Source: an uncultured Acidimicrobiaceae bacterium (GTDB taxonomy: Bacteria; Actinomycetota; Acidimicrobiia; Acidimicrobiales; Bog-793). From it: a stretch of 64,000 bases of DNA. A model generated the notes under the pieces. The model worked only from the letters and a program-made list of their open reading frames with translations, searched no databases and had not been told where the DNA came from. This document shows positions 1 through 64,000 of this stretch, piece by piece. The stretch is taken from the NCBI GenBank assembly GCA_963841155.1, contig CAWJBM010000002.1, positions 424,238 through 488,237 on the forward strand, read 5' to 3'. Numbering within the stretch: the first letter of the stretch is position 1; each line of letters opens with the position of its first letter. Made by a program: the position numbers and the translations under genes.

Positions 1-676
1 AACCGATCACGTCCGCGACGTCCTCGGGCTGTCCGAGCCTGCCGAGCGGCGACATCTCCCGCACCATCTCGATGTCCTCGAGGCTGTTGACCCCGTGGAG
101 CAAGTCGGTGTCGGTCGCTCCGGGCGAGACGGTGTTGACGGTGATGCCCCGTCCGCCGAGCTCGTGGGCGGCGATCACCGTGAGCTGCTCGACGGCACCC
201 TTGCTGGCGGCGTACAGCGATATGCCCGGCTCGGGCATGACCGTGTTGACGGTGGACACGTTGACGATCCTGCCGCCGTCGGGCATGCGCCGGGCCGCCT
301 CACGCAGGGCGTCGAAGACCGTGCGCAGGTTGACCTGCATAACCCGCTCATAGTCCTCGTCGGACAGCTCGACGAGTTTCCCCAGGCCGGCGATGGCGGC
401 GTTGTTGACGAGAATGTCGACGGGCCCGGCGAACGCCTCGGCAGCGTCCCACAGTCGCGCGGCAGCACCCGGTTCGGCCAAGTCCGCCTGGACGGCCGTC
501 GCCCGGCCGCCGGCCGCCGTCACGCCAGCGGCAACCTCCTCGGCGGCGCGGTGATCGGCGCGGTAGCCGAAAGTGACGGTGGCGCCGTCGCGAGCCAGCC
601 GTTGCACCACCGCCCGCCCGATCCCTCGCGAGCCGCCGGTCACCAGGGCCATCTGGCCGTCGAGCACCCCGCTCAC
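1..676 (-). CDS. Short-chain dehydrogenase/reductase (classical SDR); the 3' end runs off the window
   Basis: Absent from the ORF track because it is open at the window edge. My reverse-strand translation reads VSGVLDGQMALVTGGSRGIGRAVVQRLARDGATV ... VNNAAIAG ... SLYAASKGAVEQLT ... VNTVSPGATDT. These are the TGxxxGxG, NNAG and YxxxK SDR motifs. GTG start at 676, alternative ATG at 652. Confidence 0.85.
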   Translation of the reverse strand, partial: MSGVLDGQMALVTGGSRGIGRAVVQRLARDGATVTFGYRADHRAAEEVAAGVTAAGGRATAVQADLAEPGAAARLWDAAEAFAGPVDILVNNAAIAGLGKLVELSDEDYERVMQVNLRTVFDALREAARRMPDGGRIVNVSTVNTVMPEPGISLYAASKGAVEQLTVIAAHELGGRGITVNTVSPGATDTDLLHGVNSLEDIEMVREMSPLGRLGQPEDVADVIG

Positions 677-872
677 ACGTCCGCCCTTGCTCGTCGTCGC
701 ATCGCGGCGAGATCCTGCCACAGCCGTGGCGCGGTACCACCGAGAGGGACTGGTTCGGACCCGGGGGTCCGGGTGGGATCGCTGCGGGGATGCATCGGCG
801 GCCCGAACAGAAGGGCAGAGAGGCCCGGCCCCGGGAACTCGCCGGCCAACGCCTCAATTGATCTGGGCGGCC

Positions 873-1160
873 TTAGCTTTCCGGAAACGCCCGGTCGATG
901 GCGGCAAGTAGGTCCGCATCGGACAGGTACAGGTACCTCGTGGTCGTGGCGATGTTCGAGTGACCCATCAGTCGCTGGACAACTTGGATGTCCTCGCCCA
1001 GGCGCACGAGGGAAGTGGCGTAGGTGTGACGCCAACGGTGTGGGTGGTGGCGGTCGGTGACGCCCGCCGAGACCCCGGCCTCGAAAACCAGAGCGTGCAG
1101 CGCCCGAGCCCCGTAGCGACCGCGGAGGCTCCCGTTGCCGCTCCAGCACCGCGGAGATCC
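873..1160 (-). pseudogene. Tyrosine recombinase/integrase, C-terminal remnant only
   Basis: The ORF 873..1415 ends ...HRWRHTYATSLVRLGEDIQVVQRLMGHSNIATTTRYLYLSDADLLAAIDRAFPES, which is the HxxR...Y catalytic C-terminus. Upstream sequence is not integrase-like, and there is no room for an N-terminal domain before the divergent gene at 1359. Confidence 0.75.
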
Positions 1161-1358
1161 TCTCTGCCTCCTCGGTGCTGGTCGGACGTACCGACCAAGA
1201 CGCGTACAGGTCTCTTGGCGGATGCGAGGCGCGACTACCCATCCGGTTGCTGACGATGACTCGTAGCAGGTAACAGCCAGGTTACAAGGTGACCAGCGTG
1301 TGACCTTCCGCTGCGGAAGAATGCTCTCGACGCCGCTACGACCGAGGAATGCGAGCAA

Positions 1359-2570
1359 ATGAGAGGGAACGAGAGTCGCGCTGACCGCGCCCGTGGCACC
1401 ACTTCGAGGGCGCATCGACGGCGACGGCGACGCCTCCTGATCGCGGCGCCTTTCCTAATGCTCGTGACGTGGGCGGTGGTCTCGTACACAATTTGGATGG
1501 TGCAGCCAACGAGCACGTCATTCGGCGCGCGCAGTGTCGAGTGGGTAAGAGCAGACGTGCCGTTCGGCAACCGGCTCGTCGACGAGGCCGAGCACTACTA
1601 CTACGGAGCGAGAGCGCCGAAGAAGGGCGGCCCGCAGCTGAAGCGCCTGCCGGTCGTCGGCCTACCCTCCACGCCAAGTCGCGGCCCGGGAACCGCCAAG
1701 ACGTCACCTGCCACTGCGTGGCCGGCGCCCATCACGCCCGTCTTCTCGCACCGGCTCCCCGGTGAAGGAATCTGGAAGCCGACCGGTCCGCCCGTCAACG
1801 GTGGCCCACCCGTGCTCGTGACGACCTATCGCCCCGAGATCGACTATCCGCAGATCGTCGCCTACGTCGCCTGGTTCGACCACACGCGCACCGCGCTCGC
1901 GTACTACCCAGGGCGCTACGAGCCGCCGAACGCTGCCGTGCGGGGGCCGATGATGGTCCCCGGCGACCAGCGCTACCGACTGCTTGCGACCTTCAATGCC
2001 GGCTTCATCTACTCAGACGGCAGCAACGGCTCGAGCGACAACGGCCTCGTGAACGAACCGCTCACGGACGGAAACGCGACGCTGATCGGCTATCGGGACG
2101 GCCGCGTCGCGATCGTGAAGTGGAACGGCGGCCCGAACGCCGGGCCGAACGTCGCGTGGGCGCGCCAGAGCCTGGCTCCGATCGTCTGGAACGGTCAACT
2201 CAACCCCGAGTTGAACGAGAACCCGAACAGCCCCCAGTGGGGGTACACGCTCGGCGGCGTTACCCGCGTCTGGCGCACGGGCGTCGGCATCGACCGTCGC
2301 GGAAACCTCATCTTCGTCGCCGCCGACGACCAGACCGTGATCACCCTGGCGAAGATCCTGCAGCACGTCGGCGCGGTGGATGCGATGGAGTTTGACATCA
2401 ACCCCTATTGGCACACCCTCATCACCTACACCCACGGCCACGGCCTCGTGCCGACAATGGTCGAGCCCCAGCCCGACCAGGCCACCTCCCGCTACCTCGT
2501 CCCCGACGACCGCGACTTCTTCGCCGTCTACCGACGCCTGCCCGGTCCGATCACCGTCCCCTTCAATTAG
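1359..2570 (+). CDS. Membrane-anchored phosphodiester glycosidase family protein (DUF2233/NAGPA-like)
   Basis: 403 aa. Arg-rich N-terminus followed by one TM helix (LLIAAPFLMLVTWAVVSYTIW). The C-terminal domain carries ATFNAGF..., RTGVGIDRRGNLIFVAADD and AMEFDINPYW, which I recognise from the family PGAP annotates as phosphodiester glycosidase. Confidence 0.8.
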   Translation: MRGNESRADRARGTTSRAHRRRRRRLLIAAPFLMLVTWAVVSYTIWMVQPTSTSFGARSVEWVRADVPFGNRLVDEAEHYYYGARAPKKGGPQLKRLPVVGLPSTPSRGPGTAKTSPATAWPAPITPVFSHRLPGEGIWKPTGPPVNGGPPVLVTTYRPEIDYPQIVAYVAWFDHTRTALAYYPGRYEPPNAAVRGPMMVPGDQRYRLLATFNAGFIYSDGSNGSSDNGLVNEPLTDGNATLIGYRDGRVAIVKWNGGPNAGPNVAWARQSLAPIVWNGQLNPELNENPNSPQWGYTLGGVTRVWRTGVGIDRRGNLIFVAADDQTVITLAKILQHVGAVDAMEFDINPYWHTLITYTHGHGLVPTMVEPQPDQATSRYLVPDDRDFFAVYRRLPGPITVPFN

Positions 2571-2717
2571 CCGAGGGCTTTGTCGAGGAATGTACTGCGA
2601 CGCCCACATCGTGGGCGCGAGTTACGTGATTCTCACCGAGGCCGACCGGGCCTACCTGAAGATGCTGGAGGAGTGCTCGGCATGTAGCCGGATATGCGGA
2701 CCGTGGAGTAACTGCCC

Positions 2718-2877
2718 TCAGCTTTCTGGGAACGCCCGGTCGACAGCCTCGAGCAGGTCCGCGTCCGACAAGTGCAAGTACTTCGTGGTGGTCGCGATGT
2801 TGGAATGGCCATCAGGCGCTGGACGACGTGGATGCCCTCGCCACGACAGACGAGGGTCGCGGCGTAGCTGGCGATTA
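2718..2877 (-). pseudogene. Second tyrosine recombinase C-terminal remnant, frameshifted
   Basis: It reads GHSNIATTTKYLHLSDADLLEAVDRAFPES in one frame and SYAATLVCRGEGIHVVQRL in another. A 1-nt loss in a G run lies between the QRLM and GHS codons. It is paralogous to the remnant at 873, roughly three quarters identical at DNA level by eye. It is truncated exactly where the ORF 2875..3087 ends. Confidence 0.7.
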
Positions 2878-3087
2878 CGACTTGCGCTCGGCTGCCAGCG
2901 CCTTATTGACCTCATCGTAAGTATCCATCGCCGCGCCTTCGAACGCGGCCCAGTATTCGAAACCCGCCTCATCACCGAAATCGGGCGGCATGTCATCGTT
3001 CTGGAGCATCTGCCTGATTGAGTCAAAGGGAGCATCTTCGTCGTCCTCGGAGCAGCTCAAGGTCCAGCTGTCAGCGTTGCGGCGCAA
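2875..3087 (-). CDS. Hypothetical small acidic protein
   Basis: 70-aa ORF, Asp/Glu-rich (SEDDEDAPFDSIRQMLQNDDMPPDFGDEAGFEYW), in a locally less GC-rich patch. I recognise no motif. Confidence 0.3.
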   Translation of the reverse strand: MRRNADSWTLSCSEDDEDAPFDSIRQMLQNDDMPPDFGDEAGFEYWAAFEGAAMDTYDEVNKALAAERKS

Positions 3088-3439
3088 GCTCCTATTGCGC
3101 GTACAGGGGAACTACCTCGAAGCCACGTCCATTCAGGCTGATTGGGAGGCGTGCCAGGAGAGGGCAATATGGGCGCCTTTCCCAGCGCCCCCGTTCGAAC
3201 TTGACAAGTACCGAACGGCGATCTCGTGCGCACGCGTAGCCGTCGATCGGTACGGCCCGACCTGTGTCCGGGGGTGCGCAGATCGAACAATCTCGCGTTC
3301 TCGAAGGGGCTGTGGCACCCGAACCCCGTCGGCCAGGCGACTGAACCTCGGTCGACCGAGTGCCCGAGCGCGTTCGCGCCAAGACGTAACAGTGTCGGAA
3401 GTCCGAGCTTCTGGGAGTTAGCGAGAGAGGACAACGGAC

Positions 3440-4206
3440 GTGGCCACGCTGGACCGCGGCGGTGTGAAGTTGTCCCACGAGGAGGCCGGGTCCGGAACTC
3501 CCGCGATGGTGTTCGTGCACGGATGGACGTGTGATCGTTCCTACTTCGCCCCGCAGTGCGAGCACTTCCGAGAGAGCCATCGCGTCATCGCCCTCGACCT
3601 CCGGGGCCACGGCGACAGCGATGCGCCTGAAGGCGACTACTCGATGTCCGTCTTAGCCGACGACGTTGCATGGCTGTGCACACAACTCGGCGTCACAGGC
3701 GCTGTCGTCGTCGGCCACAGCATGGGCGCCATCGTCGGTATCGAACTGACGGCGCGCCATCCGCAGCTGGTCTCTGCCCTTGTCTTGGTCGAGCCGGGGC
3801 CGATTGCCCCGCCTCCCGAGCTAGCGGCTCTGCTGTCAGGCTTCGTCGAGGCCATGTCCGGGCCGGACCCCGAAGCTGTGCGGCGTGACTTCGTAAGCAA
3901 GTCGTTGTTCCTTCCGAGTGACGACCCCGTCCTGAAGGAGCGCGTGCTCGTTGGGATGCTCGCAGCGCCGAACCATGTCGCCCTCGAGTGCTTCCGAGGT
4001 ATGGCGACTTGGCCGGGCGAGACCGTCATCAAGGCCGTGGGCGTCCCGGTGCTCGCCGTCCACGCCGATACCTCGATCAACGAACCCGAGCGGCTGGCCG
4101 CCCTGTGCCAACTCTTACGAATGCCCAGACGCCCGGAGTGGGTCACTTCAACCACTTGCTCGCCCCGGCGGAGGTCAACCGGCTCGTCGAACAGTTCGTC
4201 GGCTAG
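3440..4206 (+). pseudogene. Alpha/beta hydrolase with a single frameshift near 4105-4115
   Basis: Frame A (3440..) has VFVHGW, RVIALDLRGHGDS and the nucleophile elbow VVGHSMGA, then degenerates after ...ERLAALC. Frame B (ORF 3988..4206) ends TPGVGHFNHLLAPAEVNRLVEQFVG, the catalytic-His region and natural C-terminus. The frames join if tgccaact was tgcccaact, i.e. one C lost from a run. Confidence 0.8.
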
Positions 4207-4455
4207 ACAATCATTGGTCTGGCCGGGCACGCCAGTTGTCACCGGCGGCAGCCCAGCAGAGGTGCTGCGCTGCAGGGTCAGTTTCAGGCGGCGTTGACAC
4301 GCGGCGCCGCTGCCGCCAGATTCGGCAGGATCGCCCGACACCGCCCGTAGCCGTCGATCGGGCGCGGTCCGACCCCTCCCTGGTGCGATGCTCTGGCCGG
4401 CTGTTCGGCGTGGCGCTCAGAAGTCGGCTGGCTGGGGGAAGGCACCGCGTCTGTC

Positions 4456-4845
4456 ATGCTTTCCGGCGTGCTCGGACGACTGCACCACGTAGTGCTCGAC
4501 TGCCCCGACCCGGTCGCCCTGGCAGCTTTCTACTCCCAACTGCTCGGGCAGCCGATCACCTACCAGAGCGACGACTGGGTTGTCGTGGCTGCCAACGACA
4601 CCTCGTCTGGCCTGGCCTTCCAGCTCGCCGCAGACCACCGCCCGCCCACGTGGCCTGATCCCGCGGTCCCTCAGCAGGTTCACCTGGACGTCATGGTCGA
4701 AGACGTGGCCACCGCGGAGCCTCGAGTGCTGGCGCTCGGGGCAAAGAAAATCGACGGCGAAAATGTCTACGCCGACCCGGCCGGTCACCCCTTTTGCCTC
4801 ATCCGACGACCGGGATGGGCACCACCCATCCCCGCGGACGTGTGA
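4456..4845 (+). CDS. VOC (glyoxalase/bleomycin-resistance/dioxygenase) family protein
   Basis: 129 aa. The pattern LHHVVLDCPDPVALAAFYSQLLG ... HLDVMVEDV ... DPAGHPFCL is typical of glyoxalase-like domain proteins. Confidence 0.85.
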   Translation: MLSGVLGRLHHVVLDCPDPVALAAFYSQLLGQPITYQSDDWVVVAANDTSSGLAFQLAADHRPPTWPDPAVPQQVHLDVMVEDVATAEPRVLALGAKKIDGENVYADPAGHPFCLIRRPGWAPPIPADV

Positions 4846-5144
4846 CAGTCCCACCACCCGGCGATCATCGGCTTCGGTAGACGCGGATCGACTCCGACGT
4901 GGCCCGACGAGGAGCGCCGGATAGCGCTCGTCTGCCAAGCCAGCGGACACGCATACTCGGCGATCAGGGCGCGAGGGGCGCTCACCGAACCGTGTCCCAG
5001 AACGCGCGCCTGGCACAGCGAGCGAGAACGCCACCTACCGCCGGGTCGGCGACGTTCGCGATCGTGGCCGAGCGGCACACCTGGGCGGCCGGTCTGTAGC
5101 AGCCGAAGGCAAGGCTTGCTCTGGCCGGGGCGAGTCTCCTGCGA

Positions 5145-5483
5145 TCAGACGAGCGGGTCGAACATGATCTCCCGGACCTCCTGAGCGCAGCGGCAGGCGA
5201 CGGCGAACTTGGTGGCCCACTTAAGTGCCTCTTCGCGTGAGGGCACCTCGACGATCGCGAACCCGCCGATGACAGCCTTGGTCTCCGGGTACGGGCCGAC
5301 GGTGACCTTCCCGTCGGCAGTCACGATGCTCGCCCGCTGGCTCTCCACCCCGCCGCCGAAGACCCACACACCTGCCTGCTGTGCCGCCCGGACCACCTGA
5401 TGTGCGGCCTCGCCCACTGCAGGCGTCTCCTCCTCGGGGAAGGTCATCGCGCCATCATCGAACGAGATCAGGTACCGCGTCAT
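5145..5483 (-). CDS. YciI (DGPF-domain) family protein
   Basis: 112 aa: MTRYLISF ... VWVFGGGV ... GPYPETKAVIGGFAIVEVPSREEALKWA. This is the characteristic YCII-related domain pattern. A purine-rich SD (GGGAGAAGGGAG) precedes the ATG. Confidence 0.85.
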   Translation of the reverse strand: MTRYLISFDDGAMTFPEEETPAVGEAAHQVVRAAQQAGVWVFGGGVESQRASIVTADGKVTVGPYPETKAVIGGFAIVEVPSREEALKWATKFAVACRCAQEVREIMFDPLV

Positions 5484-5526
5484 CCCAGGACTCCCTTCTC
5501 CCAGCGGCAGCGGGGCGGTGGTCGAC

Positions 5527-5554
5527 GGGGTTCGAACATAGTCTCATCACTTCC
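5527..5554 (-). repeat. 28-nt box, copy 1 (GGGGTTCGAACATAGTCTCATCACTTCC on the + strand)
   Basis: 26 of 28 nt identical to 5645..5672. On the - strand it reads GGAAGTGATGAGACTATGTTCGAACCCC, an SD-like purine run followed by two ATGs. Confidence 0.9.
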
Positions 5555-5644
5555 GGCGCCGACCTGCCGGCGAGCCGTCCGGCACCAGAAGTTCGCGCAA
5601 GCTCAGGCTTTCGTGCCGCATAACCCCATGTCAACGGGCCAGGA

Positions 5645-5672
5645 GGGGTTCGAACATAGTCTCATTACCTCC
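5645..5672 (-). repeat. 28-nt box, copy 2 (GGGGTTCGAACATAGTCTCATTACCTCC on the + strand)
   Basis: Direct repeat of 5527..5554, 118 nt away. The - strand reads GGAGGTAATGAGACTATGTTCGAACCCC. Confidence 0.9.
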
Positions 5673-5747
5673 ACTCCGTTGTAAGAATCACAACGTTTTA
5701 CCTGCTCAGCGCACACTTTTCGTGTCCGGTCGCTCGCCGACATCGAG
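5668..5747 (-). ncRNA. Conserved structured intergenic element, copy A (candidate cis-regulatory RNA or operator)
   Basis: About 80 nt alignable with 19446..19526. The 33-nt core ACTTTTCGTGTCCGGTCGCTCGCCGACATCGAG differs from copy B by 2 substitutions and a 2-nt indel. Two hairpins are possible in both copies, and on the - strand the element ends in GTGGAGG. Confidence 0.4.
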
Positions 5748-5813
5748 ACCCTTGTGTTGTCCGTACGGTTCGCATTGACCAGCTTGTCCCCCGCGTACCA
5801 TTCGTACTCTTCA

Positions 5814-7370
5814 TCAAGCGGGGGAACCGACTGCATCTGAGGGTGCCGGCTCTGGACGAGGCTGATGCGACACCACGAAGTCCCGGGACCGGATGAGACC
5901 GAAAGAGCAGACCGTACCGACAAGGGCCAGGACGGCGCTGATCACGAGCAGCACGTCGAGAGAACCGGCGAAGCTGGAGTGGATGGCTGCGACGAGCGAG
6001 CCTCGTAGCGGCTCGGGCACGATGTGGATGGCTTGCGCAGCCTTGCCTTGTTGTACGTCGATGACCAACGCCGGCAAGAGTCGCTGCAGTGAGGCGGTAC
6101 CAGCGAGGGCTTGGTCCATCTTGTGGTGCAGCGACGCAGCAAAGATCGATCCGTAAACCGCGATGCCGGTGGCAATGCCGATCTGGCGAAAGGTGGCGTT
6201 GACACCCGAGGCCATGCCCGAGCGCTGGGGAGTAACGACGCCCACTGCGGTAGACGCCAACGGCGGGTTGACCATGCCGCTCCCGGCGCCGGCCACGATG
6301 AAGCCAGGGATGAGGTGTGTCCACGAGCTGGCCCCGTCGAGTCCGGTCATGAGCAGGAGGCCGAGCCCAACCAGGAAAAGGCCAGGCCCGACGAGCCAGC
6401 GGACGGGCATGTGGGTGCTGAGCCGTCCGGCGATCGTCGCCGTGACCAGGGTCACACAGCTCATGATGAGCAGTCGGAGACCCGTCTGCAGAGCGGAGTA
6501 GCCCAGATCGTCCTGCAGGTAGAGCACGAGGTACAAGAGCATCGCGTAGAGCGAACCGTTCATGGCATACGCGGCGGCAAGTCCCCCGCCAAATGTCGGA
6601 ATGCGAAACAGCGAGAGGTCGAACATCGGATGCTCCGCTCGCCGCTCCACCGCCACAAACGCCCCCAAGAACACCACGGCGAGAGTGAGGCAGACGAGGA
6701 CGCCAGTGTCGCTCCAGGCAATCTCGCCGGCGCGAATCAGGCCATAGACCAGGCTGACCAGCCCGGCCGTGAGGGTTGCGAACCCGGCCCAGTCGGGCCG
6801 GGCGGCATTCGGCGTCTTGGACTCATCCACCTGCAACCTGGTGATCGCCAGCGCGCCAACACCGACCGGCAGGTTCACCAAGAAGATGCCCCGCCAGCCG
6901 ATTCCCGACGTGATCACCCCACCCAGCACCGGTCCGAGTGCCACGGCAATGGCAGTGATTCCTCCCCAGATCCCGAACGCCACCCCTCGTTCATGGCCAT
7001 GGAAGCTCTGCGCCAACAGAGCCAGAGACGTGGTGAAGAGGATGGCCCCGCCAATGCCCTGGCCGCTTCGGGACAGGATCAACATGATCGGCGACTGGGC
7101 CACCCCGCAGAGCAGCGAACCGAGCGTGAAGACGATGAGGCCGATGGTGAACAGCAGCCGTCGTCCGTAACGGTCGGCCAGGGATCCGGCGGTGAGCAGC
7201 ACGGATGCCAGCGTCAGTGCGTAGGCGTCCACGACCCACTGCAGGTCGCTGAAGCTCGCGTGCAGGCCCGACTGGATGGTCGGGAGCGCAATCACGACGA
7301 TCGTCACGTCCAGGAGCAACATGAAGGTGGCTGCGCACACCACCACTAGGGTCCACCACTTCTTTTCCAT
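5814..7370 (-). CDS. MFS transporter, DHA2 (EmrB/QacA-like, 14-TMS) drug/H+ antiporter family
   Basis: 518 aa. MEKKWWTLVVVCAATFMLLLDVTIVVIALPTIQ and LADRYGRRLLF (motif A region), with hydrophobic segments throughout. Size and N-terminal motif fit DHA2. Confidence 0.9.
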   Translation of the reverse strand: MEKKWWTLVVVCAATFMLLLDVTIVVIALPTIQSGLHASFSDLQWVVDAYALTLASVLLTAGSLADRYGRRLLFTIGLIVFTLGSLLCGVAQSPIMLILSRSGQGIGGAILFTTSLALLAQSFHGHERGVAFGIWGGITAIAVALGPVLGGVITSGIGWRGIFLVNLPVGVGALAITRLQVDESKTPNAARPDWAGFATLTAGLVSLVYGLIRAGEIAWSDTGVLVCLTLAVVFLGAFVAVERRAEHPMFDLSLFRIPTFGGGLAAAYAMNGSLYAMLLYLVLYLQDDLGYSALQTGLRLLIMSCVTLVTATIAGRLSTHMPVRWLVGPGLFLVGLGLLLMTGLDGASSWTHLIPGFIVAGAGSGMVNPPLASTAVGVVTPQRSGMASGVNATFRQIGIATGIAVYGSIFAASLHHKMDQALAGTASLQRLLPALVIDVQQGKAAQAIHIVPEPLRGSLVAAIHSSFAGSLDVLLVISAVLALVGTVCSFGLIRSRDFVVSHQPRPEPAPSDAVGSPA

Positions 7371-7455
7371 GACAGCCAGCCTGCTCCCGTAAGTCTGCGC
7401 CCGTCACCGATTTCGCAATATCCGCCTGTTTCCACCATGACGTTGAGTGAGGTGC

Positions 7456-8340
7456 ATGGCTTCCATCACTGTCGAAGCGCTGGACCGAAGAATCATCCAA
7501 GCTCTACATCGGTCCACGAGCGTCGTTCAGTCGACTGTCCGAGGTTCTCGGGTGACCATCGCCCGACGATACCGGCGGTTGTTCGATGGTCATGTCGTGC
7601 GGCTGTTGGCCAACTCGATTCGCAACGGCTCGGCCAGTCCGACTGGGCAGTCCGCATCCGCTGTGCTCCGGGCTCCGCTCCCGTCGTCGCCACCAAACTG
7701 GCGGAGCACCCTGACACCGTCCGGGTGTTGCTGAGCTCGGGGCAACCGACTTCTTCACCACGATTCACTCCCGCGACCGCGAAGGGCCCACCCCGCCGCT
7801 GCTCAGCCAGATCCCCGTGGGCCGTCAGGTCGTGGCCTTCGAGGCCTACTGCGTCCTCCATCCTCCATCTGTTCGCCACATGAGCGTCGCCCCCACCAGT
7901 CTCGAACGACCTCAGCCAAGAGGAGATCGACCGGCTCATTTCCCCAGCACGGGCCAGTCCGCCGATCGAACGCTCGACGGTCACGCTGCAGGACACCGAC
8001 TGGCCCCTCGTCCAGGCCCTCGCCCAAGACGGCCGCGCCACCTACCGACAGCTGGCGGTGCGCACCCACCGGCATGAGTCGACCGTCCGACGCCGGGTCG
8101 AGGAGCTCATCGCCTCAGGACGTGGACCTCGCCATCGAGGCCATTGGGTTCCGCTCTAGGGCCATGTTGTCGATGTCGACGGTCCCGGCCAAGCTCGACC
8201 GTGTCGGACAGGCTCTGGCAGATCTTCCCGAGGTCCCCTTCGTGGCTGCCACGACTGGATCGACCAACCTGGTTGCGGCAGTGCTCTGCCACAACGACCC
8301 ATCGCTCTACGAGTTCATCACGGGCGAGTTGGCCGAGGAC
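7456..8340 (+). pseudogene. Tandem-domain Lrp/AsnC-family regulator, multiply frameshifted
   Basis: Pieces lie in all three + frames. They include ALDRRIIQAL, then GPRASFSRLSEVLGV (shifted), TIARRYRRL, WAVRIRCAPGSAPVVATKLAEHPDTVRV and a second HTH (DWPLVQALAQDGRATYRQLAVRTHRHESTVRRRVEELIASG). The last piece is LDLAIEAIGFRSRAMLSMSTVPAKLDRVGQALADLPEVPFVAATTGSTNLVAAV. The gene is divergent from the MFS gene. Confidence 0.7.
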
Positions 8341-8344
8341 TCAG

Positions 8345-8461
8345 GGACTCGTCGAGGCGCTCAGCGACCGCGAGCTGGAGGTGCTCCGCCTCCTCGCTTC
8401 CGAATTGAGGGGGCCGGACATTGCCTGCGAGCTGTTGGTATCTCTCAGCCGTCAGGCGTAG
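8345..8461 (+). pseudogene. LuxR-family HTH fragment (C-terminal effector domain of a LAL-type regulator)
   Basis: GLVEALSDRELEVLRLLASELRGPDIACELLVSL followed by a premature stop. It abuts the Lrp remnant directly, implying a deletion junction. Confidence 0.6.
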
Positions 8462-8680
8462 CCAGGAACTCAGGCTGTTGTCGGGACCTCGTTAGAGGGA
8501 TCCGGGATGTGCCAGTGCCGACTGGGCAACAATCGCGAGCATTGAGCAGGTTCGGAGCCGCCGGCCGCTCGGTATCGACACCGAGAATCCGCACATAACT
8601 GCGGAGCCGAGTGACGGCCAGAGCCAGGACCGTTGGCGCCAGATCGTTCGCTTGCGCGCGCCCTGCGCGATGATCAGCCG

Positions 8681-9253
8681 ATGAGGACTCATGTCGCCCT
8701 GCTCCGAGGGATCAACGTCTTGGGTCGGAACAAGGTGTCGATGGCGGAGCTCCGCCAGGTAGTGGCGTCGCTCGGTCATGGCGATGTGGCCACCTACATC
8801 CAAAGCGGCAATGTCCTGTTCACGGCTGCCGAGCCCAACGCGGACAGCACTGCACTGGCGGACGACCTCGAGATCGCGATCGCGGACCGGCTTGCTGTCC
8901 GCTCTGTTGTCGTGGTCCTCGCCCGCCGCGAGCTCACCGATGTCGTCCGTGACAACCCCTTTCGCGACGAGGACGATCACAGACTCCTCCACGCCGTGTT
9001 CCTCCGAGAAGCTCCGGGGCCAAACGGCGTGGCATCAGTCGGGGCCGCAGTCGAACGAGCCCGCAACAAGGAGAGCCGGGATGACGCGCGCGTCATCGGC
9101 CGCGCGTTGTACCTGTGGACGCCCGACGGGTTTGCCCGCAGCATCTTGCGGTCAGAGCTGAGCCGCGGCGGACTGCACCGCACCCCGATGCAGGCGGGAA
9201 CAGCGCGGAACTGGGGGACCGTCAACACCCTCGTGTCGCTTCTGGAGCACTGA
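8681..9253 (+). CDS. DUF1697 family protein
   Basis: MRTHVALLRGINVLGRNKVSMAELR ... TYIQSGNVLF ... GTARNWGTV is the DUF1697 signature. The track ORF starts at 8633, but the family normally starts just before LLRGINV, so ATG 8681 is preferred. Confidence 0.85.
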   Translation: MRTHVALLRGINVLGRNKVSMAELRQVVASLGHGDVATYIQSGNVLFTAAEPNADSTALADDLEIAIADRLAVRSVVVVLARRELTDVVRDNPFRDEDDHRLLHAVFLREAPGPNGVASVGAAVERARNKESRDDARVIGRALYLWTPDGFARSILRSELSRGGLHRTPMQAGTARNWGTVNTLVSLLEH

Positions 9254-9345
9254 GCTTAGGAGAGCCCCACACAGGACGCAGTGCCTGGAACTGGCGCTAT
9301 TCCTTCAAGGTCGTCACGTTCTGCGTGTGCTAATGTAGTGTCAGG

Positions 9346-9551
9346 CTATTGAGTATGCACTTGCTCGAGTGCGACACGTCCTCGTCTTACCTTCTCGAGA
9401 ATCGCGTCAGCGCTCGCTGTCCACACGAATGGTTTGGGGTCGTCGTTGTGGGCAGTGAGGTAGTCCTCGATCGCGGCGATGAGCTCGGGCACGCTTGCGA
9501 ACACGCCGCGACGGATGGCTTTGTCGGTGAGATCTCTGAACCACCGCTCGA
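9346..9551 (-). pseudogene. IS630-family transposase, C-terminal fragment
   Basis: Reverse translation gives (I)ERWFRDLTDKAIRRGVFASVPELIAAIEDYLTAHNDDPKPFVWTASADAILEKVRRGRVALEQVHTQ*. This is the typical IS630 C-terminus. The + strand ORF 9349..9555 in the track is its mirror artefact. Confidence 0.85.
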
Positions 9552-9563
9552 TTAACCGGCCCT
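9552..9563. repeat. Terminal inverted repeat (left) of the recombinase element
   Basis: TTAACCGGCCCT. The stop codon of the 661-aa recombinase (9563..9565) starts inside it. Confidence 0.85.
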
Positions 9564-11548
9564 CAGGGTTGTGTCAAGCACAAGTCTGTTGATCGGGCTT
9601 GATTTCTGAGCCGTCGGAGATGGCCGTCGATGCCGGCGACGACGCGTTCGTGGCGGGCGACTTCGGAGTTCCACCCGCGTGCTTGGGCGTCGTCGCGCAG
9701 GGTGTGAATGTCGGCAAGTTGGGCTTCGAGGACGGACTGAAACTCGGGGGCAGCGACGTAGTTGTCGCATTGTTCGCAGATGTTGGCGTAGGGGCAAGCG
9801 TCGGCGACGAGCTCGCGGGAGCAGTAACCGTGAGCGACGCGGGTCTTGAGCATCTCGGATCGGAGCCATTCGACTCGGTCGCTGGTGGTGCCGCGTCCGG
9901 TGGCGACGACGAAGAGTGGTTGGCGAGCGTGCACCTTCGTCATGGCCGCTTCGTAGGCGGCTCGAACGGTCGGTGACGCGAGCGACGCGTAGCGCAGGGT
10001 CATCTCGGCGGAAACGTGACCCATGAGGGCCATGAGCGCCTGTAGCGACATGCCGGCGTTGACGAGGCTGGTCCCATAGGTATGCCTGAGTTGGTGCGGG
10101 GTGACTCGAAGCGGTTGGCCGTCACGTCCGGTCAGCCCAGCGACGGCGATGGCCTGATCCAGGCCGTGGCGAAGCCGGAACGCCGATAGCCGCCGACCCT
10201 TTTCGACGAACAAGAAGTCGGCGGGTTGCCCGTGGCGGGGGTGGATCAACGCTCGTTGCGGCCCGCGTTGTGCCATCCAAGCGTCGAAATCGGCGAGAGT
10301 CGGCTCGTCGAGTGGCACGGTTCGCTCCGTGCCGAGCTTGCCCAAGGGGACCTTCACCCAGGTGCCCCGGTCACCGAAGTCCCAGAGGCAGTCGAGCTCG
10401 AGGTCGAGCAGCTCGCCGAGTCGCATCCCGGTGCCACGCAGGATGGCCAGACCGTGGCGTGCGAAGGGATCTGCGAGGCCAGCCACGGCGGCCATGAGAT
10501 CCCGGTCGACGTCGGGCGGAAGGGCTTTGGGCATGGGACGGTCGAGGCGTGGGATGTCGCTGGCGAAGACGAGTTGGCGGGTCGGGCGATCGGCCCACCC
10601 CCACACGGCCAGATCCTCGAAGAAGGCGCGCAGGTCGACCACCGTGCGTTTGGAAACTGACGCAGCCACCGGCTTGTCGCGGGCGAGCCAGCCGCGCCAA
10701 GGCCGGTGGTGGTTCCACACCAGGAACCCTTCGATGTGGGCCCGCTCGAGCTGCTCGAGCCGGCGTAGATCGGGATGGTGTGCCGCGAGGTACTCACCGA
10801 AGATGATCAGGCTGTCCGCTCTTAGCAGCACGGTCGAAGGGCGCAGGGTCGTGGCCACGACCTCCAGGTAGCGAAGGGCAACCTTGCGGATCTCTTCTTG
10901 GGGGAGAGCTTGGAGAGTCTCGGCGACGGTGGCTGCAGGCGGTCTGTTCTTGCGTGGGGTGTGGTGGCAGATCCGCAGCTCGTAGCAGGCCTGGTGGAGA
11001 CTGAACGCCCGGGCCTGGTTGTGCAGACGGGCGTCGCGCCGGGCCGAGGGAGTGTCAGCGAGAGCGGCGGTGAAGGTGTCGAAGACGTCGTCGGTCAGCT
11101 CGTCGAGATCGTTCCCCGACCACAGACACACCATCGCCAACGCGTTGGTGGCGACGTCGCGGGTCCAGTTGGCGCTCCAGGAGTAACGGCGGGCGATCTC
11201 GCTGACCCGGGCTACATCGTCGGCGTGGCGTTTTCCCCACTCGACATAGAGGTCACCGGGGGTCTTGGTCAGCAACAGGTCCAGGTCGGGAACGAGGATC
11301 TGTTCCAGGAAACACCAGGTGATGAACGACCACGCATGGCTGCGAGCCAGATCGGCGAGCCGGGCGCGTGTCGGCCTGGCCATCCACGCCTTGAGATCGG
11401 GATGGGCGTTAAGCAGATCGCAGGCCGCGTTTCGGCGATGGCGCTTGGCTTCGGCCCCGATGCTCAGTCCGGCGACAAACCGGGCGTAGTCGACAAGGAC
11501 GTCAGGAGCGCCGCTGGCCTCGAGGGCGGCCAGGGCCGTCGCGCTCAT
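9563..11548 (-). CDS. Large tyrosine recombinase (Tn554 TnpB-like in size and architecture)
   Basis: 661 aa. Catalytic region ...GMRLGELLDLELD ... VTPHQLRHTYGTSLVNAGMSLQALMALMGHVSAEMTLRYASL. Cys-rich C-terminal extension HGYCSRELVADACPYANICEQCDNYVAAPEF. Its ATG overlaps the upstream stop (ATGA at 11545-11548). Confidence 0.9.
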   Translation of the reverse strand: MSATALAALEASGAPDVLVDYARFVAGLSIGAEAKRHRRNAACDLLNAHPDLKAWMARPTRARLADLARSHAWSFITWCFLEQILVPDLDLLLTKTPGDLYVEWGKRHADDVARVSEIARRYSWSANWTRDVATNALAMVCLWSGNDLDELTDDVFDTFTAALADTPSARRDARLHNQARAFSLHQACYELRICHHTPRKNRPPAATVAETLQALPQEEIRKVALRYLEVVATTLRPSTVLLRADSLIIFGEYLAAHHPDLRRLEQLERAHIEGFLVWNHHRPWRGWLARDKPVAASVSKRTVVDLRAFFEDLAVWGWADRPTRQLVFASDIPRLDRPMPKALPPDVDRDLMAAVAGLADPFARHGLAILRGTGMRLGELLDLELDCLWDFGDRGTWVKVPLGKLGTERTVPLDEPTLADFDAWMAQRGPQRALIHPRHGQPADFLFVEKGRRLSAFRLRHGLDQAIAVAGLTGRDGQPLRVTPHQLRHTYGTSLVNAGMSLQALMALMGHVSAEMTLRYASLASPTVRAAYEAAMTKVHARQPLFVVATGRGTTSDRVEWLRSEMLKTRVAHGYCSRELVADACPYANICEQCDNYVAAPEFQSVLEAQLADIHTLRDDAQARGWNSEVARHERVVAGIDGHLRRLRNQARSTDLCLTQP

Positions 11549-12609
11549 CGGGTGACCGCCCGCGCCTTGGCGAACTCGGCAGCCAAGGTGTCTGACGACA
11601 GGTGCACATAGGCGGCGGTCGATTCCGGGGAGGCATGGCCCATTAGCTCGCGCAGCACCAGCAAGTCGATGCCGGCCGCCGCCAACTCAGTCCCATAGGT
11701 GTGGCGCAAGCGGTGCGGGCGGACTCTCGTCGAGCCGGACCGGGCCCGATGCGTGCGGAAGATGCGACGCATCCCCGCTTCAGTCAACGCCGATCCTCGT
11801 GTCGGTCCCCGCAGCACCACGAAACACTCCGGCGTGGCGCACCCCGGCGGACGTTCGGTCCGAAGGTAGTTGCCCAGCTCGGTGAAGAACACTCGATCGA
11901 CCGGGACCGTTCGTTCCTTGTTGCCCTTCCCGACCACTCGGACTCGGCGCATCCCCCGGTCCACGTCAGCCAGGCGCAACGAGCGGACCTCGGCTGCTCG
12001 CAGCCCGCCCACCAGCATCGCCAAGGCCATCGCCTTGTCCCGGCAGGTGCACAAGTCGGCGAGGAAAGCGGACACCTCGTCGGGTTCGAGACTCTCGGGA
12101 AGGCGGCGCGGCTGGCGGACCAGCCGGCCACCCGTCGGCGCCCGGCGCGTCCCGATATGGCCCAGCAGACCACGGCCCTTGGACCGCAACCCGGTCGAAC
12201 GCCGAGCCGCTGGCACCGGGTTGTCTTCTCGGACACCAGCGATCACCGCGTACTCGAACAACCCTCGCACCACGGCGATCCGTCGGTTCATCGTCGCCGG
12301 CGCCGCTCCGCGCCGGTCGGTCAGGCGCACCACCTTCTTGTTCCCGCTGCGCTTGGACCTCGCCTGCCAGTCCAAATAGTCGAACAAGTCGGTCGGCACT
12401 ACCTCAACGACGGTCAACCCCTGATCGCCGAGGAAGCGACCAAAGTTCAACAAGTCGAAGGCATACGCCCGCACGGTGGCCGGCGAGAACCCCCTAGCCT
12501 CGAGGTGCGTCAAGAAACTGTTCGCCATCTCGACATCAGTCCACGAACCCTCAAGACGATGCGAGCCCTCCAGGCGAACGACCGCCAGTGATCCGGCTGA
12601 CACCGTCAT
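11545..12609 (-). CDS. Tyrosine recombinase (XerC/D-sized, Tn554 TnpA-like in size)
   Basis: 354 aa. N-terminal SAM-like core-binding region (FLTHLEARGFSPATVRAYAFDLLNF) and a catalytic domain with GLRAAEVRSLRLADVD, VVGKGNKERTVPV and RPHRLRHTYGTELAAAGIDLLVLRELMGHASPESTAAYVHL. Confidence 0.9.
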   Translation of the reverse strand: MTVSAGSLAVVRLEGSHRLEGSWTDVEMANSFLTHLEARGFSPATVRAYAFDLLNFGRFLGDQGLTVVEVVPTDLFDYLDWQARSKRSGNKKVVRLTDRRGAAPATMNRRIAVVRGLFEYAVIAGVREDNPVPAARRSTGLRSKGRGLLGHIGTRRAPTGGRLVRQPRRLPESLEPDEVSAFLADLCTCRDKAMALAMLVGGLRAAEVRSLRLADVDRGMRRVRVVGKGNKERTVPVDRVFFTELGNYLRTERPPGCATPECFVVLRGPTRGSALTEAGMRRIFRTHRARSGSTRVRPHRLRHTYGTELAAAGIDLLVLRELMGHASPESTAAYVHLSSDTLAAEFAKARAVTR

Positions 12610-12839
12610 CGTGCATCACCGTCGACGCGCCGTTCGCCGTCGGTGACGCCAAGCAGGAACCCGAACCGGGACAGGTCCGCGCGTAGCTGATCGATGTCGT
12701 AGCCGTCGCTCCCGACGAACCGTCGCAACGAGTCGGCCAGTCGGCTGTGGTCACATACCAGCCACTCGCTGAGAAACTCCAACATTTCGCCGAGCTCGAC
12801 TGCGTCTCCTGGATCCAGACACACCTGCGGCACTGTCAT
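12606..12839 (-). CDS. Small acidic protein, first gene of the recombinase element (TnpC-analogous position unknown)
   Basis: 77 aa. It is translationally coupled to the next gene (ATGA at 12606-12609) and lies about 100 nt inside the right inverted repeat. I recognise no motif. Confidence 0.65.
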   Translation of the reverse strand: MTVPQVCLDPGDAVELGEMLEFLSEWLVCDHSRLADSLRRFVGSDGYDIDQLRADLSRFGFLLGVTDGERRVDGDAR

Positions 12840-12933
12840 GGCACACCTCCAGAATCGTCGCTCCAGGTCAGCATGAACCTGGACGCCTCCCGCTTGGTGG
12901 ACCGTCAGACCGCTACAGCCAGTCGAGCCACCC

Positions 12934-12945
12934 AGGGCCGGTTAA
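12934..12945. repeat. Terminal inverted repeat (right) of the recombinase element
   Basis: AGGGCCGGTTAA is the exact reverse complement of 9552..9563. Confidence 0.85.
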
Positions 12946-13837
12946 CCCATACGAGGTTCAACCACGAGCTCGAAGTCGGTGTGAAGTGCAGATGGAAGCG
13001 AGGGTTCGCGGCGAGCCAGTTGCGCACCTTCTCGTGGTTGTGCGTGCCGTAGTTGTCGACGATGAGATGCACGTCCAGGCCTCGAGGGACGTTGCGATTG
13101 ATGAGCTTCAAGAAGGCCAGGAACTCGCCGTGGCGATGCCGTGGCAGGCACTTGCCGATCACGACGCCGGTGAGCACGTTCAGCGCAGCGAACAGCGTCG
13201 TCGTCCCGTTGCGCTTGTAGTCATGGGTCATCGTCCCGGCTCGCCCCCGTTTCAAGGGAAGGCTGGGCTGAGTGCGGTCGAGTGCCTGAATCTGGGACTT
13301 CTCGTCGACCGAGAGGACAACGGCCTTGTCCGGGGGGTTGAGATAGAGCCCGACCACATCGCAGAGCTTCTCTTCAAAGGCCTTGTCGCCCGAGATCTTG
13401 AAGGTCTTTACGAGATGGGGCTTGATGCCCCGGGCCGACCAGATCCGTTGCACGGTGTCGTGCGACACGCCTGTCGCCCGGGCCATCGTCCGCGTCGACC
13501 AGTGCGTCTCGCCCACAGGTTTGCTGTGGAGCGTGAGATCGACGATCTCGGCAACTTTCTCCTCGGGGATCGTCGGCTTTCGCCCTCGGCCTGGTCGGAC
13601 TTTGCCGAAGTCCTCGAGACCACAGGTCTCAAAGCGTGCCCGCCAACCCAACACGGTGTTGCGCGAGACCTCGAGACGTTTCGCGATCTCGGAATTGGCG
13701 ACCCCGTCGGCGGCCATCAGCAAACCCTTGGCCTGTTGCACGTTTCGATGCTGCCGAGACGAAGAGCGTGAGATCTGCGCCAGCGTCTCGCGTTCTGCAG
13801 GGGTCATGACCAGCGCTGCGGCTGCACGGTTTGCCAT
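12946..13837 (-). pseudogene. IS630-family transposase, N-terminal fragment (HTH plus most of the DDE domain)
   Basis: The ORF 12905..13837 reads MANRAAAALVMTPAERETLAQI ... LSVDEKSQIQALDR ... HLIVDNYGTHNHEKVRNWLAANPRFHLHFTPTSSSWLNLV, then runs into foreign sequence (WVNRPWVARLAVAV*) at the insertion junction. Confidence 0.9.
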
Positions 13838-14144
13838 GCACGAAGGCTACCATATACGCGCGTTCATTTACCTGACACTACACTAGGAGGGGACGGCTCA
13901 TCGCTCGCCGCATCGGCTCCTGACTCTCCTGTGCTTGTCCCTGACGACGCAGGCGGAGGCACGTTCAGCAAGGCTACGTTGGGCAGACTGAGGATTTGCC
14001 GACGGGAACAGCCTGGGTCGACAACGACGAGCTCAAACCGAGTGAGAACTCCGACACTGCCACAGCGAGAAGCCAGCCAATAGATGCGGTAAGGAAGCCA
14101 CGACGAACATCACGATGGGGTGGCGGAGAGTCCGCGTCGGCGCT

Positions 14145-14516
14145 CTACCTGGCCGTGACCGACACGGGGAGGGGTTGGAGCCGGGTTACAAGTGACTTGT
14201 TGGCTGCCTGTGTCCACGCCTCGGTGAGCGGGACCGTGACGATCATCTTCCCGGTCGCGACGGCCTGGAACCAGTAGTCCTCAACCTCCAGACCGACGAA
14301 CATCCCGCGCTTCAGATGCACCGCACTGCTCGTCCAGACCCGGTCCCACCGAGCAGACACTGGAACCAGCGCCGACTGTTCGGGAACGCACGTCACTGTC
14401 GCGGTTGTCCTCAAGCCTGAAGTCCCGGTCGCGACCAGCACCGCAATGCCAGCACCGATGACAACGAGTATCGCCACGACGAAAACCACGATGGGATGGC
14501 GGACCGTGCGCATCAT
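14145..14516 (-). CDS. Small membrane-anchored protein
   Basis: 123 aa with one N-terminal TM helix (IVVFVVAILVVIGAGIAVLVA). Its start overlaps the stop of the upstream gene (ATGATG/TGA at 14513-14516). Confidence 0.55.
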   Translation of the reverse strand: MMRTVRHPIVVFVVAILVVIGAGIAVLVATGTSGLRTTATVTCVPEQSALVPVSARWDRVWTSSAVHLKRGMFVGLEVEDYWFQAVATGKMIVTVPLTEAWTQAANKSLVTRLQPLPVSVTAR

Positions 14517-15967
14517 GCCTCTCTCAACGAGTACAGGATCGTCCGTGCGACCATGCCGTTACCGGCCAACCCGATGGAGACGTAGACCGGCTTGGAGCGC
14601 CCCGGCACCTTCACCCGAAGGACGAGGATGGAGTACGCGGGCGAGGTTGCCGGACAAGCACTTAGGCCATACAGGTCCAGGCAGTGCTTCGCGAACGACA
14701 ACGTGGCGAGGAACCGGAAATGACCTCCGGAATCGACCTGTGCTCCGTTCATCGGAGGTTGCGGCGCGTACCCGTAAGACTCCCCAGTACATGTTGGGGG
14801 CCGTAGACGGTGCTGGTCGGTGCTCAGCGTCACGCCCGGGGCGGGAAATGCCACACCGGACGTCGCGCACGGCGTCCCGAGGCCAAATGCCGCTCCCGAG
14901 GTCCGGCTGACGGGCCAGTCCGCTGGGACCGAGAACCGCAGACCTGCGAAGCTCACCGACCGCCACGACGACGGGACTGCCGGTCCGGGGCCTGAAGCCA
15001 GTACAACCGCTCGCGGCGAGACCGCCAGCGTGTCTGTCACCCGGGTGCCCGCCCCATCGCCTGCCCATAGCTCAACATGCAGTGACGGCACAAAGTACGA
15101 GACGGACGTGGCAGCCTTCGGTCCCCGCAGGACGGGGATGCCGTTGAGGAGGACTGGTTGCTCGTGTCGGTAGCGAGCCGGAATCGAACTGAGCGGCGTT
15201 ATCCGTACCGTGGGGGGAGACGGGGTCGCGAGGCAGAGAAGGTCTTGCTTGACGACACCTAACTGGACGATGGGCGGCCATGTCCCTCCGCACCAGGCGT
15301 GTGTCAAGACGGCCCATGTCGACGGCACCGACACCTGCGCATCACCGTAGGCGACCGGCACCCATCCCTCCGGCGTTGCAGCCGCGTCCACCACGGGCAG
15401 GGGCTTGGCCGTGAGCGTCGTCGTGGTTCGAGAGACCGACTGGAAGCTAGTGCCGGCGGTGAGGGTCAGGGCCAGGACCACCAGCACGAGGAGGCGCAAT
15501 CTCACCGTCGCCATGCTTCCACAAAGCGGGGAGGGGACGGTTTCGCGTACGACGCCCAACGGCTCTAGAGGGAAATCCGACGGCCGACACGGCTCACCTA
15601 ATGGAACAGACGACCAGACGCCCAGTGTCGTCTGCCAGGCCTTGACGCACACAGGCTGTGCCGCCGCGCAATCTATCTGGCCGACCATCGGACTGTGCCC
15701 AGTCAGTTGGTACACCGCGGCTGGCAGCGACAGCACGAACTTCCCGCTCTTGCCGGCCGTTACGGTGAACTTGAACCCGGCTGAGTTCTGCGCCGTCACT
15801 TGGCCAGGGAGCGCGAGGGTGGGCTCACCGGCTGGACCCCCCACTTGGACGAGGGTTCCGGTGACCGAACCACGGGCCGAGATGACGACCATCTGGGAGA
15901 GACCAGTACAGGCGGTCAGCGCCAGCGCCATGACCACCATCGCGACTACGCCGAGCTTGCGCACCAT
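14513..15967 (-). CDS. Secreted/lipoprotein ORF containing two successive signal peptides (possible fusion of two genes)
   Basis: 484 aa. The N-terminus MVRKLGVVAMVVMALALTACTG is a lipoprotein signal with a lipobox Cys. A second signal-like segment MATVRLRLLVLVVLALTLTAGTS starts at codon 152 (ATG at 15514). There is no stop codon between the two parts. Confidence 0.65.
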   Translation of the reverse strand: MVRKLGVVAMVVMALALTACTGLSQMVVISARGSVTGTLVQVGGPAGEPTLALPGQVTAQNSAGFKFTVTAGKSGKFVLSLPAAVYQLTGHSPMVGQIDCAAAQPVCVKAWQTTLGVWSSVPLGEPCRPSDFPLEPLGVVRETVPSPLCGSMATVRLRLLVLVVLALTLTAGTSFQSVSRTTTTLTAKPLPVVDAAATPEGWVPVAYGDAQVSVPSTWAVLTHAWCGGTWPPIVQLGVVKQDLLCLATPSPPTVRITPLSSIPARYRHEQPVLLNGIPVLRGPKAATSVSYFVPSLHVELWAGDGAGTRVTDTLAVSPRAVVLASGPGPAVPSSWRSVSFAGLRFSVPADWPVSRTSGAAFGLGTPCATSGVAFPAPGVTLSTDQHRLRPPTCTGESYGYAPQPPMNGAQVDSGGHFRFLATLSFAKHCLDLYGLSACPATSPAYSILVLRVKVPGRSKPVYVSIGLAGNGMVARTILYSLREA

Positions 15968-16310
15968 GGTCCTAGAGACCCGGCGAGAGGCAACAGCCGA
16001 TCCGAGCGGTGGCGCGAGCTACGGCGTCTACTGCCTGGAGGACGTGCGACCTGCCCGGGGCTCGGAGGCGGAAACGCCAATCAGCCCAAGCAATCCGAAC
16101 CGACTGGAGGAGATGATGGCACTTGTGGATCGCGACAGTGATGTTCTCGCCTTGCCGCCTGTCTCATGGCTGCTGTGGCCGCGGTTGGCCAAGGGCGACC
16201 CGCTCGACCACATCATCGGCCTGTGACCCTGCGAGAGACGCGCAGTGGACCCTGACAGTATTCTCGTTCGGTAGCCTTGCCGCGCGACCCGATCTGGTAG
16301 GCGGTAGTCC

Positions 16311-18293
16311 ATGACCAAGCAGGCGAGTGCCCCATCGTCGAGAGACAAGGGTGCTCCGACCGCGCCCCCGCCGCCACCCGCGTGGCGCCACTACCTGTGG
16401 GCCGTCGCCATCGGGATGTTCATCCTCCTGTATCTTGTCATGCCGGCGACAAGAAGCCAGAAGCAGGTCACGCTCAACTATTCGCAGTTCTTGAGTGACG
16501 TCTCGGCGCACAAGGTGAAGACAGTCACTCTCGCCACGAGCGGGAGCGCTACAGGGACCTTGTCGAACGGCAGCCAGTACACGACTGCGATACCGCTACA
16601 GGCAGGACAGGCGTTCCTCGACCAACTGCAGTCCTCCGGTGTTCAGATCACGGCGCAGACGACCGGTACCTCCTTCGGCTCCGAAGTCCTGTCGTGGCTC
16701 ATCCTGCTGCTTCCCTTCATCATCTTCGGCTACTTGTGGTGGCGCCTCTCCAAAGGGGCCACTGGGCGCATGCAGGGAGTGCTCGGGGTCGGCCGATCGA
16801 AGGCAAAGGTGTTCGACGTAGAGCGTCCCAAGGCGACCTTTGCCGACGTAGCGGGATATGAAGGTGCGAAGCTCGAAATTCGGGAGGTCGTCGACTTCCT
16901 CCAGCGTCCCGGACGCTACGCACGCGCTGGTGCGATGGCGCCCCGGGGTATCCTCATGGTTGGGCCTCCGGGAACGGGCAAGACTCTCCTCGCAAGGGCC
17001 GTCGCGGGTGAAGCCAACGTTCCGTTCTTCTCGGTCACCGGGTCGAGCTTCGTCGAGATGTTCGTCGGCGTCGGAGCTGCTCGAGTCCGTGACCTGTTCG
17101 AGGAAGCGCGAAAGCGGGCCCCGGCGATCATCTTCGTCGACGAGATCGACGCGATCGGCCAGCGCCGTGGCGGCAGTGCGGTCATGTCGAATGATGAGCG
17201 CGAGCAGACGCTCAACCAGCTGCTCGCCGAGATGGACGGCTTCGACCCGGCTACCGGGATCGTCGTCCTTGCCGCAACGAACAGGCCCGAGATCCTCGAC
17301 CCTGCGCTCCTGCGTCCAGGCCGGTTCGACAGGCAGGTCACGGTCCCGCTACCCAGTCTCCCCGAACGTCTCGCGATCCTGCGTGTGCACTCGCGAGACA
17401 AGCGCCTTGACCCGAGTGCGGATCTCGAGGTTGTCGCGAGAGGCACACCCGGCTTCTCCGGTGCGGACCTCGCCAACCTTGTCAACGAAGCGGCGATCGT
17501 CGCCGTTCGAGCAAATCGTGAAGTGCTCACCGCGGCAGACTTCGACGAAGCCCGCGACAGAATCATCCTCGGACGGCGCGAGGGCTCGAACGTGCTGATT
17601 CCCGATGAGAAGCACGCCGTGGCGGTGCACGAAGCCGGTCACGCACTTGTTGCAGCGTACGCCGACAAGGCGGACCCGATCGCGAAAGTGACGATCCTTC
17701 CTGCTGGGCAGGCGCTCGGGGTGACCGAGCAACTTCCGCTTGTCGAGCGACACCTCTACGGTGAGGACTACCTGTATGACGCGCTGGCCGTGTTCCTTGG
17801 AGGCCGAGCCGGCGAGCTCGTCGTGCTCGGTCAGGGCTCGACTGGTGCCGCGAACGACCTTGCAAGGGCGACCGACCTCGCCACGAAGATGGTGCGAGAG
17901 TTCGGCCTGTCGTCGGCCCTCGGACCCGTCGGCTACCCGTCGGGGGGCTCGGTCTTCCTCGGCGCAGGAGGTGACGGGTTCTCGAGCCGACCCTTCGCGG
18001 AGCAGACCCAAGCTGCCATTGACAGTGAGATCTCACGGATGCTCCGCGAAGCCGAGCAGCGGGCAGTCGCGGTGCTGAAGGAGCATCGCGAGGCACTCGA
18101 CAAGCTGGTTGAGTTGCTCGTCGCGCACGAGACTGTCGACGGTTCGCAGGTCTACGCGATCGCCGGCCGACGCGAGCCCGCCGCGGCTGGCGCGGGCATG
18201 ACGATGGCACCGGACCGTGCCGCCGCGGTCGACGAAAAGGCCGTCCCTGGAGCGTCGGTAAAGCCCCCGGAGAACACAGAGCAAGCCACGTGA
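16311..18293 (+). CDS. ftsH: ATP-dependent zinc metalloprotease FtsH
   Basis: 660 aa with two N-terminal TM segments, Walker A GPPGTGKT, Walker [10 protein letters not shown], the SRH region and the zinc site HEAGHALV. Confidence 0.95.
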
Positions 18294-18644
18294 CACGTCG
18301 CCTGCAATGGCTCGACTGCCAGCTCGACTTCGGCCACCAGGGCAACAAGGGCGCGCCGCACGGCACGCTTGCTCCACCTGGCGCGCAGATGTCGCTACTT
18401 CACGCTCCCGGACGAGTCGCGACCTCAGGGGCTGTCGGCTGCTCCTACGAACCGGGGGCTTCCCGCCGCTCGCCTTCCTCCTAAGTAGTTTGGTGGAATG
18501 TCCCCCAGAAGACCCGCACGTCAGCGGAGCAAGTCGTCATAGCGCCCTTTGCCTGGACTTATGTTCTGGGGCGCCCAGAGCTTGAGCCCGGCTCCTTTGG
18601 ATCTGAGTCATCGTGACCGGTGCGGCATCTTGCCCACCGTCAGG

Positions 18645-19007
18645 TCAGTGCTTGGCGTAGTCAGCCATCCCGGCGAAGTCCAGCACGACACATGGCTCGT
18701 CGCCGATCGTCCAGCCGTCATGTCCGGCCGGAATGGAGACGACGTCGCCGGCACCGATCTCAAGCGCGGTGCCGTCGTCCATGAGGATGACCTGGCGACC
18801 TGATAACACGTACCCGACGTGCGCTGCTTGGCAGCTGTCGGTCTTCGCGATCGGCTTCACATGCTCGGACCACCTCCAGCCTGGCATGAAAGTGGCGCGA
18901 CCGACTGTTCCAGCCTCCAGACTCACCAACTCAACCTGACCCGAGTTGCCCTCGAACGGTCGGCTCTCCTCCGGTGAGTCAAAGCTCTTGCGAACTGGGC
19001 CTGGCAT
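18645..19007 (-). CDS. Cupin domain protein
   Basis: 120 aa. The pattern AAHVGYVLSGRQVILMDDGTALEIGAGDVVSIPAGHDGW is a cupin beta-barrel pattern. Confidence 0.8.
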   Translation of the reverse strand: MPGPVRKSFDSPEESRPFEGNSGQVELVSLEAGTVGRATFMPGWRWSEHVKPIAKTDSCQAAHVGYVLSGRQVILMDDGTALEIGAGDVVSIPAGHDGWTIGDEPCVVLDFAGMADYAKH

Positions 19008-19445
19008 GTTCCCCCCTGTCTTGCGGTGTCACGATTCCGGTTTCGCCGTAAGCGTACTGGTGCTTTCTGGCCTTCGCCACAGATATTGTTGGCGGCGCAG
19101 CAATTCGGGCGGTGCGGGAGTGGAGGCGGCGGTGGGGCAGGTACCTCCACCAGGGAGCGACTTCGGGTCCTCACACGTGCGTGAGAGCTGCTGGGGTGAT
19201 CCCCCAGGCGAGAAGACAACTTGCGCGTATATCTGAAGTTGTCAGTCCGGATATACGAGGCCTCGGGCGTCGGAGTCACCAGATCCCTTGAGCCATCCCG
19301 CGGCCATCCTGCGGCCATTCCGCGGTCGCCGCCGTTCGCCAGCATGTGGATAACGCTGTGAACTGGCCTTATCGTCCGCCCTCGTTCGCCAAAGTGCGGC
19401 AAATTCACCTTCGCAACGTGGAAGTCGGCGCTTCAAGTCTGCTCG

Positions 19446-19526
19446 CCTCCACCCGTTGCCAAGAAATACAACGCGTTGCCTGGTCAAGCGGACTTTTCTT
19501 GTGTCCGGTCGCGCGCCGACATTGAG
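19446..19526 (-). ncRNA. Conserved structured intergenic element, copy B
   Basis: Aligns with 5668..5747. Core ACTTTTCTTGTGTCCGGTCGCGCGCCGACATTGAG at 19492..19526. Possible hairpins CGTTG/CAACG (19454-58/19469-73) and CGGAC/GTCCG (19489-93/19503-07). The - strand end reads GGTGGAGG. Confidence 0.4.
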
Positions 19527-19639
19527 TCCTACTTGAACCCCTGTTCAGGCGCCAGATCCGTCTCGCTATGGCGCGTCGGCCTCGGCAAGGGCGGCTGGTG
19601 TTCGGTCGCGCTGTTCTGTTCGTCTGACGGCCCAAGCCG

Positions 19640-20578
19640 TCACGCACGCGGATTGCGATGCTGCTCGGATCGTCGCTGGAGGGTGCGGGCATGTCGTCTG
19701 CGGGCGTCGAGGCCGGCTGCGTGCAGGCTACGGGCGACCGCCAGGTCCGCTGGGCCCGGACCGTTGCCTTCGATGCCCGGCACCTCGAGGATCGCTGGTA
19801 CGTTCTGCAGGTCCGGATGACCGAGCAGGGAGCGCAAGGGCCGGACACCGATCGTGCCCGATCCGAGGTTCTCGTGACGGTCGCGTTTGGCGCCGCATGG
19901 CACCTTCGAGTCGTTGAGGTGGAGGCAGCGAAGCCGGTCAAGGCCGATCTCCGCAGCGAGCTGGTCCACCACGGCGTCGACCTGGGTCGGCGTCGTATAC
20001 TCGACACCAGAGGCCCACAAGTGCTGGGTGTCCAGGCACACGCCGAGGCGAGGGTCACCTCCGGCGGTGTCGATGATGGCCGCGAGGTCGGCGAATGTGC
20101 CCCCGACCGTGTCGCCAGCACCGGCCGTATTCTCGAGCAGCAGCTGGCACACGCCCATTGCCGTCATCGCTTCGTCTAAGGCAACGACCGCTCGGCGCGC
20201 GATCCGAGCAGCAGCGGTGGCCTGCTCGACCCCACGGTGACTGCCCGGGTGGAGCACGAGCCCGAACGCACCGAGGGCGGTCGCTGCCCGCAGGTTGGCG
20301 ATCAGCGACGTGAGGGAGCGGGCCTCGGTCACGGGATTCGGGCTGACCAGGTTTATCAAATAGGGCGCATGGCACACCGTGGCACTGACCACGGGGCTCG
20401 CCTCGGCCCGCTGGCGGTACGCCACGTACGTCTCGTCACGATCGTCGGGGAGGCGCCACTGCCGGTTGTTCTGCGGGAAGAGCTGCACGACTTCGGCGCC
20501 CATCTCCTCCGCTCGACGGAGGGCGGCGAGGAAGCCCCCGGTCTGACGGACCTGGACCCCGATACGCACCGGCACCAA
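19640..20578 (-). CDS. nfo: Deoxyribonuclease IV (endonuclease IV, AP endonuclease family 2)
   Basis: 312 aa. CHAPYLINL, LVLHPGSH, LLLENTAG, VCLDTQHLWASG and HLNDSK ... DRHENLGSG are the metal-binding and signature segments of Nfo. Confidence 0.9.
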   Translation of the reverse strand: MVPVRIGVQVRQTGGFLAALRRAEEMGAEVVQLFPQNNRQWRLPDDRDETYVAYRQRAEASPVVSATVCHAPYLINLVSPNPVTEARSLTSLIANLRAATALGAFGLVLHPGSHRGVEQATAAARIARRAVVALDEAMTAMGVCQLLLENTAGAGDTVGGTFADLAAIIDTAGGDPRLGVCLDTQHLWASGVEYTTPTQVDAVVDQLAAEIGLDRLRCLHLNDSKVPCGAKRDRHENLGSGTIGVRPLRSLLGHPDLQNVPAILEVPGIEGNGPGPADLAVARSLHAAGLDARRRHARTLQRRSEQHRNPRA

Positions 20579-21374
20579 CGTACCGGCGGCGAGATCTTGG
20601 CGAACCCCTCAGGGGCTTGCCTGTGCGCCCAGGCCCGCCGGGCGCAGGATCGGTCGCGACCGGGCCCCGGCACTTCAGGGTCGCATGGGCCGAGAAATGG
20701 GCCACCATGTGCACAGTCAGAGCAGGCCCTGACCAACTCCGCGAGAGCGCTCCACGTCGACACGTGCGGCGTGCGCTTTCCTCCTCGGATATCCGAGGCA
20801 GACGCCTTCGAACAGCCCGCCCCGATGATCTCGGAAGGCGGCACGGTTCCGAGACGCGGCAAGATCGCCCACACGTCCCCTTGACCGACTGCGGCGACGC
20901 CGTTCATCTCCGAAGGCGAGAGGCGTTGCCGTTGGACGATCCACCCGCTGCGACAACGGGAGGTCGCCGGGCTCGCGCGCGCAGGCCAGAAAAGGGCGCT
21001 TGGGATCAGGATGCCGAGGGGGCAAAAGACTGACACCAATGACGCCTCACGCAGTCATCTGCCACGAGGAGAGCGGGACCTCATCCTGCCACCTCTTTCC
21101 GCGAATACATCATCACGCCCAGTCTTGGAGAGGACGAAGCGAAGAGGACTGACAGACCGTGCGACGGGCTCGATCAGAACTGCGGCGGTGTTCGCCGTGT
21201 GCCGTGCCGGCCGATCTTGCTCGAATACCGGCGCGTTCGTTCCGGAAAACCCAAGGTTGACTGGTGGACCGGCCGTCTCGGTCTCCACAGCTGGGACCTT
21301 GGCAGGGCGAGTGTCTCAAGTAACCAAGGATTCGCGCCGAAATATCAAACAGGGAATACGAGGTCAGAGGACCT

Positions 21375-24300
21375 GTGACACAGCTTCGGGCGAATGACGC
21401 GTGTGTTGTCACCAGACCGCGGTCGTCTGGTGCTCAAACCACGCCTGCACACGCCTGGCGGTGGTTCCTGACCCTCGGGGCTGTTCTCGCGCTTGCCTAC
21501 TTCTCGTTCGGAACCCCACCTGAAAAGCCTTTGCCTTTCGGTTGGCATCCCTGGATCGAGTGGCCGGGCCAAGTCCCAGTGTGGGCACTGCTGGGATTGT
21601 CGGCAGTCGTGGCGATTGCCTACGGCGTAAGGCACAACCGACCGAACGTTCCAACAGCCTGGTGGTTCCTCGGCGCTGGCGTGCTCCTCTTCGTCACGGG
21701 CGGTACGACCTACAGGTTCTGGCACCAGATCATGGGCCAACAACACATCCCGTTTCCGTCGTTCATCGACGCGATCTACATCATGATGTACCCGGTGCTT
21801 GCGGTCGGGCTGCTGCTTCTTGTCCGAGCGCGAGTTCCCGACGGCGATCGAGCCAGCCTGCTTGACGCGCTCACGATCACGCTCGGCGTCGGTCTGCTGT
21901 CATGGATCTTCCTCATTGGCCCAAACTTCCGTGCGCCCGGTGGGCTGCTCGTTCGGTTCACCGCTGCCGCGCACCCACTTGGGGACGTCCTCGTTCTGGC
22001 GATGTTGGCGCGCCTTTGGACCGCCGGCGGCATTCGCAACACCGCAGGACGGTTGCTCGCGATAGGGGCATTGGGAGCGCTTGTCTCTGACTCACTGTAC
22101 GGGCTGGCCAACCTGCACCCAAGCTGGAATTGGAACGACAGCAACGCGGTCGATCTTGGCTGGATCATCTTCTGTGCGTGCTGGGGCGCGGCGGCACTGC
22201 ACCCGTCGATGCGGGCATTGTCTGAGCCGAGGTCAGCCGCGCCACTGCGCACCAGCCACTACCGGACCAGGCTGCTCGCCGGAGTGTCGCTCATCGCGCC
22301 GGTGGTTCTGCTCGCCGAAACCTTGGGCGGCGACACCATCGACGCCCCAGTTATCGCCGTCGTCGCCGGGCTCATGTTCCTTCTAGTGATCACCAGAATG
22401 ACTGGTCTCGTACAGGTGCACGGGCAATCTGTGGCGCGAGAGCAAACCCTACGCAGGTCGGTTGCAAACCTCGTGGCGGCGTCGGACCGCGCTGCGATCT
22501 GTCAAGCGACGATCGCGGGCGTCAGGGAGCTTCTCGCTCGAAACGGACACGACTTCAAGGTCACGTTCGCGGTGACGAACCCGGACGGCGAACCGGTGGT
22601 CGTCACGAAGCCGGGCGACGGCCCGACAGAGGGGCCACAGAGCTTGACGGCTCTTTGGGCCGACGCGCGACAGAGCCTGGCTGACGGCGAGGTGGAGAGC
22701 TATGTAATCGAGACGAGCACCTTGCGTGACGGCTCCGCTGAGCACGAGTTGTCTGAACAGCTGGTGTGCCCCTTTGTCGCCAGAGACCAGTTGCAAGGGC
22801 TGATAGTCGTCACGAGTGCTGCCAAGTTCCCCTTCGAGCTCCGAAGTTCGATCGAGATTCTCGCCGCGCAGGCAGCACTGGCCATCGGCCGCGAGACGAT
22901 GACCGAAGCGTTGCACGCGCGCCGAAGTGAAGCTCGCTTCCAGACTCTCGTGCAGAACGCGTCGGATGTCATCCTGATCGCCCGTCCCGACACGACGATC
23001 ACTTATCAGACTCCTTCGGCCAATAGGATCCTCGGGTACGCAGATGGCTCCCTCGAAGGCAGGCGGTTCACAACTCTGCTCCACCCCGACGACGTCGAGC
23101 GGGCATTGGCCGGATACAGAGGCGTGGCGTTTCGACCCGGAACGTCGGTCACGGCAAAGTGGCGGATCCGACACTGCGACGGTTCATGGCGTCATGTCGA
23201 GGTGACAACTACCAACCTGCTGCACGAACCGACCCTTGAAGGTATCGTGCTCACCCTGCGGGACGTGAGCGAGCGCACAGGTCTCGAGGAGGAGCTGAAG
23301 CATCAAGCCTTCCACGACGCGTTGAGCGGGCTCGCCAATCGCGCCCTGTTCCGGGACCGCCTCGAGCATGCCTTGGCACGGGCGACTCGGTCGAAGTCAT
23401 CACTGGCTGTCCTGTTCCTCGACCTGGACGACTTCAAGCTGATCAACGACAGCTTGGGACACACTGCGGGCGATGCTCTGTTGGTAGCGGTTGCCGGGCG
23501 GCTCTCCGCGTCCCTTCGGAGCGGCGACACGGCGGCCCGCTTTGGAGGCGACGAATTCGCGGTCCTGGTGGAGGAGACCGCTGGCCCGGAGGAGGCCTGT
23601 CAGGCCGCTGAACGACTCATCTCGGCCCTGTCCGCACCACTTGTGATCGAGGATCACGAGATCCAAGTGCGCGCCAGCGTCGGGATCGCTCTCAGCCAGG
23701 CGGGCCAGGAGGACCCGACCGAGTTGATGCAGGCGGCAGACGTGGCCATGTACGCGGCAAAGGCTCGCGGCAAGGGTCGTTACGAGGTGTATCAGCCCGG
23801 CCTCCAGGCGGCCATTGTCCGACGTCTGGATAGGACAGCCGATCTCCAGCGAGCCATAGACAACCGGGAGTTCGTTGTGCACTACCAGCCGATCGTGAGC
23901 CTTGGCGGAGGCAATACGGTTGGCCTAGAAGCACTGGTGCGGTGGCGTCATCCAGAAAATGGACTGCTGCTTCCCGAGGAGTTCATCGGACTCGCCGAAG
24001 AGACCGGCCTTGTCGTCCCGCTTGATCGCTGGGTGCTCAGAGAGGCATGCGTCCAGACGCGCGAGTGGCAGTTCTGTCACTCGGACGCCCGTCGCTTGTG
24101 GGTCAGCGTCAACATGTCGGCCAGGCACTTCCAAGACGAGGACTTGGTGGAAGATGTCTCGGCGGCGCTGCGTGAGTCGGGTCTCGATCCCCAGTTCCTG
24201 GTGCTGGAGATCACCGAGGGCGTGTTCGTCCAGGAGGCCGAGTCCGTCATCCAGCGGATGTTGGAGCTCAAAGCGCTCGGCGTCCGCTTCGCCATTGACG

Positions 24301-24662
24301 ATTTCGGCACCGGCTATTCGTCGCTGAGTTACCTGAGGCGTTTTCCCATCGACATCTTGAAGCTGGACAAGTCCTTCGTGGACGACGTGGCCGTTTCCGC
24401 CGAGGACGGCGCGCTCGCCGAGACGATCGTCCAACTCGGGAAGAACCTGCATCTTCAGACGGTCGCTGAAGGCATCGAGCACGCGCCCCAACTTGAGGCC
24501 CTCCGCGCCCTGGGATGCCAGCTCGGGCAAGGCTTTTACTTCACCAAGGGACTCCAGGCCAGCGAAATGAACGACCTTCTCTTCCGGAACTCGCAGGTCA
24601 AGTCCTTGGTAGAAGCTGTTTGGCTTGAAACCCCTTCCCTCACTGAGGAGTCCGTCGGCTGA
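21375..24662 (+). CDS. Membrane sensor with PAS, GGDEF (diguanylate cyclase) and EAL (phosphodiesterase) domains
   Basis: 1095 aa. About 330 aa of multi-TM N-terminus, then a GAF-like region and PAS (FQTLVQNASDVILI). GGDEF is intact (RFGGDEFAVLV), and the EAL domain has EALVRW, DDFGTGYSSL and EGIE. GTG start at 21375. Confidence 0.9.
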   Translation: MTQLRANDACVVTRPRSSGAQTTPAHAWRWFLTLGAVLALAYFSFGTPPEKPLPFGWHPWIEWPGQVPVWALLGLSAVVAIAYGVRHNRPNVPTAWWFLGAGVLLFVTGGTTYRFWHQIMGQQHIPFPSFIDAIYIMMYPVLAVGLLLLVRARVPDGDRASLLDALTITLGVGLLSWIFLIGPNFRAPGGLLVRFTAAAHPLGDVLVLAMLARLWTAGGIRNTAGRLLAIGALGALVSDSLYGLANLHPSWNWNDSNAVDLGWIIFCACWGAAALHPSMRALSEPRSAAPLRTSHYRTRLLAGVSLIAPVVLLAETLGGDTIDAPVIAVVAGLMFLLVITRMTGLVQVHGQSVAREQTLRRSVANLVAASDRAAICQATIAGVRELLARNGHDFKVTFAVTNPDGEPVVVTKPGDGPTEGPQSLTALWADARQSLADGEVESYVIETSTLRDGSAEHELSEQLVCPFVARDQLQGLIVVTSAAKFPFELRSSIEILAAQAALAIGRETMTEALHARRSEARFQTLVQNASDVILIARPDTTITYQTPSANRILGYADGSLEGRRFTTLLHPDDVERALAGYRGVAFRPGTSVTAKWRIRHCDGSWRHVEVTTTNLLHEPTLEGIVLTLRDVSERTGLEEELKHQAFHDALSGLANRALFRDRLEHALARATRSKSSLAVLFLDLDDFKLINDSLGHTAGDALLVAVAGRLSASLRSGDTAARFGGDEFAVLVEETAGPEEACQAAERLISALSAPLVIEDHEIQVRASVGIALSQAGQEDPTELMQAADVAMYAAKARGKGRYEVYQPGLQAAIVRRLDRTADLQRAIDNREFVVHYQPIVSLGGGNTVGLEALVRWRHPENGLLLPEEFIGLAEETGLVVPLDRWVLREACVQTREWQFCHSDARRLWVSVNMSARHFQDEDLVEDVSAALRESGLDPQFLVLEITEGVFVQEAESVIQRMLELKALGVRFAIDDFGTGYSSLSYLRRFPIDILKLDKSFVDDVAVSAEDGALAETIVQLGKNLHLQTVAEGIEHAPQLEALRALGCQLGQGFYFTKGLQASEMNDLLFRNSQVKSLVEAVWLETPSLTEESVG

Positions 24663-24799
24663 TCGCCCCTGTGGTGTGCCCCGATCTCCACGCAGACGTG
24701 GCCGGGCGTGCCCATCAGCTCTGGTCGGCTCAGTAAGGATTTGCGTTGATCCCTTGAGTTCGGCAGGCCCTACGGCTCTACCCTCCACGACGAGGACAG

Positions 24800-26173
24800 G
24801 TGCAAGATGGATCCATGACCGATAGACAGCGTCGCATCGTGGTCCTGGGAGCCGGAGGCCGCGATTTCCACAACTTCAACACCGTGTTCCGCAATGACGA
24901 CTCGGCGAAGATCGTGGCCTTCACCGCCGCCCAGATTCCCGGCATCGAAGGCCGCTCGTACCCGGCCTCGCTCGCCGGGCCGCTTTATCCCAACGGCATC
25001 CCCATCGTGGCGGAGGAGGAGCTGGCCGACCTGATCGCCCGCGAGCACATCGACGAAGCCATCCTCGCCTACTCGGATCTCTCCCACGTCGATGTGATGC
25101 ACAAGGCATCCGCCATCCTGGCAGCGGGGGCGGACTTCCGCCTTCTCGGGCCGGATGCCACAATGCTGCGAAGCATCAAGCCGGTCGTTGCCGTCTGTGC
25201 CGTGAGGACGGGGTGTGGCAAGAGCCAGACCACCCGTCGGGTGGGCCAGATCCTCCTCCAGGCGGGGCTCCGGGTCGCCCTCGTGCGCCACCCGATGCCC
25301 TACGGCGACCTCGAGGACATGAGAGTGCAGCGCTTCGCATCGGTAGCCGACATCGACGCCTCCCGTCCCAGTCTGGAGGAACGGGAGGAGTACGAGGAGC
25401 CCGTCCGCATGGGCATGGTGATGTACGCCGGGGTCGACTACGAGCAGATCCTGCGCCAGGCCGAGGCGGAATGTGACGTCGTCGTCTGGGACGGTGGCAA
25501 CAACGACTTCCCCTTCTTCGTCCCCAACCTCATGATTACCGTCGTCGACCCGTTGCGTCCAGGCCACGAGCTCGCCTACTACCCGGGCGAGACGTGCTTG
25601 CTAAGGGCCGACGTCGTGGTCGTCAACAAGATCGACTCGGCTGCTCCCATCGACGTCGCCCGCGTCGTGGCCAACGTGCAGGCGGTCAACCGGCGTGCCC
25701 GCGTCGTCAGGGCGGCCTCGCCGGTAACGCTCGAGGCGGGCCCGCCGCTGGCGGGCAAGCGTGTCCTCGTCATCGAGGACGGCCCCACCATTACCCACGG
25801 TGACATGCCGTTCGGCGCCGGCACCGTGGCCGCCCGTCACGACGGCGCCGTCGATCTCGTCGACCCACGCCCCTATGCCGTCGGCTCGATCGCCGGGACC
25901 TATGCCCGCTACCCCGGCATCGGCGCCGTGCTGCCGGCGATGGGCTACGGAGACCAGCAGCTGGCGGAGCTCGGCGCCACGGTCCGGCAGGCGGCCTGCG
26001 ACGTCGTCGTCATCGGCACTCCGATGGATCTGGCGCGGCTGGTCGACCTCGGCCACCCCTCGAGGCGGGTCTCCTACGAGCTGCACGAGATCGGCTCGCC
26101 GACGCTGAAGGACGTGCTCGACCCGCTTGCCCAAAGCTGGAAGTCGGCTCTGCGGCCGGCAGGTCCGGCGTGA
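24800..26173 (+). CDS. COG2403-type P-loop protein (cyclic 2,3-diphosphoglycerate synthetase-like / predicted GTPase)
   Basis: 457 aa. IVVLGAGGRDFHNFNTVFRNDDSAKIVAFTAAQIPGIEGRSYPASLAGPLYPNGIPI, then the P-loop AVRTGCGKSQTT and VVVNKID. This matches my memory of the cDPG-synthetase/COG2403 family. Alternative start at 24815. Confidence 0.75.
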   Translation: MQDGSMTDRQRRIVVLGAGGRDFHNFNTVFRNDDSAKIVAFTAAQIPGIEGRSYPASLAGPLYPNGIPIVAEEELADLIAREHIDEAILAYSDLSHVDVMHKASAILAAGADFRLLGPDATMLRSIKPVVAVCAVRTGCGKSQTTRRVGQILLQAGLRVALVRHPMPYGDLEDMRVQRFASVADIDASRPSLEEREEYEEPVRMGMVMYAGVDYEQILRQAEAECDVVVWDGGNNDFPFFVPNLMITVVDPLRPGHELAYYPGETCLLRADVVVVNKIDSAAPIDVARVVANVQAVNRRARVVRAASPVTLEAGPPLAGKRVLVIEDGPTITHGDMPFGAGTVAARHDGAVDLVDPRPYAVGSIAGTYARYPGIGAVLPAMGYGDQQLAELGATVRQAACDVVVIGTPMDLARLVDLGHPSRRVSYELHEIGSPTLKDVLDPLAQSWKSALRPAGPA

Positions 26174-26288
26174 GCCCGCCAGGCCTCATGACCGGGTCTT
26201 GGTCCGTGTCGAATGCGGACACCGGCCGTCAATGTCAACACAGGGCCGCGCTCCCGGCCGGAGTGGGCCGAACGCATCGCCTCGAGGC

Positions 26289-26314
26289 GACTGTCCGCAT
26301 CGATGCGGACAGTC
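26289..26314. promoter_or_regulatory. Perfect 26-bp palindrome GACTGTCCGCATC|GATGCGGACAGTC
   Basis: Read directly from the sequence, 116 nt downstream of the stop at 26173. There is no loop and no T-tract, so it fits a dimeric protein operator or a hairpin terminator in GC-rich style. Confidence 0.6.
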
Positions 26315-27053
26315 GAGAGCGCCCGGTGTACAAGCTCGATCAGGCAAGTCACCAGTGCCCCACGAGGCGCCCTCTATCGGTGCGGAGATGTAAGGGCTCC
26401 GCTTCCCGCCTGTCGCAGCGGGTCTGCGAAGCTGGGGGCAGCTCAGGCCCGCAAACACACCCTTGGCCGGGAAGCAGCCCCGACAGAGTCGCAACGGGCC
26501 GGTACTGCCAGACGGCTCGGTTCCGGTGAGCAAGACGGAGAGGCTGCGAACAAGGCGGGCTCAAGGTCACCCTGGCGGACGTCAGGTCGTCGTCGATGAT
26601 CCTCGCCACCTTCGGGACCGACGCCGGTGCAGTCGCGGTGGCCAATGCCGTTCCGGCGACAGGGTGCGATCAAGCTGACGGTGGCTCCCACCGGAGCGGT
26701 GAAGGTCGCCTGGATGCCGCCCGGGTAGACAGAGTCGAGCCGAGGCCGCGACAGAACCGAAACCGCGAGACGAGACGAGCGGACCCGGGTCGCGGCGCAA
26801 CGGGCGGGGGGCCCGGACGCGAGCGGCGCAGCCGGGCGGGAGCGCAGTCGGGCCGGAAAGCCTCGGGTGGGCACACCGGCCCCGCGTGCGCCCACGTGGC
26901 GGCGTAGCGGCTGGTTGGTCGTGGTCGTGCTCGTGGCCCGACGTCTTGGGTAGCTGCTCGGGCCGCGTGCCTGCAGCGCCCACGTGGCACGCACCGGCTC
27001 GTGTGCCCGCCACGAGTCGAAGTCAACGCGTACAGCGACAAGGCGGCAGCTCC

Positions 27054-27318
27054 TCATTGGCGACGCGGGGGCCTGCTTGGCCTAAGTCGAGCCCTGGAGC
27101 TCGTGCTGGCGCCGTAGGTGGCGACGAGATAGGTGCCCGCCTCGAACTGCCTGGCCGGCAGCGCGCACGACCTCTTGCCAGACGACAGCGTGACCACGCA
27201 CCGCGTCGTCGTGGGCTCCTTGATCGTCACCCTCCCAGTCGCCGTCGTGCGAGCGGGCTCGGGCGAAACGGTGACCGGTATGTGCCCGACCTGCTCGTGC
27301 CCGTGGGTCGGTCCTGCT
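27054..27318 (-). pseudogene. Ig-like domain fragment, out of frame with the upstream beta-propeller gene
   Basis: The ORF 27054..27431 contains YGHEQ-type text: THGHEQVGHIPVTVSPEPARTTATGRVTIKEPTTTRCVVTLSSGKRSCALPARQFEAGTYLVATYGAS. This is the familiar actinobacterial Ig-like repeat pattern. Its frame differs from 27319..28509, and its tail is not protein-like. Confidence 0.45.
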
Positions 27319-28509
27319 TCAGGCCCTGAACACAAATGCCCGCCCGGCACGGCTGTCCTGGTCGTATGCACCCACGACAACGGTCGTGCCCGAGATGGCC
27401 ACGGAGTTGCCGAAGTTGTCGTTTGCGACAATGTCGGAGCCCTTCAGCTCTTGCGTCTCTTTCCAGCCGGACGCCGTCTTGGTGAACACGTACGCCCGAC
27501 CGGCAAGATTGCCGTGATCGTATGCACCCACCACAACGGTCGTGCCCGAGATCGACGCCGAGATGCCAAAGTAGTCGCCTGCGGTAGTGTCGGAGCCCTT
27601 CAGCTCGGCCGTCTCTCTCCAGACGCCCGCCGTCTCGGTGAACACGTACGCCCTGCCCGCAGAGTTGCCCTGGCCATATGCACCCACTACGGCCGCCGTG
27701 CCCGAGATGGCAACCGCGCTACCGAAAGTGTCGCCGGAGACGATGTCGGAGCCCTTCAGCACGGCGACTTGGTCCCAGCCGGTCGCAGTCCTGGTGAACA
27801 CGTACGCAGCGCCGGCACCCTTGGCGTGACCCTCCGCACTCACGACAACGGTCCTGCCCAAGACGGCCACAGAGGTGCCAAACCCATCCCTGGTGATGTT
27901 GCCGGAGCCCTTCAGCTCGGCGGCCTGTTCCCAGCCGGACGCCGTCTTGGTGAACACGTACGCCCTGCCCTCATAGTTGGCGTAGCCAGCGGCCCCCACC
28001 ACAGCAGTCATGCCTGAGACGGCCACCGACCAGCCGAACAAGTCGTCTGTGACAGTGTCGGAGCCCTTCAGCTCGGCGGCCTGCCTCCAGCCGGACGCCG
28101 TCTTGGTGAACACGTACGCCCGACCGGCATCCTTGGCGTGGTCGTATGCACCCACCACAACGGTCGTGCCCGAGATGGCCACCGAGCTGCCGAAGTCATC
28201 GCCGGGGTTGGTGTCGGAGCCCTCCAGCTCGGCGGCCTGTTTCCACCCGGAGGCTGTCTTGGTGAACACGTACGCCCGACCGGCGTAGCTGGTGCCTGAG
28301 GTACCCACGACGGCCGTCGTGCCCGAGACGGCCACGGAGGTGCCGAACTCGTCGCTGGCGACGGTATCGGAGCCCTTCAGCTCGGCCAGCTGCTTTCCAG
28401 TCGCCGGGCCGGTACGCGGAGCCGTCGTGCTGCAGCCCGCCAGGAGGGGCAGGGAGATCGCGCCAACCGTGAGGAGCCCAGACAGGCTGGCCGTCAGGGA
28501 CTTGCGCAT
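27319..28509 (-). CDS. Lipoprotein with seven FG-GAP-like repeats (predicted 7-bladed beta-propeller)
   Basis: 396 aa. Signal plus lipobox LPLLAGCS. Seven units of about 51 aa follow the pattern ELKGSDT..D.FG.SVAISGTTVVVGAY.....GRAYVFTKTASGW. Confidence 0.85.
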   Translation of the reverse strand: MRKSLTASLSGLLTVGAISLPLLAGCSTTAPRTGPATGKQLAELKGSDTVASDEFGTSVAVSGTTAVVGTSGTSYAGRAYVFTKTASGWKQAAELEGSDTNPGDDFGSSVAISGTTVVVGAYDHAKDAGRAYVFTKTASGWRQAAELKGSDTVTDDLFGWSVAVSGMTAVVGAAGYANYEGRAYVFTKTASGWEQAAELKGSGNITRDGFGTSVAVLGRTVVVSAEGHAKGAGAAYVFTRTATGWDQVAVLKGSDIVSGDTFGSAVAISGTAAVVGAYGQGNSAGRAYVFTETAGVWRETAELKGSDTTAGDYFGISASISGTTVVVGAYDHGNLAGRAYVFTKTASGWKETQELKGSDIVANDNFGNSVAISGTTVVVGAYDQDSRAGRAFVFRA

Positions 28510-28813
28510 GTGACGCCTCCGATCATGGGCTCAGGGCCCTGTCTGCGATACGTAGCTCATCATGGGCTGACGCTGCCCGCAGCAGGTGCCGCGAACCGCA
28601 AGCCTCGCGCCCGCATGCAAAGGGCGCAAAGCTTGCTGCCTCCCGCTTCACGTGCGACTGGCATCGTGCGACCCGGAACCTGGAACGAGAGCTCCACTTC
28701 GGGTGTCCCCGGAGGTGCGGAAGCGCCCCGGTGACCGGCGGCACGGGGCCCTTGGCCCGAGCAGGGTCACGGCACATCGCCGCGGTCATGGCCGATGCCG
28801 GCTTCTTGCCTGC

Positions 28814-29265
28814 GGCACCGTGATCGAGCGCCTGACGCGATGTGGCAGGGTGCATTGTCGCTGTCGTGCCAACCCGGCCGTCCTGCGCGGTCCCCATCAC
28901 CGGTGGACCCGCAAAGTGAACAACAAGACCGTGACGCGTCTGTTGAGTGACGACAGTTCGCGAACCACGGACCCTGGTTCGACAACGAGCGTCGCCTGCA
29001 CCCTTCGGTCGCAGTGCTCGAGGCCAACAACCTCGAGGCGCCGGGCACGAACCCGCTGGGGCCGCTGCCCGGCAAAGCCCTGGGCGTGCGTACGCCGGGC
29101 CTGGCGCGTGGGTTGGCTCAGAAGAGGCAGGAAGAGCCCGGGTCGGGTCCTGAGGTGAAGACTCCACCGGCACTTCTCCTAGCGGAAGGCTCACGCAGGT
29201 CCGGACGCTCGGTCCTTACCTTGCGTGCGCGACTCGTGCACGAATCCCTCGGCGGTCGTCGGTAG
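28814..29265 (+). pseudogene. Remnant of a small Cys-rich conserved hypothetical (CG..C.C ... WTRKV..KTVT motif), frameshifted
   Basis: Frame 1 reads GTVIERLTRCGRVHCRCRANPAVLRGPHHRWTRKVNNKTVTRLLSDD. After a shift it continues QFANHGPWFDNERRLHPSVAVLEANNLE. I recognise the motif from small actinobacterial hypotheticals often found near mobile DNA, but I cannot verify the family name. Confidence 0.4.
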
Positions 29266-29412
29266 TGGCAGCAGACGATGCGCTCCAGGGACATCCGCGG
29301 CCGATCGGTCCGCTTCTGCGACTGCTTGCGCATGGATCGAGAGGATCAAGCGCGGAGCCGAGCGCCCGGGACGGGCTTGGGCGGTCGAGCTGTCACCCGG
29401 GGGCCGGCCAGG

Positions 29413-30456
29413 TCACTTGGCACCCGCGGAGGTCACCACGAAGTGGTCTTCCTCGATCTCGACGAGGGGTGGAACCTCCTCGTGCGTCCGCAGGTAAGTG
29501 TCGGTACGGACCAAGGCCGCGGCGGTGTCGAACTCGGCCGCGGCTGCCTGGGCTCGACGCCCCTTCCGGGTGTGCATGGCCGCGAGCGGGTGCATGCTGC
29601 TCCTCGAGTAGCGGCCCGGGCGCCCGCCGTCCTCCGAGCCGACCCCGATGGCCTCCTGCTCGGGGCCCAAACCGGCCTCCCACTTCTTGTGGAGCCGAGG
29701 CACGGCGGTCAGCAGCAGCTTGGTGTAATCGTGCTGCGGGTTGTCGAACACCTTCTGGGTCGCGCCCATCTCGACCACGACGCCACGGCGCAGGATGATC
29801 GTTCGCTCGCTGATGTAGTTGCCGAGGGAGAGATCGTGGGTGATGAACAGCACACCGAGCCCGCGGCTCTTGAGGTTCGCCAGGAGGTTGAGCACGTCCA
29901 CCCGGGTCGACGCATCGATCATGCTAATGATCTCGTCTGCGACGAGGATCTTGATGTCGAGCAGAAGCGCCCGTGCAATGAGGATCCGCTGGAGCTGCCC
30001 ACCCGAGAGCTGATGGGTGAACTTGTCGAGCACGTCCACGGGGTTGAGGCCAACAGACTCGAGCGACGCCGCCACTCGCTCGTGCCACTCCGCGCTGCTG
30101 ACCTTGGGGAAGTACGAGCGCTTGATCGTCGCGAAGACACGATCAGCCCTGAACACGGGGTTGTACGAGCTGAACGGGTCCTGGAACACGCCCTGGACGT
30201 GACGGTAGTACTCCCGGAGCCGCTTGCCTTTCAGTCCGGCGATGTCGGTGCCCTCGAAGGTGATCGTGCCCGAGGTGACGGGCGTTAGCCGCAGGATCAT
30301 CTTCCCGAGCGTTGACTTCCCACTGCCGCTCTCGCCGATGAGGGAGGTCACCTCGCCGGGGCGGATCTCGAAGCTCGCCCCGCGCACCGCCGGCAGCGAC
30401 CCGCCGCCGAAGGTGCCCGTCTTGAAGACCTTGGTGACATTCTCGACTGTCAGCAC
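29413..30456 (-). CDS. Opp/Dpp-type ABC transporter ATP-binding protein (OppF/DppF-like)
   Basis: 347 aa. Walker A GESGSGKST, signature LSGGQLQR, Walker B ILVADE, and an oligopeptide-type C-terminal region plus about 90 extra residues. Confidence 0.9.
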   Translation of the reverse strand: MLTVENVTKVFKTGTFGGGSLPAVRGASFEIRPGEVTSLIGESGSGKSTLGKMILRLTPVTSGTITFEGTDIAGLKGKRLREYYRHVQGVFQDPFSSYNPVFRADRVFATIKRSYFPKVSSAEWHERVAASLESVGLNPVDVLDKFTHQLSGGQLQRILIARALLLDIKILVADEIISMIDASTRVDVLNLLANLKSRGLGVLFITHDLSLGNYISERTIILRRGVVVEMGATQKVFDNPQHDYTKLLLTAVPRLHKKWEAGLGPEQEAIGVGSEDGGRPGRYSRSSMHPLAAMHTRKGRRAQAAAAEFDTAAALVRTDTYLRTHEEVPPLVEIEEDHFVVTSAGAK

Positions 30457-31436
30457 GGCTCAGCACCTCCCGCCGGCGGAACGCCGTCCGCATGAAGCCA
30501 GCACGCCACCGAATGACCAGGCTTGACCTCCACGAACGGCGGCTCGGCCTCACAGCGGTCGAAGGCGAACGGGCAACGGTCGCGGAACCTGCAGCCAGCC
30601 GGGGGATTGAGGAGCGGGGGCGGGCGGCCCGGGATACCGACAAGCGTCTTCTCGTCGTGACGGACCCCCACCTCCGGGAGCGAGGAGATGAGCAACTGGG
30701 TGTAGGGGTGAAGCGGGCTGTTGATGACCACGTCGCTACTCGCCTTCTCGGCGAGCTTGCCTGCGTACATGATCAGGATCGTGTCCGCGACCTGCGCCAG
30801 GATCGACAGGTCGTGAGTGATCACCATCGTGGTCTTCACGAAGTTCCGATCGCGGAACTCGAGCAGCATCTCGCCGACCGCGCGCTGGGTTGAGACGTCC
30901 AGGGCGGAAGTGATCTCGTCGGCGATGAGCAGCGACGGGTTGAGCAGTGTCGAGATGATCATCACGACGCGCTGCTTCATGCCGCCTGAAAGCTCGATCG
31001 GGTACCGCCTGAGGATGTCAGCGTCGAGCCCGACCAGTTTGACGCGGCGCTCGAGCTCAGGAAGCGCGGACTTGTAGTCGAAGCCCCTCGACCTCAGCAG
31101 CTCGGACACCATCTTGCCGACCCGGCGCGTCGGATTCAGCGCGCTCATCGCGTACTGCGGGACGATCGACACCTGCTTGAAGCGGAAGTCGCGCATTGCC
31201 TTCGCGTCCGATATCGGCAGTTCCTCGCCGTCCAATTCGACCCGACCGCCGAGCTGGTGCATGCGCACGTCCATGCGGATGAGGCTATTGCCGAGCGTCG
31301 ACTTACCGCAGCCGGATTCACCGGCTAGCCCCATGATCTCCCCGTCAGCGATGTCGAAGGTGACGTCGTCCACCGCCGTGACGTCGCCGCGCAGCGTGCG
31401 ATAGCAGATCCTCAGATGGTCTACCTTGAGTCCCAC
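30450..31436 (-). CDS. Opp/Dpp-type ABC transporter ATP-binding protein (OppD/DppD-like)
   Basis: 328 aa. GESGCGKST, LSGGMKQR, LLIADE, and a C-terminal C..RC....C region typical of OppD. Confidence 0.9.
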   Translation of the reverse strand: MGLKVDHLRICYRTLRGDVTAVDDVTFDIADGEIMGLAGESGCGKSTLGNSLIRMDVRMHQLGGRVELDGEELPISDAKAMRDFRFKQVSIVPQYAMSALNPTRRVGKMVSELLRSRGFDYKSALPELERRVKLVGLDADILRRYPIELSGGMKQRVVMIISTLLNPSLLIADEITSALDVSTQRAVGEMLLEFRDRNFVKTTMVITHDLSILAQVADTILIMYAGKLAEKASSDVVINSPLHPYTQLLISSLPEVGVRHDEKTLVGIPGRPPPLLNPPAGCRFRDRCPFAFDRCEAEPPFVEVKPGHSVACWLHADGVPPAGGAEPC

Positions 31437-31440
31437 CGTC

Positions 31441-32361
31441 TTACAGTTCCCTCAGCTTGGGGTTGAATACCTCGTCGAGGCCGACGTTGGCCAAGTAGAG
31501 GCCCCCGACGACGCAGGTGATCGCGGCGCCCGGCGGAACGAACCACCACCATGTATGCAGCGGGAGCGCGCTCCAGTCGGCGGCGTTCATCATCATGATG
31601 CCGAGAGACATGCCGCCGGCCGGGCCGAGGCCGAGAAAGTCGAAGCTTGCCGCCACGAGAATCGAGCCACCGAAAAGGAGGATGAACACCAGGAACAGAT
31701 AGGAACTCATGTTGGGCGCGATCTCTCGCACAATGATCGATCGGCTCTTCTCGCCCGAAAGCCGGGCGAGGCCGACGAAGTCCCGCGAAACCAACGAGAA
31801 GGTCTGTGCCCGAATCGCCCGCATGGACCATGTCCACGTGGTGCCCGCGATCAGGAGCCCTTCGATGAGCGGGCTCGTGTGGTGAAGAAAGCCCGCAATA
31901 AGGATCAGCAGCACCAAGCCAGGGATCGTGAGCTCCACGTTGCAGAGCACGTTGAGCCCCTCGTCAATGAGGCCCCCCTTGTAGCCGGAAATAAAGCCGA
32001 GGGTCATGCCGATCACGGTCGCGCCGCAACCGCCTATGAGCCCTACGAGCAGGCTCTCCCGCAAGCCATATACGAACTGGGTAAAGACATCTAGGCCGAA
32101 GTAGTCCGTGCCGAAAGGGTACGACGCCGACGGGGGGCGCCTCGGCGGGCCGTATGTGGTCAGCGAGTGTTGAACGAACAGCGGGCCGAAGATCGCGAAG
32201 AGAACGAACAGCAGCACGACGCTGAGCCCGATGATCAGCTTCTTGTTGCGCAGCGCGAAGTAGAGGAACTCGAAGCGCCTACGCTTCGGCGCGCCTGCGC
32301 CGGCGCCCGCGACGGGCGCGCCCCTGTCTGCGTAGGCCTCGTCGGTTCCGAGCACCGTCAT
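31441..32361 (-). CDS. ABC transporter permease (OppC/DppC-like)
   Basis: 306 aa, multi-TM, with the binding-protein-dependent transport EAA-like loop (AIRAQTFSLVSRDFVGLARLSGEK). Confidence 0.9.
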   Translation of the reverse strand: MTVLGTDEAYADRGAPVAGAGAGAPKRRRFEFLYFALRNKKLIIGLSVVLLFVLFAIFGPLFVQHSLTTYGPPRRPPSASYPFGTDYFGLDVFTQFVYGLRESLLVGLIGGCGATVIGMTLGFISGYKGGLIDEGLNVLCNVELTIPGLVLLILIAGFLHHTSPLIEGLLIAGTTWTWSMRAIRAQTFSLVSRDFVGLARLSGEKSRSIIVREIAPNMSSYLFLVFILLFGGSILVAASFDFLGLGPAGGMSLGIMMMNAADWSALPLHTWWWFVPPGAAITCVVGGLYLANVGLDEVFNPKLREL

Positions 32362-32388
32362 GTTGGCCTCCTGGGCGCGGCGTTGGGT

Positions 32389-33381
32389 CTACGCACCGCT
32401 GATCCCCACCCGGGTGCGAGGATCGACGATCACGTAGACGATGTCGACGATGAAGTTGGCAGCGAGAACGCCGAGAATGATGAACAAGAAGATGCCTTGC
32501 AGCAAGAAGTAGTCGTCGTTGCCGACGGCCTGGAAGATGAGGTAGCCGAGACCGGGGTACGCGAACGTCACCTCGGTGACGATCGCCCCGCCCACGATGA
32601 CTCCGAGCTGCAGAGCCAGCCCGGTGAGCTGAGGCAGCATCGCGTTGCGGTACGCGTACTTGCGTACGAGCCTGATGGGCGCACCAAGTGCCTCTAGGTA
32701 GTGGGTGTAGTCGGACTCGAGCTCGTAGATGATGAGGTTCCTCATCCCGATCGCCCAGCCGCCGAAGGCGACGAGGAACAAGGTGAGGAACGGCAGGAAC
32801 CAGTGCGTCACGAGGCTCCAGATGAAGGTCCAGTCCCAGTTCGGGAGGATGCCGAACGCGAAGCCACCCGAGAGGGGGAAGAAGTGGCCGATGCCACCGG
32901 CAGCGAGCAGGAAGGCGAGAAGCAGAGCCAGCCAAGGATACGCGGTCGCCGTGAGGAGGTAGCCGACCGGAAGGACCGTGTTGTCCAGCGACTTGCGGCG
33001 AGCCGCCATGGCGCCGACCTTGTTCCCCGCGTAGTACGCCAGCAAGATCGCTGGGATGAGCAGCGCCAGGGTGAACAACACGTAGTCGGCGATAACCGAC
33101 GTGACCGGCTTTGGGAAGTCGTAGATGCTCACCCCGAGGTTCCCGTGGAAAAGGGCAGTCCAGAAGCTCAGGTACTGCTTCCACCACGGGCGGTCGAAGC
33201 CGAAGCTGTGCATGTACAGCTTGTAGGTCGCGTTGTACGTCCCGGGCTGCAGCTCGATCTTCGACAGCAACTGCTCAATTGGGTTACCGGGGACCAGTCT
33301 CGGCAGGAGCCAGTCGAGCGTGGCCGCGATGAAGAACGTAAGAATGTAGATGAGGAGCTTCCTCGCCAGGTACCGTCGCAC
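32389..33381 (-). CDS. ABC transporter permease (OppB/DppB-like)
   Basis: 330 aa. MRRYLARKLLIYILTFFIAATLDWLLPRLVPGNP is the typical OppB N-terminus. EAA region ESDYTHYLEALGAP. Confidence 0.9.
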   Translation of the reverse strand: MRRYLARKLLIYILTFFIAATLDWLLPRLVPGNPIEQLLSKIELQPGTYNATYKLYMHSFGFDRPWWKQYLSFWTALFHGNLGVSIYDFPKPVTSVIADYVLFTLALLIPAILLAYYAGNKVGAMAARRKSLDNTVLPVGYLLTATAYPWLALLLAFLLAAGGIGHFFPLSGGFAFGILPNWDWTFIWSLVTHWFLPFLTLFLVAFGGWAIGMRNLIIYELESDYTHYLEALGAPIRLVRKYAYRNAMLPQLTGLALQLGVIVGGAIVTEVTFAYPGLGYLIFQAVGNDDYFLLQGIFLFIILGVLAANFIVDIVYVIVDPRTRVGISGA

Positions 33382-33484
33382 GGCTCTCCCTCGTGGATCC
33401 GCTGCCCGTTGCGACCGGCCACCCCACCCCTGCGCTTGGCAGGAGGCGAGGTGGCCGGGTTCGCATCAGGCTAGCTGATAACCG

Positions 33485-35251
33485 CTATGACGCTCCGGGG
33501 ACGGGCTCTAGCTGAGCCAGCCCAAGAACAGTGGTCATGTTGCCGAGCCAGCCACCCCACATGACGGGGGTGTACCGGTCGTTCGGATTGGTCGAAACCG
33601 GGAAGTCCTTCCAGTACGTGGTTTCGTACTGCGCCCACGCGCCGTTGTACCAGAGCGGGATCTCCGGCAGTGTCTGCAGGAAGATCGTCTCGAGTTGCGT
33701 GTAGATCGCTTGGATCGCCTTGGTGTTCGACGGCGCGATTCCACCGATCTCCCCGACGAGCTTCCACGCTGCCGGGTTGTTGTCGCGCTCCCAGTTGAGC
33801 TGCGCAGTCTGCTGCTTCGCGATCGGCAGCTGGAATACGCGGTCGAAGTACGACCACGGGTTGGAGCTCGGTCCAGCGTTGTTGTCAAGCGCCAGCTGGT
33901 AGGTCCCGTCTGTCAGGTTGGTATTGCGTGTCAGGTCCTGGGGGAAGTACGCCACGGCATTGATGCCGACCGCCTTGAGCTGGTTGACAATGACGTCGGT
34001 GGCTGAGTTCCAGTCCGTCCAGCCGTCCGGGTCCTGGATCGTGATGGCCTCACCCTTCTTGTAGCCGCCGGCCTGCTTCTCCGACGCCGCCAAGAAGGCC
34101 TTTGCCTTGGCCGGGTTGTAGCTGAACTCGTACTTCTTGACGCTCGACGCGATGAACGGGTCGAGGTTAGGAAGCAGTCCGGTCGGATTCGCCGCGTCCA
34201 CGAGGTTGTCGTAGATCACCGACACGATCTGTGCCGGGTTGATCCCGTACGCCAGCGCCTCACGGAAGTTCAGGTTGCTCATCGGAGCCTCGGTCAAGTT
34301 GGGCTCCAGCCAGACGGTGTTGGCCGACATCATGTACGGCGCCGACGGATAGTAGGTCACGATGCCGTACCCGCCGTTGCTGTTGAGCTTTCCTGTGGAG
34401 GCCGGTGAGCTGATCAGCGACGCTATGCCCGGAAGGAAGTTGTTGCTCAGGTCGATGTTGGCCAGGAGCAACTGGCCGAGCTCGACGTTGTTGCTGCCGT
34501 TCACGACGTCAACGAGGTACTTGAAGTGGAACTTCAGGCCGAGGTCGAAGCGCCCCCACCAGTTGGGGTTGACAACGTAAGCAACCTCTTGGTCGTTCTC
34601 GGCGTAGAGCGTCATCGGGCCGGACCCGACCGGGTTGAGGTTCGCGCCGGTCACCTGGTTCGTCGCTGTCATCGCCGACCAGATCGCCTTGTTGACGATC
34701 GGGTTGTGCCAGAGGAAGTTCTGCCACTGCGTGTACGCCGCACTCTTGAAGGTGACAACCACCTTTGAGCTCGTGGGCGCCGTGACACTCTTGATGTACG
34801 GACCCAGGTTGCTGTAAGGCACAGCCGAGTTCGTCTTCGCGAGCATGATCGTGTAGAGAACGTCGGCCGAAGTAAGCGGTTTCCCGTTGCTCCACTTGAT
34901 GCCGTTGCGCAACTGAATGGTGCACGTGAGTCCGCTAACGGTAACGCTCCTGGCCAGCCAGTTGACGTAACCGTTGGTCACCGGGTTGTACAGCTCCAGG
35001 GTCTCGTAGATCAGCCCCTGTGTGCCGGTCGCCATGGCGCCCGTGTTCATCGGGTTCCAGGCGACCGGTGCGCTGTACGCGACACCACTCGTGTAGACGG
35101 TCTGGTTGCGCGGGAGGCTGGTCAACGACAATTTCGCGCTCGCATGACGCGTCGCAGCGGAAGCGCCCATCGTGAGCAGCGGCAGCATCAGTGACGCCGC
35201 CGCGACGGCGACGGCGAACCCGACTGCCATCTTTCTCTTGTGGATTAACAT
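33485..35251 (-). CDS. ABC transporter substrate-binding protein, family 5 (peptide/oligosaccharide type)
   Basis: 588 aa with an N-terminal signal (AVAVAAASLMLPLLTMGASA). Size and composition fit SBP family 5, and it is the first transporter gene of the operon. Confidence 0.85.
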   Translation of the reverse strand: MLIHKRKMAVGFAVAVAAASLMLPLLTMGASAATRHASAKLSLTSLPRNQTVYTSGVAYSAPVAWNPMNTGAMATGTQGLIYETLELYNPVTNGYVNWLARSVTVSGLTCTIQLRNGIKWSNGKPLTSADVLYTIMLAKTNSAVPYSNLGPYIKSVTAPTSSKVVVTFKSAAYTQWQNFLWHNPIVNKAIWSAMTATNQVTGANLNPVGSGPMTLYAENDQEVAYVVNPNWWGRFDLGLKFHFKYLVDVVNGSNNVELGQLLLANIDLSNNFLPGIASLISSPASTGKLNSNGGYGIVTYYPSAPYMMSANTVWLEPNLTEAPMSNLNFREALAYGINPAQIVSVIYDNLVDAANPTGLLPNLDPFIASSVKKYEFSYNPAKAKAFLAASEKQAGGYKKGEAITIQDPDGWTDWNSATDVIVNQLKAVGINAVAYFPQDLTRNTNLTDGTYQLALDNNAGPSSNPWSYFDRVFQLPIAKQQTAQLNWERDNNPAAWKLVGEIGGIAPSNTKAIQAIYTQLETIFLQTLPEIPLWYNGAWAQYETTYWKDFPVSTNPNDRYTPVMWGGWLGNMTTVLGLAQLEPVPGAS

Positions 35252-35357
35252 AATTCCGGTTTTCTCCTGTCTTGGGTTGCTCGCAGCGACGCTGCGCCCG
35301 TAGTGCCGCCCCTGCCTGGCCGCTCGATCTCCGACCGGTCCTGCACGGGCTGATGAC

Positions 35358-37337
35358 TCAGAATACGCCCTCTTCCTCCTCCTCTCTCGTGCTCTCCACT
35401 AATTCCCATGCCGGTCCGGGACGTCGTCCGGTCGGCGCCGCGGTGCTGGAGCCCTCACAACGCACCGCCACGACGCCGAACGGCTCCAGCCTCGACCATA
35501 CTCCAGTCGGCGGCAGCTCTACCGAACCGGTCAAGTTGGGTTCGACGGCGACGGTGTCGCTCGAGCAGTTGACGAACACGGCGATCTCACCGTTCCCGAC
35601 GCGGATGCCGCCGACGAGCACGCGGGGATCGTCCACGCGCACCGGCCTTGCGACACCGGCCGCCGAGGCCAGGGCGGAATACAGCCGCCACGTGTCCTCC
35701 GGGTTCGCCGAGGCTCGGTGGGCGGCCATGTGCTCAACCGGATAAGTGCAAAGCACGGTCGAGCCGGTGCCGATGGAATGCCGAAGCAGTGCAGGACGCC
35801 CAGTGCCGTCGACGGCCAAGACCTTCGCGTCGATCGGCTCCACGGGCAGGTAGGACCTGGCGCTCGGGCTCCCGCCGACCTTGAAGGACAATTCCGCGCC
35901 GGGGCCGAGCTCGCCCAGATCCTCGAGGAACTCGAAGGTGACCACGTCCTCGACGATCGGGTCGACGAGGCCGTAACGCAGGAGGTGGCGCACGCCGAAG
36001 AGATCGTCGAGCCAGGACATCCACGGGCCCCGCTGTCTGTTCGTGCTCCCCGCGAAATACGACACGTACACGGTGGCGCCGCCTTCCGCGAGCGCGTGGA
36101 GCCGGTCCCACCCCGGTCCGGTGATCAGCTTGGCGCTCGGGACGAGGTACAGGCGCGCGCCCGCCGGCAGGCCGTCGCGCTCCCGCAGCAGTGAAACCGG
36201 CAGGTCCGCCTCCTTTGCGGCGACGTAGCACTGCAGCAAGTCGTCCCGGATGTCGTCGCGGAACTGCTGGGGGGCGAAGGGGAGCACCCGCTCGAAGTGC
36301 TCGGGTACGACGATGGCCGCGTCGCCGGCTACGATCTCCCACCCGTCGGGCGCGAGCTCACCCAGCTTGTCGGCGAAACGCTTCACCTCGACGAGCTGGG
36401 GCTTCGGACTGCCCTTCGAGTCGGTCAGCCCGAAATGGAGCTCGAAGACGTGGTGACGGTAGGGATCCTCGTCGCGCAGCTCGTCGTAGTCGCAGTTGTT
36501 CCAGGCGATCCAGCCGCGGCATCCGGCAAGCAGCGTGGTGTAGAGGACCTGACGGTAGTAGCCGGCCGCGTTCTCTCCCGAGGCGAAATCGGAGCTGACG
36601 CCGAACTCTTCGAGGATGACGGGCTTGCCGAAGGATCTCGAGAGCTCACAGACGAAAGCCGCCGTGAGGATCTGGCGGACCTGGTCGTCCTGCATCGTGT
36701 AGACGTGCGGGCCGATGAAGTCGACGATCGGCGCAAGCGCGCGCAGCGAGTAGCCGTTGTCGCGCCCGGACACCTCCACGCCCCACACGCCGTCTCCGAG
36801 CGACACCGGCTGGGTCGCGCCCGATGACCGTATGGCCTGGACGAGGATGCGCGCCCAGGCGGTGACCTCGTCCGTCGTGCCGGCCCCCCCGTAATGCGGC
36901 ATCTCGTTGGAAACGAGCCAGCCGACGATCGACGGGTGGGCACCGAAGCGCCGGGCGATCTCCGCGGCAAACCAGGCCTGCTGGGACACGAACCACACAT
37001 CGCGGTACAGGTCTCGTCCCGCCCGCCACGCAGGATCCCAGTTCTGGCCGGACATGTGGCCGACGATGAAGGTGGGGATCGTGCCCAGACCCGCCTCCGA
37101 GTGTGCGTCGAGAAAGTCACTGAATCGCTCAAGCACCGACGGGTCGAGGTGCTCGGGCTCCGGCACGAAGTCAGGCCAGAAGCAGAAGGAGCGAGTGACG
37201 TTGCAGCCGTGCCCGGCGAGCACCGCCAGCTCCTGGCGCACAACTCTGGCGTCGTAGCGACTCCACATGTGCGGCCCGCCCGTACGCGACCAGAAGTTGG
37301 CCCCGATCCAGGGACGACCCCGGCCGAGCTGAGACAC
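35358..37337 (-). CDS. Glycoside hydrolase, clan GH-A catalytic domain (GH5-like) with a GH42-like C-terminal domain
   Basis: 659 aa. Acid/base region GWLVSNEMPHYG and nucleophile region KPVILEEFGVS. No signal peptide, so an intracellular oligosaccharide-cleaving role is likely. Confidence 0.8.
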   Translation of the reverse strand: MSQLGRGRPWIGANFWSRTGGPHMWSRYDARVVRQELAVLAGHGCNVTRSFCFWPDFVPEPEHLDPSVLERFSDFLDAHSEAGLGTIPTFIVGHMSGQNWDPAWRAGRDLYRDVWFVSQQAWFAAEIARRFGAHPSIVGWLVSNEMPHYGGAGTTDEVTAWARILVQAIRSSGATQPVSLGDGVWGVEVSGRDNGYSLRALAPIVDFIGPHVYTMQDDQVRQILTAAFVCELSRSFGKPVILEEFGVSSDFASGENAAGYYRQVLYTTLLAGCRGWIAWNNCDYDELRDEDPYRHHVFELHFGLTDSKGSPKPQLVEVKRFADKLGELAPDGWEIVAGDAAIVVPEHFERVLPFAPQQFRDDIRDDLLQCYVAAKEADLPVSLLRERDGLPAGARLYLVPSAKLITGPGWDRLHALAEGGATVYVSYFAGSTNRQRGPWMSWLDDLFGVRHLLRYGLVDPIVEDVVTFEFLEDLGELGPGAELSFKVGGSPSARSYLPVEPIDAKVLAVDGTGRPALLRHSIGTGSTVLCTYPVEHMAAHRASANPEDTWRLYSALASAAGVARPVRVDDPRVLVGGIRVGNGEIAVFVNCSSDTVAVEPNLTGSVELPPTGVWSRLEPFGVVAVRCEGSSTAAPTGRRPGPAWELVESTREEEEEGVF

Positions 37338-37461
37338 CGCTTATCCCTGAGCTTCCCGTGGTTGAGCGCGCACCACTAAAGAGCCGCTCGACCAAGGGCA
37401 CGCCTGACATCGTGCCGTAAACATTCCGTAACGTACAGTCAACTACTTTTTCGGTTAAGCG

Positions 37462-38577
37462 TCAAGCGGTCCCGCTCGTCGCGCTGCGCTGCCGGCGAGC
37501 GAAGGGGCGCGGTGCCCGGGCAGAGCCGCGAGCGGCACCGGGCGGGCGGCCGGTGGTGCCGCGCGGGATGAGCTGGCCGCAAACCTCGCCGGTTCTGGTG
37601 ACGACTCCGTCGTCGATGAGCGCCAGGAGGGCACTCGCCGCGTGCATCCCCATCACAACGATGTCCCTCGTCACCGCGGTGAGCGGCGGGTGGACCGCCT
37701 GGGTGTACAGCGAGTCGTCCCACCCGACGAGGGACACGTCTCGTGGGACCGAGAGGCCCATCTCGTGCGCAACCCCGAGGCCCGCGACGGCAAGCACATC
37801 GTTGTCGTAGACGATCGCGGTGGGGGGCCTGCGGTCCGAAAGGAGCTGGCGGGTCACCTGGGCTCCGCTCTCGGCCAGGTAGTCGGTCGTGAGAACCTGT
37901 GGCGAAAGCGAAAGCTCCGCCATGGTCGCAAGGAACGCTTGCGTCCGGGTCTCGGTGTGGAGGAACTCGGGGAAACCTGCGACCCGCGCGATCCGCTCGT
38001 GACCAAGACGCGCGAGGTATCGCACGACCTCGACAACCGCGCCCGCGTCGTCACTCCATACCGCCGAGAGGCTGCCGGTACCCTCAGGACCGCCGATGAC
38101 GACGGCCGGGAGCCCGAGCTGCTCGATCTGCCCGACTCTGGGGTCGACAGTGCGGAGGTCCTTGACGAGCACGCCGTCGACGCGGTGCTCTGCCCACCAG
38201 CGGCGGTGAACCGCCATCTCGGCCTGGACGTCATCGACGACCTGGATGGTGAGACCGACCGAGCGGGAGGACAGTTCGGCCTCGATCCCGGCCAAGAGCT
38301 GCATGAAGAACGGCTCGAAGGCGAGCGTGCGCGCCGGGCGTGTAAGTACCAGTCCGCACGCGCGAGCACGAGCAGCCGAGAGCGCGCGGGCTGCACTGTT
38401 CGGATACCAGCCAAGCTCCTCGGAGATCTCGAGAATGCGACGGCGAGTCGCCTCCGAAATCCCCGGCCTGCCGTTCAGAGCGTACGATACGGCCCCCTTC
38501 GAGACTCCCGCTCGAAGTGCTATGTCGGCTATCGTCACCCGGCGTCGCGGGCTGGTCTCGTGTTGCACAGTCTCCAC
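37462..38577 (-). CDS. LacI-family transcriptional regulator
   Basis: 371 aa. The HTH VTIADIALRAGVSKGAVSYALNGRPGISEATRRRILEISEELGWYPNSAARAL is followed by a periplasmic-binding-protein-like sugar-binding core. Confidence 0.9.
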   Translation of the reverse strand: METVQHETSPRRRVTIADIALRAGVSKGAVSYALNGRPGISEATRRRILEISEELGWYPNSAARALSAARARACGLVLTRPARTLAFEPFFMQLLAGIEAELSSRSVGLTIQVVDDVQAEMAVHRRWWAEHRVDGVLVKDLRTVDPRVGQIEQLGLPAVVIGGPEGTGSLSAVWSDDAGAVVEVVRYLARLGHERIARVAGFPEFLHTETRTQAFLATMAELSLSPQVLTTDYLAESGAQVTRQLLSDRRPPTAIVYDNDVLAVAGLGVAHEMGLSVPRDVSLVGWDDSLYTQAVHPPLTAVTRDIVVMGMHAASALLALIDDGVVTRTGEVCGQLIPRGTTGRPPGAARGSARAPRPFARRQRSATSGTA

Positions 38578-39022
38578 CCGTCAGCCGCCCTGTCAGATCC
38601 AGCGGCTATCACGAAACGTACCAGGCTCGTGACCCGGGCGCGAGCCCCGATCGCGCGACGGCACGCCGAGGCTCGGGCGGCGGCGGCCGGCCGGCCACGT
38701 CGCACGAACCGCAAACGACCGTGCCCCGGTCGCTGCTGAAGCGGTAAAGTCGACCCTTTCCGACAGCTGCGCTCGACCGTGCGGGCGTCGTGGGCCTCCA
38801 TCGGGTCCAACCGCCGACCACCCTCTTGGGACTGGCGACGCCGTCGACGGTGCCGGGCGACGAGCTCACTTTGACCTCTCCGCGCGTCGAGAGCCCGGCC
38901 CGAGCCGTCAAGATCGCACCCTCCCGGACAATGCCGCGACTCTGGCATTTCTCCGGATCAGTCGACCCGTTGGCGCGCGCACAACGAGACGCCCCGCCTG
39001 ATGACCTGACGCGGGAGGTCGA

Positions 39023-40456
39023 CTAGTCCACTTGCTCGCCGGCGAGCTTGGCCCCCACCCTGAACGCCTCCTCGTTTATCGGGATCATTGCACACTTCGC
39101 CTTCAGCGTGGCGCAGATGGCCGTGAGGAACGTCTCCTCCGGAAAGATCTTCGTCGCTCCCTGTAGCGCACCGAGGGCGACGACGTTCTTCACCAGCGCG
39201 GCGCCGAGGTCCTTGGCCACGCTGGCGAAGGGCACCGCCACTGTCCTGACCCCGGTGGCGAGGCCGTCGGGCAAGGCGCTCACGACCGAGCTGTCGTAGA
39301 CGACCATCCCACCGGGCCGCACGGCTGGCCCGAACCTTGCGAGGCTGGGAGCGTTGAACGCCACGAGCACGTGGGGGCGTGGTGCAGCCGGGGACAGCAC
39401 CTCTTTCATGGCCACGTGGACGTCGGCGTACGACGTGCCGCCGCGAGACTCGGGGCCATAGCTCGGGATGTGTGTCGAGTCGTAACCTTCGTTGATCGCG
39501 CCGCTGGTAATGATCATCGCTGCGGTCTGAGCGCCGTCACCTCCGGAACCGGCCAGCTTGAGGCTGATGTCCTCGGGGTCGATGTGCGTCGGGAACCGCT
39601 CGGCGAAGCGCGGTGGGCGCTCGGTCGTCGCGCCCAGCGCTGTCAGCGCCTGTTCCGGATCGAAGCTGGCCGTCGGGATGACCGGGAAGGCCCCCCTGTC
39701 GGTGATGTCCTTCTTCACCCCGAGCGGGAAGATGGGCGCCATGTTGTCCCTTACCCAGTCCTCGGCGGCCTCGGGTTCGAGGCCCAGATGGACCGGGCAC
39801 TCGGAGAGGACCTCGATAAAGGCAAAGCCGGTGCCGGCGACTTGCAGCCCGAGCGCTTTCTTGATGGCGCGCTTGGCGTGTGTCCGCCGCCTGTTGTCGT
39901 ACAGCGCGACCCGCTCGACATAGACGGGCCCGTCCAGGCCCGAGATCAGCTCCGCCATCTTCATCGGCTGGCCGGCCAGGAGCGTCCGGCCCCCCGGCGT
40001 GGTGGTCGTTCGCTGGCCGATGAGGCTCGTGGGAGCCATCTGGCCGCCCGTCATCCCGTAGATGGCGTTGTTGATGAAAATGACCGTTATTGGGATCCCC
40101 AGCTGTGCAGCGCTCACGATCTCGGCCAGGCCGATGGACGCGAGGTCCCCGTCTCCCTGGTAACAGATCACGATCGAGTCCGGGTTCGCCGTCTTGTGAC
40201 CCATCGCCACCGCCGGAGCACGCCCGTGCGCGGCCTGTGAGTTCCCGACGTCGAAGTAGTAGTACATGAACACCGCGCAGCCGACCGGCGAGATCAGGAC
40301 GGTGCGGTCCTGGACGCCGAGCTCGTCGATGGCTTCAGCCAGGTATTTCTGCGCCAGCCCGTGCCCACAGCCGGGGCAGTAGGTCGTCGAGTGGGCGTTG
40401 ACCCCCTCGGCGTGGGCGTGGCGCTCGAACTGACGGTAGAAGACCGAGGTCGGCAT
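39023..40456 (-). CDS. 2-oxoacid:ferredoxin oxidoreductase, fused beta (TPP-binding) and gamma subunits
   Basis: The real start is MPTSVFYRQ at 40456, forming TGATG with the upstream stop. Beta motifs are YCPGCGHG and CYQGDGDLASIG...INNAIYGMTGGQ. The gamma-type domain starts at LKLAGSGGDGAQTAAMII. The 813-aa track ORF (to 41464) is an alternate-frame over-extension. Confidence 0.85.
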   Translation of the reverse strand: MPTSVFYRQFERHAHAEGVNAHSTTYCPGCGHGLAQKYLAEAIDELGVQDRTVLISPVGCAVFMYYYFDVGNSQAAHGRAPAVAMGHKTANPDSIVICYQGDGDLASIGLAEIVSAAQLGIPITVIFINNAIYGMTGGQMAPTSLIGQRTTTTPGGRTLLAGQPMKMAELISGLDGPVYVERVALYDNRRRTHAKRAIKKALGLQVAGTGFAFIEVLSECPVHLGLEPEAAEDWVRDNMAPIFPLGVKKDITDRGAFPVIPTASFDPEQALTALGATTERPPRFAERFPTHIDPEDISLKLAGSGGDGAQTAAMIITSGAINEGYDSTHIPSYGPESRGGTSYADVHVAMKEVLSPAAPRPHVLVAFNAPSLARFGPAVRPGGMVVYDSSVVSALPDGLATGVRTVAVPFASVAKDLGAALVKNVVALGALQGATKIFPEETFLTAICATLKAKCAMIPINEEAFRVGAKLAGEQVD

Positions 40457-41853
40457 CAGCGCACCTCCTCCAGGCTGAGCACGTGCTCGATGATCTCGCC
40501 CTGCGACGGGAGGATCCCACCCATGCGACGGACGTGGCTCATCGGCGGTGGCATGTGGACGTCCGCGTGACTCAGTGCCAGCCGCAGCTCGTCCTCCAGC
40601 TGGCCGCTGCTCGCCTCCACAACGACCAGGCGTTTCACCCGGCCGAGCACAGTCAGGAGGGCCTCGATCGGGAAGGGCCAGAGGGTGACGGGGCGGAAAA
40701 GGCCCACCCTCAGGCCCTTGTCGCGCAGCTCCTTGATGGCGCCCTTGGCCATTTGCGACGGCGTGTTGCAGGCCACGAGGAGGATGTCGGCGTCGTCGCA
40801 GCGGAAGAGGTCGGCCCGCTGCTCCTCGGCGATCATGCGCGCGTACTTCTCGTTCAGGCGGATGTTGTGCTGCTCGAGCTCCACCTCCGAGAGGTTGACC
40901 GAGCAGATCAGGTTGCCCCGATGCGAGCGGTCGCCGAACACAGCCCACTCGGGAATCCCCGGAGCCACCATCTGGCGCGGCAGCCGCACCTTCCCGGTTA
41001 TCTGGCCGAGATAGCCGTCCCCGAGGATCACGACCGGGTTTCGGTACTTGAAGGCGAGCTCGAATGAGACCATCGCGAGGTCCAGCATCTCCTGCGGCGT
41101 CGCCGGGGCGAGCGCGATGGCGTGGGTGTTCCCGTGGCCGAGGCCGCGGCACACCAGCTTGATGTCCGCCTGCTCGGGCCCGATGCTGCCCAGCCCTGGC
41201 CCGCCGCGCATGAGGTTCACGAACACCGCTGGAACCTCTGCCCCGATCATGTACGAGATCCCCTCCAGCATCAGGCTGAAGCCCGGTGAGCTGGTGAAAG
41301 TCATGCAGCGCTTCCCGGCTCCGCCGGCGCCGTACATCATGTTGACCGTGGCAACCTCGCTTACGGCCTGGACGAAGACGCCGTCGAGCTCGGGTAGCAC
41401 CTTCGCCATCATCTCGGCGCCCTCGGTCGACGGGGTTATCGGGTAGCCGTAGACGTGGCGGCAACCGGCAAGGATCGCGCCCACCGCGGCTGCGTAGGTC
41501 CCCTTGACGATGAGCGGCTCCCGCTCCGGCAAACTGACCGTGGTGTCGGGTCGGGGCTCCGGCTGCGGTACGTCGAAGGGCCGCGGGCCCAGAAGCATCT
41601 TGGGGTCCACCAACTCGAAAGCCGCCTCATCGCCTTGCGGTCGGAGACCGTAGGGCTCCGGGCAGGCGTCGATGCAGAGATCACAGCCGTTGCACTGCGT
41701 CAGGTCCAGAACGACCGGGATCAGCCCCGTCTCCGGGTTGATCTCGGTACCGATCGCGATGCAGCCCTTAGGGCACGAACTGATGCAGCGCCCACAGCCC
41801 TTGCAGTACTCCGGCACGACGAAGGGCTTGGGTCGTTCGACCACTCTGGTCAT
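40456..41853 (-). CDS. 2-oxoacid:ferredoxin oxidoreductase, fused delta (2x[4Fe-4S] ferredoxin) and alpha subunits
   Basis: Two CxxCxxCxxxCP motifs (CKGCGRCISSCP and CNGCDLCIDACP) are followed by the alpha-subunit core (GYPITPSTEGAE, TFTSSPGFSLM). I prefer the ATG at 41853 (MTRVVERPKP) because AGGAGG lies 8 nt upstream. The track start is 41880. Confidence 0.85.
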   Translation of the reverse strand: MTRVVERPKPFVVPEYCKGCGRCISSCPKGCIAIGTEINPETGLIPVVLDLTQCNGCDLCIDACPEPYGLRPQGDEAAFELVDPKMLLGPRPFDVPQPEPRPDTTVSLPEREPLIVKGTYAAAVGAILAGCRHVYGYPITPSTEGAEMMAKVLPELDGVFVQAVSEVATVNMMYGAGGAGKRCMTFTSSPGFSLMLEGISYMIGAEVPAVFVNLMRGGPGLGSIGPEQADIKLVCRGLGHGNTHAIALAPATPQEMLDLAMVSFELAFKYRNPVVILGDGYLGQITGKVRLPRQMVAPGIPEWAVFGDRSHRGNLICSVNLSEVELEQHNIRLNEKYARMIAEEQRADLFRCDDADILLVACNTPSQMAKGAIKELRDKGLRVGLFRPVTLWPFPIEALLTVLGRVKRLVVVEASSGQLEDELRLALSHADVHMPPPMSHVRRMGGILPSQGEIIEHVLSLEEVR

Positions 41854-42329
41854 GGCACCACCTCCTGCAGGGGCTGGCATCGTGCCACGCAGATGCTTCA
41901 GGCACCCGCTCTGTATCTGCCAGAGGACGCGCCCACAGTTTCGTGGGCGCGGCGCAGCTCGAACCGGGCGCAGCCGTGCTGCGCCCGCCAGCAGGGTGAG
42001 AGCGGGCCCTGGACATCGTGCAAGGAGCTGCTCGCATTGCCAGAACCGGACAAGACGCTTTCACCTGTTCCATCTTCGACCCGTGCGCTTGGCCCGGCTA
42101 GGCCCGAAAGACTCTTTCGACGGTCCAGGATCTCCGGCCGCGCAAGAACGAGCGTGCGCACTCACAGGTCGGTTGGGCCCTCGGCCCCAACCTGCCACCG
42201 CCCGACACCGCCGGCATGAGGCTTGACCCGGTCCCGGGGTGGAATACCCGAGTGACCTTCGACCCTACAACCCCGCTGGCAACTACAGGAGACTGGACGG
42301 GTAGAGGGCCTGCACAGGGGATCGGGAAC

Positions 42330-44579
42330 ATGAGCGAGAGAGGCGCCGAGGGATCGGAGGAAGTCCTGCGCATCAGTCGCCGTGTCGGGATCCACACCCT
42401 TGAGGGCGCCCAAGCCGAGACCGACCGGTATCTCGACGCCGTGCTGCGGGACCGCTCCGACGCGGCCCGGGGCGCTCTGGACCCGTTCCTGTGCCCTCAC
42501 GCGATCGCAGTGGTCGGGGCCAGCGCTGATCCGAACACGATCGCGGGCTTGCTCTTCGGCAACCTGGTCGAAAGCCACTTTGGCGGCATCGTGTTGCCCG
42601 TGAACAAGAAACATCCGACGGTGCAGGGTATTGCCGCCTATCCGGATCTGGCCTCTTGCCCAGTCGTCCCCGATCTCGTCATCGTCTGCGTGCCGGCCCC
42701 CGCCGTTCCCAGTGTGGTCGCCCAAGCCGGTGCTCTCGGCGTCAAAGCGGTGTGCGTCATCTCAGCCGGGTTCGCGGAGACCGGCGCAGAGGGGGCTGCT
42801 CTCCAGGCCGATCTCGTGCAGGAAGCTGTCGCGCGCGGCGTGAGGCTTGTCGGCCCGAATTGCACGGGGATACTCAGCGGTACCGCCGACGCACGATTCA
42901 ACGCGACCTTCAGCCGGGCCGTCCCCCCGCCAGGCAGGACGTCCCTGCTCAGCCAGTCAGGCGCAATTGGGCTCGCAGTGCTGGAGGCGGCGGAGGTCCG
43001 CGGCCTTGGGATCGGCGGGTTCGTGTCGGTGGGCAACAGTACCGATGTCGCCAGCAACGACCTGCTCCTGTACTGGGGCCAAGATCCCGCCACCGACCTG
43101 ATCCTGCTCTATCTGGAGGAGATCCAAGACCCGCGGTGGTTCACCCGGATCGCCCGATGGGTCGGCAGCCGCGTCCCCATCGTGGCGGTGAAGGCGGCCC
43201 GGACGCAGGCCGGCTGTCGTGCGGCGGCGTCGCACACTGCAGCGCTCTCCGGCGGCGACGTGGCGGTGGATGCCCTGCTCCACCAGGCGGGCGTCATCCG
43301 TGCCGAATCCATCGAGGAGATGCTCGACCTCGCCACGATGTTGAGCTCGCAGCGGCGGTTCCGAGGACGTCGAGTGGCCGTTGTGACCAATGGGGGCGGC
43401 CCGGGCATTCTCGCCGCAGACGCCTGCGAGACCAACGGGCTCGTCGTGCCCGAGCTCACCGGTCTCACCGCGGAGCGTCTGCGGTCCCTGCTGCCTCCGG
43501 AGGCGAGCGTGTCCAACCCTGTCGACATGATCGCCAGCGCCACCGCACAGCAGTACGGCCAGGCGGTCCGCATCCTCGGGGCTGCACCGGAGATCGACGC
43601 GCTGATCGTGGTGTTCAACACACCCCTGCTCACTCGCTCCTCGGAGGTGGCCGACGAGCTGATCGCCGCCCGTGCTGAGCTCGGCAGGGACGTGCCGCTG
43701 GTCACGGTGTTCATGAACCGGGAGGGCCCGCCGTGGGTGCTGCGCGAGGCAGGAATCCCGTCGTTCGCGTTCCCGGAGAACGCGGCGCGCGCCCTCGGGC
43801 GGAGCGTCGCATGGCAAGGCCGGCGGGGTCGACCGACAGGCAGGCTGCTTCGACCCGACGTCGACGCCCACCGCGTCGGCCGGCTCGTGGCCGCGGCCTT
43901 TGGCCGCGCGAGCGACGGCTGGCTGGCGGCGGCCGACGCCCAGGCTCTGCTCGACGCGTATGGCATCGCAGCCGCCCGTGCCATGTATGTACGCACCCCG
44001 GACGAGGCCGGGGCGGCCCAGATCGAGCTCGGGTGCACGGTGGTCGTCAAGGTTGCTGCCGCTATCCACAAGAGCGATGTCGGCGGCGTCCGGCTCGGGG
44101 TGACAACACCCGCCGCAGCCGCGGATGCGGTGCGGGCGATTCGCGCCGACCTGGAATCGGCCGGGCTCGGCGGGGTGGCGGGCGAGCTCCTCGTGCAGGA
44201 GCAAGTCGAGTCGGGGCAGGAGATGATCGTGGGTGTCAACCACGACCCCCTGCTCGGCGCAGTCGTGATGGTCGGTCTGGGCGGCAAGCTCGTCGAGGTG
44301 CTGGGGGACGTCGCTTTGCGTATCGCACCGCTCACCGACAACGACATCGAGGAGATGCTGCAGTCGCTGAAGTCGTACCGGCTGCTGACCGGCTACCGGG
44401 GGGCGCCCGCTCTCGACGTCGACGCGCTGCGCCAAGTGCTTCACCGGGTCTCCGCACTTGTCGATGACCTGCCGGAGATCGCCGAGATGGACCTCAACCC
44501 GGTGTTTGTCCTCGAAAAGGGGGCCGTGGCGGCCGACGTGCGCATTCGTCTCGGCGACCGTTCCTCATCACCATCCTGA
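42330..44579 (+). CDS. ADP-forming acyl-CoA synthetase (fused alpha/beta, NDP-forming ACD family)
   Basis: CoA-binding domain (IAVVGASADPNTIAG ... VCVPAPAVPSVV), a succinyl-CoA-synthetase-like ligase domain (LVGPNCTGIL) and a C-terminal ATP-grasp. The track ORF starts at 42216. The start is uncertain; ATG 42330 is chosen. Confidence 0.85.
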   Translation: MSERGAEGSEEVLRISRRVGIHTLEGAQAETDRYLDAVLRDRSDAARGALDPFLCPHAIAVVGASADPNTIAGLLFGNLVESHFGGIVLPVNKKHPTVQGIAAYPDLASCPVVPDLVIVCVPAPAVPSVVAQAGALGVKAVCVISAGFAETGAEGAALQADLVQEAVARGVRLVGPNCTGILSGTADARFNATFSRAVPPPGRTSLLSQSGAIGLAVLEAAEVRGLGIGGFVSVGNSTDVASNDLLLYWGQDPATDLILLYLEEIQDPRWFTRIARWVGSRVPIVAVKAARTQAGCRAAASHTAALSGGDVAVDALLHQAGVIRAESIEEMLDLATMLSSQRRFRGRRVAVVTNGGGPGILAADACETNGLVVPELTGLTAERLRSLLPPEASVSNPVDMIASATAQQYGQAVRILGAAPEIDALIVVFNTPLLTRSSEVADELIAARAELGRDVPLVTVFMNREGPPWVLREAGIPSFAFPENAARALGRSVAWQGRRGRPTGRLLRPDVDAHRVGRLVAAAFGRASDGWLAAADAQALLDAYGIAAARAMYVRTPDEAGAAQIELGCTVVVKVAAAIHKSDVGGVRLGVTTPAAAADAVRAIRADLESAGLGGVAGELLVQEQVESGQEMIVGVNHDPLLGAVVMVGLGGKLVEVLGDVALRIAPLTDNDIEEMLQSLKSYRLLTGYRGAPALDVDALRQVLHRVSALVDDLPEIAEMDLNPVFVLEKGAVAADVRIRLGDRSSSPS

Positions 44580-44869
44580 GTGCGGTCCACACTCCCGTCA
44601 CGGCGTGGTTTGCTGCTCCTTTCACTGCCTCTTCTCCAATGCCTCATCGGTGTTGACCGCTACCACGAAGGCTCAGCTCAACACCCTGGCCAGGGAGATC
44701 ACCGCCGGCGGCCTGGTCGCGGAACCAACGCCAGGCAGTTTGGCAATGGCGGGCGGGTTTGGAGCCACTCCAAGTCGACCGCCCCGGTCAGCCGGACGTC
44801 GTCGCTGTCGAGATCGGTGAAGAGCATCGGTCCGCCCGGCGCGCGCCCGAACTGGCTCGGGAGGACGCC

Positions 44870-45334
44870 TCCCGCCGGTTCAGGCCTCTACGACCCTGGG
44901 ATCGTCCAGGATGTTCACTTGTCGCAGCACACGACCACCTTTGAGGTCCGTGGTCTGCACGATCACATAGCCGGGTGATTCGCCGCTGGTGCTTGACCGG
45001 TGGCACAGGCGCGCCCGCCGCACGAAGGACCGGACGAAACCTCGTCTAGGGAGATGTTCTCAATCGTGTTCTCGCCGTAATGGGTGAAGACCCCGGCCCA
45101 GAAGTCGAAGACGGCCCCCCGACCCCGGAGCGAGCCTCCCCAGTGCAGCGGGGGAGGCGGACCGTACTCAACGTCTGCGGCAAACAGAGCGAAGACGACT
45201 TCGAGATCTCCACGGTTGAAGGCGTCGCCGGCGCGGTCGAAAGCGGACCGGAGGACGCGGCTGCGAATCGGCTCGGGAAGCCGCGTAAGAGCCCGTGCCA
45301 CGAATGCAGCCAATCCGGGAGCGCTTACCTCCAC
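44870..45334 (-). pseudogene. SnoaL-like/NTF2-fold protein with a probable frameshift near 45040
   Basis: One frame reads AFDRAGDAFNRGDLEVVFALFAADVEYGPP ... AVFDFWAGVFTHYGENTIENISLDEV. After a shift it continues FVRRARLCHRSSTSGESPGYVIVQTTDLKGGRVLRQVNILDDPRVVEA*. The start codon is unresolved. Confidence 0.45.
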
Positions 45335-45677
45335 TCTGTCGGTCAGGGGGCGTCGGCACTCCTGCGTCGACGCGGATACTACGTTTCGTGTTCGTTCTGG
45401 GCCTGGGCGGTTCTGGCGCGACACTCGTTGCGACCGGGCGTGGAGCTCTGGGCCGATCCGACCCCTTGGGTTCCCTGCCGGTGCGCCGGCGATACCCGGC
45501 GACTCGGCGTCGGACGCGTCGAGCTGGACCCGCAGAGGCGCTGACCACGGTGTGCAATGGCGTCGAGTCGACACTCAGCTGCACTACCTTGCTCTTCGCG
45601 GGACGATGGTGCACAGGAGCTGGTCGTCGGCGCTGGCCCCAGGCGAGGCGCGTCGTGACCCAGGAGAGAGGAGAGTC

Positions 45678-46409
45678 ATGATCCGCAAGTACGCCGCCGA
45701 GCTGATAGGTACCGCGCTGCTCGTCTATTTCGGGGTCGGAGTGGCAACGCTCTCGTTCGGCTTTCACGTCGCTGGAAGCAGCTTCTCCGCTGGCGTCGTC
45801 GCGACGGCGCTCGCGTTCGGGCTCACACTTCTGGCGCTGGTCTACGCCATCGGCCCGATCTCAGGCTGCCACGTGAACCCAGCAGTGACGATCGGCGCTC
45901 TCTTTGCAGGCCGTATCGGTCCACTCGACGCGATCGGCTACTGGATCGCACAGTTCGTCGGCGGCGTGGTCGGGGCACTCGTGTTGTGGGCGACATTCAG
46001 CGCCTCTCCGCTGTACTCGAGGACCTCGACCGGTCTCGGGACCGACGGCTGGGGGGCTGCGAGCCACATCCACATCAGCGCGAGTGGCGCTTTCCTCGCC
46101 GAGATCGTGCTCACAGCGTTCTTCGTGCTCATGATTCTCCGGGTCACGGCGAAGGGCGCAAACGCGGCGACTGCGGGCGTCGCCATCGGGCTCACGCTCA
46201 CCGTCGTCCACCTCATCGGCATCCCGATCACCGGGACGTCGGTGAACCCCGCGCGGAGCCTCGGCCCGGCCCTGATCGTCGGTGGGACCGCGCTGCGGCA
46301 GGTGTGGCTCTTCATCGTCGCCCCGCTCGTCGGCGGCATCCTCGCCGCGGCAGTCGAGCGCGTGCTCGCAGCGAGCAAGCAAACCGCCGAGGCACCGAAG
46401 CCCGCGTAA
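45678..46409 (+). CDS. aqpZ: Aquaporin Z-type MIP channel
   Basis: Real start MIRKYAAELIGTALLVYFG at 45678, with a GAGAGGAGAG SD just upstream. Two NPA boxes (HVNPAVT and SVNPARS). The track ORF (45084..) is an upstream over-extension. Confidence 0.9.
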   Translation: MIRKYAAELIGTALLVYFGVGVATLSFGFHVAGSSFSAGVVATALAFGLTLLALVYAIGPISGCHVNPAVTIGALFAGRIGPLDAIGYWIAQFVGGVVGALVLWATFSASPLYSRTSTGLGTDGWGAASHIHISASGAFLAEIVLTAFFVLMILRVTAKGANAATAGVAIGLTLTVVHLIGIPITGTSVNPARSLGPALIVGGTALRQVWLFIVAPLVGGILAAAVERVLAASKQTAEAPKPA

Positions 46410-46462
46410 CTCATCTCCAACGCTTGGTCGAGATCGGGAAGCGAGCCTCTAAAGGAGCTCGG

Positions 46463-46963
46463 CTAGCGCCCTTGACTGTCGCAATCGACGTGCGGTGACG
46501 CGCACCGCTGTTCACGTGCAGAGCCAGACGCGATCACCTGAGCGATCGACTGTTCCCAGTCGTCGAGGAAGTCCGCGTAGTGCGCCTCGAACCGGTACAG
46601 CCGGCCGTTTGCCTCGGGCTTCAACGCCGTGAGGTCGTAGCCAACCGTCACCGTGGTTCCGCCCGTCGAGGGTTGACAGCTCACGGTGACGGTCCCGGCG
46701 CGATCCCCCGGTGTGGCCACGCTGTACCCGATCGCCGTTCCAGGCACGAAGCGGACGACCGTCCAGATCGACCGGTAGCCGGCGTGGCCGGTCTCGAACA
46801 CGACTCCGGGCTCGGTGTCATCCGTCGCTGCGCCCGGGAATTCAGGTGTCCAGCCGCGTGCCCAGGCACGTTCGCCATTTGGGGTGAACAGGGCGAACGC
46901 CTGCCGAAGCGGAAGGGCCACTTCAATGGAGCCGGTCAGCTTCACGCGTGCGCACGCCGTCAC
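46463..46963 (-). CDS. SRPBCC (START/polyketide-cyclase-like) family protein
   Basis: 166 aa. The pattern VKLTGSIEVALPLRQAFALFTPNGERAWARGW ... IWTVV ... is typical of SRPBCC ligand-binding proteins. Confidence 0.8.
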   Translation of the reverse strand: MTACARVKLTGSIEVALPLRQAFALFTPNGERAWARGWTPEFPGAATDDTEPGVVFETGHAGYRSIWTVVRFVPGTAIGYSVATPGDRAGTVTVSCQPSTGGTTVTVGYDLTALKPEANGRLYRFEAHYADFLDDWEQSIAQVIASGSAREQRCASPHVDCDSQGR

Positions 46964-47220
46964 TTTTCCGCCTCCTCATCTGGGCTGTGGAGGTGGTGGC
47001 TGTCCTCGGCAGTCAGATCCAGACCGTAGACCTGCCTGAGGCGCTCGATGACCGCCACCGTCGAATCGTCGAAGGGGGGCTCCTGCGCGAACGCGTGCAG
47101 CACGATGCCCTCGAGCAAGTCACCCAACGACAGGTCGAAGTACTCGGCTAGTCCCTTGAGGACCTTCAGCAGCCTGCGCTCGACTCGGACGCCAGTCTGC
47201 ACACGTTCTATCGTTACCAT
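46960..47220 (-). CDS. Small conserved protein, probable ribbon-helix-helix DNA-binding fold
   Basis: 86 aa. A beta-strand-like TGVRVERRLL is followed by two helices (KVLKGLAEYF and SLGDLLEGIVLHAF). Its stop overlaps the SRPBCC start by 4 nt (46960-46963). Confidence 0.6.
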   Translation of the reverse strand: MVTIERVQTGVRVERRLLKVLKGLAEYFDLSLGDLLEGIVLHAFAQEPPFDDSTVAVIERLRQVYGLDLTAEDSHHLHSPDEEAEK

Positions 47221-47268
47221 TACACCATTGTACCACGGTAACCTCTACGTTCGGCCCCGGGGTGCGCC

Positions 47269-47466
47269 ATGGTGATAGTGATCGTTATCCTGCTTGTCGT
47301 CGCGGCATTCATCTGCTTCGTGATCGACGCCCGATGGGGGTCGCGTCGGTCCCCGAAGGCATCGCCGGGCCGCACAGCGTCTGGCCATACTCCACCGGGT
47401 CGCACTCCGCCGGGTCGCACTCCGCCGGGCCGCACACGGGACGCTGGGGAACGCAAGCCCCGGTGA
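47269..47466 (+). CDS. Hypothetical small membrane protein with a PPGRT repeat tail
   Basis: 65 aa. The N-terminal TM helix MVIVIVILLVVAAFICFVI lies in a locally less GC-rich stretch. The tail is encoded by the 15-bp tandem repeat. No clear SD. Confidence 0.3.
   Translation: MVIVIVILLVVAAFICFVIDARWGSRRSPKASPGRTASGHTPPGRTPPGRTPPGRTRDAGERKPR
47389..47433. repeat. 15-bp tandem repeat, 3 copies (ACTCCRCCGGGYCGC)
   Basis: Read directly: actccaccgggtcgc actccgccgggtcgc actccgccgggccgc. Confidence 0.9.
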
Positions 47467-48221
47467 AGCCCGGCGAACAGTCTCACCGGTTGTTCGCCGG
47501 CGCCCTTCGTAGCCAGCCCGGTGGTGGGCGGGACAGACAGCAGGACGGCAGAGCAGTTGAGCCGGTCCATTGGGTCCGCCGTCGACCAGCACGCGGCGTC
47601 GTGGACGTCACGGTGCGCTGCGGCCTGCCAGCGACCACGCCCGGACCGTTCAACCTCTACGGATGCCCCCACATCCACGCTGCGCCCGCGGGCCGGGCAC
47701 TGCATGCCGGGCCGGAGGCCGACACCGCATGGGTCAGACGGGAGCGACGACCTTGTCACCGACGCGAGGCGCTACAGGCACGTTGCGGGATACGAAGCCC
47801 GCCGAGCGCCGGGGTGACAACGAGCACCGTGAGCGGTATCAGGAAGTACTTGTAGACGACCACGACGCTGGCGAACGAGCGAAGGTGGCACCGTGGTTCC
47901 ACGGGTTGAGGCCGACGGCGTTCAGCTACACGGTGAGGGCCCGGCACGTACGTCCCGGGCGTGCTGACTGCGGGGACGTTCCATCAAGAGGAAGACGCAT
48001 CCTCTGGGATGTGCACGACGGCACCAACGCGGTCGTCGTCGGGCTCGAGCATGACAAGTATCGGAGACTGATCGTCGAAGCTCCGGATCCGAAGGAGACC
48101 GTCCAGCTCATCGAGAATGTCCTGAAGCGCTGAGGGTCGCCGGCGCCCGGATCGGTGGCCTCTTCCTCGCTTTGCCTGCCCTCCCGCGGGGTCGACCGCC
48201 GCGACGGTCCTCCACGTCGCC

Positions 48222-49499
48222 TCAGGTGCCCCGGAAGACAGGCTGGCGTTTCTCGGCGAAGGCGTTGAGACCCTCGAGGTAGTCGCTGCTGTCGTAAGCC
48301 TCCCGTCGCAGCCCCTGGATGCGCTCGTACACCTGCGCCGCGATGGGCTGATAGTCGTTGAGGACACGGAGCTGTTCCTTGATCACCGATATGGCCAGGG
48401 GCGATTTCGAGGCCATCGTCGCGGCCAGATCGAGGGTGAACGCCTCGAGCTCGGCCGCATCCACCAGGTGGTTGACGACTAGCCATTCCTTGGCCTTGTG
48501 GGCGTCGACGGGCGTAGCAGCGAAGAACATCTCCTTGATGAGGTTGATGGGCAGCCGCCCGAGGAAGTGGAGCAGCCCGGTGGTGTTGTACGGGAGCCCC
48601 AGGTTTGCAGGAGTGATGGCGAACATCGCCGTCTCGTCGGCTGTGACCATGTCACAGCTGAGTACCAGGTCGAAGGCCCCGCCCCACACCGAGCCGTGCA
48701 CCATGGCGATGATCGGAACCGGGCAGATGCGGATGGCGCGGATCAGTTCCTCGAGAGGGTCGTTGTAGGCCAGCGGATCGCGTCGACCCCTGGGAAGTTC
48801 GTTGATGTCACGGCCCACGGACCACACGCGCATCCCCGCCGCGGCACGAAGCACAATGGCGCGCACGTCCTGGGCTCGCAAGCTCTCGAGAGCCGCGACG
48901 ATGCCGTTTGCCAGCTCTGCACTGAGGGCGTTGCGCCGATGATTGTCGTCAAGGGTGATGACGCCGACTCTGCCGAGGACTTCGGTCCGGAGGGCGCCAC
49001 CTGCCAAGCCAATGGCCTCGGCTGGGACCGAGCCGTCCCCACTTCCCGCCTCGCCACCTTCTTGCGGCACCGCTGGATGGTCGCGAGACGGGTTGTTCGC
49101 ACCGCTGGCAAGCGCCACGTAGGTCCGGGCCAGCGCATCTCTCCCCGCTGCGAGGATCGCGTTCAGAAGCTCCAGTGCCTCGATCCGCTGGTCTCCGGCG
49201 AGAGTGTCGGCCACCTGGCGCCAGAGCACCTCCTCCAGGACGTTGAATTCTCCCTGGACCTCGCCAATGTCGAAGCCGGCCGCGAAGCGGTCCACCGCGA
49301 GTTGGTGGGACGACGCGATGATCGGCTCGACGTCGCCGTCGTGCACGCACCGCACGACGAGCTCGAACAGGTTCCGCAAGTGACGGCGCCGCATCTCCGG
49401 GCTGGACACCTGGTCACACGTATGGCGTCGCTCGAGCTCGGCAAATGCCTCGTCCACGACTCGATCCTCGGCGCCGGCAAGGACTGCTGACGTTTCCAT
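48222..49499 (-). CDS. Fusion protein: N-terminal RsbRD_N-like helical sensory domain plus C-terminal methylmalonyl-CoA decarboxylase-like crotonase (YgfG/ScpB-like)
   Basis: Start METSAVLAG at 49499, with GGAGG 8 nt upstream. The C-terminal ~250 aa aligns closely from memory with E. coli YgfG (VWSVGRDINELPRGRRDPLAYNDPL, MVHGSVWGGAFDLVLSCD, PANLGLPYN, ERIQGLRREAYDSSDYLEGLNAFAEKRQPVFRG). The N-terminal ~170 aa follows the RsbRD N-domain pattern (...LRNLFELVVRCVHDGD ... SHQLAVDRFAAGFDIGEVQGEFNVLEEVLWRQV). Confidence 0.8.
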   Translation of the reverse strand: METSAVLAGAEDRVVDEAFAELERRHTCDQVSSPEMRRRHLRNLFELVVRCVHDGDVEPIIASSHQLAVDRFAAGFDIGEVQGEFNVLEEVLWRQVADTLAGDQRIEALELLNAILAAGRDALARTYVALASGANNPSRDHPAVPQEGGEAGSGDGSVPAEAIGLAGGALRTEVLGRVGVITLDDNHRRNALSAELANGIVAALESLRAQDVRAIVLRAAAGMRVWSVGRDINELPRGRRDPLAYNDPLEELIRAIRICPVPIIAMVHGSVWGGAFDLVLSCDMVTADETAMFAITPANLGLPYNTTGLLHFLGRLPINLIKEMFFAATPVDAHKAKEWLVVNHLVDAAELEAFTLDLAATMASKSPLAISVIKEQLRVLNDYQPIAAQVYERIQGLRREAYDSSDYLEGLNAFAEKRQPVFRGT

Positions 49500-49689
49500 G
49501 ACGGGTACCTCCGTTCCCCTGCCGTCTCTTCGGGTGTTCATGTGAGGCGCCGGGAGCTTCCGCTCCCCCGAAGGGTTGGTCGGGCCCCTGAACCCACGCG
49601 ATGACCGAGATCGGCTCGTTGCCAAGTCTAGAAGGTCGGCAATCCAGCAAAACTACGGGCTCATGTCGGCAAACAGCGCAGCACCGGTG

Positions 49690-51084
49690 TCAACCCGTCG
49701 AACACAGATTGACGTGCTTGACATTCAGGATGTGGGTCACCGCGCTCACGAGCCTGCTCCGGGCGAGCTTGCCCGCGTCCACGGCGGCGATCACCGCAGC
49801 AACGGTCTGGTTCGTGAGCGACGCCACCGCCGTCGGATCGGCACCGTAAAGCACCATGTCTGCGCCTGCCTGTATCGCCGCCACCGTGGCCTTGGGGACC
49901 GAGTACCCGATCGCGCTGAGCGCTACCGCCGAGAGCGAGTCTGTGATGACCAGGCCTTGGTAGCCGAGCTGATCGCGAAGCAATCCTGAGATGACAACGG
50001 GAGAGATGCTCGCGGGGAGGTCGGTCAGCCCGGGAATCGTGGCGTTCGCGATCATCACCGCGGGAACGTGCGCGTCGATCGCATCATCGAAAGGAACTAG
50101 CCCGACGCGCTTGAGCTTGCTCCACGGCGGCGTGGAAGCGGGCATCACGTCGGTGTTGCCTGTGGCGCCACCAAGCCCGGGGAAGTGTTTGACCACCGGC
50201 ACGATCCCGCCTGCCTGAAGGCCGGCCTCGAACGCGAGCCCGTCCGTGGCCGCGATCTTCTCCTGCGCGCTGAAGGACCTCGTGCCGTCCGGGTCGCGGT
50301 CGTCGGGCCCTTGCCCGCCGTCCACGTCGAGCACCGGAGCGAGGTCCATCGTCACGCCCGCTGCGAGCATGCGCCGAGCGAGGCCGGCAGCCAACTGTCT
50401 GATCTGAGCCGGCGTCATGGTCGCACCCATCTGCCTCGCCGAGGGGATCGACCCGACCAGGTTCGCCATCCGCTGGACCGCGCCTCCCTCCTCGTCGGTC
50501 ATCACAAATGGCGCCACGCCGTTCGGAGCCGAAGCGACAAGGCTCTGCAGGGCCACGCCGAGATTTGAAGGAGCGGACGCTCCGAAGAGGATCACTCCGC
50601 CTGCGCCTGCGGCAACCTCCGAGGTCACCGACGTGACGTCGCTCTCATCGACGGGAACGACGACGGTTTGCTCTGCGAGGCTTTGCAGGCTCCATGTGGC
50701 AAGAACGCCCGCTGTCGAGCAGGCGAGCGTCGTCGTGGTGGTTGTCGCGGGCGTCGTGGTGGTTGTCGCGGGCGTCGTGGTGGTTGTCGCCGGCGTCGTG
50801 GTGGTTGTCGCCGGCGTCGTGGTGGTTGTCGCCGGCGTCGTGGTGGTTGTCGCCGGCGTCGTGGTGGTTGTCGCCGGCGTCGTGGTGGTTGTCACCGGCG
50901 TCGTGGTGGTTGTCGCCGGCGTGCCTGTCGTGCCGGTCGTGGTTGACAGGGTGGCTGTCGACGCGCACCCGGACACGAACGAAGCGACCAGCGTGATCGC
51001 GATCCCGGTCGCCACACCCGTGAGGAAGTGAGAATTGAGGCGATGTGATGAACGTGACCAGAGGGCCGAGACGCGGTGTGCCAC
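49690..51084 (-). CDS. Glycoside hydrolase family 3 lipoprotein (NagZ/LpqI-like beta-N-acetylhexosaminidase) with a Thr/Pro repeat linker
   Basis: Lipobox LVASFVSGCAS, then nine TTPATTT-type heptads, then the GH3 N-domain (VMTDEEGGAVQR, KHFPGLGGATGNTD, VMIANA, VITDSL). The start is uncertain: GTG 51084 is preferred and the track ORF starts at 51186. Confidence 0.85.
   Translation of the reverse strand: MAHRVSALWSRSSHRLNSHFLTGVATGIAITLVASFVSGCASTATLSTTTGTTGTPATTTTTPVTTTTTPATTTTTPATTTTTPATTTTTPATTTTTPATTTTTPATTTTTPATTTTTTLACSTAGVLATWSLQSLAEQTVVVPVDESDVTSVTSEVAAGAGGVILFGASAPSNLGVALQSLVASAPNGVAPFVMTDEEGGAVQRMANLVGSIPSARQMGATMTPAQIRQLAAGLARRMLAAGVTMDLAPVLDVDGGQGPDDRDPDGTRSFSAQEKIAATDGLAFEAGLQAGGIVPVVKHFPGLGGATGNTDVMPASTPPWSKLKRVGLVPFDDAIDAHVPAVMIANATIPGLTDLPASISPVVISGLLRDQLGYQGLVITDSLSAVALSAIGYSVPKATVAAIQAGADMVLYGADPTAVASLTNQTVAAVIAAVDAGKLARSRLVSAVTHILNVKHVNLCSTG
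50731..50919. repeat. 21-bp tandem repeat, 9 copies (CGTCGTGGTGGTTGTCGCSGG), coding for the Thr/Pro linker
   Basis: Counted directly, with copies starting at 50731, 50752, 50773 ... 50899. Only a few single-nt variants, all in frame with the GH3 gene. Confidence 0.95.
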
Positions 51085-51227
51085 GAGCCCATCTTCTCGC
51101 GGAACCTGGCCCGTCTGGATGCAGAGCACGACCGTCGGGCGCAAGGAACCGGCCCCGGCCGGTGGGGCCGGGCTGCCCGGCCACAAGGACGAGACGGTAG
51201 GTTGTTGACAGAGATTGGGAGGCCGAG

Positions 51228-51602
51228 ATGACTGAGGATCCGGGTCAGGCCAGGTGGAATGTCGCCGAATGGCGCGGCAAGATGCTCCTCGACTGCAACG
51301 GCGAGAAGATCGGTAGGCTCCAGGACGTCTACGTTGACGTCGAGACCGACGAACCGCAGTTCGGCACTGTCAAGGAGGGCTTCATCGGCCGACACCTGAC
51401 CTTCGTGCCATTGGGGGCGATCCAGATCGGACCCGATGACCTGCGGGTCACGGTGACCAAGGAGCAGGTCCGGTCTGCGCCCGACATCGAGATGCACGGC
51501 GAGGAGCTGTCTCAGGCGGACGAGTCGGCCCTCTATCACCACTTCGAACTGAACTACACGCCACCCAGCATCGAGAGCGGGCGGCGGCTCGCCCGCCGCT
51601 GA
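51228..51602 (+). CDS. PRC-barrel domain protein
   Basis: 124 aa. The pattern GEKIGRLQDVYVDVETDEPQFGTVKEG ... HLTFVPL is typical of PRC-barrel proteins. Confidence 0.8.
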   Translation: MTEDPGQARWNVAEWRGKMLLDCNGEKIGRLQDVYVDVETDEPQFGTVKEGFIGRHLTFVPLGAIQIGPDDLRVTVTKEQVRSAPDIEMHGEELSQADESALYHHFELNYTPPSIESGRRLARR

Positions 51603-51756
51603 ACGGGTTGACACAGGGACGCCTGGAACGGTTTGAGGAGGGACCCCCGGCGACGAGGAGCCGTCCGCAACCACCGGAGTGAAGGTTTCCCGCGGGACCA
51701 GCGCCCCGGTCGACTCTCGCGGTCCGCCGAGCGTCGCGCCCACGCCCGCGTGCGAC

Positions 51757-54700
51757 TCAAGGGGCGGGCCGCGCCAGGCCGCTGAGCAGGGACGGCAGCC
51801 CAGGCATACCTTTGAGCGCCCACGGCGCCACCACCGAAGCCCCGGTTGCGGTTGCCGCGCTGCCAACGGCGATCCCCCATCCGACCGGTCCCATCGGGGT
51901 GCACCCGAAGAAGTGGCTCACTCCGGGCGTCTGAACGATGCCGACGAGCACGCCGGCGGACGCGAGCGTCGACGCCAGCACGACGGGGCTCGCGCCGCCG
52001 ATGACCGCCGTCTGGCCGAGCTGGGTGCCCACCAGCGCGGCCAGCGCGACCGTGCTGGCACGCCTGGAGGTCCCCGTCGACCGGGCAAGCAGCCAGGCGC
52101 CCGTGGCGCCGGCGGTCGTAGTCGCGGCGCGCAAGCCGATCTGGCGCGCGAGGGCGCCACCGAGCGATGCCTCGGGTCCCTCATGCAGCAACTCCTCTGG
52201 TGTGCGCCGCGCGGGCGAGCGCAAGGCGATGGTCATCGCCGGCAGCATGTCGGTGAGAAGGTTGACCAACAGCATCTGGCGTGCCCCGAGCGGCGACGCC
52301 CCGGCAATCGCGGTGGAGGCGAGGATGAACCCGACCTCTCCCAGGTTGCCCCCGATGAGGATGGCCAGCGCGTCGCGCACCGAGGCCCACATGGCGCGCC
52401 CTTCCACGATGGCGTCGATGATCGTCTCTATGCGGTCGTCGAGTACGACCAGGTCCGCCGCCTCGCGTGCCGCGGGCGAGCCGCGGCCGCCGAGGGCGAT
52501 TCCGGTATGAGCCAGACGGATGGCAGGAGCGTCGTTGGCACCGTCCCCCGTCATCGCGACGGTGCGGCCGTTGCGCTGGTAGGCGCGAATGATGCGCATC
52601 TTGTGCGCCGGGGTGACCCGGGCGAACACGGTCGCCTCGCCCAGGGTGGCGTCGAGCTCGTCATCGTCCCAGGCATCGAGGTCCGCCCCGGTCAGCACAC
52701 GCGCGCCGTTCAAGATCTGCAGTTCCTTGGCGATCGCGGCGGCCGTCGACGGGTGGTCTCCGGTGATCATCACGACCGACACGCCGGCGGCGCGCAGGTC
52801 GGCCACAGCCGCGGCAGCCGTCGGGCGCACCCCGTCGGCCAAGCCGAGGAACCCGAGCAGTTCCATGTCGCTCACGCGTTCATCGGCTAGATCGGCGCTC
52901 GCCGACGCGGGCCGCTCGGCCACGGCGAGCACCCGCAGCCCCCGCCTCGCCAGGCGCTCCACCACTGCGTCGAGCCGTCGTCGGGCACGGCGGTCGATCA
53001 CTGTCACGCCCTCGGGCGCCCTCCAGGTGGCACAGCGCGGCAGCACGACCTCAGGCGCACCCTTGACCGACACCCGCGGACCACGCGGGCTGTCACCGAC
53101 GACTGCGTGGTACCCACGCGCCGGCTCGAAGGCCAGTTCGCCGAGAAGCTTCCAGCCGCCGAGCCCGTTGCTCGCCTCCACTCCGGCCACCTCGCCGCCC
53201 TCGAGCACGGCCCGGTCGGTGGCATGCGGCAGGTCGTCGCCGTCCTCGGCCACAGGGCTGGCCCGGAGTGCCGCCGCCAGCACGGCCACGGACCGGAGCG
53301 CCAGATCGCCCACAGGCTCGTCGGTGGCACCGTCGGACACTCGCTGCAGTGCGATACGCCCGACCGTGAGCGTGCCGGTCTTGTCGAAGCACAGCACGTC
53401 GACCCGCCCGAGTGCCTCGATGGTTCGTGGGTTGCGCACCAGCGCGCCGCGTTCGGCGAGCCGGTGCGCGGCGGCGAGCTGAGCAACGGTTGCCAGCACG
53501 GGCAACCCCTCGGGCACCGCGGCAACCATCAAGCTGACGCCGGAGTTCACCGCGGCACGTGGCGAGCGGCCGCGCAGCATGCTCAGGCCCGTGACTGCTG
53601 CCCCGCTGACCACGGTGGCGGGCACGGTCAACTTCGTCAGCGCGGAAAGCCTGGCCTCGACTCCGCTCGGGGCAGGCTCGGGCGCATCGGCCAGGCTCCG
53701 CCCGACCTCGGTCTGGTCCCGGACGCCGACCACGACGGCGAGAATCGTGCCCGTTGCCACCACCGAGCCCTCGTAGACCATGCAGGTCCGATCGGCGAGC
53801 GTCACGCCGGCGACAGGCACGGCGTGCTTGGCCACCGGGAACGACTCACCGGTGAGCGCGGACTCGTCGACCTCGCACCCGACGGCCTCGAGGATGCGAC
53901 AGTCGGCGGGGACCATGTCGCCCGCCTTCAGTTCGAGCACGTCGCCGCGCACGAGCTGACCCCTCTCCATGGCCCTCACGCGGCCACCTCTGCGCACGTC
54001 GATGCTTGTCGTCATGGCGTGCAGCAACTTGGAGATGGACGCATCGGCGCGGACTCGCTGCACCCCGCCTATCAAGGCATTTGCAGCCGTGACACCGGCG
54101 ACGAGCCCGGCGTCGGTGATCGACCCGACAGCCGCGGCGAGGCCGGCACCCACGGCCAGCACCGGGGTGAGCGGGTTCGCCAGCTCGGTGGCCACGGCGC
54201 GGGTGAACGAGACGCGAGGTGACCCTTCGGCGGGCAGCTCCGCGTGGCGACGCGCCGCTTCGGCGGCCGAGAGCCCCCGGCGCGACGAGCCGAGCGCACG
54301 CAGCACGGCGTCCGGCGCCATGGCGTGCCAGGCGATCTCCGCGACCGGCGCGGGCGCGGGGCGCCGGCCCAGCGATGAGGCAGCCGCCATGCCCGCCGCC
54401 TGCGCCGCGAGCGCGGCCACGTTCACCGGCACGGCCGCTCGCCGTGACACGCTGGCAGCAGGGCCGAACTGCGACCACGCCGCGCCCGCCGCGGATCCCA
54501 CTGCCGATAGGGCGACGCTGCGCGTGCTGACGGCGCGCGCCACCGGCAGGGACTCCACCACCAGGTGTGCGTCGGCCAGACCGGGACGCGTCAGCAACGC
54601 GGCGCCCCACGGCGGATGGTGGCCGTGACCGTCGACACCGACTCCGACATCGGCCGCGCGAAGCGCCGCATGCGCCGAGCCGCCCGACACGAGCAGCACG

Positions 54701-56178
54701 CCGTGACCGGCTCCCTGCAACGAGCGCACCGAAGCCGCCAGGCGGGTGCCGCCGGCGACCAGGCCGTCGGCCGCGAGCCGCTCGCGCAGCCCGCTGCGCA
54801 GCCCGGCTACCAGGAGCTGGCGGCCACCGCGACGCACCGACCGGGCAAGGGGCTCGGCCAGGGGATCGAGCTCCACCTCGAGGGGGATCACACCGACCAG
54901 AACACCCGACCGGGCCACGCCGAGCACGCCGGGGCGGCCCCGCCCCAGCGTTCGCGCCCGCGCGGCAGTCCCGGCTGGCAGCTCCGCATCGATCGATTCC
55001 AACGGCGCCACCCTCCACACACCACGCCGTGCCGCGCGCCCGGGCTGCGCCGGGTCGAACAGCTCGAGCGCCTTGACGCCGACCACGGCCGCGTCGAACC
55101 CGTCCACCAGTTCCACCCCGCCTAGCACGAGCCGACCAGTGGTGAGCACGGCGGCGTCGAGCACGACCACATCGACCCTGTCGAGCCGGCGCAGCGCTCC
55201 GCTGTCGAGTACGACGACATCGCGTGCCGCGAGCTCGCGCCCCAGCCGAGCGGCGAACGCATCGCGCCCGTGGCGCGCCGCTTTCGGCACGGCGGCTGTC
55301 ACAATGCCACCGGCACGCCGGGGGCTGAGCGTCACGACGAGAGCGGCCGCTGCTCCGGCCACACTGAGCGCCCCGGAGACGTCCGCGTAAGCCTCCACCG
55401 GCCCTGCACCGAGCGGTGCTCCGCGCGGCGGCAAGCTAACTGCGTCGAGGGGCTCGTCGCGTGGCGCGTCGCAGAGATCCGCCTCGCGCCGCTCCCACGT
55501 CCGACGCATCGCCACCAGCTCGCCGAACTGGTTGGCGCGGTGCGCGATGTCGGTCACCAAGGTGAGCGGTCCCTGCGACAGCGACTGTACGAAGGCACTC
55601 GTGACACCGAGCCCGAGGTCCGTGAGGGCTACCCCAAGATGCTGGTCGAGGAAGCGCCGGACCCGAGGCTCGTTCTCCGCCAGCGCCATGAGCGAGCCCA
55701 GCTCGGCGGGGATGGGCGTCGCCCGCAGCAGCTGGCCGAACACACCTCCGCTGAGCGCAACGACGTCCGCCCCGATGGCGATCGCCTGCCGTCGGACCGG
55801 CTCGATGTCGCCAGGGTGCTCGGGGCGCTCGTGGGAGAAACGCTCCTTGTGGACCTCGTGCGCCTCCTCCACACCCTCGATGACGCCGAGCAGGTCCTCG
55901 GTCGAGGGACCCTCGGGATCGAACGCCACGATGACGCGGCCGGCGACGGCATTGACCTGCGCCCACCGCACCCCTGGCACGGCCCGCAGCGCTCGCTCCA
56001 CGTCGCCCACCAGGACCTTGCGCGCGGGGTCGTGGACTCCGCGCACCTCGATGTGAGCCTTGCCCTGGCCAACCCACAGCCGGCGCCGTCGTCGTCCCGG
56101 GCTCAGACGGTCGAGCGCGCCGCCCAGGGCCGCGCCGGGTGCCGCCGCGCCCTCACGCAGCAGCCTGAGGGGGTTCAC
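51757..56178 (-). CDS. Giant cation-transporting P-type ATPase (mycobacterial CtpH/CtpI-like size class) with a ~610-aa N-terminal extension
   Basis: 1473 aa. The C-terminal ~860 aa has all P-type motifs: LTGESFPV, CFDKTGTLT, PEGLP, MITGDH and GDGANDAPAI. The extension is described in the findings. Confidence 0.9.
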   Translation of the reverse strand: MNPLRLLREGAAAPGAALGGALDRLSPGRRRRRLWVGQGKAHIEVRGVHDPARKVLVGDVERALRAVPGVRWAQVNAVAGRVIVAFDPEGPSTEDLLGVIEGVEEAHEVHKERFSHERPEHPGDIEPVRRQAIAIGADVVALSGGVFGQLLRATPIPAELGSLMALAENEPRVRRFLDQHLGVALTDLGLGVTSAFVQSLSQGPLTLVTDIAHRANQFGELVAMRRTWERREADLCDAPRDEPLDAVSLPPRGAPLGAGPVEAYADVSGALSVAGAAAALVVTLSPRRAGGIVTAAVPKAARHGRDAFAARLGRELAARDVVVLDSGALRRLDRVDVVVLDAAVLTTGRLVLGGVELVDGFDAAVVGVKALELFDPAQPGRAARRGVWRVAPLESIDAELPAGTAARARTLGRGRPGVLGVARSGVLVGVIPLEVELDPLAEPLARSVRRGGRQLLVAGLRSGLRERLAADGLVAGGTRLAASVRSLQGAGHGVLLVSGGSAHAALRAADVGVGVDGHGHHPPWGAALLTRPGLADAHLVVESLPVARAVSTRSVALSAVGSAAGAAWSQFGPAASVSRRAAVPVNVAALAAQAAGMAAASSLGRRPAPAPVAEIAWHAMAPDAVLRALGSSRRGLSAAEAARRHAELPAEGSPRVSFTRAVATELANPLTPVLAVGAGLAAAVGSITDAGLVAGVTAANALIGGVQRVRADASISKLLHAMTTSIDVRRGGRVRAMERGQLVRGDVLELKAGDMVPADCRILEAVGCEVDESALTGESFPVAKHAVPVAGVTLADRTCMVYEGSVVATGTILAVVVGVRDQTEVGRSLADAPEPAPSGVEARLSALTKLTVPATVVSGAAVTGLSMLRGRSPRAAVNSGVSLMVAAVPEGLPVLATVAQLAAAHRLAERGALVRNPRTIEALGRVDVLCFDKTGTLTVGRIALQRVSDGATDEPVGDLALRSVAVLAAALRASPVAEDGDDLPHATDRAVLEGGEVAGVEASNGLGGWKLLGELAFEPARGYHAVVGDSPRGPRVSVKGAPEVVLPRCATWRAPEGVTVIDRRARRRLDAVVERLARRGLRVLAVAERPASASADLADERVSDMELLGFLGLADGVRPTAAAAVADLRAAGVSVVMITGDHPSTAAAIAKELQILNGARVLTGADLDAWDDDELDATLGEATVFARVTPAHKMRIIRAYQRNGRTVAMTGDGANDAPAIRLAHTGIALGGRGSPAAREAADLVVLDDRIETIIDAIVEGRAMWASVRDALAILIGGNLGEVGFILASTAIAGASPLGARQMLLVNLLTDMLPAMTIALRSPARRTPEELLHEGPEASLGGALARQIGLRAATTTAGATGAWLLARSTGTSRRASTVALAALVGTQLGQTAVIGGASPVVLASTLASAGVLVGIVQTPGVSHFFGCTPMGPVGWGIAVGSAATATGASVVAPWALKGMPGLPSLLSGLARPAP

Positions 56179-56220
56179 CCGCCCGGGTTCGTCGGGCCGG
56201 TTCCCCTGGGGGGAACCTGG

Positions 56221-56358
56221 TCAGGCAGCCGTTGGCAACGCGACGGGGCGGCCGCGAGCGGCCGACCGGTCTCCGACCCACTCCAGCAGGCGCCAAAGCG
56301 CGAGCTGGACGGCGACGGCCAGGAGCTCCACGAGCAACCGCTCCAGGAAAACCTCCAC
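56221..56358 (-). CDS. Candidate 45-aa hydrophobic peptide immediately upstream of the P-type ATPase
   Basis: GTG at 56358 lies 6 nt after AGGAGG. The peptide is VEVFLERLLVELLAVAVQLALWRLLEWVGDRSAARGRPVALPTAA, and it ends 42 nt before the ATPase start. There is no homology evidence. Confidence 0.35.
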   Translation of the reverse strand: MEVFLERLLVELLAVAVQLALWRLLEWVGDRSAARGRPVALPTAA

Positions 56359-56525
56359 CGGGCCCCTCCTGTCTCGACACTGCGTGACTGGTGAGGTTGA
56401 TGGTAAGGAAGTGACATGAATTTCAGGCGACCTACAGCCGACACCTGGACGAATTCTCGATGAAGGCTTCGCGTGCGGCAACCGGTGGGCAACGTGGCGG
56501 CCGGGGGGTCAGGAAAAGAAGGTGC

Positions 56526-56750
56526 TCAAGCACGCCGGTGGCGGGCGATGGCCACGCCGACTCCGGCCAGCAGAACCAGGGGCCAGTCGAGTGCGCCCGC
56601 CGCCACGGCCGCAGCCAGCCCACCGTAGAAGCCGACCTTCACCACGGGCTCGGGCACGTGGACGTGGACCACGGGAACCACGTAGTCACTTGGAGAACGC
56701 CCGTTGTCGGCCGAAGTTTCCCGCTTTGTCACCGCAGGGCGTGTCGCCAT
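56526..56750 (-). CDS. Small membrane protein
   Basis: 74 aa with a strong SD (AGGAGGAATC before the ATG). The C-terminal half is hydrophobic (VGFYGGLAAAVAAGALDWPLVLLAGVGVAIA). Confidence 0.55.
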   Translation of the reverse strand: MATRPAVTKRETSADNGRSPSDYVVPVVHVHVPEPVVKVGFYGGLAAAVAAGALDWPLVLLAGVGVAIARHRRA

Positions 56751-56868
56751 GATTCCTCCTGGTCGTCGTGCTAGCCGATGCTATCCAGCAGGTGGCAGGG
56801 ATCGTTGCGCGGGCGCCAGGGCGATGCGAGCTACGGCGGCGGGGCCAGCTCGCCCGGTCCCAGCCGCG

Positions 56869-57927
56869 TCACACGCTCCAGGCGGCGACGCGCCCGCGAA
56901 CCGACAAAGCGACCCGGGTGCCCTCTTCCGGCAAGGTCCCCGCGTCCGAGGTCCGGGCGATGAGGACCTTCGAATCGTCCCAGTCGGCGCGCAGCCTGAC
57001 CACTGCGTCGTGGCCGTAGAACTCGGCGTCGACAACACGAGCAGTCGCGCGATCATCGCCGGGCTCGCTCGAGAGCACGATCTGTTCGGGACGGACCAGG
57101 ACCAGGAGCGCGGCTCCATCGACTCTCGTACCGCCCGGTGCCGTCCCATCCTCGAGCCGCAGGAGCCCAAGGGGCGTCTCGACGCCGCCGCCACGCGTGA
57201 TCCCGCGAAGAAAGTTCGTCTCACCGAGACCGGCGGCGAGCTCGGGGCTCAAAGGGCGAGCATAGAGAGCCTGCGGTGTGTCGTATTGGCCGATCCGCCC
57301 GTCGCGGATCACCGCGACTCGATCGGCGAGCGAGAAGGCCTCGTCCTGGTCGTGGGTAACCAGCAGCGCGGTCGTCCCCGCCTTGCGGAGCACGCGCCGC
57401 ACATCTTGGCGCAGGGCTGCCCGCAAGCTCGCGTCGAGGGAGGCGAACGGCTCGTCCAGCAGCACGAGCGATGGTTCGATGGCAAGCGCCCGGGCGAGGG
57501 CGACGCGCTGCTGCTGGCCGCCGGAAAGCTCGTGGGGATAGCGCCCTTCGAGCCCTTCGAGCCCGACCATCTCCAGGAGCTGCGCCACCCGCTGCCCGCG
57601 CCGCTCGCGACGGGGGAGGCCGAAACCGACGTTCTGCTGTACCGACAGGTGCGGGAAGAGGCTCCCGTCCTGGGGCACGTAGCCGATGCGGCGCCGATCG
57701 GGCGCCACGAAGCGTCCGGTGCCGTCGACGAGCTCCGAACCGAGTCGCACCACACCGCGATCGGCACGTTCGAAGCCCGCGATCACCCGGAGCAGAGTGG
57801 TCTTGCCGCTCCCCGACGGCCCGAGGATGGACGTGAACGACCCCGCAACGACCGCGAGGTCGAGGCCGCGCAGCACGGCCCGGCCACCGTAGGACTTGTG
57901 GACACCGGTGACCTCCAGACCGGTCAC
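56869..57927 (-). CDS. Fe(3+)/spermidine-type ABC importer ATP-binding protein (FbpC/PotA-like)
   Basis: 352 aa. GPSGSGKTT, LSGGQQQRVALARAL, LLLDEP, and a C-terminal TOBE-like regulatory domain. Confidence 0.9.
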   Translation of the reverse strand: MTGLEVTGVHKSYGGRAVLRGLDLAVVAGSFTSILGPSGSGKTTLLRVIAGFERADRGVVRLGSELVDGTGRFVAPDRRRIGYVPQDGSLFPHLSVQQNVGFGLPRRERRGQRVAQLLEMVGLEGLEGRYPHELSGGQQQRVALARALAIEPSLVLLDEPFASLDASLRAALRQDVRRVLRKAGTTALLVTHDQDEAFSLADRVAVIRDGRIGQYDTPQALYARPLSPELAAGLGETNFLRGITRGGGVETPLGLLRLEDGTAPGGTRVDGAALLVLVRPEQIVLSSEPGDDRATARVVDAEFYGHDAVVRLRADWDDSKVLIARTSDAGTLPEEGTRVALSVRGRVAAWSV

Positions 57928-57928
57928 G

Positions 57929-59560
57929 TCACGGCCTTGGGTGTTGGGCGACCGCCCGGCGAAGGGGAAGACGGTCGAAGAAGCGCCCGAGCACGTAGCT
58001 CGGCACGGCCGCGATCGCGATGATGACTAGCGCAAACGGGGCGGCCTGGCCGTAGGAAAGGTTCTGCTGGTAGGCCCAGAATTGCGTCGCCAGTGTCTCT
58101 GCCCCGGTCGGGATCAGGATCAGGGTCGCTGTGAGCTCGGTGACCGCCGACAAGAACACGAGGCAGAAGGCCGCTCCAAGCCCGGGGGCGATGAGCGGCA
58201 ACGTCACCCGGACAAGTGTCCCGGGCCTGCGCACCCCGAGTGAGCCCGCCACTTCCTCCAGCCCAACAGGTGACTGCGCGACCGACGCCCGCACGCAGAC
58301 GAGCGCGAGCGGAAAGAACAGGATCGAATACGCGAGGACGAGCAGTGGTGCCGACTGGTGTCCGAAGCCGTTCAGGTCGTGCTCGGAGAAGTAGGAGATC
58401 GCGAGCGCGACGACGAGCCCGGGCATCGCCAGGACGAGGAACGTCGTCCTCTCGAGGAGAAGGTGCAACCCACCGGGATGGCGGACGACCAAGAGCGCGA
58501 CCGGCACCGCCATCGCGGTCGCGACCGACGCTGCAGCCAGGCTGTAGCCGACGGTGTGCAAAGCCGCTGAGCCGAGCGGCACGCCCACGAGCGCGTGCGC
58601 TCCGCCCTCGAAGATCCAGTAGATCGACGATCCGACCGGCACCCCGAGGCCGGCAAGCACGAGCAGGGCGTACGCGGATGTCACGGGCAGCTTGCCTCGC
58701 CCGAGGCGTCTGCGCACCAGCAGCCGCTGGGCCCCGGGACCGCCCCGGCTCAGCCTGCCACCACCGCGCCAGGCGCCGTCGCCGACAAGCAGGACGAGGC
58801 TCAACGCGACGAGGACGAGCGAGAGGGCGCATGCCGAGGACGTGTCGAAGCCGATGGTGAACTCCGTGAATATCTCCGTCGTGAAGGTCTGGTAGCCGAG
58901 GATCTCGAACGCGCCGTACTCGGCGAGGATGACGAGCGCGACGAGGAGACACCCACCGAGGATTGCCCGGCGGGCCTGACCCAGCGTGATGCGGACGAAC
59001 GTCGAGAGCCGGCTCGCTCCGAGGCTCAGCGCGATCTCCTCCTGACCGGGGTCCGCGCCCCTCAGGCTCGCCGAGACAGGAAGATAGACGAGGGGATAGA
59101 CGGCGAGGGTCATGACTACCACCGCGCCTCGGAAGCCCTGCACCCAGGTCGACAGCGACGACCAGCCGAAGCTGACGACGAAGTCCGGGATCGCGAAGGG
59201 GACGACGACCAGCACTGCCCAGACGCGTCGCGCGGGCAAGTCCGTCCGTTCGACGCCGTAGGCCGCAAGGGTCCCGATCACGGCGCAGAGCACGGTGACG
59301 GCGGCGGTGAGGCGGACCGTGTTCCACAGCAGGCTCGCTGTAAGCGAACGCCAGACGAGGTGCCAGAGCTTCGTGGCACCGGAACCGTCAGCCTCGGTGA
59401 GGAGAAAGGCGAGCGGCAGCACAACCACGGCGACAACGAAGAGACTCGCGCCGAGCAGGACCTTCGGTCGCCTGGGGCGCAGAGCGGTCACGATCGCGTC
59501 GTCACCGCCGAGCACCGGCCCGGACGACCGGGGACCGAGGCGTGGCGGGGAGATGGTCAT
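57929..59560 (-). CDS. Iron ABC transporter permease (FbpB-like, duplicated permease domains)
   Basis: I prefer the start MTISPPRL at 59560, because the track ORF start (59770) would overlap the upstream SBP gene by 160 nt. Two tandem binding-protein-dependent permease domains are present. Confidence 0.9.
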   Translation of the reverse strand: MTISPPRLGPRSSGPVLGGDDAIVTALRPRRPKVLLGASLFVVAVVVLPLAFLLTEADGSGATKLWHLVWRSLTASLLWNTVRLTAAVTVLCAVIGTLAAYGVERTDLPARRVWAVLVVVPFAIPDFVVSFGWSSLSTWVQGFRGAVVVMTLAVYPLVYLPVSASLRGADPGQEEIALSLGASRLSTFVRITLGQARRAILGGCLLVALVILAEYGAFEILGYQTFTTEIFTEFTIGFDTSSACALSLVLVALSLVLLVGDGAWRGGGRLSRGGPGAQRLLVRRRLGRGKLPVTSAYALLVLAGLGVPVGSSIYWIFEGGAHALVGVPLGSAALHTVGYSLAAASVATAMAVPVALLVVRHPGGLHLLLERTTFLVLAMPGLVVALAISYFSEHDLNGFGHQSAPLLVLAYSILFFPLALVCVRASVAQSPVGLEEVAGSLGVRRPGTLVRVTLPLIAPGLGAAFCLVFLSAVTELTATLILIPTGAETLATQFWAYQQNLSYGQAAPFALVIIAIAAVPSYVLGRFFDRLPLRRAVAQHPRP

Positions 59561-59609
59561 GGCCGCCACACGGACATCGCCGGCAGGTGTCGCAGCGGTC
59601 TCGCCGCCG

Positions 59610-60686
59610 TCACAGCAGCTGCGCCTCGCCCAAGAGAGCGACCGCCTGGGCTCCGGTGCCGAGCTCGCCGACGTCGATCGGGTTCGGCTCGAGCTCGTCG
59701 AAGGGCGTCTCGGGTTGCGGGCTCTGCACGCCGGACGCGATCGGGTACTCGAAGCTGATCGAGTGGCCAATTATCTCCTGGCCCTGTCTGGAAACGAGAA
59801 AGGCCAGGAACTTCTGCGCGGCCGCCTGGTGCTTGGACGACTTCAGGATCCCGGCACCCGAGACGTCCAGGACGTAGCCAGGGTCTCGCGGCGCGAAGTA
59901 GGCGATCTCCGAGCGCATGTTCGACACGCCGATCTCCGCGCGCATCCGGTACCAGTAGTACTGGTTGACGACCCCGAACACGACGATGCCCCGGTTCACC
60001 ACCTCGGCGACCGTCTCGTTGTCGGGGTAGATATGGCTCCCCGCATTGACCCTGATGCCGTCCAACCACGTGAGCGCCCTGGCCTTGCCGTAGGTGCGCA
60101 GCACGGAGGTGACGACCGGCTGGAAGTCGGTCTCGCCGGGCGCGAGGGCGAGCTTGCCTCTAAAGCGCGGATCGGCGAGCTCCAGGACGTGGGTGGGAAG
60201 CGCCCTTTTGTCGATCAGGCCAGGGTTGTAGATGAGGACGCTGACGCGCGCCGAGACACCGACCCAGTCGCCCTCTGGCGAGCTGTACTTGCTCGGGGTC
60301 TGCGCGAGCGTCGAAGGATCAACCGGCGCGAGGAGGCCCTTCTGCTGGAGGTACTCGAGCGGCGGGGAGTTCTCCGTGAGAACCACGTCTGCGGGAGACC
60401 GCGTCCCTTCGGTGACGATCTCGGCGTCAAGTACGTCTTCGTCGTTGTTGCGAAGCGCGACGCCTATCCCGGTGGCCTTCTCGAAGGCGGCGACGAGCGC
60501 CTCGGTCGTCTGTAGGTGCTGGCCGTTGTAGAGAGTGATCGTCACGCGGCGGGCCGCCATGGTCGGCGAAGTGCCCGCGCAGGCGGCGAGGGACAGCGGC
60601 AGCAGGACGATCGACGCCATGCTGAGAAGCCGGCTCACCGATCCAGGTGACCGGATGCACGCGGACGTTCCGAAAGAGGACTGCAT
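59610..60686 (-). CDS. Fe(3+) ABC transporter substrate-binding lipoprotein (FbpA/AfuA-like)
   Basis: I prefer the start MQSSFG at 60686, with GAGGAG 9 nt upstream. Lipobox LSLAACAG. ITLYNGQH ... VVLTENSP ... WVGVSARVSVLIYN is the typical iron(III)-binding protein pattern. Confidence 0.9.
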   Translation of the reverse strand: MQSSFGTSACIRSPGSVSRLLSMASIVLLPLSLAACAGTSPTMAARRVTITLYNGQHLQTTEALVAAFEKATGIGVALRNNDEDVLDAEIVTEGTRSPADVVLTENSPPLEYLQQKGLLAPVDPSTLAQTPSKYSSPEGDWVGVSARVSVLIYNPGLIDKRALPTHVLELADPRFRGKLALAPGETDFQPVVTSVLRTYGKARALTWLDGIRVNAGSHIYPDNETVAEVVNRGIVVFGVVNQYYWYRMRAEIGVSNMRSEIAYFAPRDPGYVLDVSGAGILKSSKHQAAAQKFLAFLVSRQGQEIIGHSISFEYPIASGVQSPQPETPFDELEPNPIDVGELGTGAQAVALLGEAQLL

Positions 60687-60827
60687 CGCGGTCGCTCCTC
60701 GTTGATCCGGGGTCCCCCCACCTCTGGCCGACGTGACGAATAATACCGGGCGCACCTGGGCGACAAGCCGCGAGCCTTGCGACGGCGGGCCCTCTGTGCC
60801 CGCCCGGCCCCGGTGAGGGGCCTGTGC

Positions 60828-61151
60828 CTAGCCTGCGCAGTAGGCGTCTGCCACCGACAGCGCCTCGTCCAGGATCACGATCCCCTCGCGGGCCTCGGCT
60901 TGGGTCACGGTACAAGGAGGCAGCGCGTGCAGCCGGTTGGAGTTGGTGAACGGCAGAAGGCCGCCCTTAGCGAAAAGGGCCGAAGAAGTGCACGACCCCC
61001 GCGCTATGGGCTCGACGAGCGCCTGCGCCGACCACGGGTAGTGCACGTGGTCCCCATCGGTGGCGTGGACGCGCGCGCCTTCATCGGCGGTGGAGGCCCG
61101 GGTCGTGGTGTTCCTCGTTTCTCTGAGGGGCCTCGGCGACGGGACGAGCAC
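60828..61151 (-). pseudogene. Class-III aminotransferase remnant with an internal deletion
   Basis: The 107-aa ORF joins an N-terminal-type segment (DHVHYPWSAQA) directly to a C-terminal-type segment (GGLLPFTNSNRLHALPPCTVTQAEAREGIVILDEALSVA). The PLP-binding core, about 300 aa, is missing. Confidence 0.55.
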
Positions 61152-61180
61152 GGCGGGCGCGAGGCTCCCGGTTCAGCGGC

Positions 61181-62986
61181 TCAAAAGTGGTCGAGCACCG
61201 CCCGGCTGATGCCCGGGCCGTCGAGGCCCAGACGGGCCAGGATCTCGGACGCCTCGCCGTGGGGGAGGTAGGCGGTCGGGACGCCGCAGTTGACCACCAC
61301 CGGGCCGATCCCGGCCGGCGCCGCACGGCGCAGCGAAGCGTTGACCCGTGACCCTACGCCGCCCTCGGCTATCCCGTCCTCGGCGGACACCACGAGCTCG
61401 TGGGCCATCGCATCCTCGATCATGGCGGGATCCAGCGGCGACACGACGCGCGCGTCCCAGACGGTGGCGTCGACGCCCTTGCCGGCGAGAATGTGGGCGG
61501 CACGCTCGCAGGCGGCGACGAGCTTGCCGACACCGATGAGGCAGACCTGAGATCCGGCGCGGACCTTGCGTGCCCGGATTCCGCTGCCCACCTGGGTTGC
61601 CGAGCAGGCGCCGCCCTTCGGCCACCGGATGGCAACCGGGCCGGATGTGATCGTCAGGGCCTCGTGCAGCATGTTGCCCACTTCCTGGTATGACGAAGGC
61701 GCGAAGACCGTCATCCCGGGAACCTTGGTGAGCAGCATCAGATCGAGCACGCCGTGGTGGCTGGGCCCGTCCTCGCCGGTGATGCCGGCACGGTCCAGGC
61801 AGAAGATCACCGGGAGTCGGTGAAGCCCTACGTCGTAGTACACCTGGTCCCAGGCTCGGTTGAGGAACGTGGAGTAGATCGCCACGACGGGCCGCAGGCC
61901 GCCCATGGCCATGCCGGCGGCCGCGTTCACGGCGTGCTGCTCCGCGATGCCGACGTCGAAGAAACGTGCCGGATAACAGTCACGAAACTCGATCAGTCCC
62001 GTCGGCCCCGGCATGGCGGCGGTGATCGCGACTATTTCGGGGTGTGCCGCCGCCTCGCGCACCAGTGCTGAGCCGAATGCCTCCGTGTAGCTCAGTCCGG
62101 GGCCGGCCGCATCGAGCGCGACGCCCGTGTCGGGATCGAAGGGACCGACGTCGTGAAGGCACTTCTCTTCGTCAAGCTCCGCAGGACCGTAGCCGCGGCC
62201 CTTGGAGGTGTGGACGTGCAGCACCACCGGTCCGGGGCGGTCGGCCGCCCGATGCAGCGCCTGCTCGAGGGCGTCGAGGTCGTGGCCGTCCACGGGCCCG
62301 AGATAGCCGAGGCCCAGGGCCTCGAAGAAGTCGCGCGCCGGGCAGCGGCCCGCAGCCGCGACCTCGGCCAGGCCCGGCGCCAGCCCCGCGAACCGGCCTG
62401 CAGACGAGATCCTGGACACCGTCGGAGCGTAGGAACGGCCGTTGTCGTTGAGGACGACGACGATGTTCGCGCCGGAAACCCCGATGTTGTTGAGTGCCTC
62501 GTACGCGACCCCGCCCGTCAGCGCTCCGTCTCCGACGACGGCAACGACGCGGCGCGGGTCCCGGTGAAGCTGGCGCGCCTTGGCGAGCCCGTAGGCATAC
62601 GAGAGCGCGGTCGAAGCGTGACTGTTCTCGACGAGGTCGTGCTCGGACTCGGAGCGGTTCGGGTAACCGGACAGGCCTCCGCGCTGGCGCAGGCCGGCGA
62701 ACCCGTCCTGGCGGCCGGTGACGATCTTGTGCACGTAGGCCTGGTGACCGGTGTCCCACACGATGGCGTCGTCGGGAGACGAGAACACGCGGTGAAGCGC
62801 GACGGTGAGCTCCACGACTCCGAGGTTCGATCCCAGATGACCCCCGGTCGCCGAGACGCTCGAGACAAGGAACTGGCGGATCTCCGCCACGAGCGAGACG
62901 AGCTCCCGGGGGCTCATCTCGCAAAGGCGCTCCGGTGACACCGTCGTTGCGAGCACTGAGTCGGCTGGGACCGTGATGACGCTCAT
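61181..62986 (-). CDS. dxs: 1-deoxy-D-xylulose-5-phosphate synthase
   Basis: Real start MSVITVPADS at 62986; the track ORF extends to 63298 in non-homologous sequence. GGHLGSNLGVVELTVALH, WDTGHQAYVHKI, GDGALTGG and the transketolase pyrimidine-binding and C-terminal domains are present. Confidence 0.9.
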   Translation of the reverse strand: MSVITVPADSVLATTVSPERLCEMSPRELVSLVAEIRQFLVSSVSATGGHLGSNLGVVELTVALHRVFSSPDDAIVWDTGHQAYVHKIVTGRQDGFAGLRQRGGLSGYPNRSESEHDLVENSHASTALSYAYGLAKARQLHRDPRRVVAVVGDGALTGGVAYEALNNIGVSGANIVVVLNDNGRSYAPTVSRISSAGRFAGLAPGLAEVAAAGRCPARDFFEALGLGYLGPVDGHDLDALEQALHRAADRPGPVVLHVHTSKGRGYGPAELDEEKCLHDVGPFDPDTGVALDAAGPGLSYTEAFGSALVREAAAHPEIVAITAAMPGPTGLIEFRDCYPARFFDVGIAEQHAVNAAAGMAMGGLRPVVAIYSTFLNRAWDQVYYDVGLHRLPVIFCLDRAGITGEDGPSHHGVLDLMLLTKVPGMTVFAPSSYQEVGNMLHEALTITSGPVAIRWPKGGACSATQVGSGIRARKVRAGSQVCLIGVGKLVAACERAAHILAGKGVDATVWDARVVSPLDPAMIEDAMAHELVVSAEDGIAEGGVGSRVNASLRRAAPAGIGPVVVNCGVPTAYLPHGEASEILARLGLDGPGISRAVLDHF

Positions 62987-62991
62987 GTCGA

Positions 62992-63999
62992 TCAGTGCGT
63001 GCTCACGAGCGCGCGAAGACCTTGGCGGAGCGAGCCCAGGCTCGCGATGACGGCCGAGGGCTCGTAACCGCAGTGGGCCATGCAGTTCGCGCACCGCGGG
63101 TCCTTCCCCCGTCCATAGGCGCTCCAGTCGGTGGTCTCGACCAGCTCGTGGTAGCTGGCCGCGTAGCCGTCGGCCATGAGGTAGCACGGTCGCTGCCAGC
63201 CGAAGACCGAGTAGCTGGGGATGCCCCAGGCCGTGCACTGGAAGTCCACCTTGCCTTCGAGGAAGTCGAGGAAGAGCGGGGAGTGGTTGAGGCGCCACTT
63301 CTTGCGCCGCTTGTCGGCGAACGCCTGCTTGAACAGCTGGCGGGTCTGTTCGGTCCCGAGGAAATGCTGTTGGTCGGGCGCCTTCTCGTATGCGTAGGCG
63401 GGCGAGATCATCATCGCGTCCACGCCGAGGTCGTCGTTCAGGAAGTCGAGGACGTCACGAACCGTCTTCGGCGAGTCGGTGTTGAAGAACGTCGAATTCG
63501 TCGTCACGCGAAAGCCGCGCGACTTCGCTTCGCGGATGGCAGCCACGGCCTCGTCGAAGACGCCGGCTCTGTTGACCGCGGCGTCGTGCCGCTCACGCGT
63601 GCCGTCGAGGTGGATGACCCAGGAGAAGTAGTGAGACGGGCTGAAGCGGTCGAGGCGCCGCCTCAACAGCACTGCATTGGTGCACAAATAGACGTAGACC
63701 TTGCGGCTCAGGAGCTCTGTGACCATGCGCTCGATGTCGGGATGGAGCAGCGGCTCGCCGCCGGCGATCGACACCATGGGCGTACCGCTCTCCGAGACGG
63801 CTCCGATCACGTCCTCCACCGACAGGCGCTGCCGTAGGACCTCGGTCGGGTGCTGGATCTTCCCGCAACCGGGACACGACAGGTTGCACGCGAACAGCGG
63901 CTCGATCTCGACGATGAAGGGGTAGTACTTGGTCTTCTTCAGGCGGTGCCGAACGAGGTGGGCACCGATGCGGACGTTCTGACGGAGAGGGATCGGCAT
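62992..63999 (-). CDS. hpnH: Adenosyl-hopene transferase HpnH (radical SAM)
   Basis: 335 aa. MPIPLRQNVRIGAHL ... YPFIVEIEPLFACNLSCPGCGKIQHP carries the CxxxCxxC radical SAM cluster. The C-terminus FGWQRPCYLM ... CANCMAHCGYEP is characteristic of HpnH. Confidence 0.9.
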   Translation of the reverse strand: MPIPLRQNVRIGAHLVRHRLKKTKYYPFIVEIEPLFACNLSCPGCGKIQHPTEVLRQRLSVEDVIGAVSESGTPMVSIAGGEPLLHPDIERMVTELLSRKVYVYLCTNAVLLRRRLDRFSPSHYFSWVIHLDGTRERHDAAVNRAGVFDEAVAAIREAKSRGFRVTTNSTFFNTDSPKTVRDVLDFLNDDLGVDAMMISPAYAYEKAPDQQHFLGTEQTRQLFKQAFADKRRKKWRLNHSPLFLDFLEGKVDFQCTAWGIPSYSVFGWQRPCYLMADGYAASYHELVETTDWSAYGRGKDPRCANCMAHCGYEPSAVIASLGSLRQGLRALVSTH

Positions 64000-64000
64000 C

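Follow-up and report, generated by a model that had tools for sequence, protein, structure and literature searches.

Positions 9552-12951 of the window (the whole 64,000-nucleotide stretch of uncultured Acidimicrobiaceae DNA analysed here) are an intact, minimal and cargo-free transposon that is moved by tyrosine recombinases and is part of one family. The family is large and barely described, its members being labelled in databases merely as 'tyrosine-type recombinase/integrase', and nearly every copy examined interrupts a gene for a DDE transposase (IS630, IS256 or ISL3) at clade-specific conserved motifs. Confidence is high for three points taken jointly: what the element is, where it ends and that it targets transposase genes. 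The element and the IS630 that it interrupts have the following features.

9334-9551, minus strand: 3' part of the host IS630, with the last 67 transposase codons (ERWFRDLTDK...) and the terminal repeat CCTGACACTACA at 9334-9345, then TA; 99.6% identical to L084 1009-1231.
9546-9551, minus strand: target-derived hexamer TCGAGC (element orientation) at the right end, identical to the empty site.
9552-9563: right-end inverted repeat AGGGCCGGTTAA (element orientation); the end GCCGGTTAAT is kept in most related loci.
9563-11548, minus strand: large tyrosine recombinase, 661 aa, TnpB(Tn554)-like, from PF00589 and homology to Tn554-type TnpB.
9572-9577, minus strand: outward-facing TTGACA that could act as the -35 of a junction promoter; the terminal TTAA lies 16 nt further on.
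11545-12609, minus strand: short tyrosine recombinase, 354 aa, TnpA(Tn554)-like, from PF00589 and homology to Tn554-type TnpA.
12606-12839, minus strand: acidic 77-aa ORF whose translation is coupled to that of the short recombinase gene, from the ORF list and a homologue search.
12896-12911, minus strand: subterminal left-end motif GGTCTGACGGTCCACC, family consensus about CCTGAGGGTCCAC, from comparison by eye of the left and right ends of ~45 elements.
12934-12945: left-end inverted repeat TTAACCGGCCCT (element orientation), from the repeat count in the window and the family end listings.
12946-12951, minus strand: spacer TATGGG (element orientation), element-borne, not in the empty site and moving with the element.
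12952-13883, minus strand: 5' part of the host IS630, with transposase codons 1-296 to ...SSSWLNL(V) and the terminal repeat GTGTAGTGTCAGG at 13871-13883, TA before; 98.2% identical to L084 70-1009.

The 12-bp inverted repeats are perfect. The 64-kb window contains exactly two copies of TTAACCGGCCCT, one at 9552-9563 (plus strand) and one at 12934-12945 (minus strand), where about 0.10 chance matches are expected. A preliminary description had reported these repeats and had ended the element at them (9552-12945); the element is indeed repeat-bounded, but the mobile unit runs 6 bp further, to 12951. This follows from comparison with L084, a metagenomic, intact and uninterrupted IS630 copy that supplies the empty site (...TGGTTGAACCTCG TCGAGC GGTGGTTCAG..., with the core AACCTCG-TCGAGC-GGTGG). 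The window junctions read ...AACCTCG TATGGG TTAACCGG... on the left and ...CCGGTTAA TCGAGC GGTGG... (GGTTAA-TCGAGC-GGTGG) on the right, such that the insertion measures exactly 3400 bp (9552-12951) and consists of the repeat-to-repeat segment plus the spacer TATGGG on the gene-start side, with zero target duplication or deletion. The borders placed in this way are accurate to within 1 bp; the first T of the spacer could derive from either element or target, the target also having T there. Presence of the empty site in a 98-99.6%-identical IS630 bears out the earlier proposal that a discrete mobile unit had inserted into another IS. The subterminal motif GGTCTGACGGTCCACC resembles, in the same orientation, the sequence CTGAGGGCC adjoining the right-end repeat (by eye, ~45 elements), and is a candidate extra recombinase-binding site that would make the two ends unequal.

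Three overlapping minus-strand genes (77, 354 and 661 aa) occupy the whole interior, with ATGA overlaps at 12606-12609 and 11545-11548 and no cargo, all as first described. The stop codon of the 661-aa gene had been placed within the repeat at 9552-9563; the two do overlap, by one base only (9563). The catalytic residues are conserved in both recombinases, R376, K404, H485, R488, H511 and Y520 of the 661-aa protein being invariant and R204, K228, H299, R302, H325 and Y334 of the 354-aa protein being kept in at least 97% of 73 relatives. The Cys-rich tail noted for the large protein is present (CPYANICEQCDNY) and can be aligned to its counterpart in a Tn554-type TnpB from Listeria. The 77-aa ORF is acidic as claimed (16 D/E versus 8 K/R) and has homologues in 56 clusters, nearly all of 77 aa. 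It is found only in 3.37-3.40-kb variants and is a conserved accessory gene of some sublineages, so that its place in the element holds here and does not extend to the family, most relatives being 3.13 kb with two recombinases alone. Its product has no Pfam match, no similarity to TnpC, no match to the DUF6262 profile and no integrase domain; a predicted model has three helices (pLDDT 69), and a fold search with it returned no match. Our guess is that it is an accessory or regulatory factor.

Family members are abundant: the large recombinase has over 1900 homologues, the majority on contigs between 3.1 and 4.5 kb long. When one mismatch per end was allowed, GTTAACCGGC/GCCGGTTAAT could be found in most of 80 loci, with protein identity as low as 47%; the preliminary description had asked whether further copies share these ends, and the repeats are hence not coincidental. 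Within a clade the same or a similar spacer hexamer (TATGGG, TATCGG, TCTCCG or TCCCCG) is found again at sites that are unrelated to one another. Most hosts belong to Acidimicrobiia or other Actinomycetota, with copies also on Rhodococcus and Mycobacterium plasmids, and the family is multicopy within genomes, whose assemblies are often broken into element-sized contigs. Decayed copies are many, including one (L025) with a frameshifted large recombinase gene and one solo end remnant.

Neighbouring tyrosine recombinase genes that overlap by 4 bp occur in several element classes (PMC10214605), and the pair could in principle come from a larger island or another multi-recombinase type (RIT, SE or GInt), with the 12-bp repeats incidental. 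The empty site, which sets the borders within 1 bp, the ends conserved family-wide and the outer flanks, in which DNA beyond the IS630 differs wholly between copies, refute this reading; the element moreover has two recombinases, hence no RIT trio, and by gene content no counterpart of tfp/srap or ginC/ginD. We assign it next to no probability.

The host IS630 spans about 9334-13883 and has its own inverted repeats with TA on both flanks. Its 5' part matches the NCBIfam IS630 transposase (E 3.6e-70), and the 363-aa transposase of L084 is 99% identical to that rebuilt from the two halves in the window. The composite of IS630 and element is 98% identical in the window and in two other loci (L004 and L025), each with intact IS630 repeats and TA on both sides, and the DNA outside the IS630 is unrelated among the three copies; spread may thus have occurred partly by IS630 transposition of the whole composite. 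An intact IS630 transposase acting in trans would produce such composites, which would also arise if the element had entered an IS630 ancestor once and then spread passively as its passenger, its constant position reflecting common descent. However, the 98-99.6%-identical IS630 copy is empty at exactly this point, and in a further locus (L005) the element is 97% identical to that of the window while the protein of the IS630 on its left flank shares only 44% identity, which indicates independent insertions.

The distribution of targets bears further on this question. Target classes were counted over the 52 loci with both ends located: 18 are at the IS630 site, about 19 at the IS256 NP[IL]|E site, 10 at the IS256 C.VH..|RN site and three in ISL3 genes, with two unassigned (L032 and L047). 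L032 is apparently in a ParB-like ORF and its ends are doubtful. The window clade targets the IS630-family codons SW[LMI]N.[VI]|E..F, always gene-oriented, and a sister clade IS256-family genes at NP[IL]|E[RS], again always in the orientation of the transposase gene. The targets of these two clades have the DNA core AACC-N3-T-N-GAG in common, and the glutamate in both motifs is, we assume, the third residue of the DDE catalytic triad. Joining of the flanks restores transposase-sized ORFs, and eight of ten joined ORFs tested match DDE_3, Transposase_mut or DDE_Tnp_ISL3. Copies on Rhodococcus plasmids from cultured strains interrupt IS256 genes at the same site, and Rhodococcus sp. LW-XY12 is one strain with intact copies. 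TnpC-carrying cousins (L091 and L092; DUF6262/TnpC) have the ends TTGACCGGCTAATC and interrupt IS3 OrfB at GRVGA|ALDNGLMES. With sister clades in IS256 and ISL3 genes and cousins in IS3 genes, target class follows the recombinase tree and not a single IS lineage, and the targeting rule held in all three loci fetched after its formulation, which are carried by other IS630 members. We consider passive descent from a single entry very unlikely, and favour repeated targeted insertion.

Because target bases are neither duplicated nor lost, reversal would restore the transposase frame exactly, and insertions of the IS630 and IS256 NP[IL]|E clades are always in the orientation of the transposase gene. 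Both points would suit a domesticated, excisable intervening sequence that serves as an on/off switch of the IS630 transposase and is kept for restraining IS activity, a role compatible with the transposon mechanism. A family of thousands across many IS families and phyla, its multiple copies per genome, the assemblies broken into element-sized contigs and the many decayed copies instead form the pattern of a selfish repeat, and we regard domestication as improbable and a selfish transposon as the better description.

We propose that the short and long recombinases would excise the element as a circle, in which the identical 12-bp repeats would face each other across the spacer (AGGGCCGGTTAA-TATGGG-TTAACCGGCCCT). 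Two repeats facing each other across 6 bp are arranged as in a classic recombinase core site. A junction of this type was seen once: among 241 million records a single metagenome contig (L088) reads from a tnpB C-terminus through right end, 6 bp and left end (...GAGGGCCGGTTAA-TGTCGG-TTAACCGGCCCT...) into tnpA and then the tnpB N-terminus, as in a circle or a tandem dimer, and four other matches to the junction pattern are unrelated palindromes. We consider an excised circular form somewhat more likely than not. The circle would then recombine with its specific target, where element and target have one base (T) of the crossover in common. In every case the spacer of the element adjoins its left end and the six bases of the target adjoin its right end, none of about 50 insertions having target bases on the left. 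With one shared base in the spacer, ordinary tyrosine recombination would leave mismatched strands and half of insertions with target bases at the left end, and strand exchange must therefore be biased or unusual. Insertion would disable the host IS, whose intact ends could still allow it to be moved in trans with the element aboard.

Joining of the ends may also have a regulatory consequence. TTGAC[AC] is at a fixed right-end position in most family members, and a TAATAT hexamer arises only on joining the right end to the spacer and left end, giving TTGACA-N17-TAATAT. In a junction scan, promoter-like sites were present in 24 of 44 reconstructed circle junctions and in none of the 44 integrated right junctions, and the integrated window element has none either. 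Circle junctions of the other 20 elements fell short of the scan criteria, among them those of the whole C.VH..|RN-targeting clade, in which the junction hexamer would read TAATCT (derived from end listings). We see about an even chance that the joined ends form a promoter that would drive the recombinase operon from the circle only. The circle junction promoters of IS911, IS2 and IS30 have a -35 in one end and a -10 completed by end joining, an arrangement for strong, circle-only expression; these are DDE insertion sequences, and the junction promoter of the window element is a prediction from sequence.

Similarity of the two recombinases to Tn554 TnpA and TnpB, suggested earlier from their sizes, reflects genuine homology. 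Over 341 aa (full length), the short recombinase shares 26% identity with a Listeria Tn554-type TnpA (E 2e-32), and the long one 24% with Tn554-type TnpB over 443 aa (E 6e-40), with GYC...CP.AN.C..C.N aligned; Tn554-type matches in Enterococcus, Staphylococcus and Listeria extend over 66-69% of the long recombinase. Tn554 (Staphylococcus/Enterococcus, with relatives Tn6674 and Tn553) likewise has a short TnpA-type gene followed by a long TnpB-type gene with a Cys tail, inserts site-specifically without target duplication and has a 6-bp unit at its junctions (PMC10214605). Unlike Tn554, the window element has perfect 12-bp terminal inverted repeats and lacks the TnpC/DUF6262 gene, the third gene downstream of tnpB in the Tn554 family; no ORF follows the large recombinase, whose stop abuts the right end. 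Its family is without cargo, at only 3.1-3.4 kb. Whereas Tn554 carries six donor-flank bases to the opposite junction at each move, the left hexamer of this family is clade-conserved, unlike the target hexamers, and stays at the left end, the right hexamer being that of the local target. The target also differs, being a transposase gene here and, in Tn554, att554, which we take to be in radC.

The preliminary description had considered the transposon type undescribed, which is not so, since an actinobacterial Tn554-related class of long and short recombinase pairs, some without TnpC, was named in 2012 (Van Houdt et al. 2012, PMC3414803). That class has adjacent, co-oriented recombinases of 611-828 and roughly 350 aa, multicopy on plasmids and chromosomes of Actinobacteria, as does the window family; the paper gave no ends, sizes or target sites, all three of which are available here (PMC3414803). 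None of its TnpC-less plasmids (pRHL2, pSCP1, pNOCA01 and others) is among the 35 plasmid records matching at E<=1e-60, and its pBD2 element, which does match (37% identity), is of the TnpC type, so that the window lineage probably lies outside the three Van Houdt clusters. The enzyme pair is not new; for the conserved ends, 6-bp spacer and systematic transposase-gene targeting we found no published description, nor for the IS3 insertions of the TnpC-carrying cousins, the end-to-end junction or its promoter-like site.

SE elements have imperfect terminal inverted repeats across a 6-bp spacer in the circular form, a layout that the window family may share; they resemble the window element in their target specificity, strand-biased outcome and translationally coupled genes, and one SE insertion is reported in insJ of IS3 (PMC10214605). 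They need four genes (intA, tfp, intB and srap) and carry cargo, and their 6-bp footprint passes from the donor left flank to the new right junction (PMC10214605). The four core genes of SE and GInt elements include a non-catalytic Tfp/GinC and Srap/GinD, as opposed to three genes in the window copy and two in most of the family, a distinction drawn from gene content; the hexamer of the window family stays left. RIT elements are likewise compact, inverted-repeat-bounded and cargo-free with overlapping recombinase genes, but have three recombinases of 315-410 aa (ritA, ritB and ritC) and 34-bp repeats (PMC10214605). The window element has two PF00589 proteins, one of 661 aa. The Tn5053/Tn402 'res hunters' are DDE transposons (TniA/B/Q) that prefer the resolution site in other mobile elements. 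Their analogy is functional only, as the enzymes differ and the window element's target is the coding sequence of a transposase catalytic motif.

Taken together, we lean slightly towards reading these elements as an unrecognised, large guild of tyrosine-recombinase transposons living on transposons in Actinomycetota and some neighbouring phyla. They would recognise conserved DDE-motif DNA in a lineage-specific manner (the catalytic glutamate codon of IS630/IS256, C.VH of IS256, and other conserved ISL3/IS3 sites), knock out the IS exactly and without footprint, use a circle-only promoter, switch targets via AACC-N3-T-N-GAG, and exchange strands with full strand bias and tolerance of five mismatches in six, unlike textbook tyrosine recombination.

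Knowing the exact ends, the size and the targeting rules of a family of thousands would improve annotation at once. Metagenome assemblies are fragmented by the elements together with the transposase genes that they split. A short, definable site of about 38 bp, footprint-free insertion and dozens of naturally occurring target/recombinase pairs offer a means to study Tn554-type target choice, and the family could serve to examine how strands are exchanged when the spacers differ, which has yet to be settled for Tn554 (PMC10214605). A transposon specialised in the catalytic-site codons of transposases is a clean bacterial case of a parasite of parasites; as a safe landing site it uses DNA that is unmatched, among what is available, in conservation and breadth of transfer, and the family may limit IS activity in its hosts.

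Two copies of the 12-mer TTAACCGGCCCT are present in the window, one at 9552-9563 and the other, in inverted orientation, at 12934-12945, compared with ~0.1 matches expected by chance. The repeats enclose three minus-strand open reading frames of 77, 354 and 661 aa linked by ATGA overlaps. Pfam identifies a phage-integrase catalytic domain (PF00589) in both large ORFs, and the preliminary description of the element, with its inverted repeats, three ORFs, ATGA overlaps and two recombinases, is accurate. The stop codon of the large recombinase had been placed in the left repeat (9552-9563, here the right end, the left end being on the gene-start side); it does overlap this repeat, by a single base only.

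Each flank of the element encodes one half of an IS630-family transposase, which is broken at ...SSSWLNLV / ERWFRDL... (a slash marks the insertion point throughout). The uninterrupted transposase was rebuilt from these halves and used as a search query, and its best match, P0121 (363 aa, 99% identical), comes from contig L084, whose DNA is 98.2% and 99.6% identical to the two IS630 halves of the window.

Junctions of the element and the corresponding empty site
Empty site, L084: ...TGGTTGAACCTCG TCGAGC GGTGGTTCAG...
Window, left junction: ...AACCTCG TATGGG TTAACCGGCCCT...
Window, right junction: ...AGGGCCGGTTAA TCGAGC GGTGG...
IS630 target site, 38 bp: TCGTGGTTGAACCTCG-TCGAGC-GGTGGTTCAGAGATCT

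Comparison of the empty site with the window junctions defines the inserted DNA as 3400 bp (9552-12951), comprising 3394 bp from repeat to repeat and the hexamer TATGGG beside the left end. The target is neither duplicated nor shortened, and the only ambiguity in the borders is one T common to element and target. This exact empty site in a near-identical IS630 bears out the earlier proposal that the element inserted into another IS as a discrete unit. The host IS630 has terminal repeats GTGTAGTGTCAGG at 13871-13883 and the complement at 9334-9345, with TA on both sides. Elsewhere the window contains a 156-nt unit repeated in tandem about six or seven times (27327-28406; copies 61-78% identical to a reference copy), which may encode a repeat protein, and an array of about thirteen copies of the 21-nt unit GGCGTCGTGGTGGTTGTCGCC (50686-50964), nearly perfect in its centre.

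Homologues of the long recombinase number >1900, and most are on contigs of 3.1-4.5 kb, as is usual for repeats at which assemblies break. When one genome per species was scanned, 80 loci were recovered, the majority in Acidimicrobiia and other Actinomycetota, and in most of the 80 the ends GTTAACCGGC...GCCGGTTAAT are present with no more than one mismatch each, down to 47% protein identity. Such family-wide conservation argues that the 12-bp repeats are functional and not accidental, and answers the earlier concern that they might be coincidental. A subterminal motif, about CCTGAGGGTCCAC, is likewise conserved in the left end (window 12896-12911); it is similar to the bases next to the right-end repeat and may be an extra binding site.

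Most family members are ~3.13 kb long and have no genes besides those for the two recombinases. The 77-aa ORF is limited to variants of 3.37-3.40 kb in two separate clades and has 56 homologue clusters, nearly all of 77 aa; it is a real gene, but an accessory one. It has no similarity to TnpC by BLASTP, no match in NCBIfam and no Pfam family, with only a sub-threshold hit to DUF3572 (17.6 bits; cut-off 25). AlphaFold predicts, with modest confidence (pLDDT 69), a bundle of three helices, for which Foldseek finds no fold match in the PDB (best E 5.8).

Targets were classified from the flanks of the 52 loci in which both ends were located, and the main result is that nearly all of these copies lie in transposase genes of other insertion sequences.

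Target classes and orientation of the element relative to the transposase gene
IS630-family genes, SW[LMI]N.[VI]/E..F: 18/52 loci, always the same orientation
IS256-family genes, NP[IL]/E[RS] (e.g. WSNNPI/ERLNKEIKRR): about 19/52 loci, always the same orientation
IS256-family genes, C.VH../RN: 10/52 loci, either orientation
ISL3 genes: 3/52 loci, mixed orientation
Not classifiable (L032, L047): 2/52 loci

When the element is removed in silico, reading frames of transposase size reappear, and among ten joined ORFs Pfam finds Transposase_mut in four (over almost the whole model in three), DDE_3 with or without its HTH domains in three, and ISL3 domains in one; one other matches ParB_N and one (from L076) has no match. 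L076 and L081 were considered as non-transposase targets, a reading that was dropped, their reverse frames showing, by eye, the ISL3 hallmarks ADPFHVV..AN..LD..RRR. At the C.VH../RN site, where C..H is a signature motif of the Mutator/IS256 transposases, many target hexamers are the palindrome TGCGCA, a possible reason for the use of both orientations there. Target class tracks the recombinase tree, and the IS630 and IS256 NP[IL]/E targets have in common the DNA core AACC-NNN-T-N-GAG; the glutamate in both motifs we take to be residue three of the DDE catalytic triad. Rhodococcus plasmid copies, from cultured strains, lie inside IS256 genes at the same site; carriers of intact copies include Rhodococcus sp. 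LW-XY12, with copies on three plasmids, R. rhodochrous GD02 and R. ruber Y14. Three further loci, fetched through other homologues once the rule was set, all obey it and occupy IS630 members different from the window's.

The host IS630 (~1151 bp without its insert) is present in four unrelated contexts (the window, L004, L025 and L084), with the element in three of the four copies. The window, L004 and L025 share a composite of IS630 and element at 98% identity, with the IS ends and TA intact in each and unrelated flanks; the L004 copy, with its different flanks, is separate from the window's. Because these near-identical composites have intact IS ends and unrelated flanks, it is also plausible that an IS630 transposase acting in trans has moved the composite. 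The empty near-identical IS630, the use of four IS families, and the L005 locus, whose element is 97% identical to the window's while the IS630 on its left flank is only 44% identical in protein, together argue for repeated site-specific insertion over one ancestral event.

Several loci have more complex structures. In L005 (element at 2797-6248) the left flank is the distant IS630 and the right flank matches the window's for 57 nt and is unrelated beyond, and the 4330-bp element of L023 (2757-7086) has an intact IS630 nested inside it and different IS630 subtypes as flanks; both look like products of recombination between element copies residing in different ISs. L025, from the same MAG as L004, has a full copy with a frameshifted large-recombinase gene, and at 13899-14232 a second IS630 copy in which just the terminal 112 bp of the element's right end remain, joined to a truncated transposase gene; this second copy is a deletion derivative. 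In L093 a group II intron reverse transcriptase (RVT_1 and GIIM; 1-1091) lies directly upstream of an element-bearing truncated IS630, a stack of three mobile-element kinds.

Along its whole length the short recombinase can be aligned to the TnpA of a Tn554-type element from Listeria (26% identity, E 2e-32), and residues 200-636 of the long recombinase align with TnpB of the same element (24% identity, E 6e-40), including the Cys cluster GYC...CP.AN.C..C.N. The long recombinase is invariant at its catalytic residues (R, K, HxxR, H and Y); for the short one, at least 97% of 73 relatives retain them. Cousins of the element (35-38% identity) carry TnpC; their ends are TTGACCGGCTAATC/GATTAGCCGGTCAA, and they interrupt IS3-family OrfB genes at GRVGA/ALDNGLMES.

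TnpC-carrying cousins
L091, 1651-5064, Rhodococcus erythropolis pBD2: TnpA-TnpB-TnpC (DUF6262)
L092, Mycolicibacterium gilvum pMSPYR101: TnpA-TnpB-TnpC (DUF6262)

The hexamers flanking L091, TGCCTG and GCCCTC, are near-copies of each other, unlike those in the window element's family.

By its enzyme pair the element belongs to the wider Tn554 group and to an actinobacterial Tn554-related class noted in 2012, some members of which have no TnpC and for which ends and targets were not given (Van Houdt et al. 2012, PMC3414803). The element differs from Tn554 itself in two of the features tested, having neither TnpC nor donor-flank carry-over; it is not a RIT element, as these have three recombinases and it has two, and it is not an SE or GInt element, as it lacks their four-gene core. 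The name Tn5714, from Streptomyces SCP1, was considered and dropped; the one literature match applies it to an unrelated 232-aa transposase. The proposal of an undescribed transposon type claims too much for an enzyme pair of this known class. Of the ends, the spacer and the transposase-gene targeting, a full-text literature search with most subscription journals outside its scope found no account; an earlier description elsewhere is possible. The nearest precedent is a mention of one SE in insJ of IS3 (PMC10214605).

In sequence comparisons the six target bases always lie beside the right end, and the left-end hexamer (TATGGG, TATCGG, TCTCCG or TCCCCG) is conserved within clades even though the sites are unrelated. 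A non-T base after the right-end TTAA stays with the element, and the crossover thus appears to fall between hexamer positions 1 and 2. One metagenome contig, L088, reads from the tnpB C-terminus ...GAGGGCCGGTTAA-TGTCGG-TTAACCGGCCCT... through tnpA to the tnpB N-terminus, as would be expected for an excised circle or a head-to-tail dimer. The other four of five metagenome pattern matches were rejected as unrelated hairpins, and a search of viral contigs found no further end-to-end junctions. We propose that both recombinases would excise a circle, its junction forming a classic core site of inverted 12-bp arms around a 6-bp spacer, and that the circle would then recombine with a transposase-gene site. 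By eye, the circle junction and the target have no similarity beyond one T. The inverted repeat TGAACC...GGTTCA of the IS630 target was considered as a counterpart to the arms and dropped; it arises from W-L-N and W-F codons and its orientation is opposite to that of the element's arms. Since spacer and target have only one base in common, ordinary two-strand exchange would leave mismatched strands, and target bases at the left end in half of new copies. None of about 50 copies has these, so the exchange must be strand-biased or otherwise unusual. A strand bias recalls SE elements and Tn554, although there the hexamer moves to the other junction, whereas here it stays with the left end (PMC10214605).

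Most family members have TTGAC[AC] at a fixed distance from the right-end tip, and joining the right end to the spacer gives TTGACA-17 nt-TAATAT. Judged by the criteria that the promoter scan tool applies, a promoter-like site is present at 24 of the 44 distinct circle junctions that were reconstructed, compared with 0 of 44 integrated right junctions, and a promoter scan of the integrated window element finds no consensus promoter-like site. The C.VH../RN clade, with the derived junction hexamer TAATCT, falls outside these criteria. We therefore offer only the prediction that circularisation assembles a promoter; such a promoter would also account for the conservation of the hexamer.
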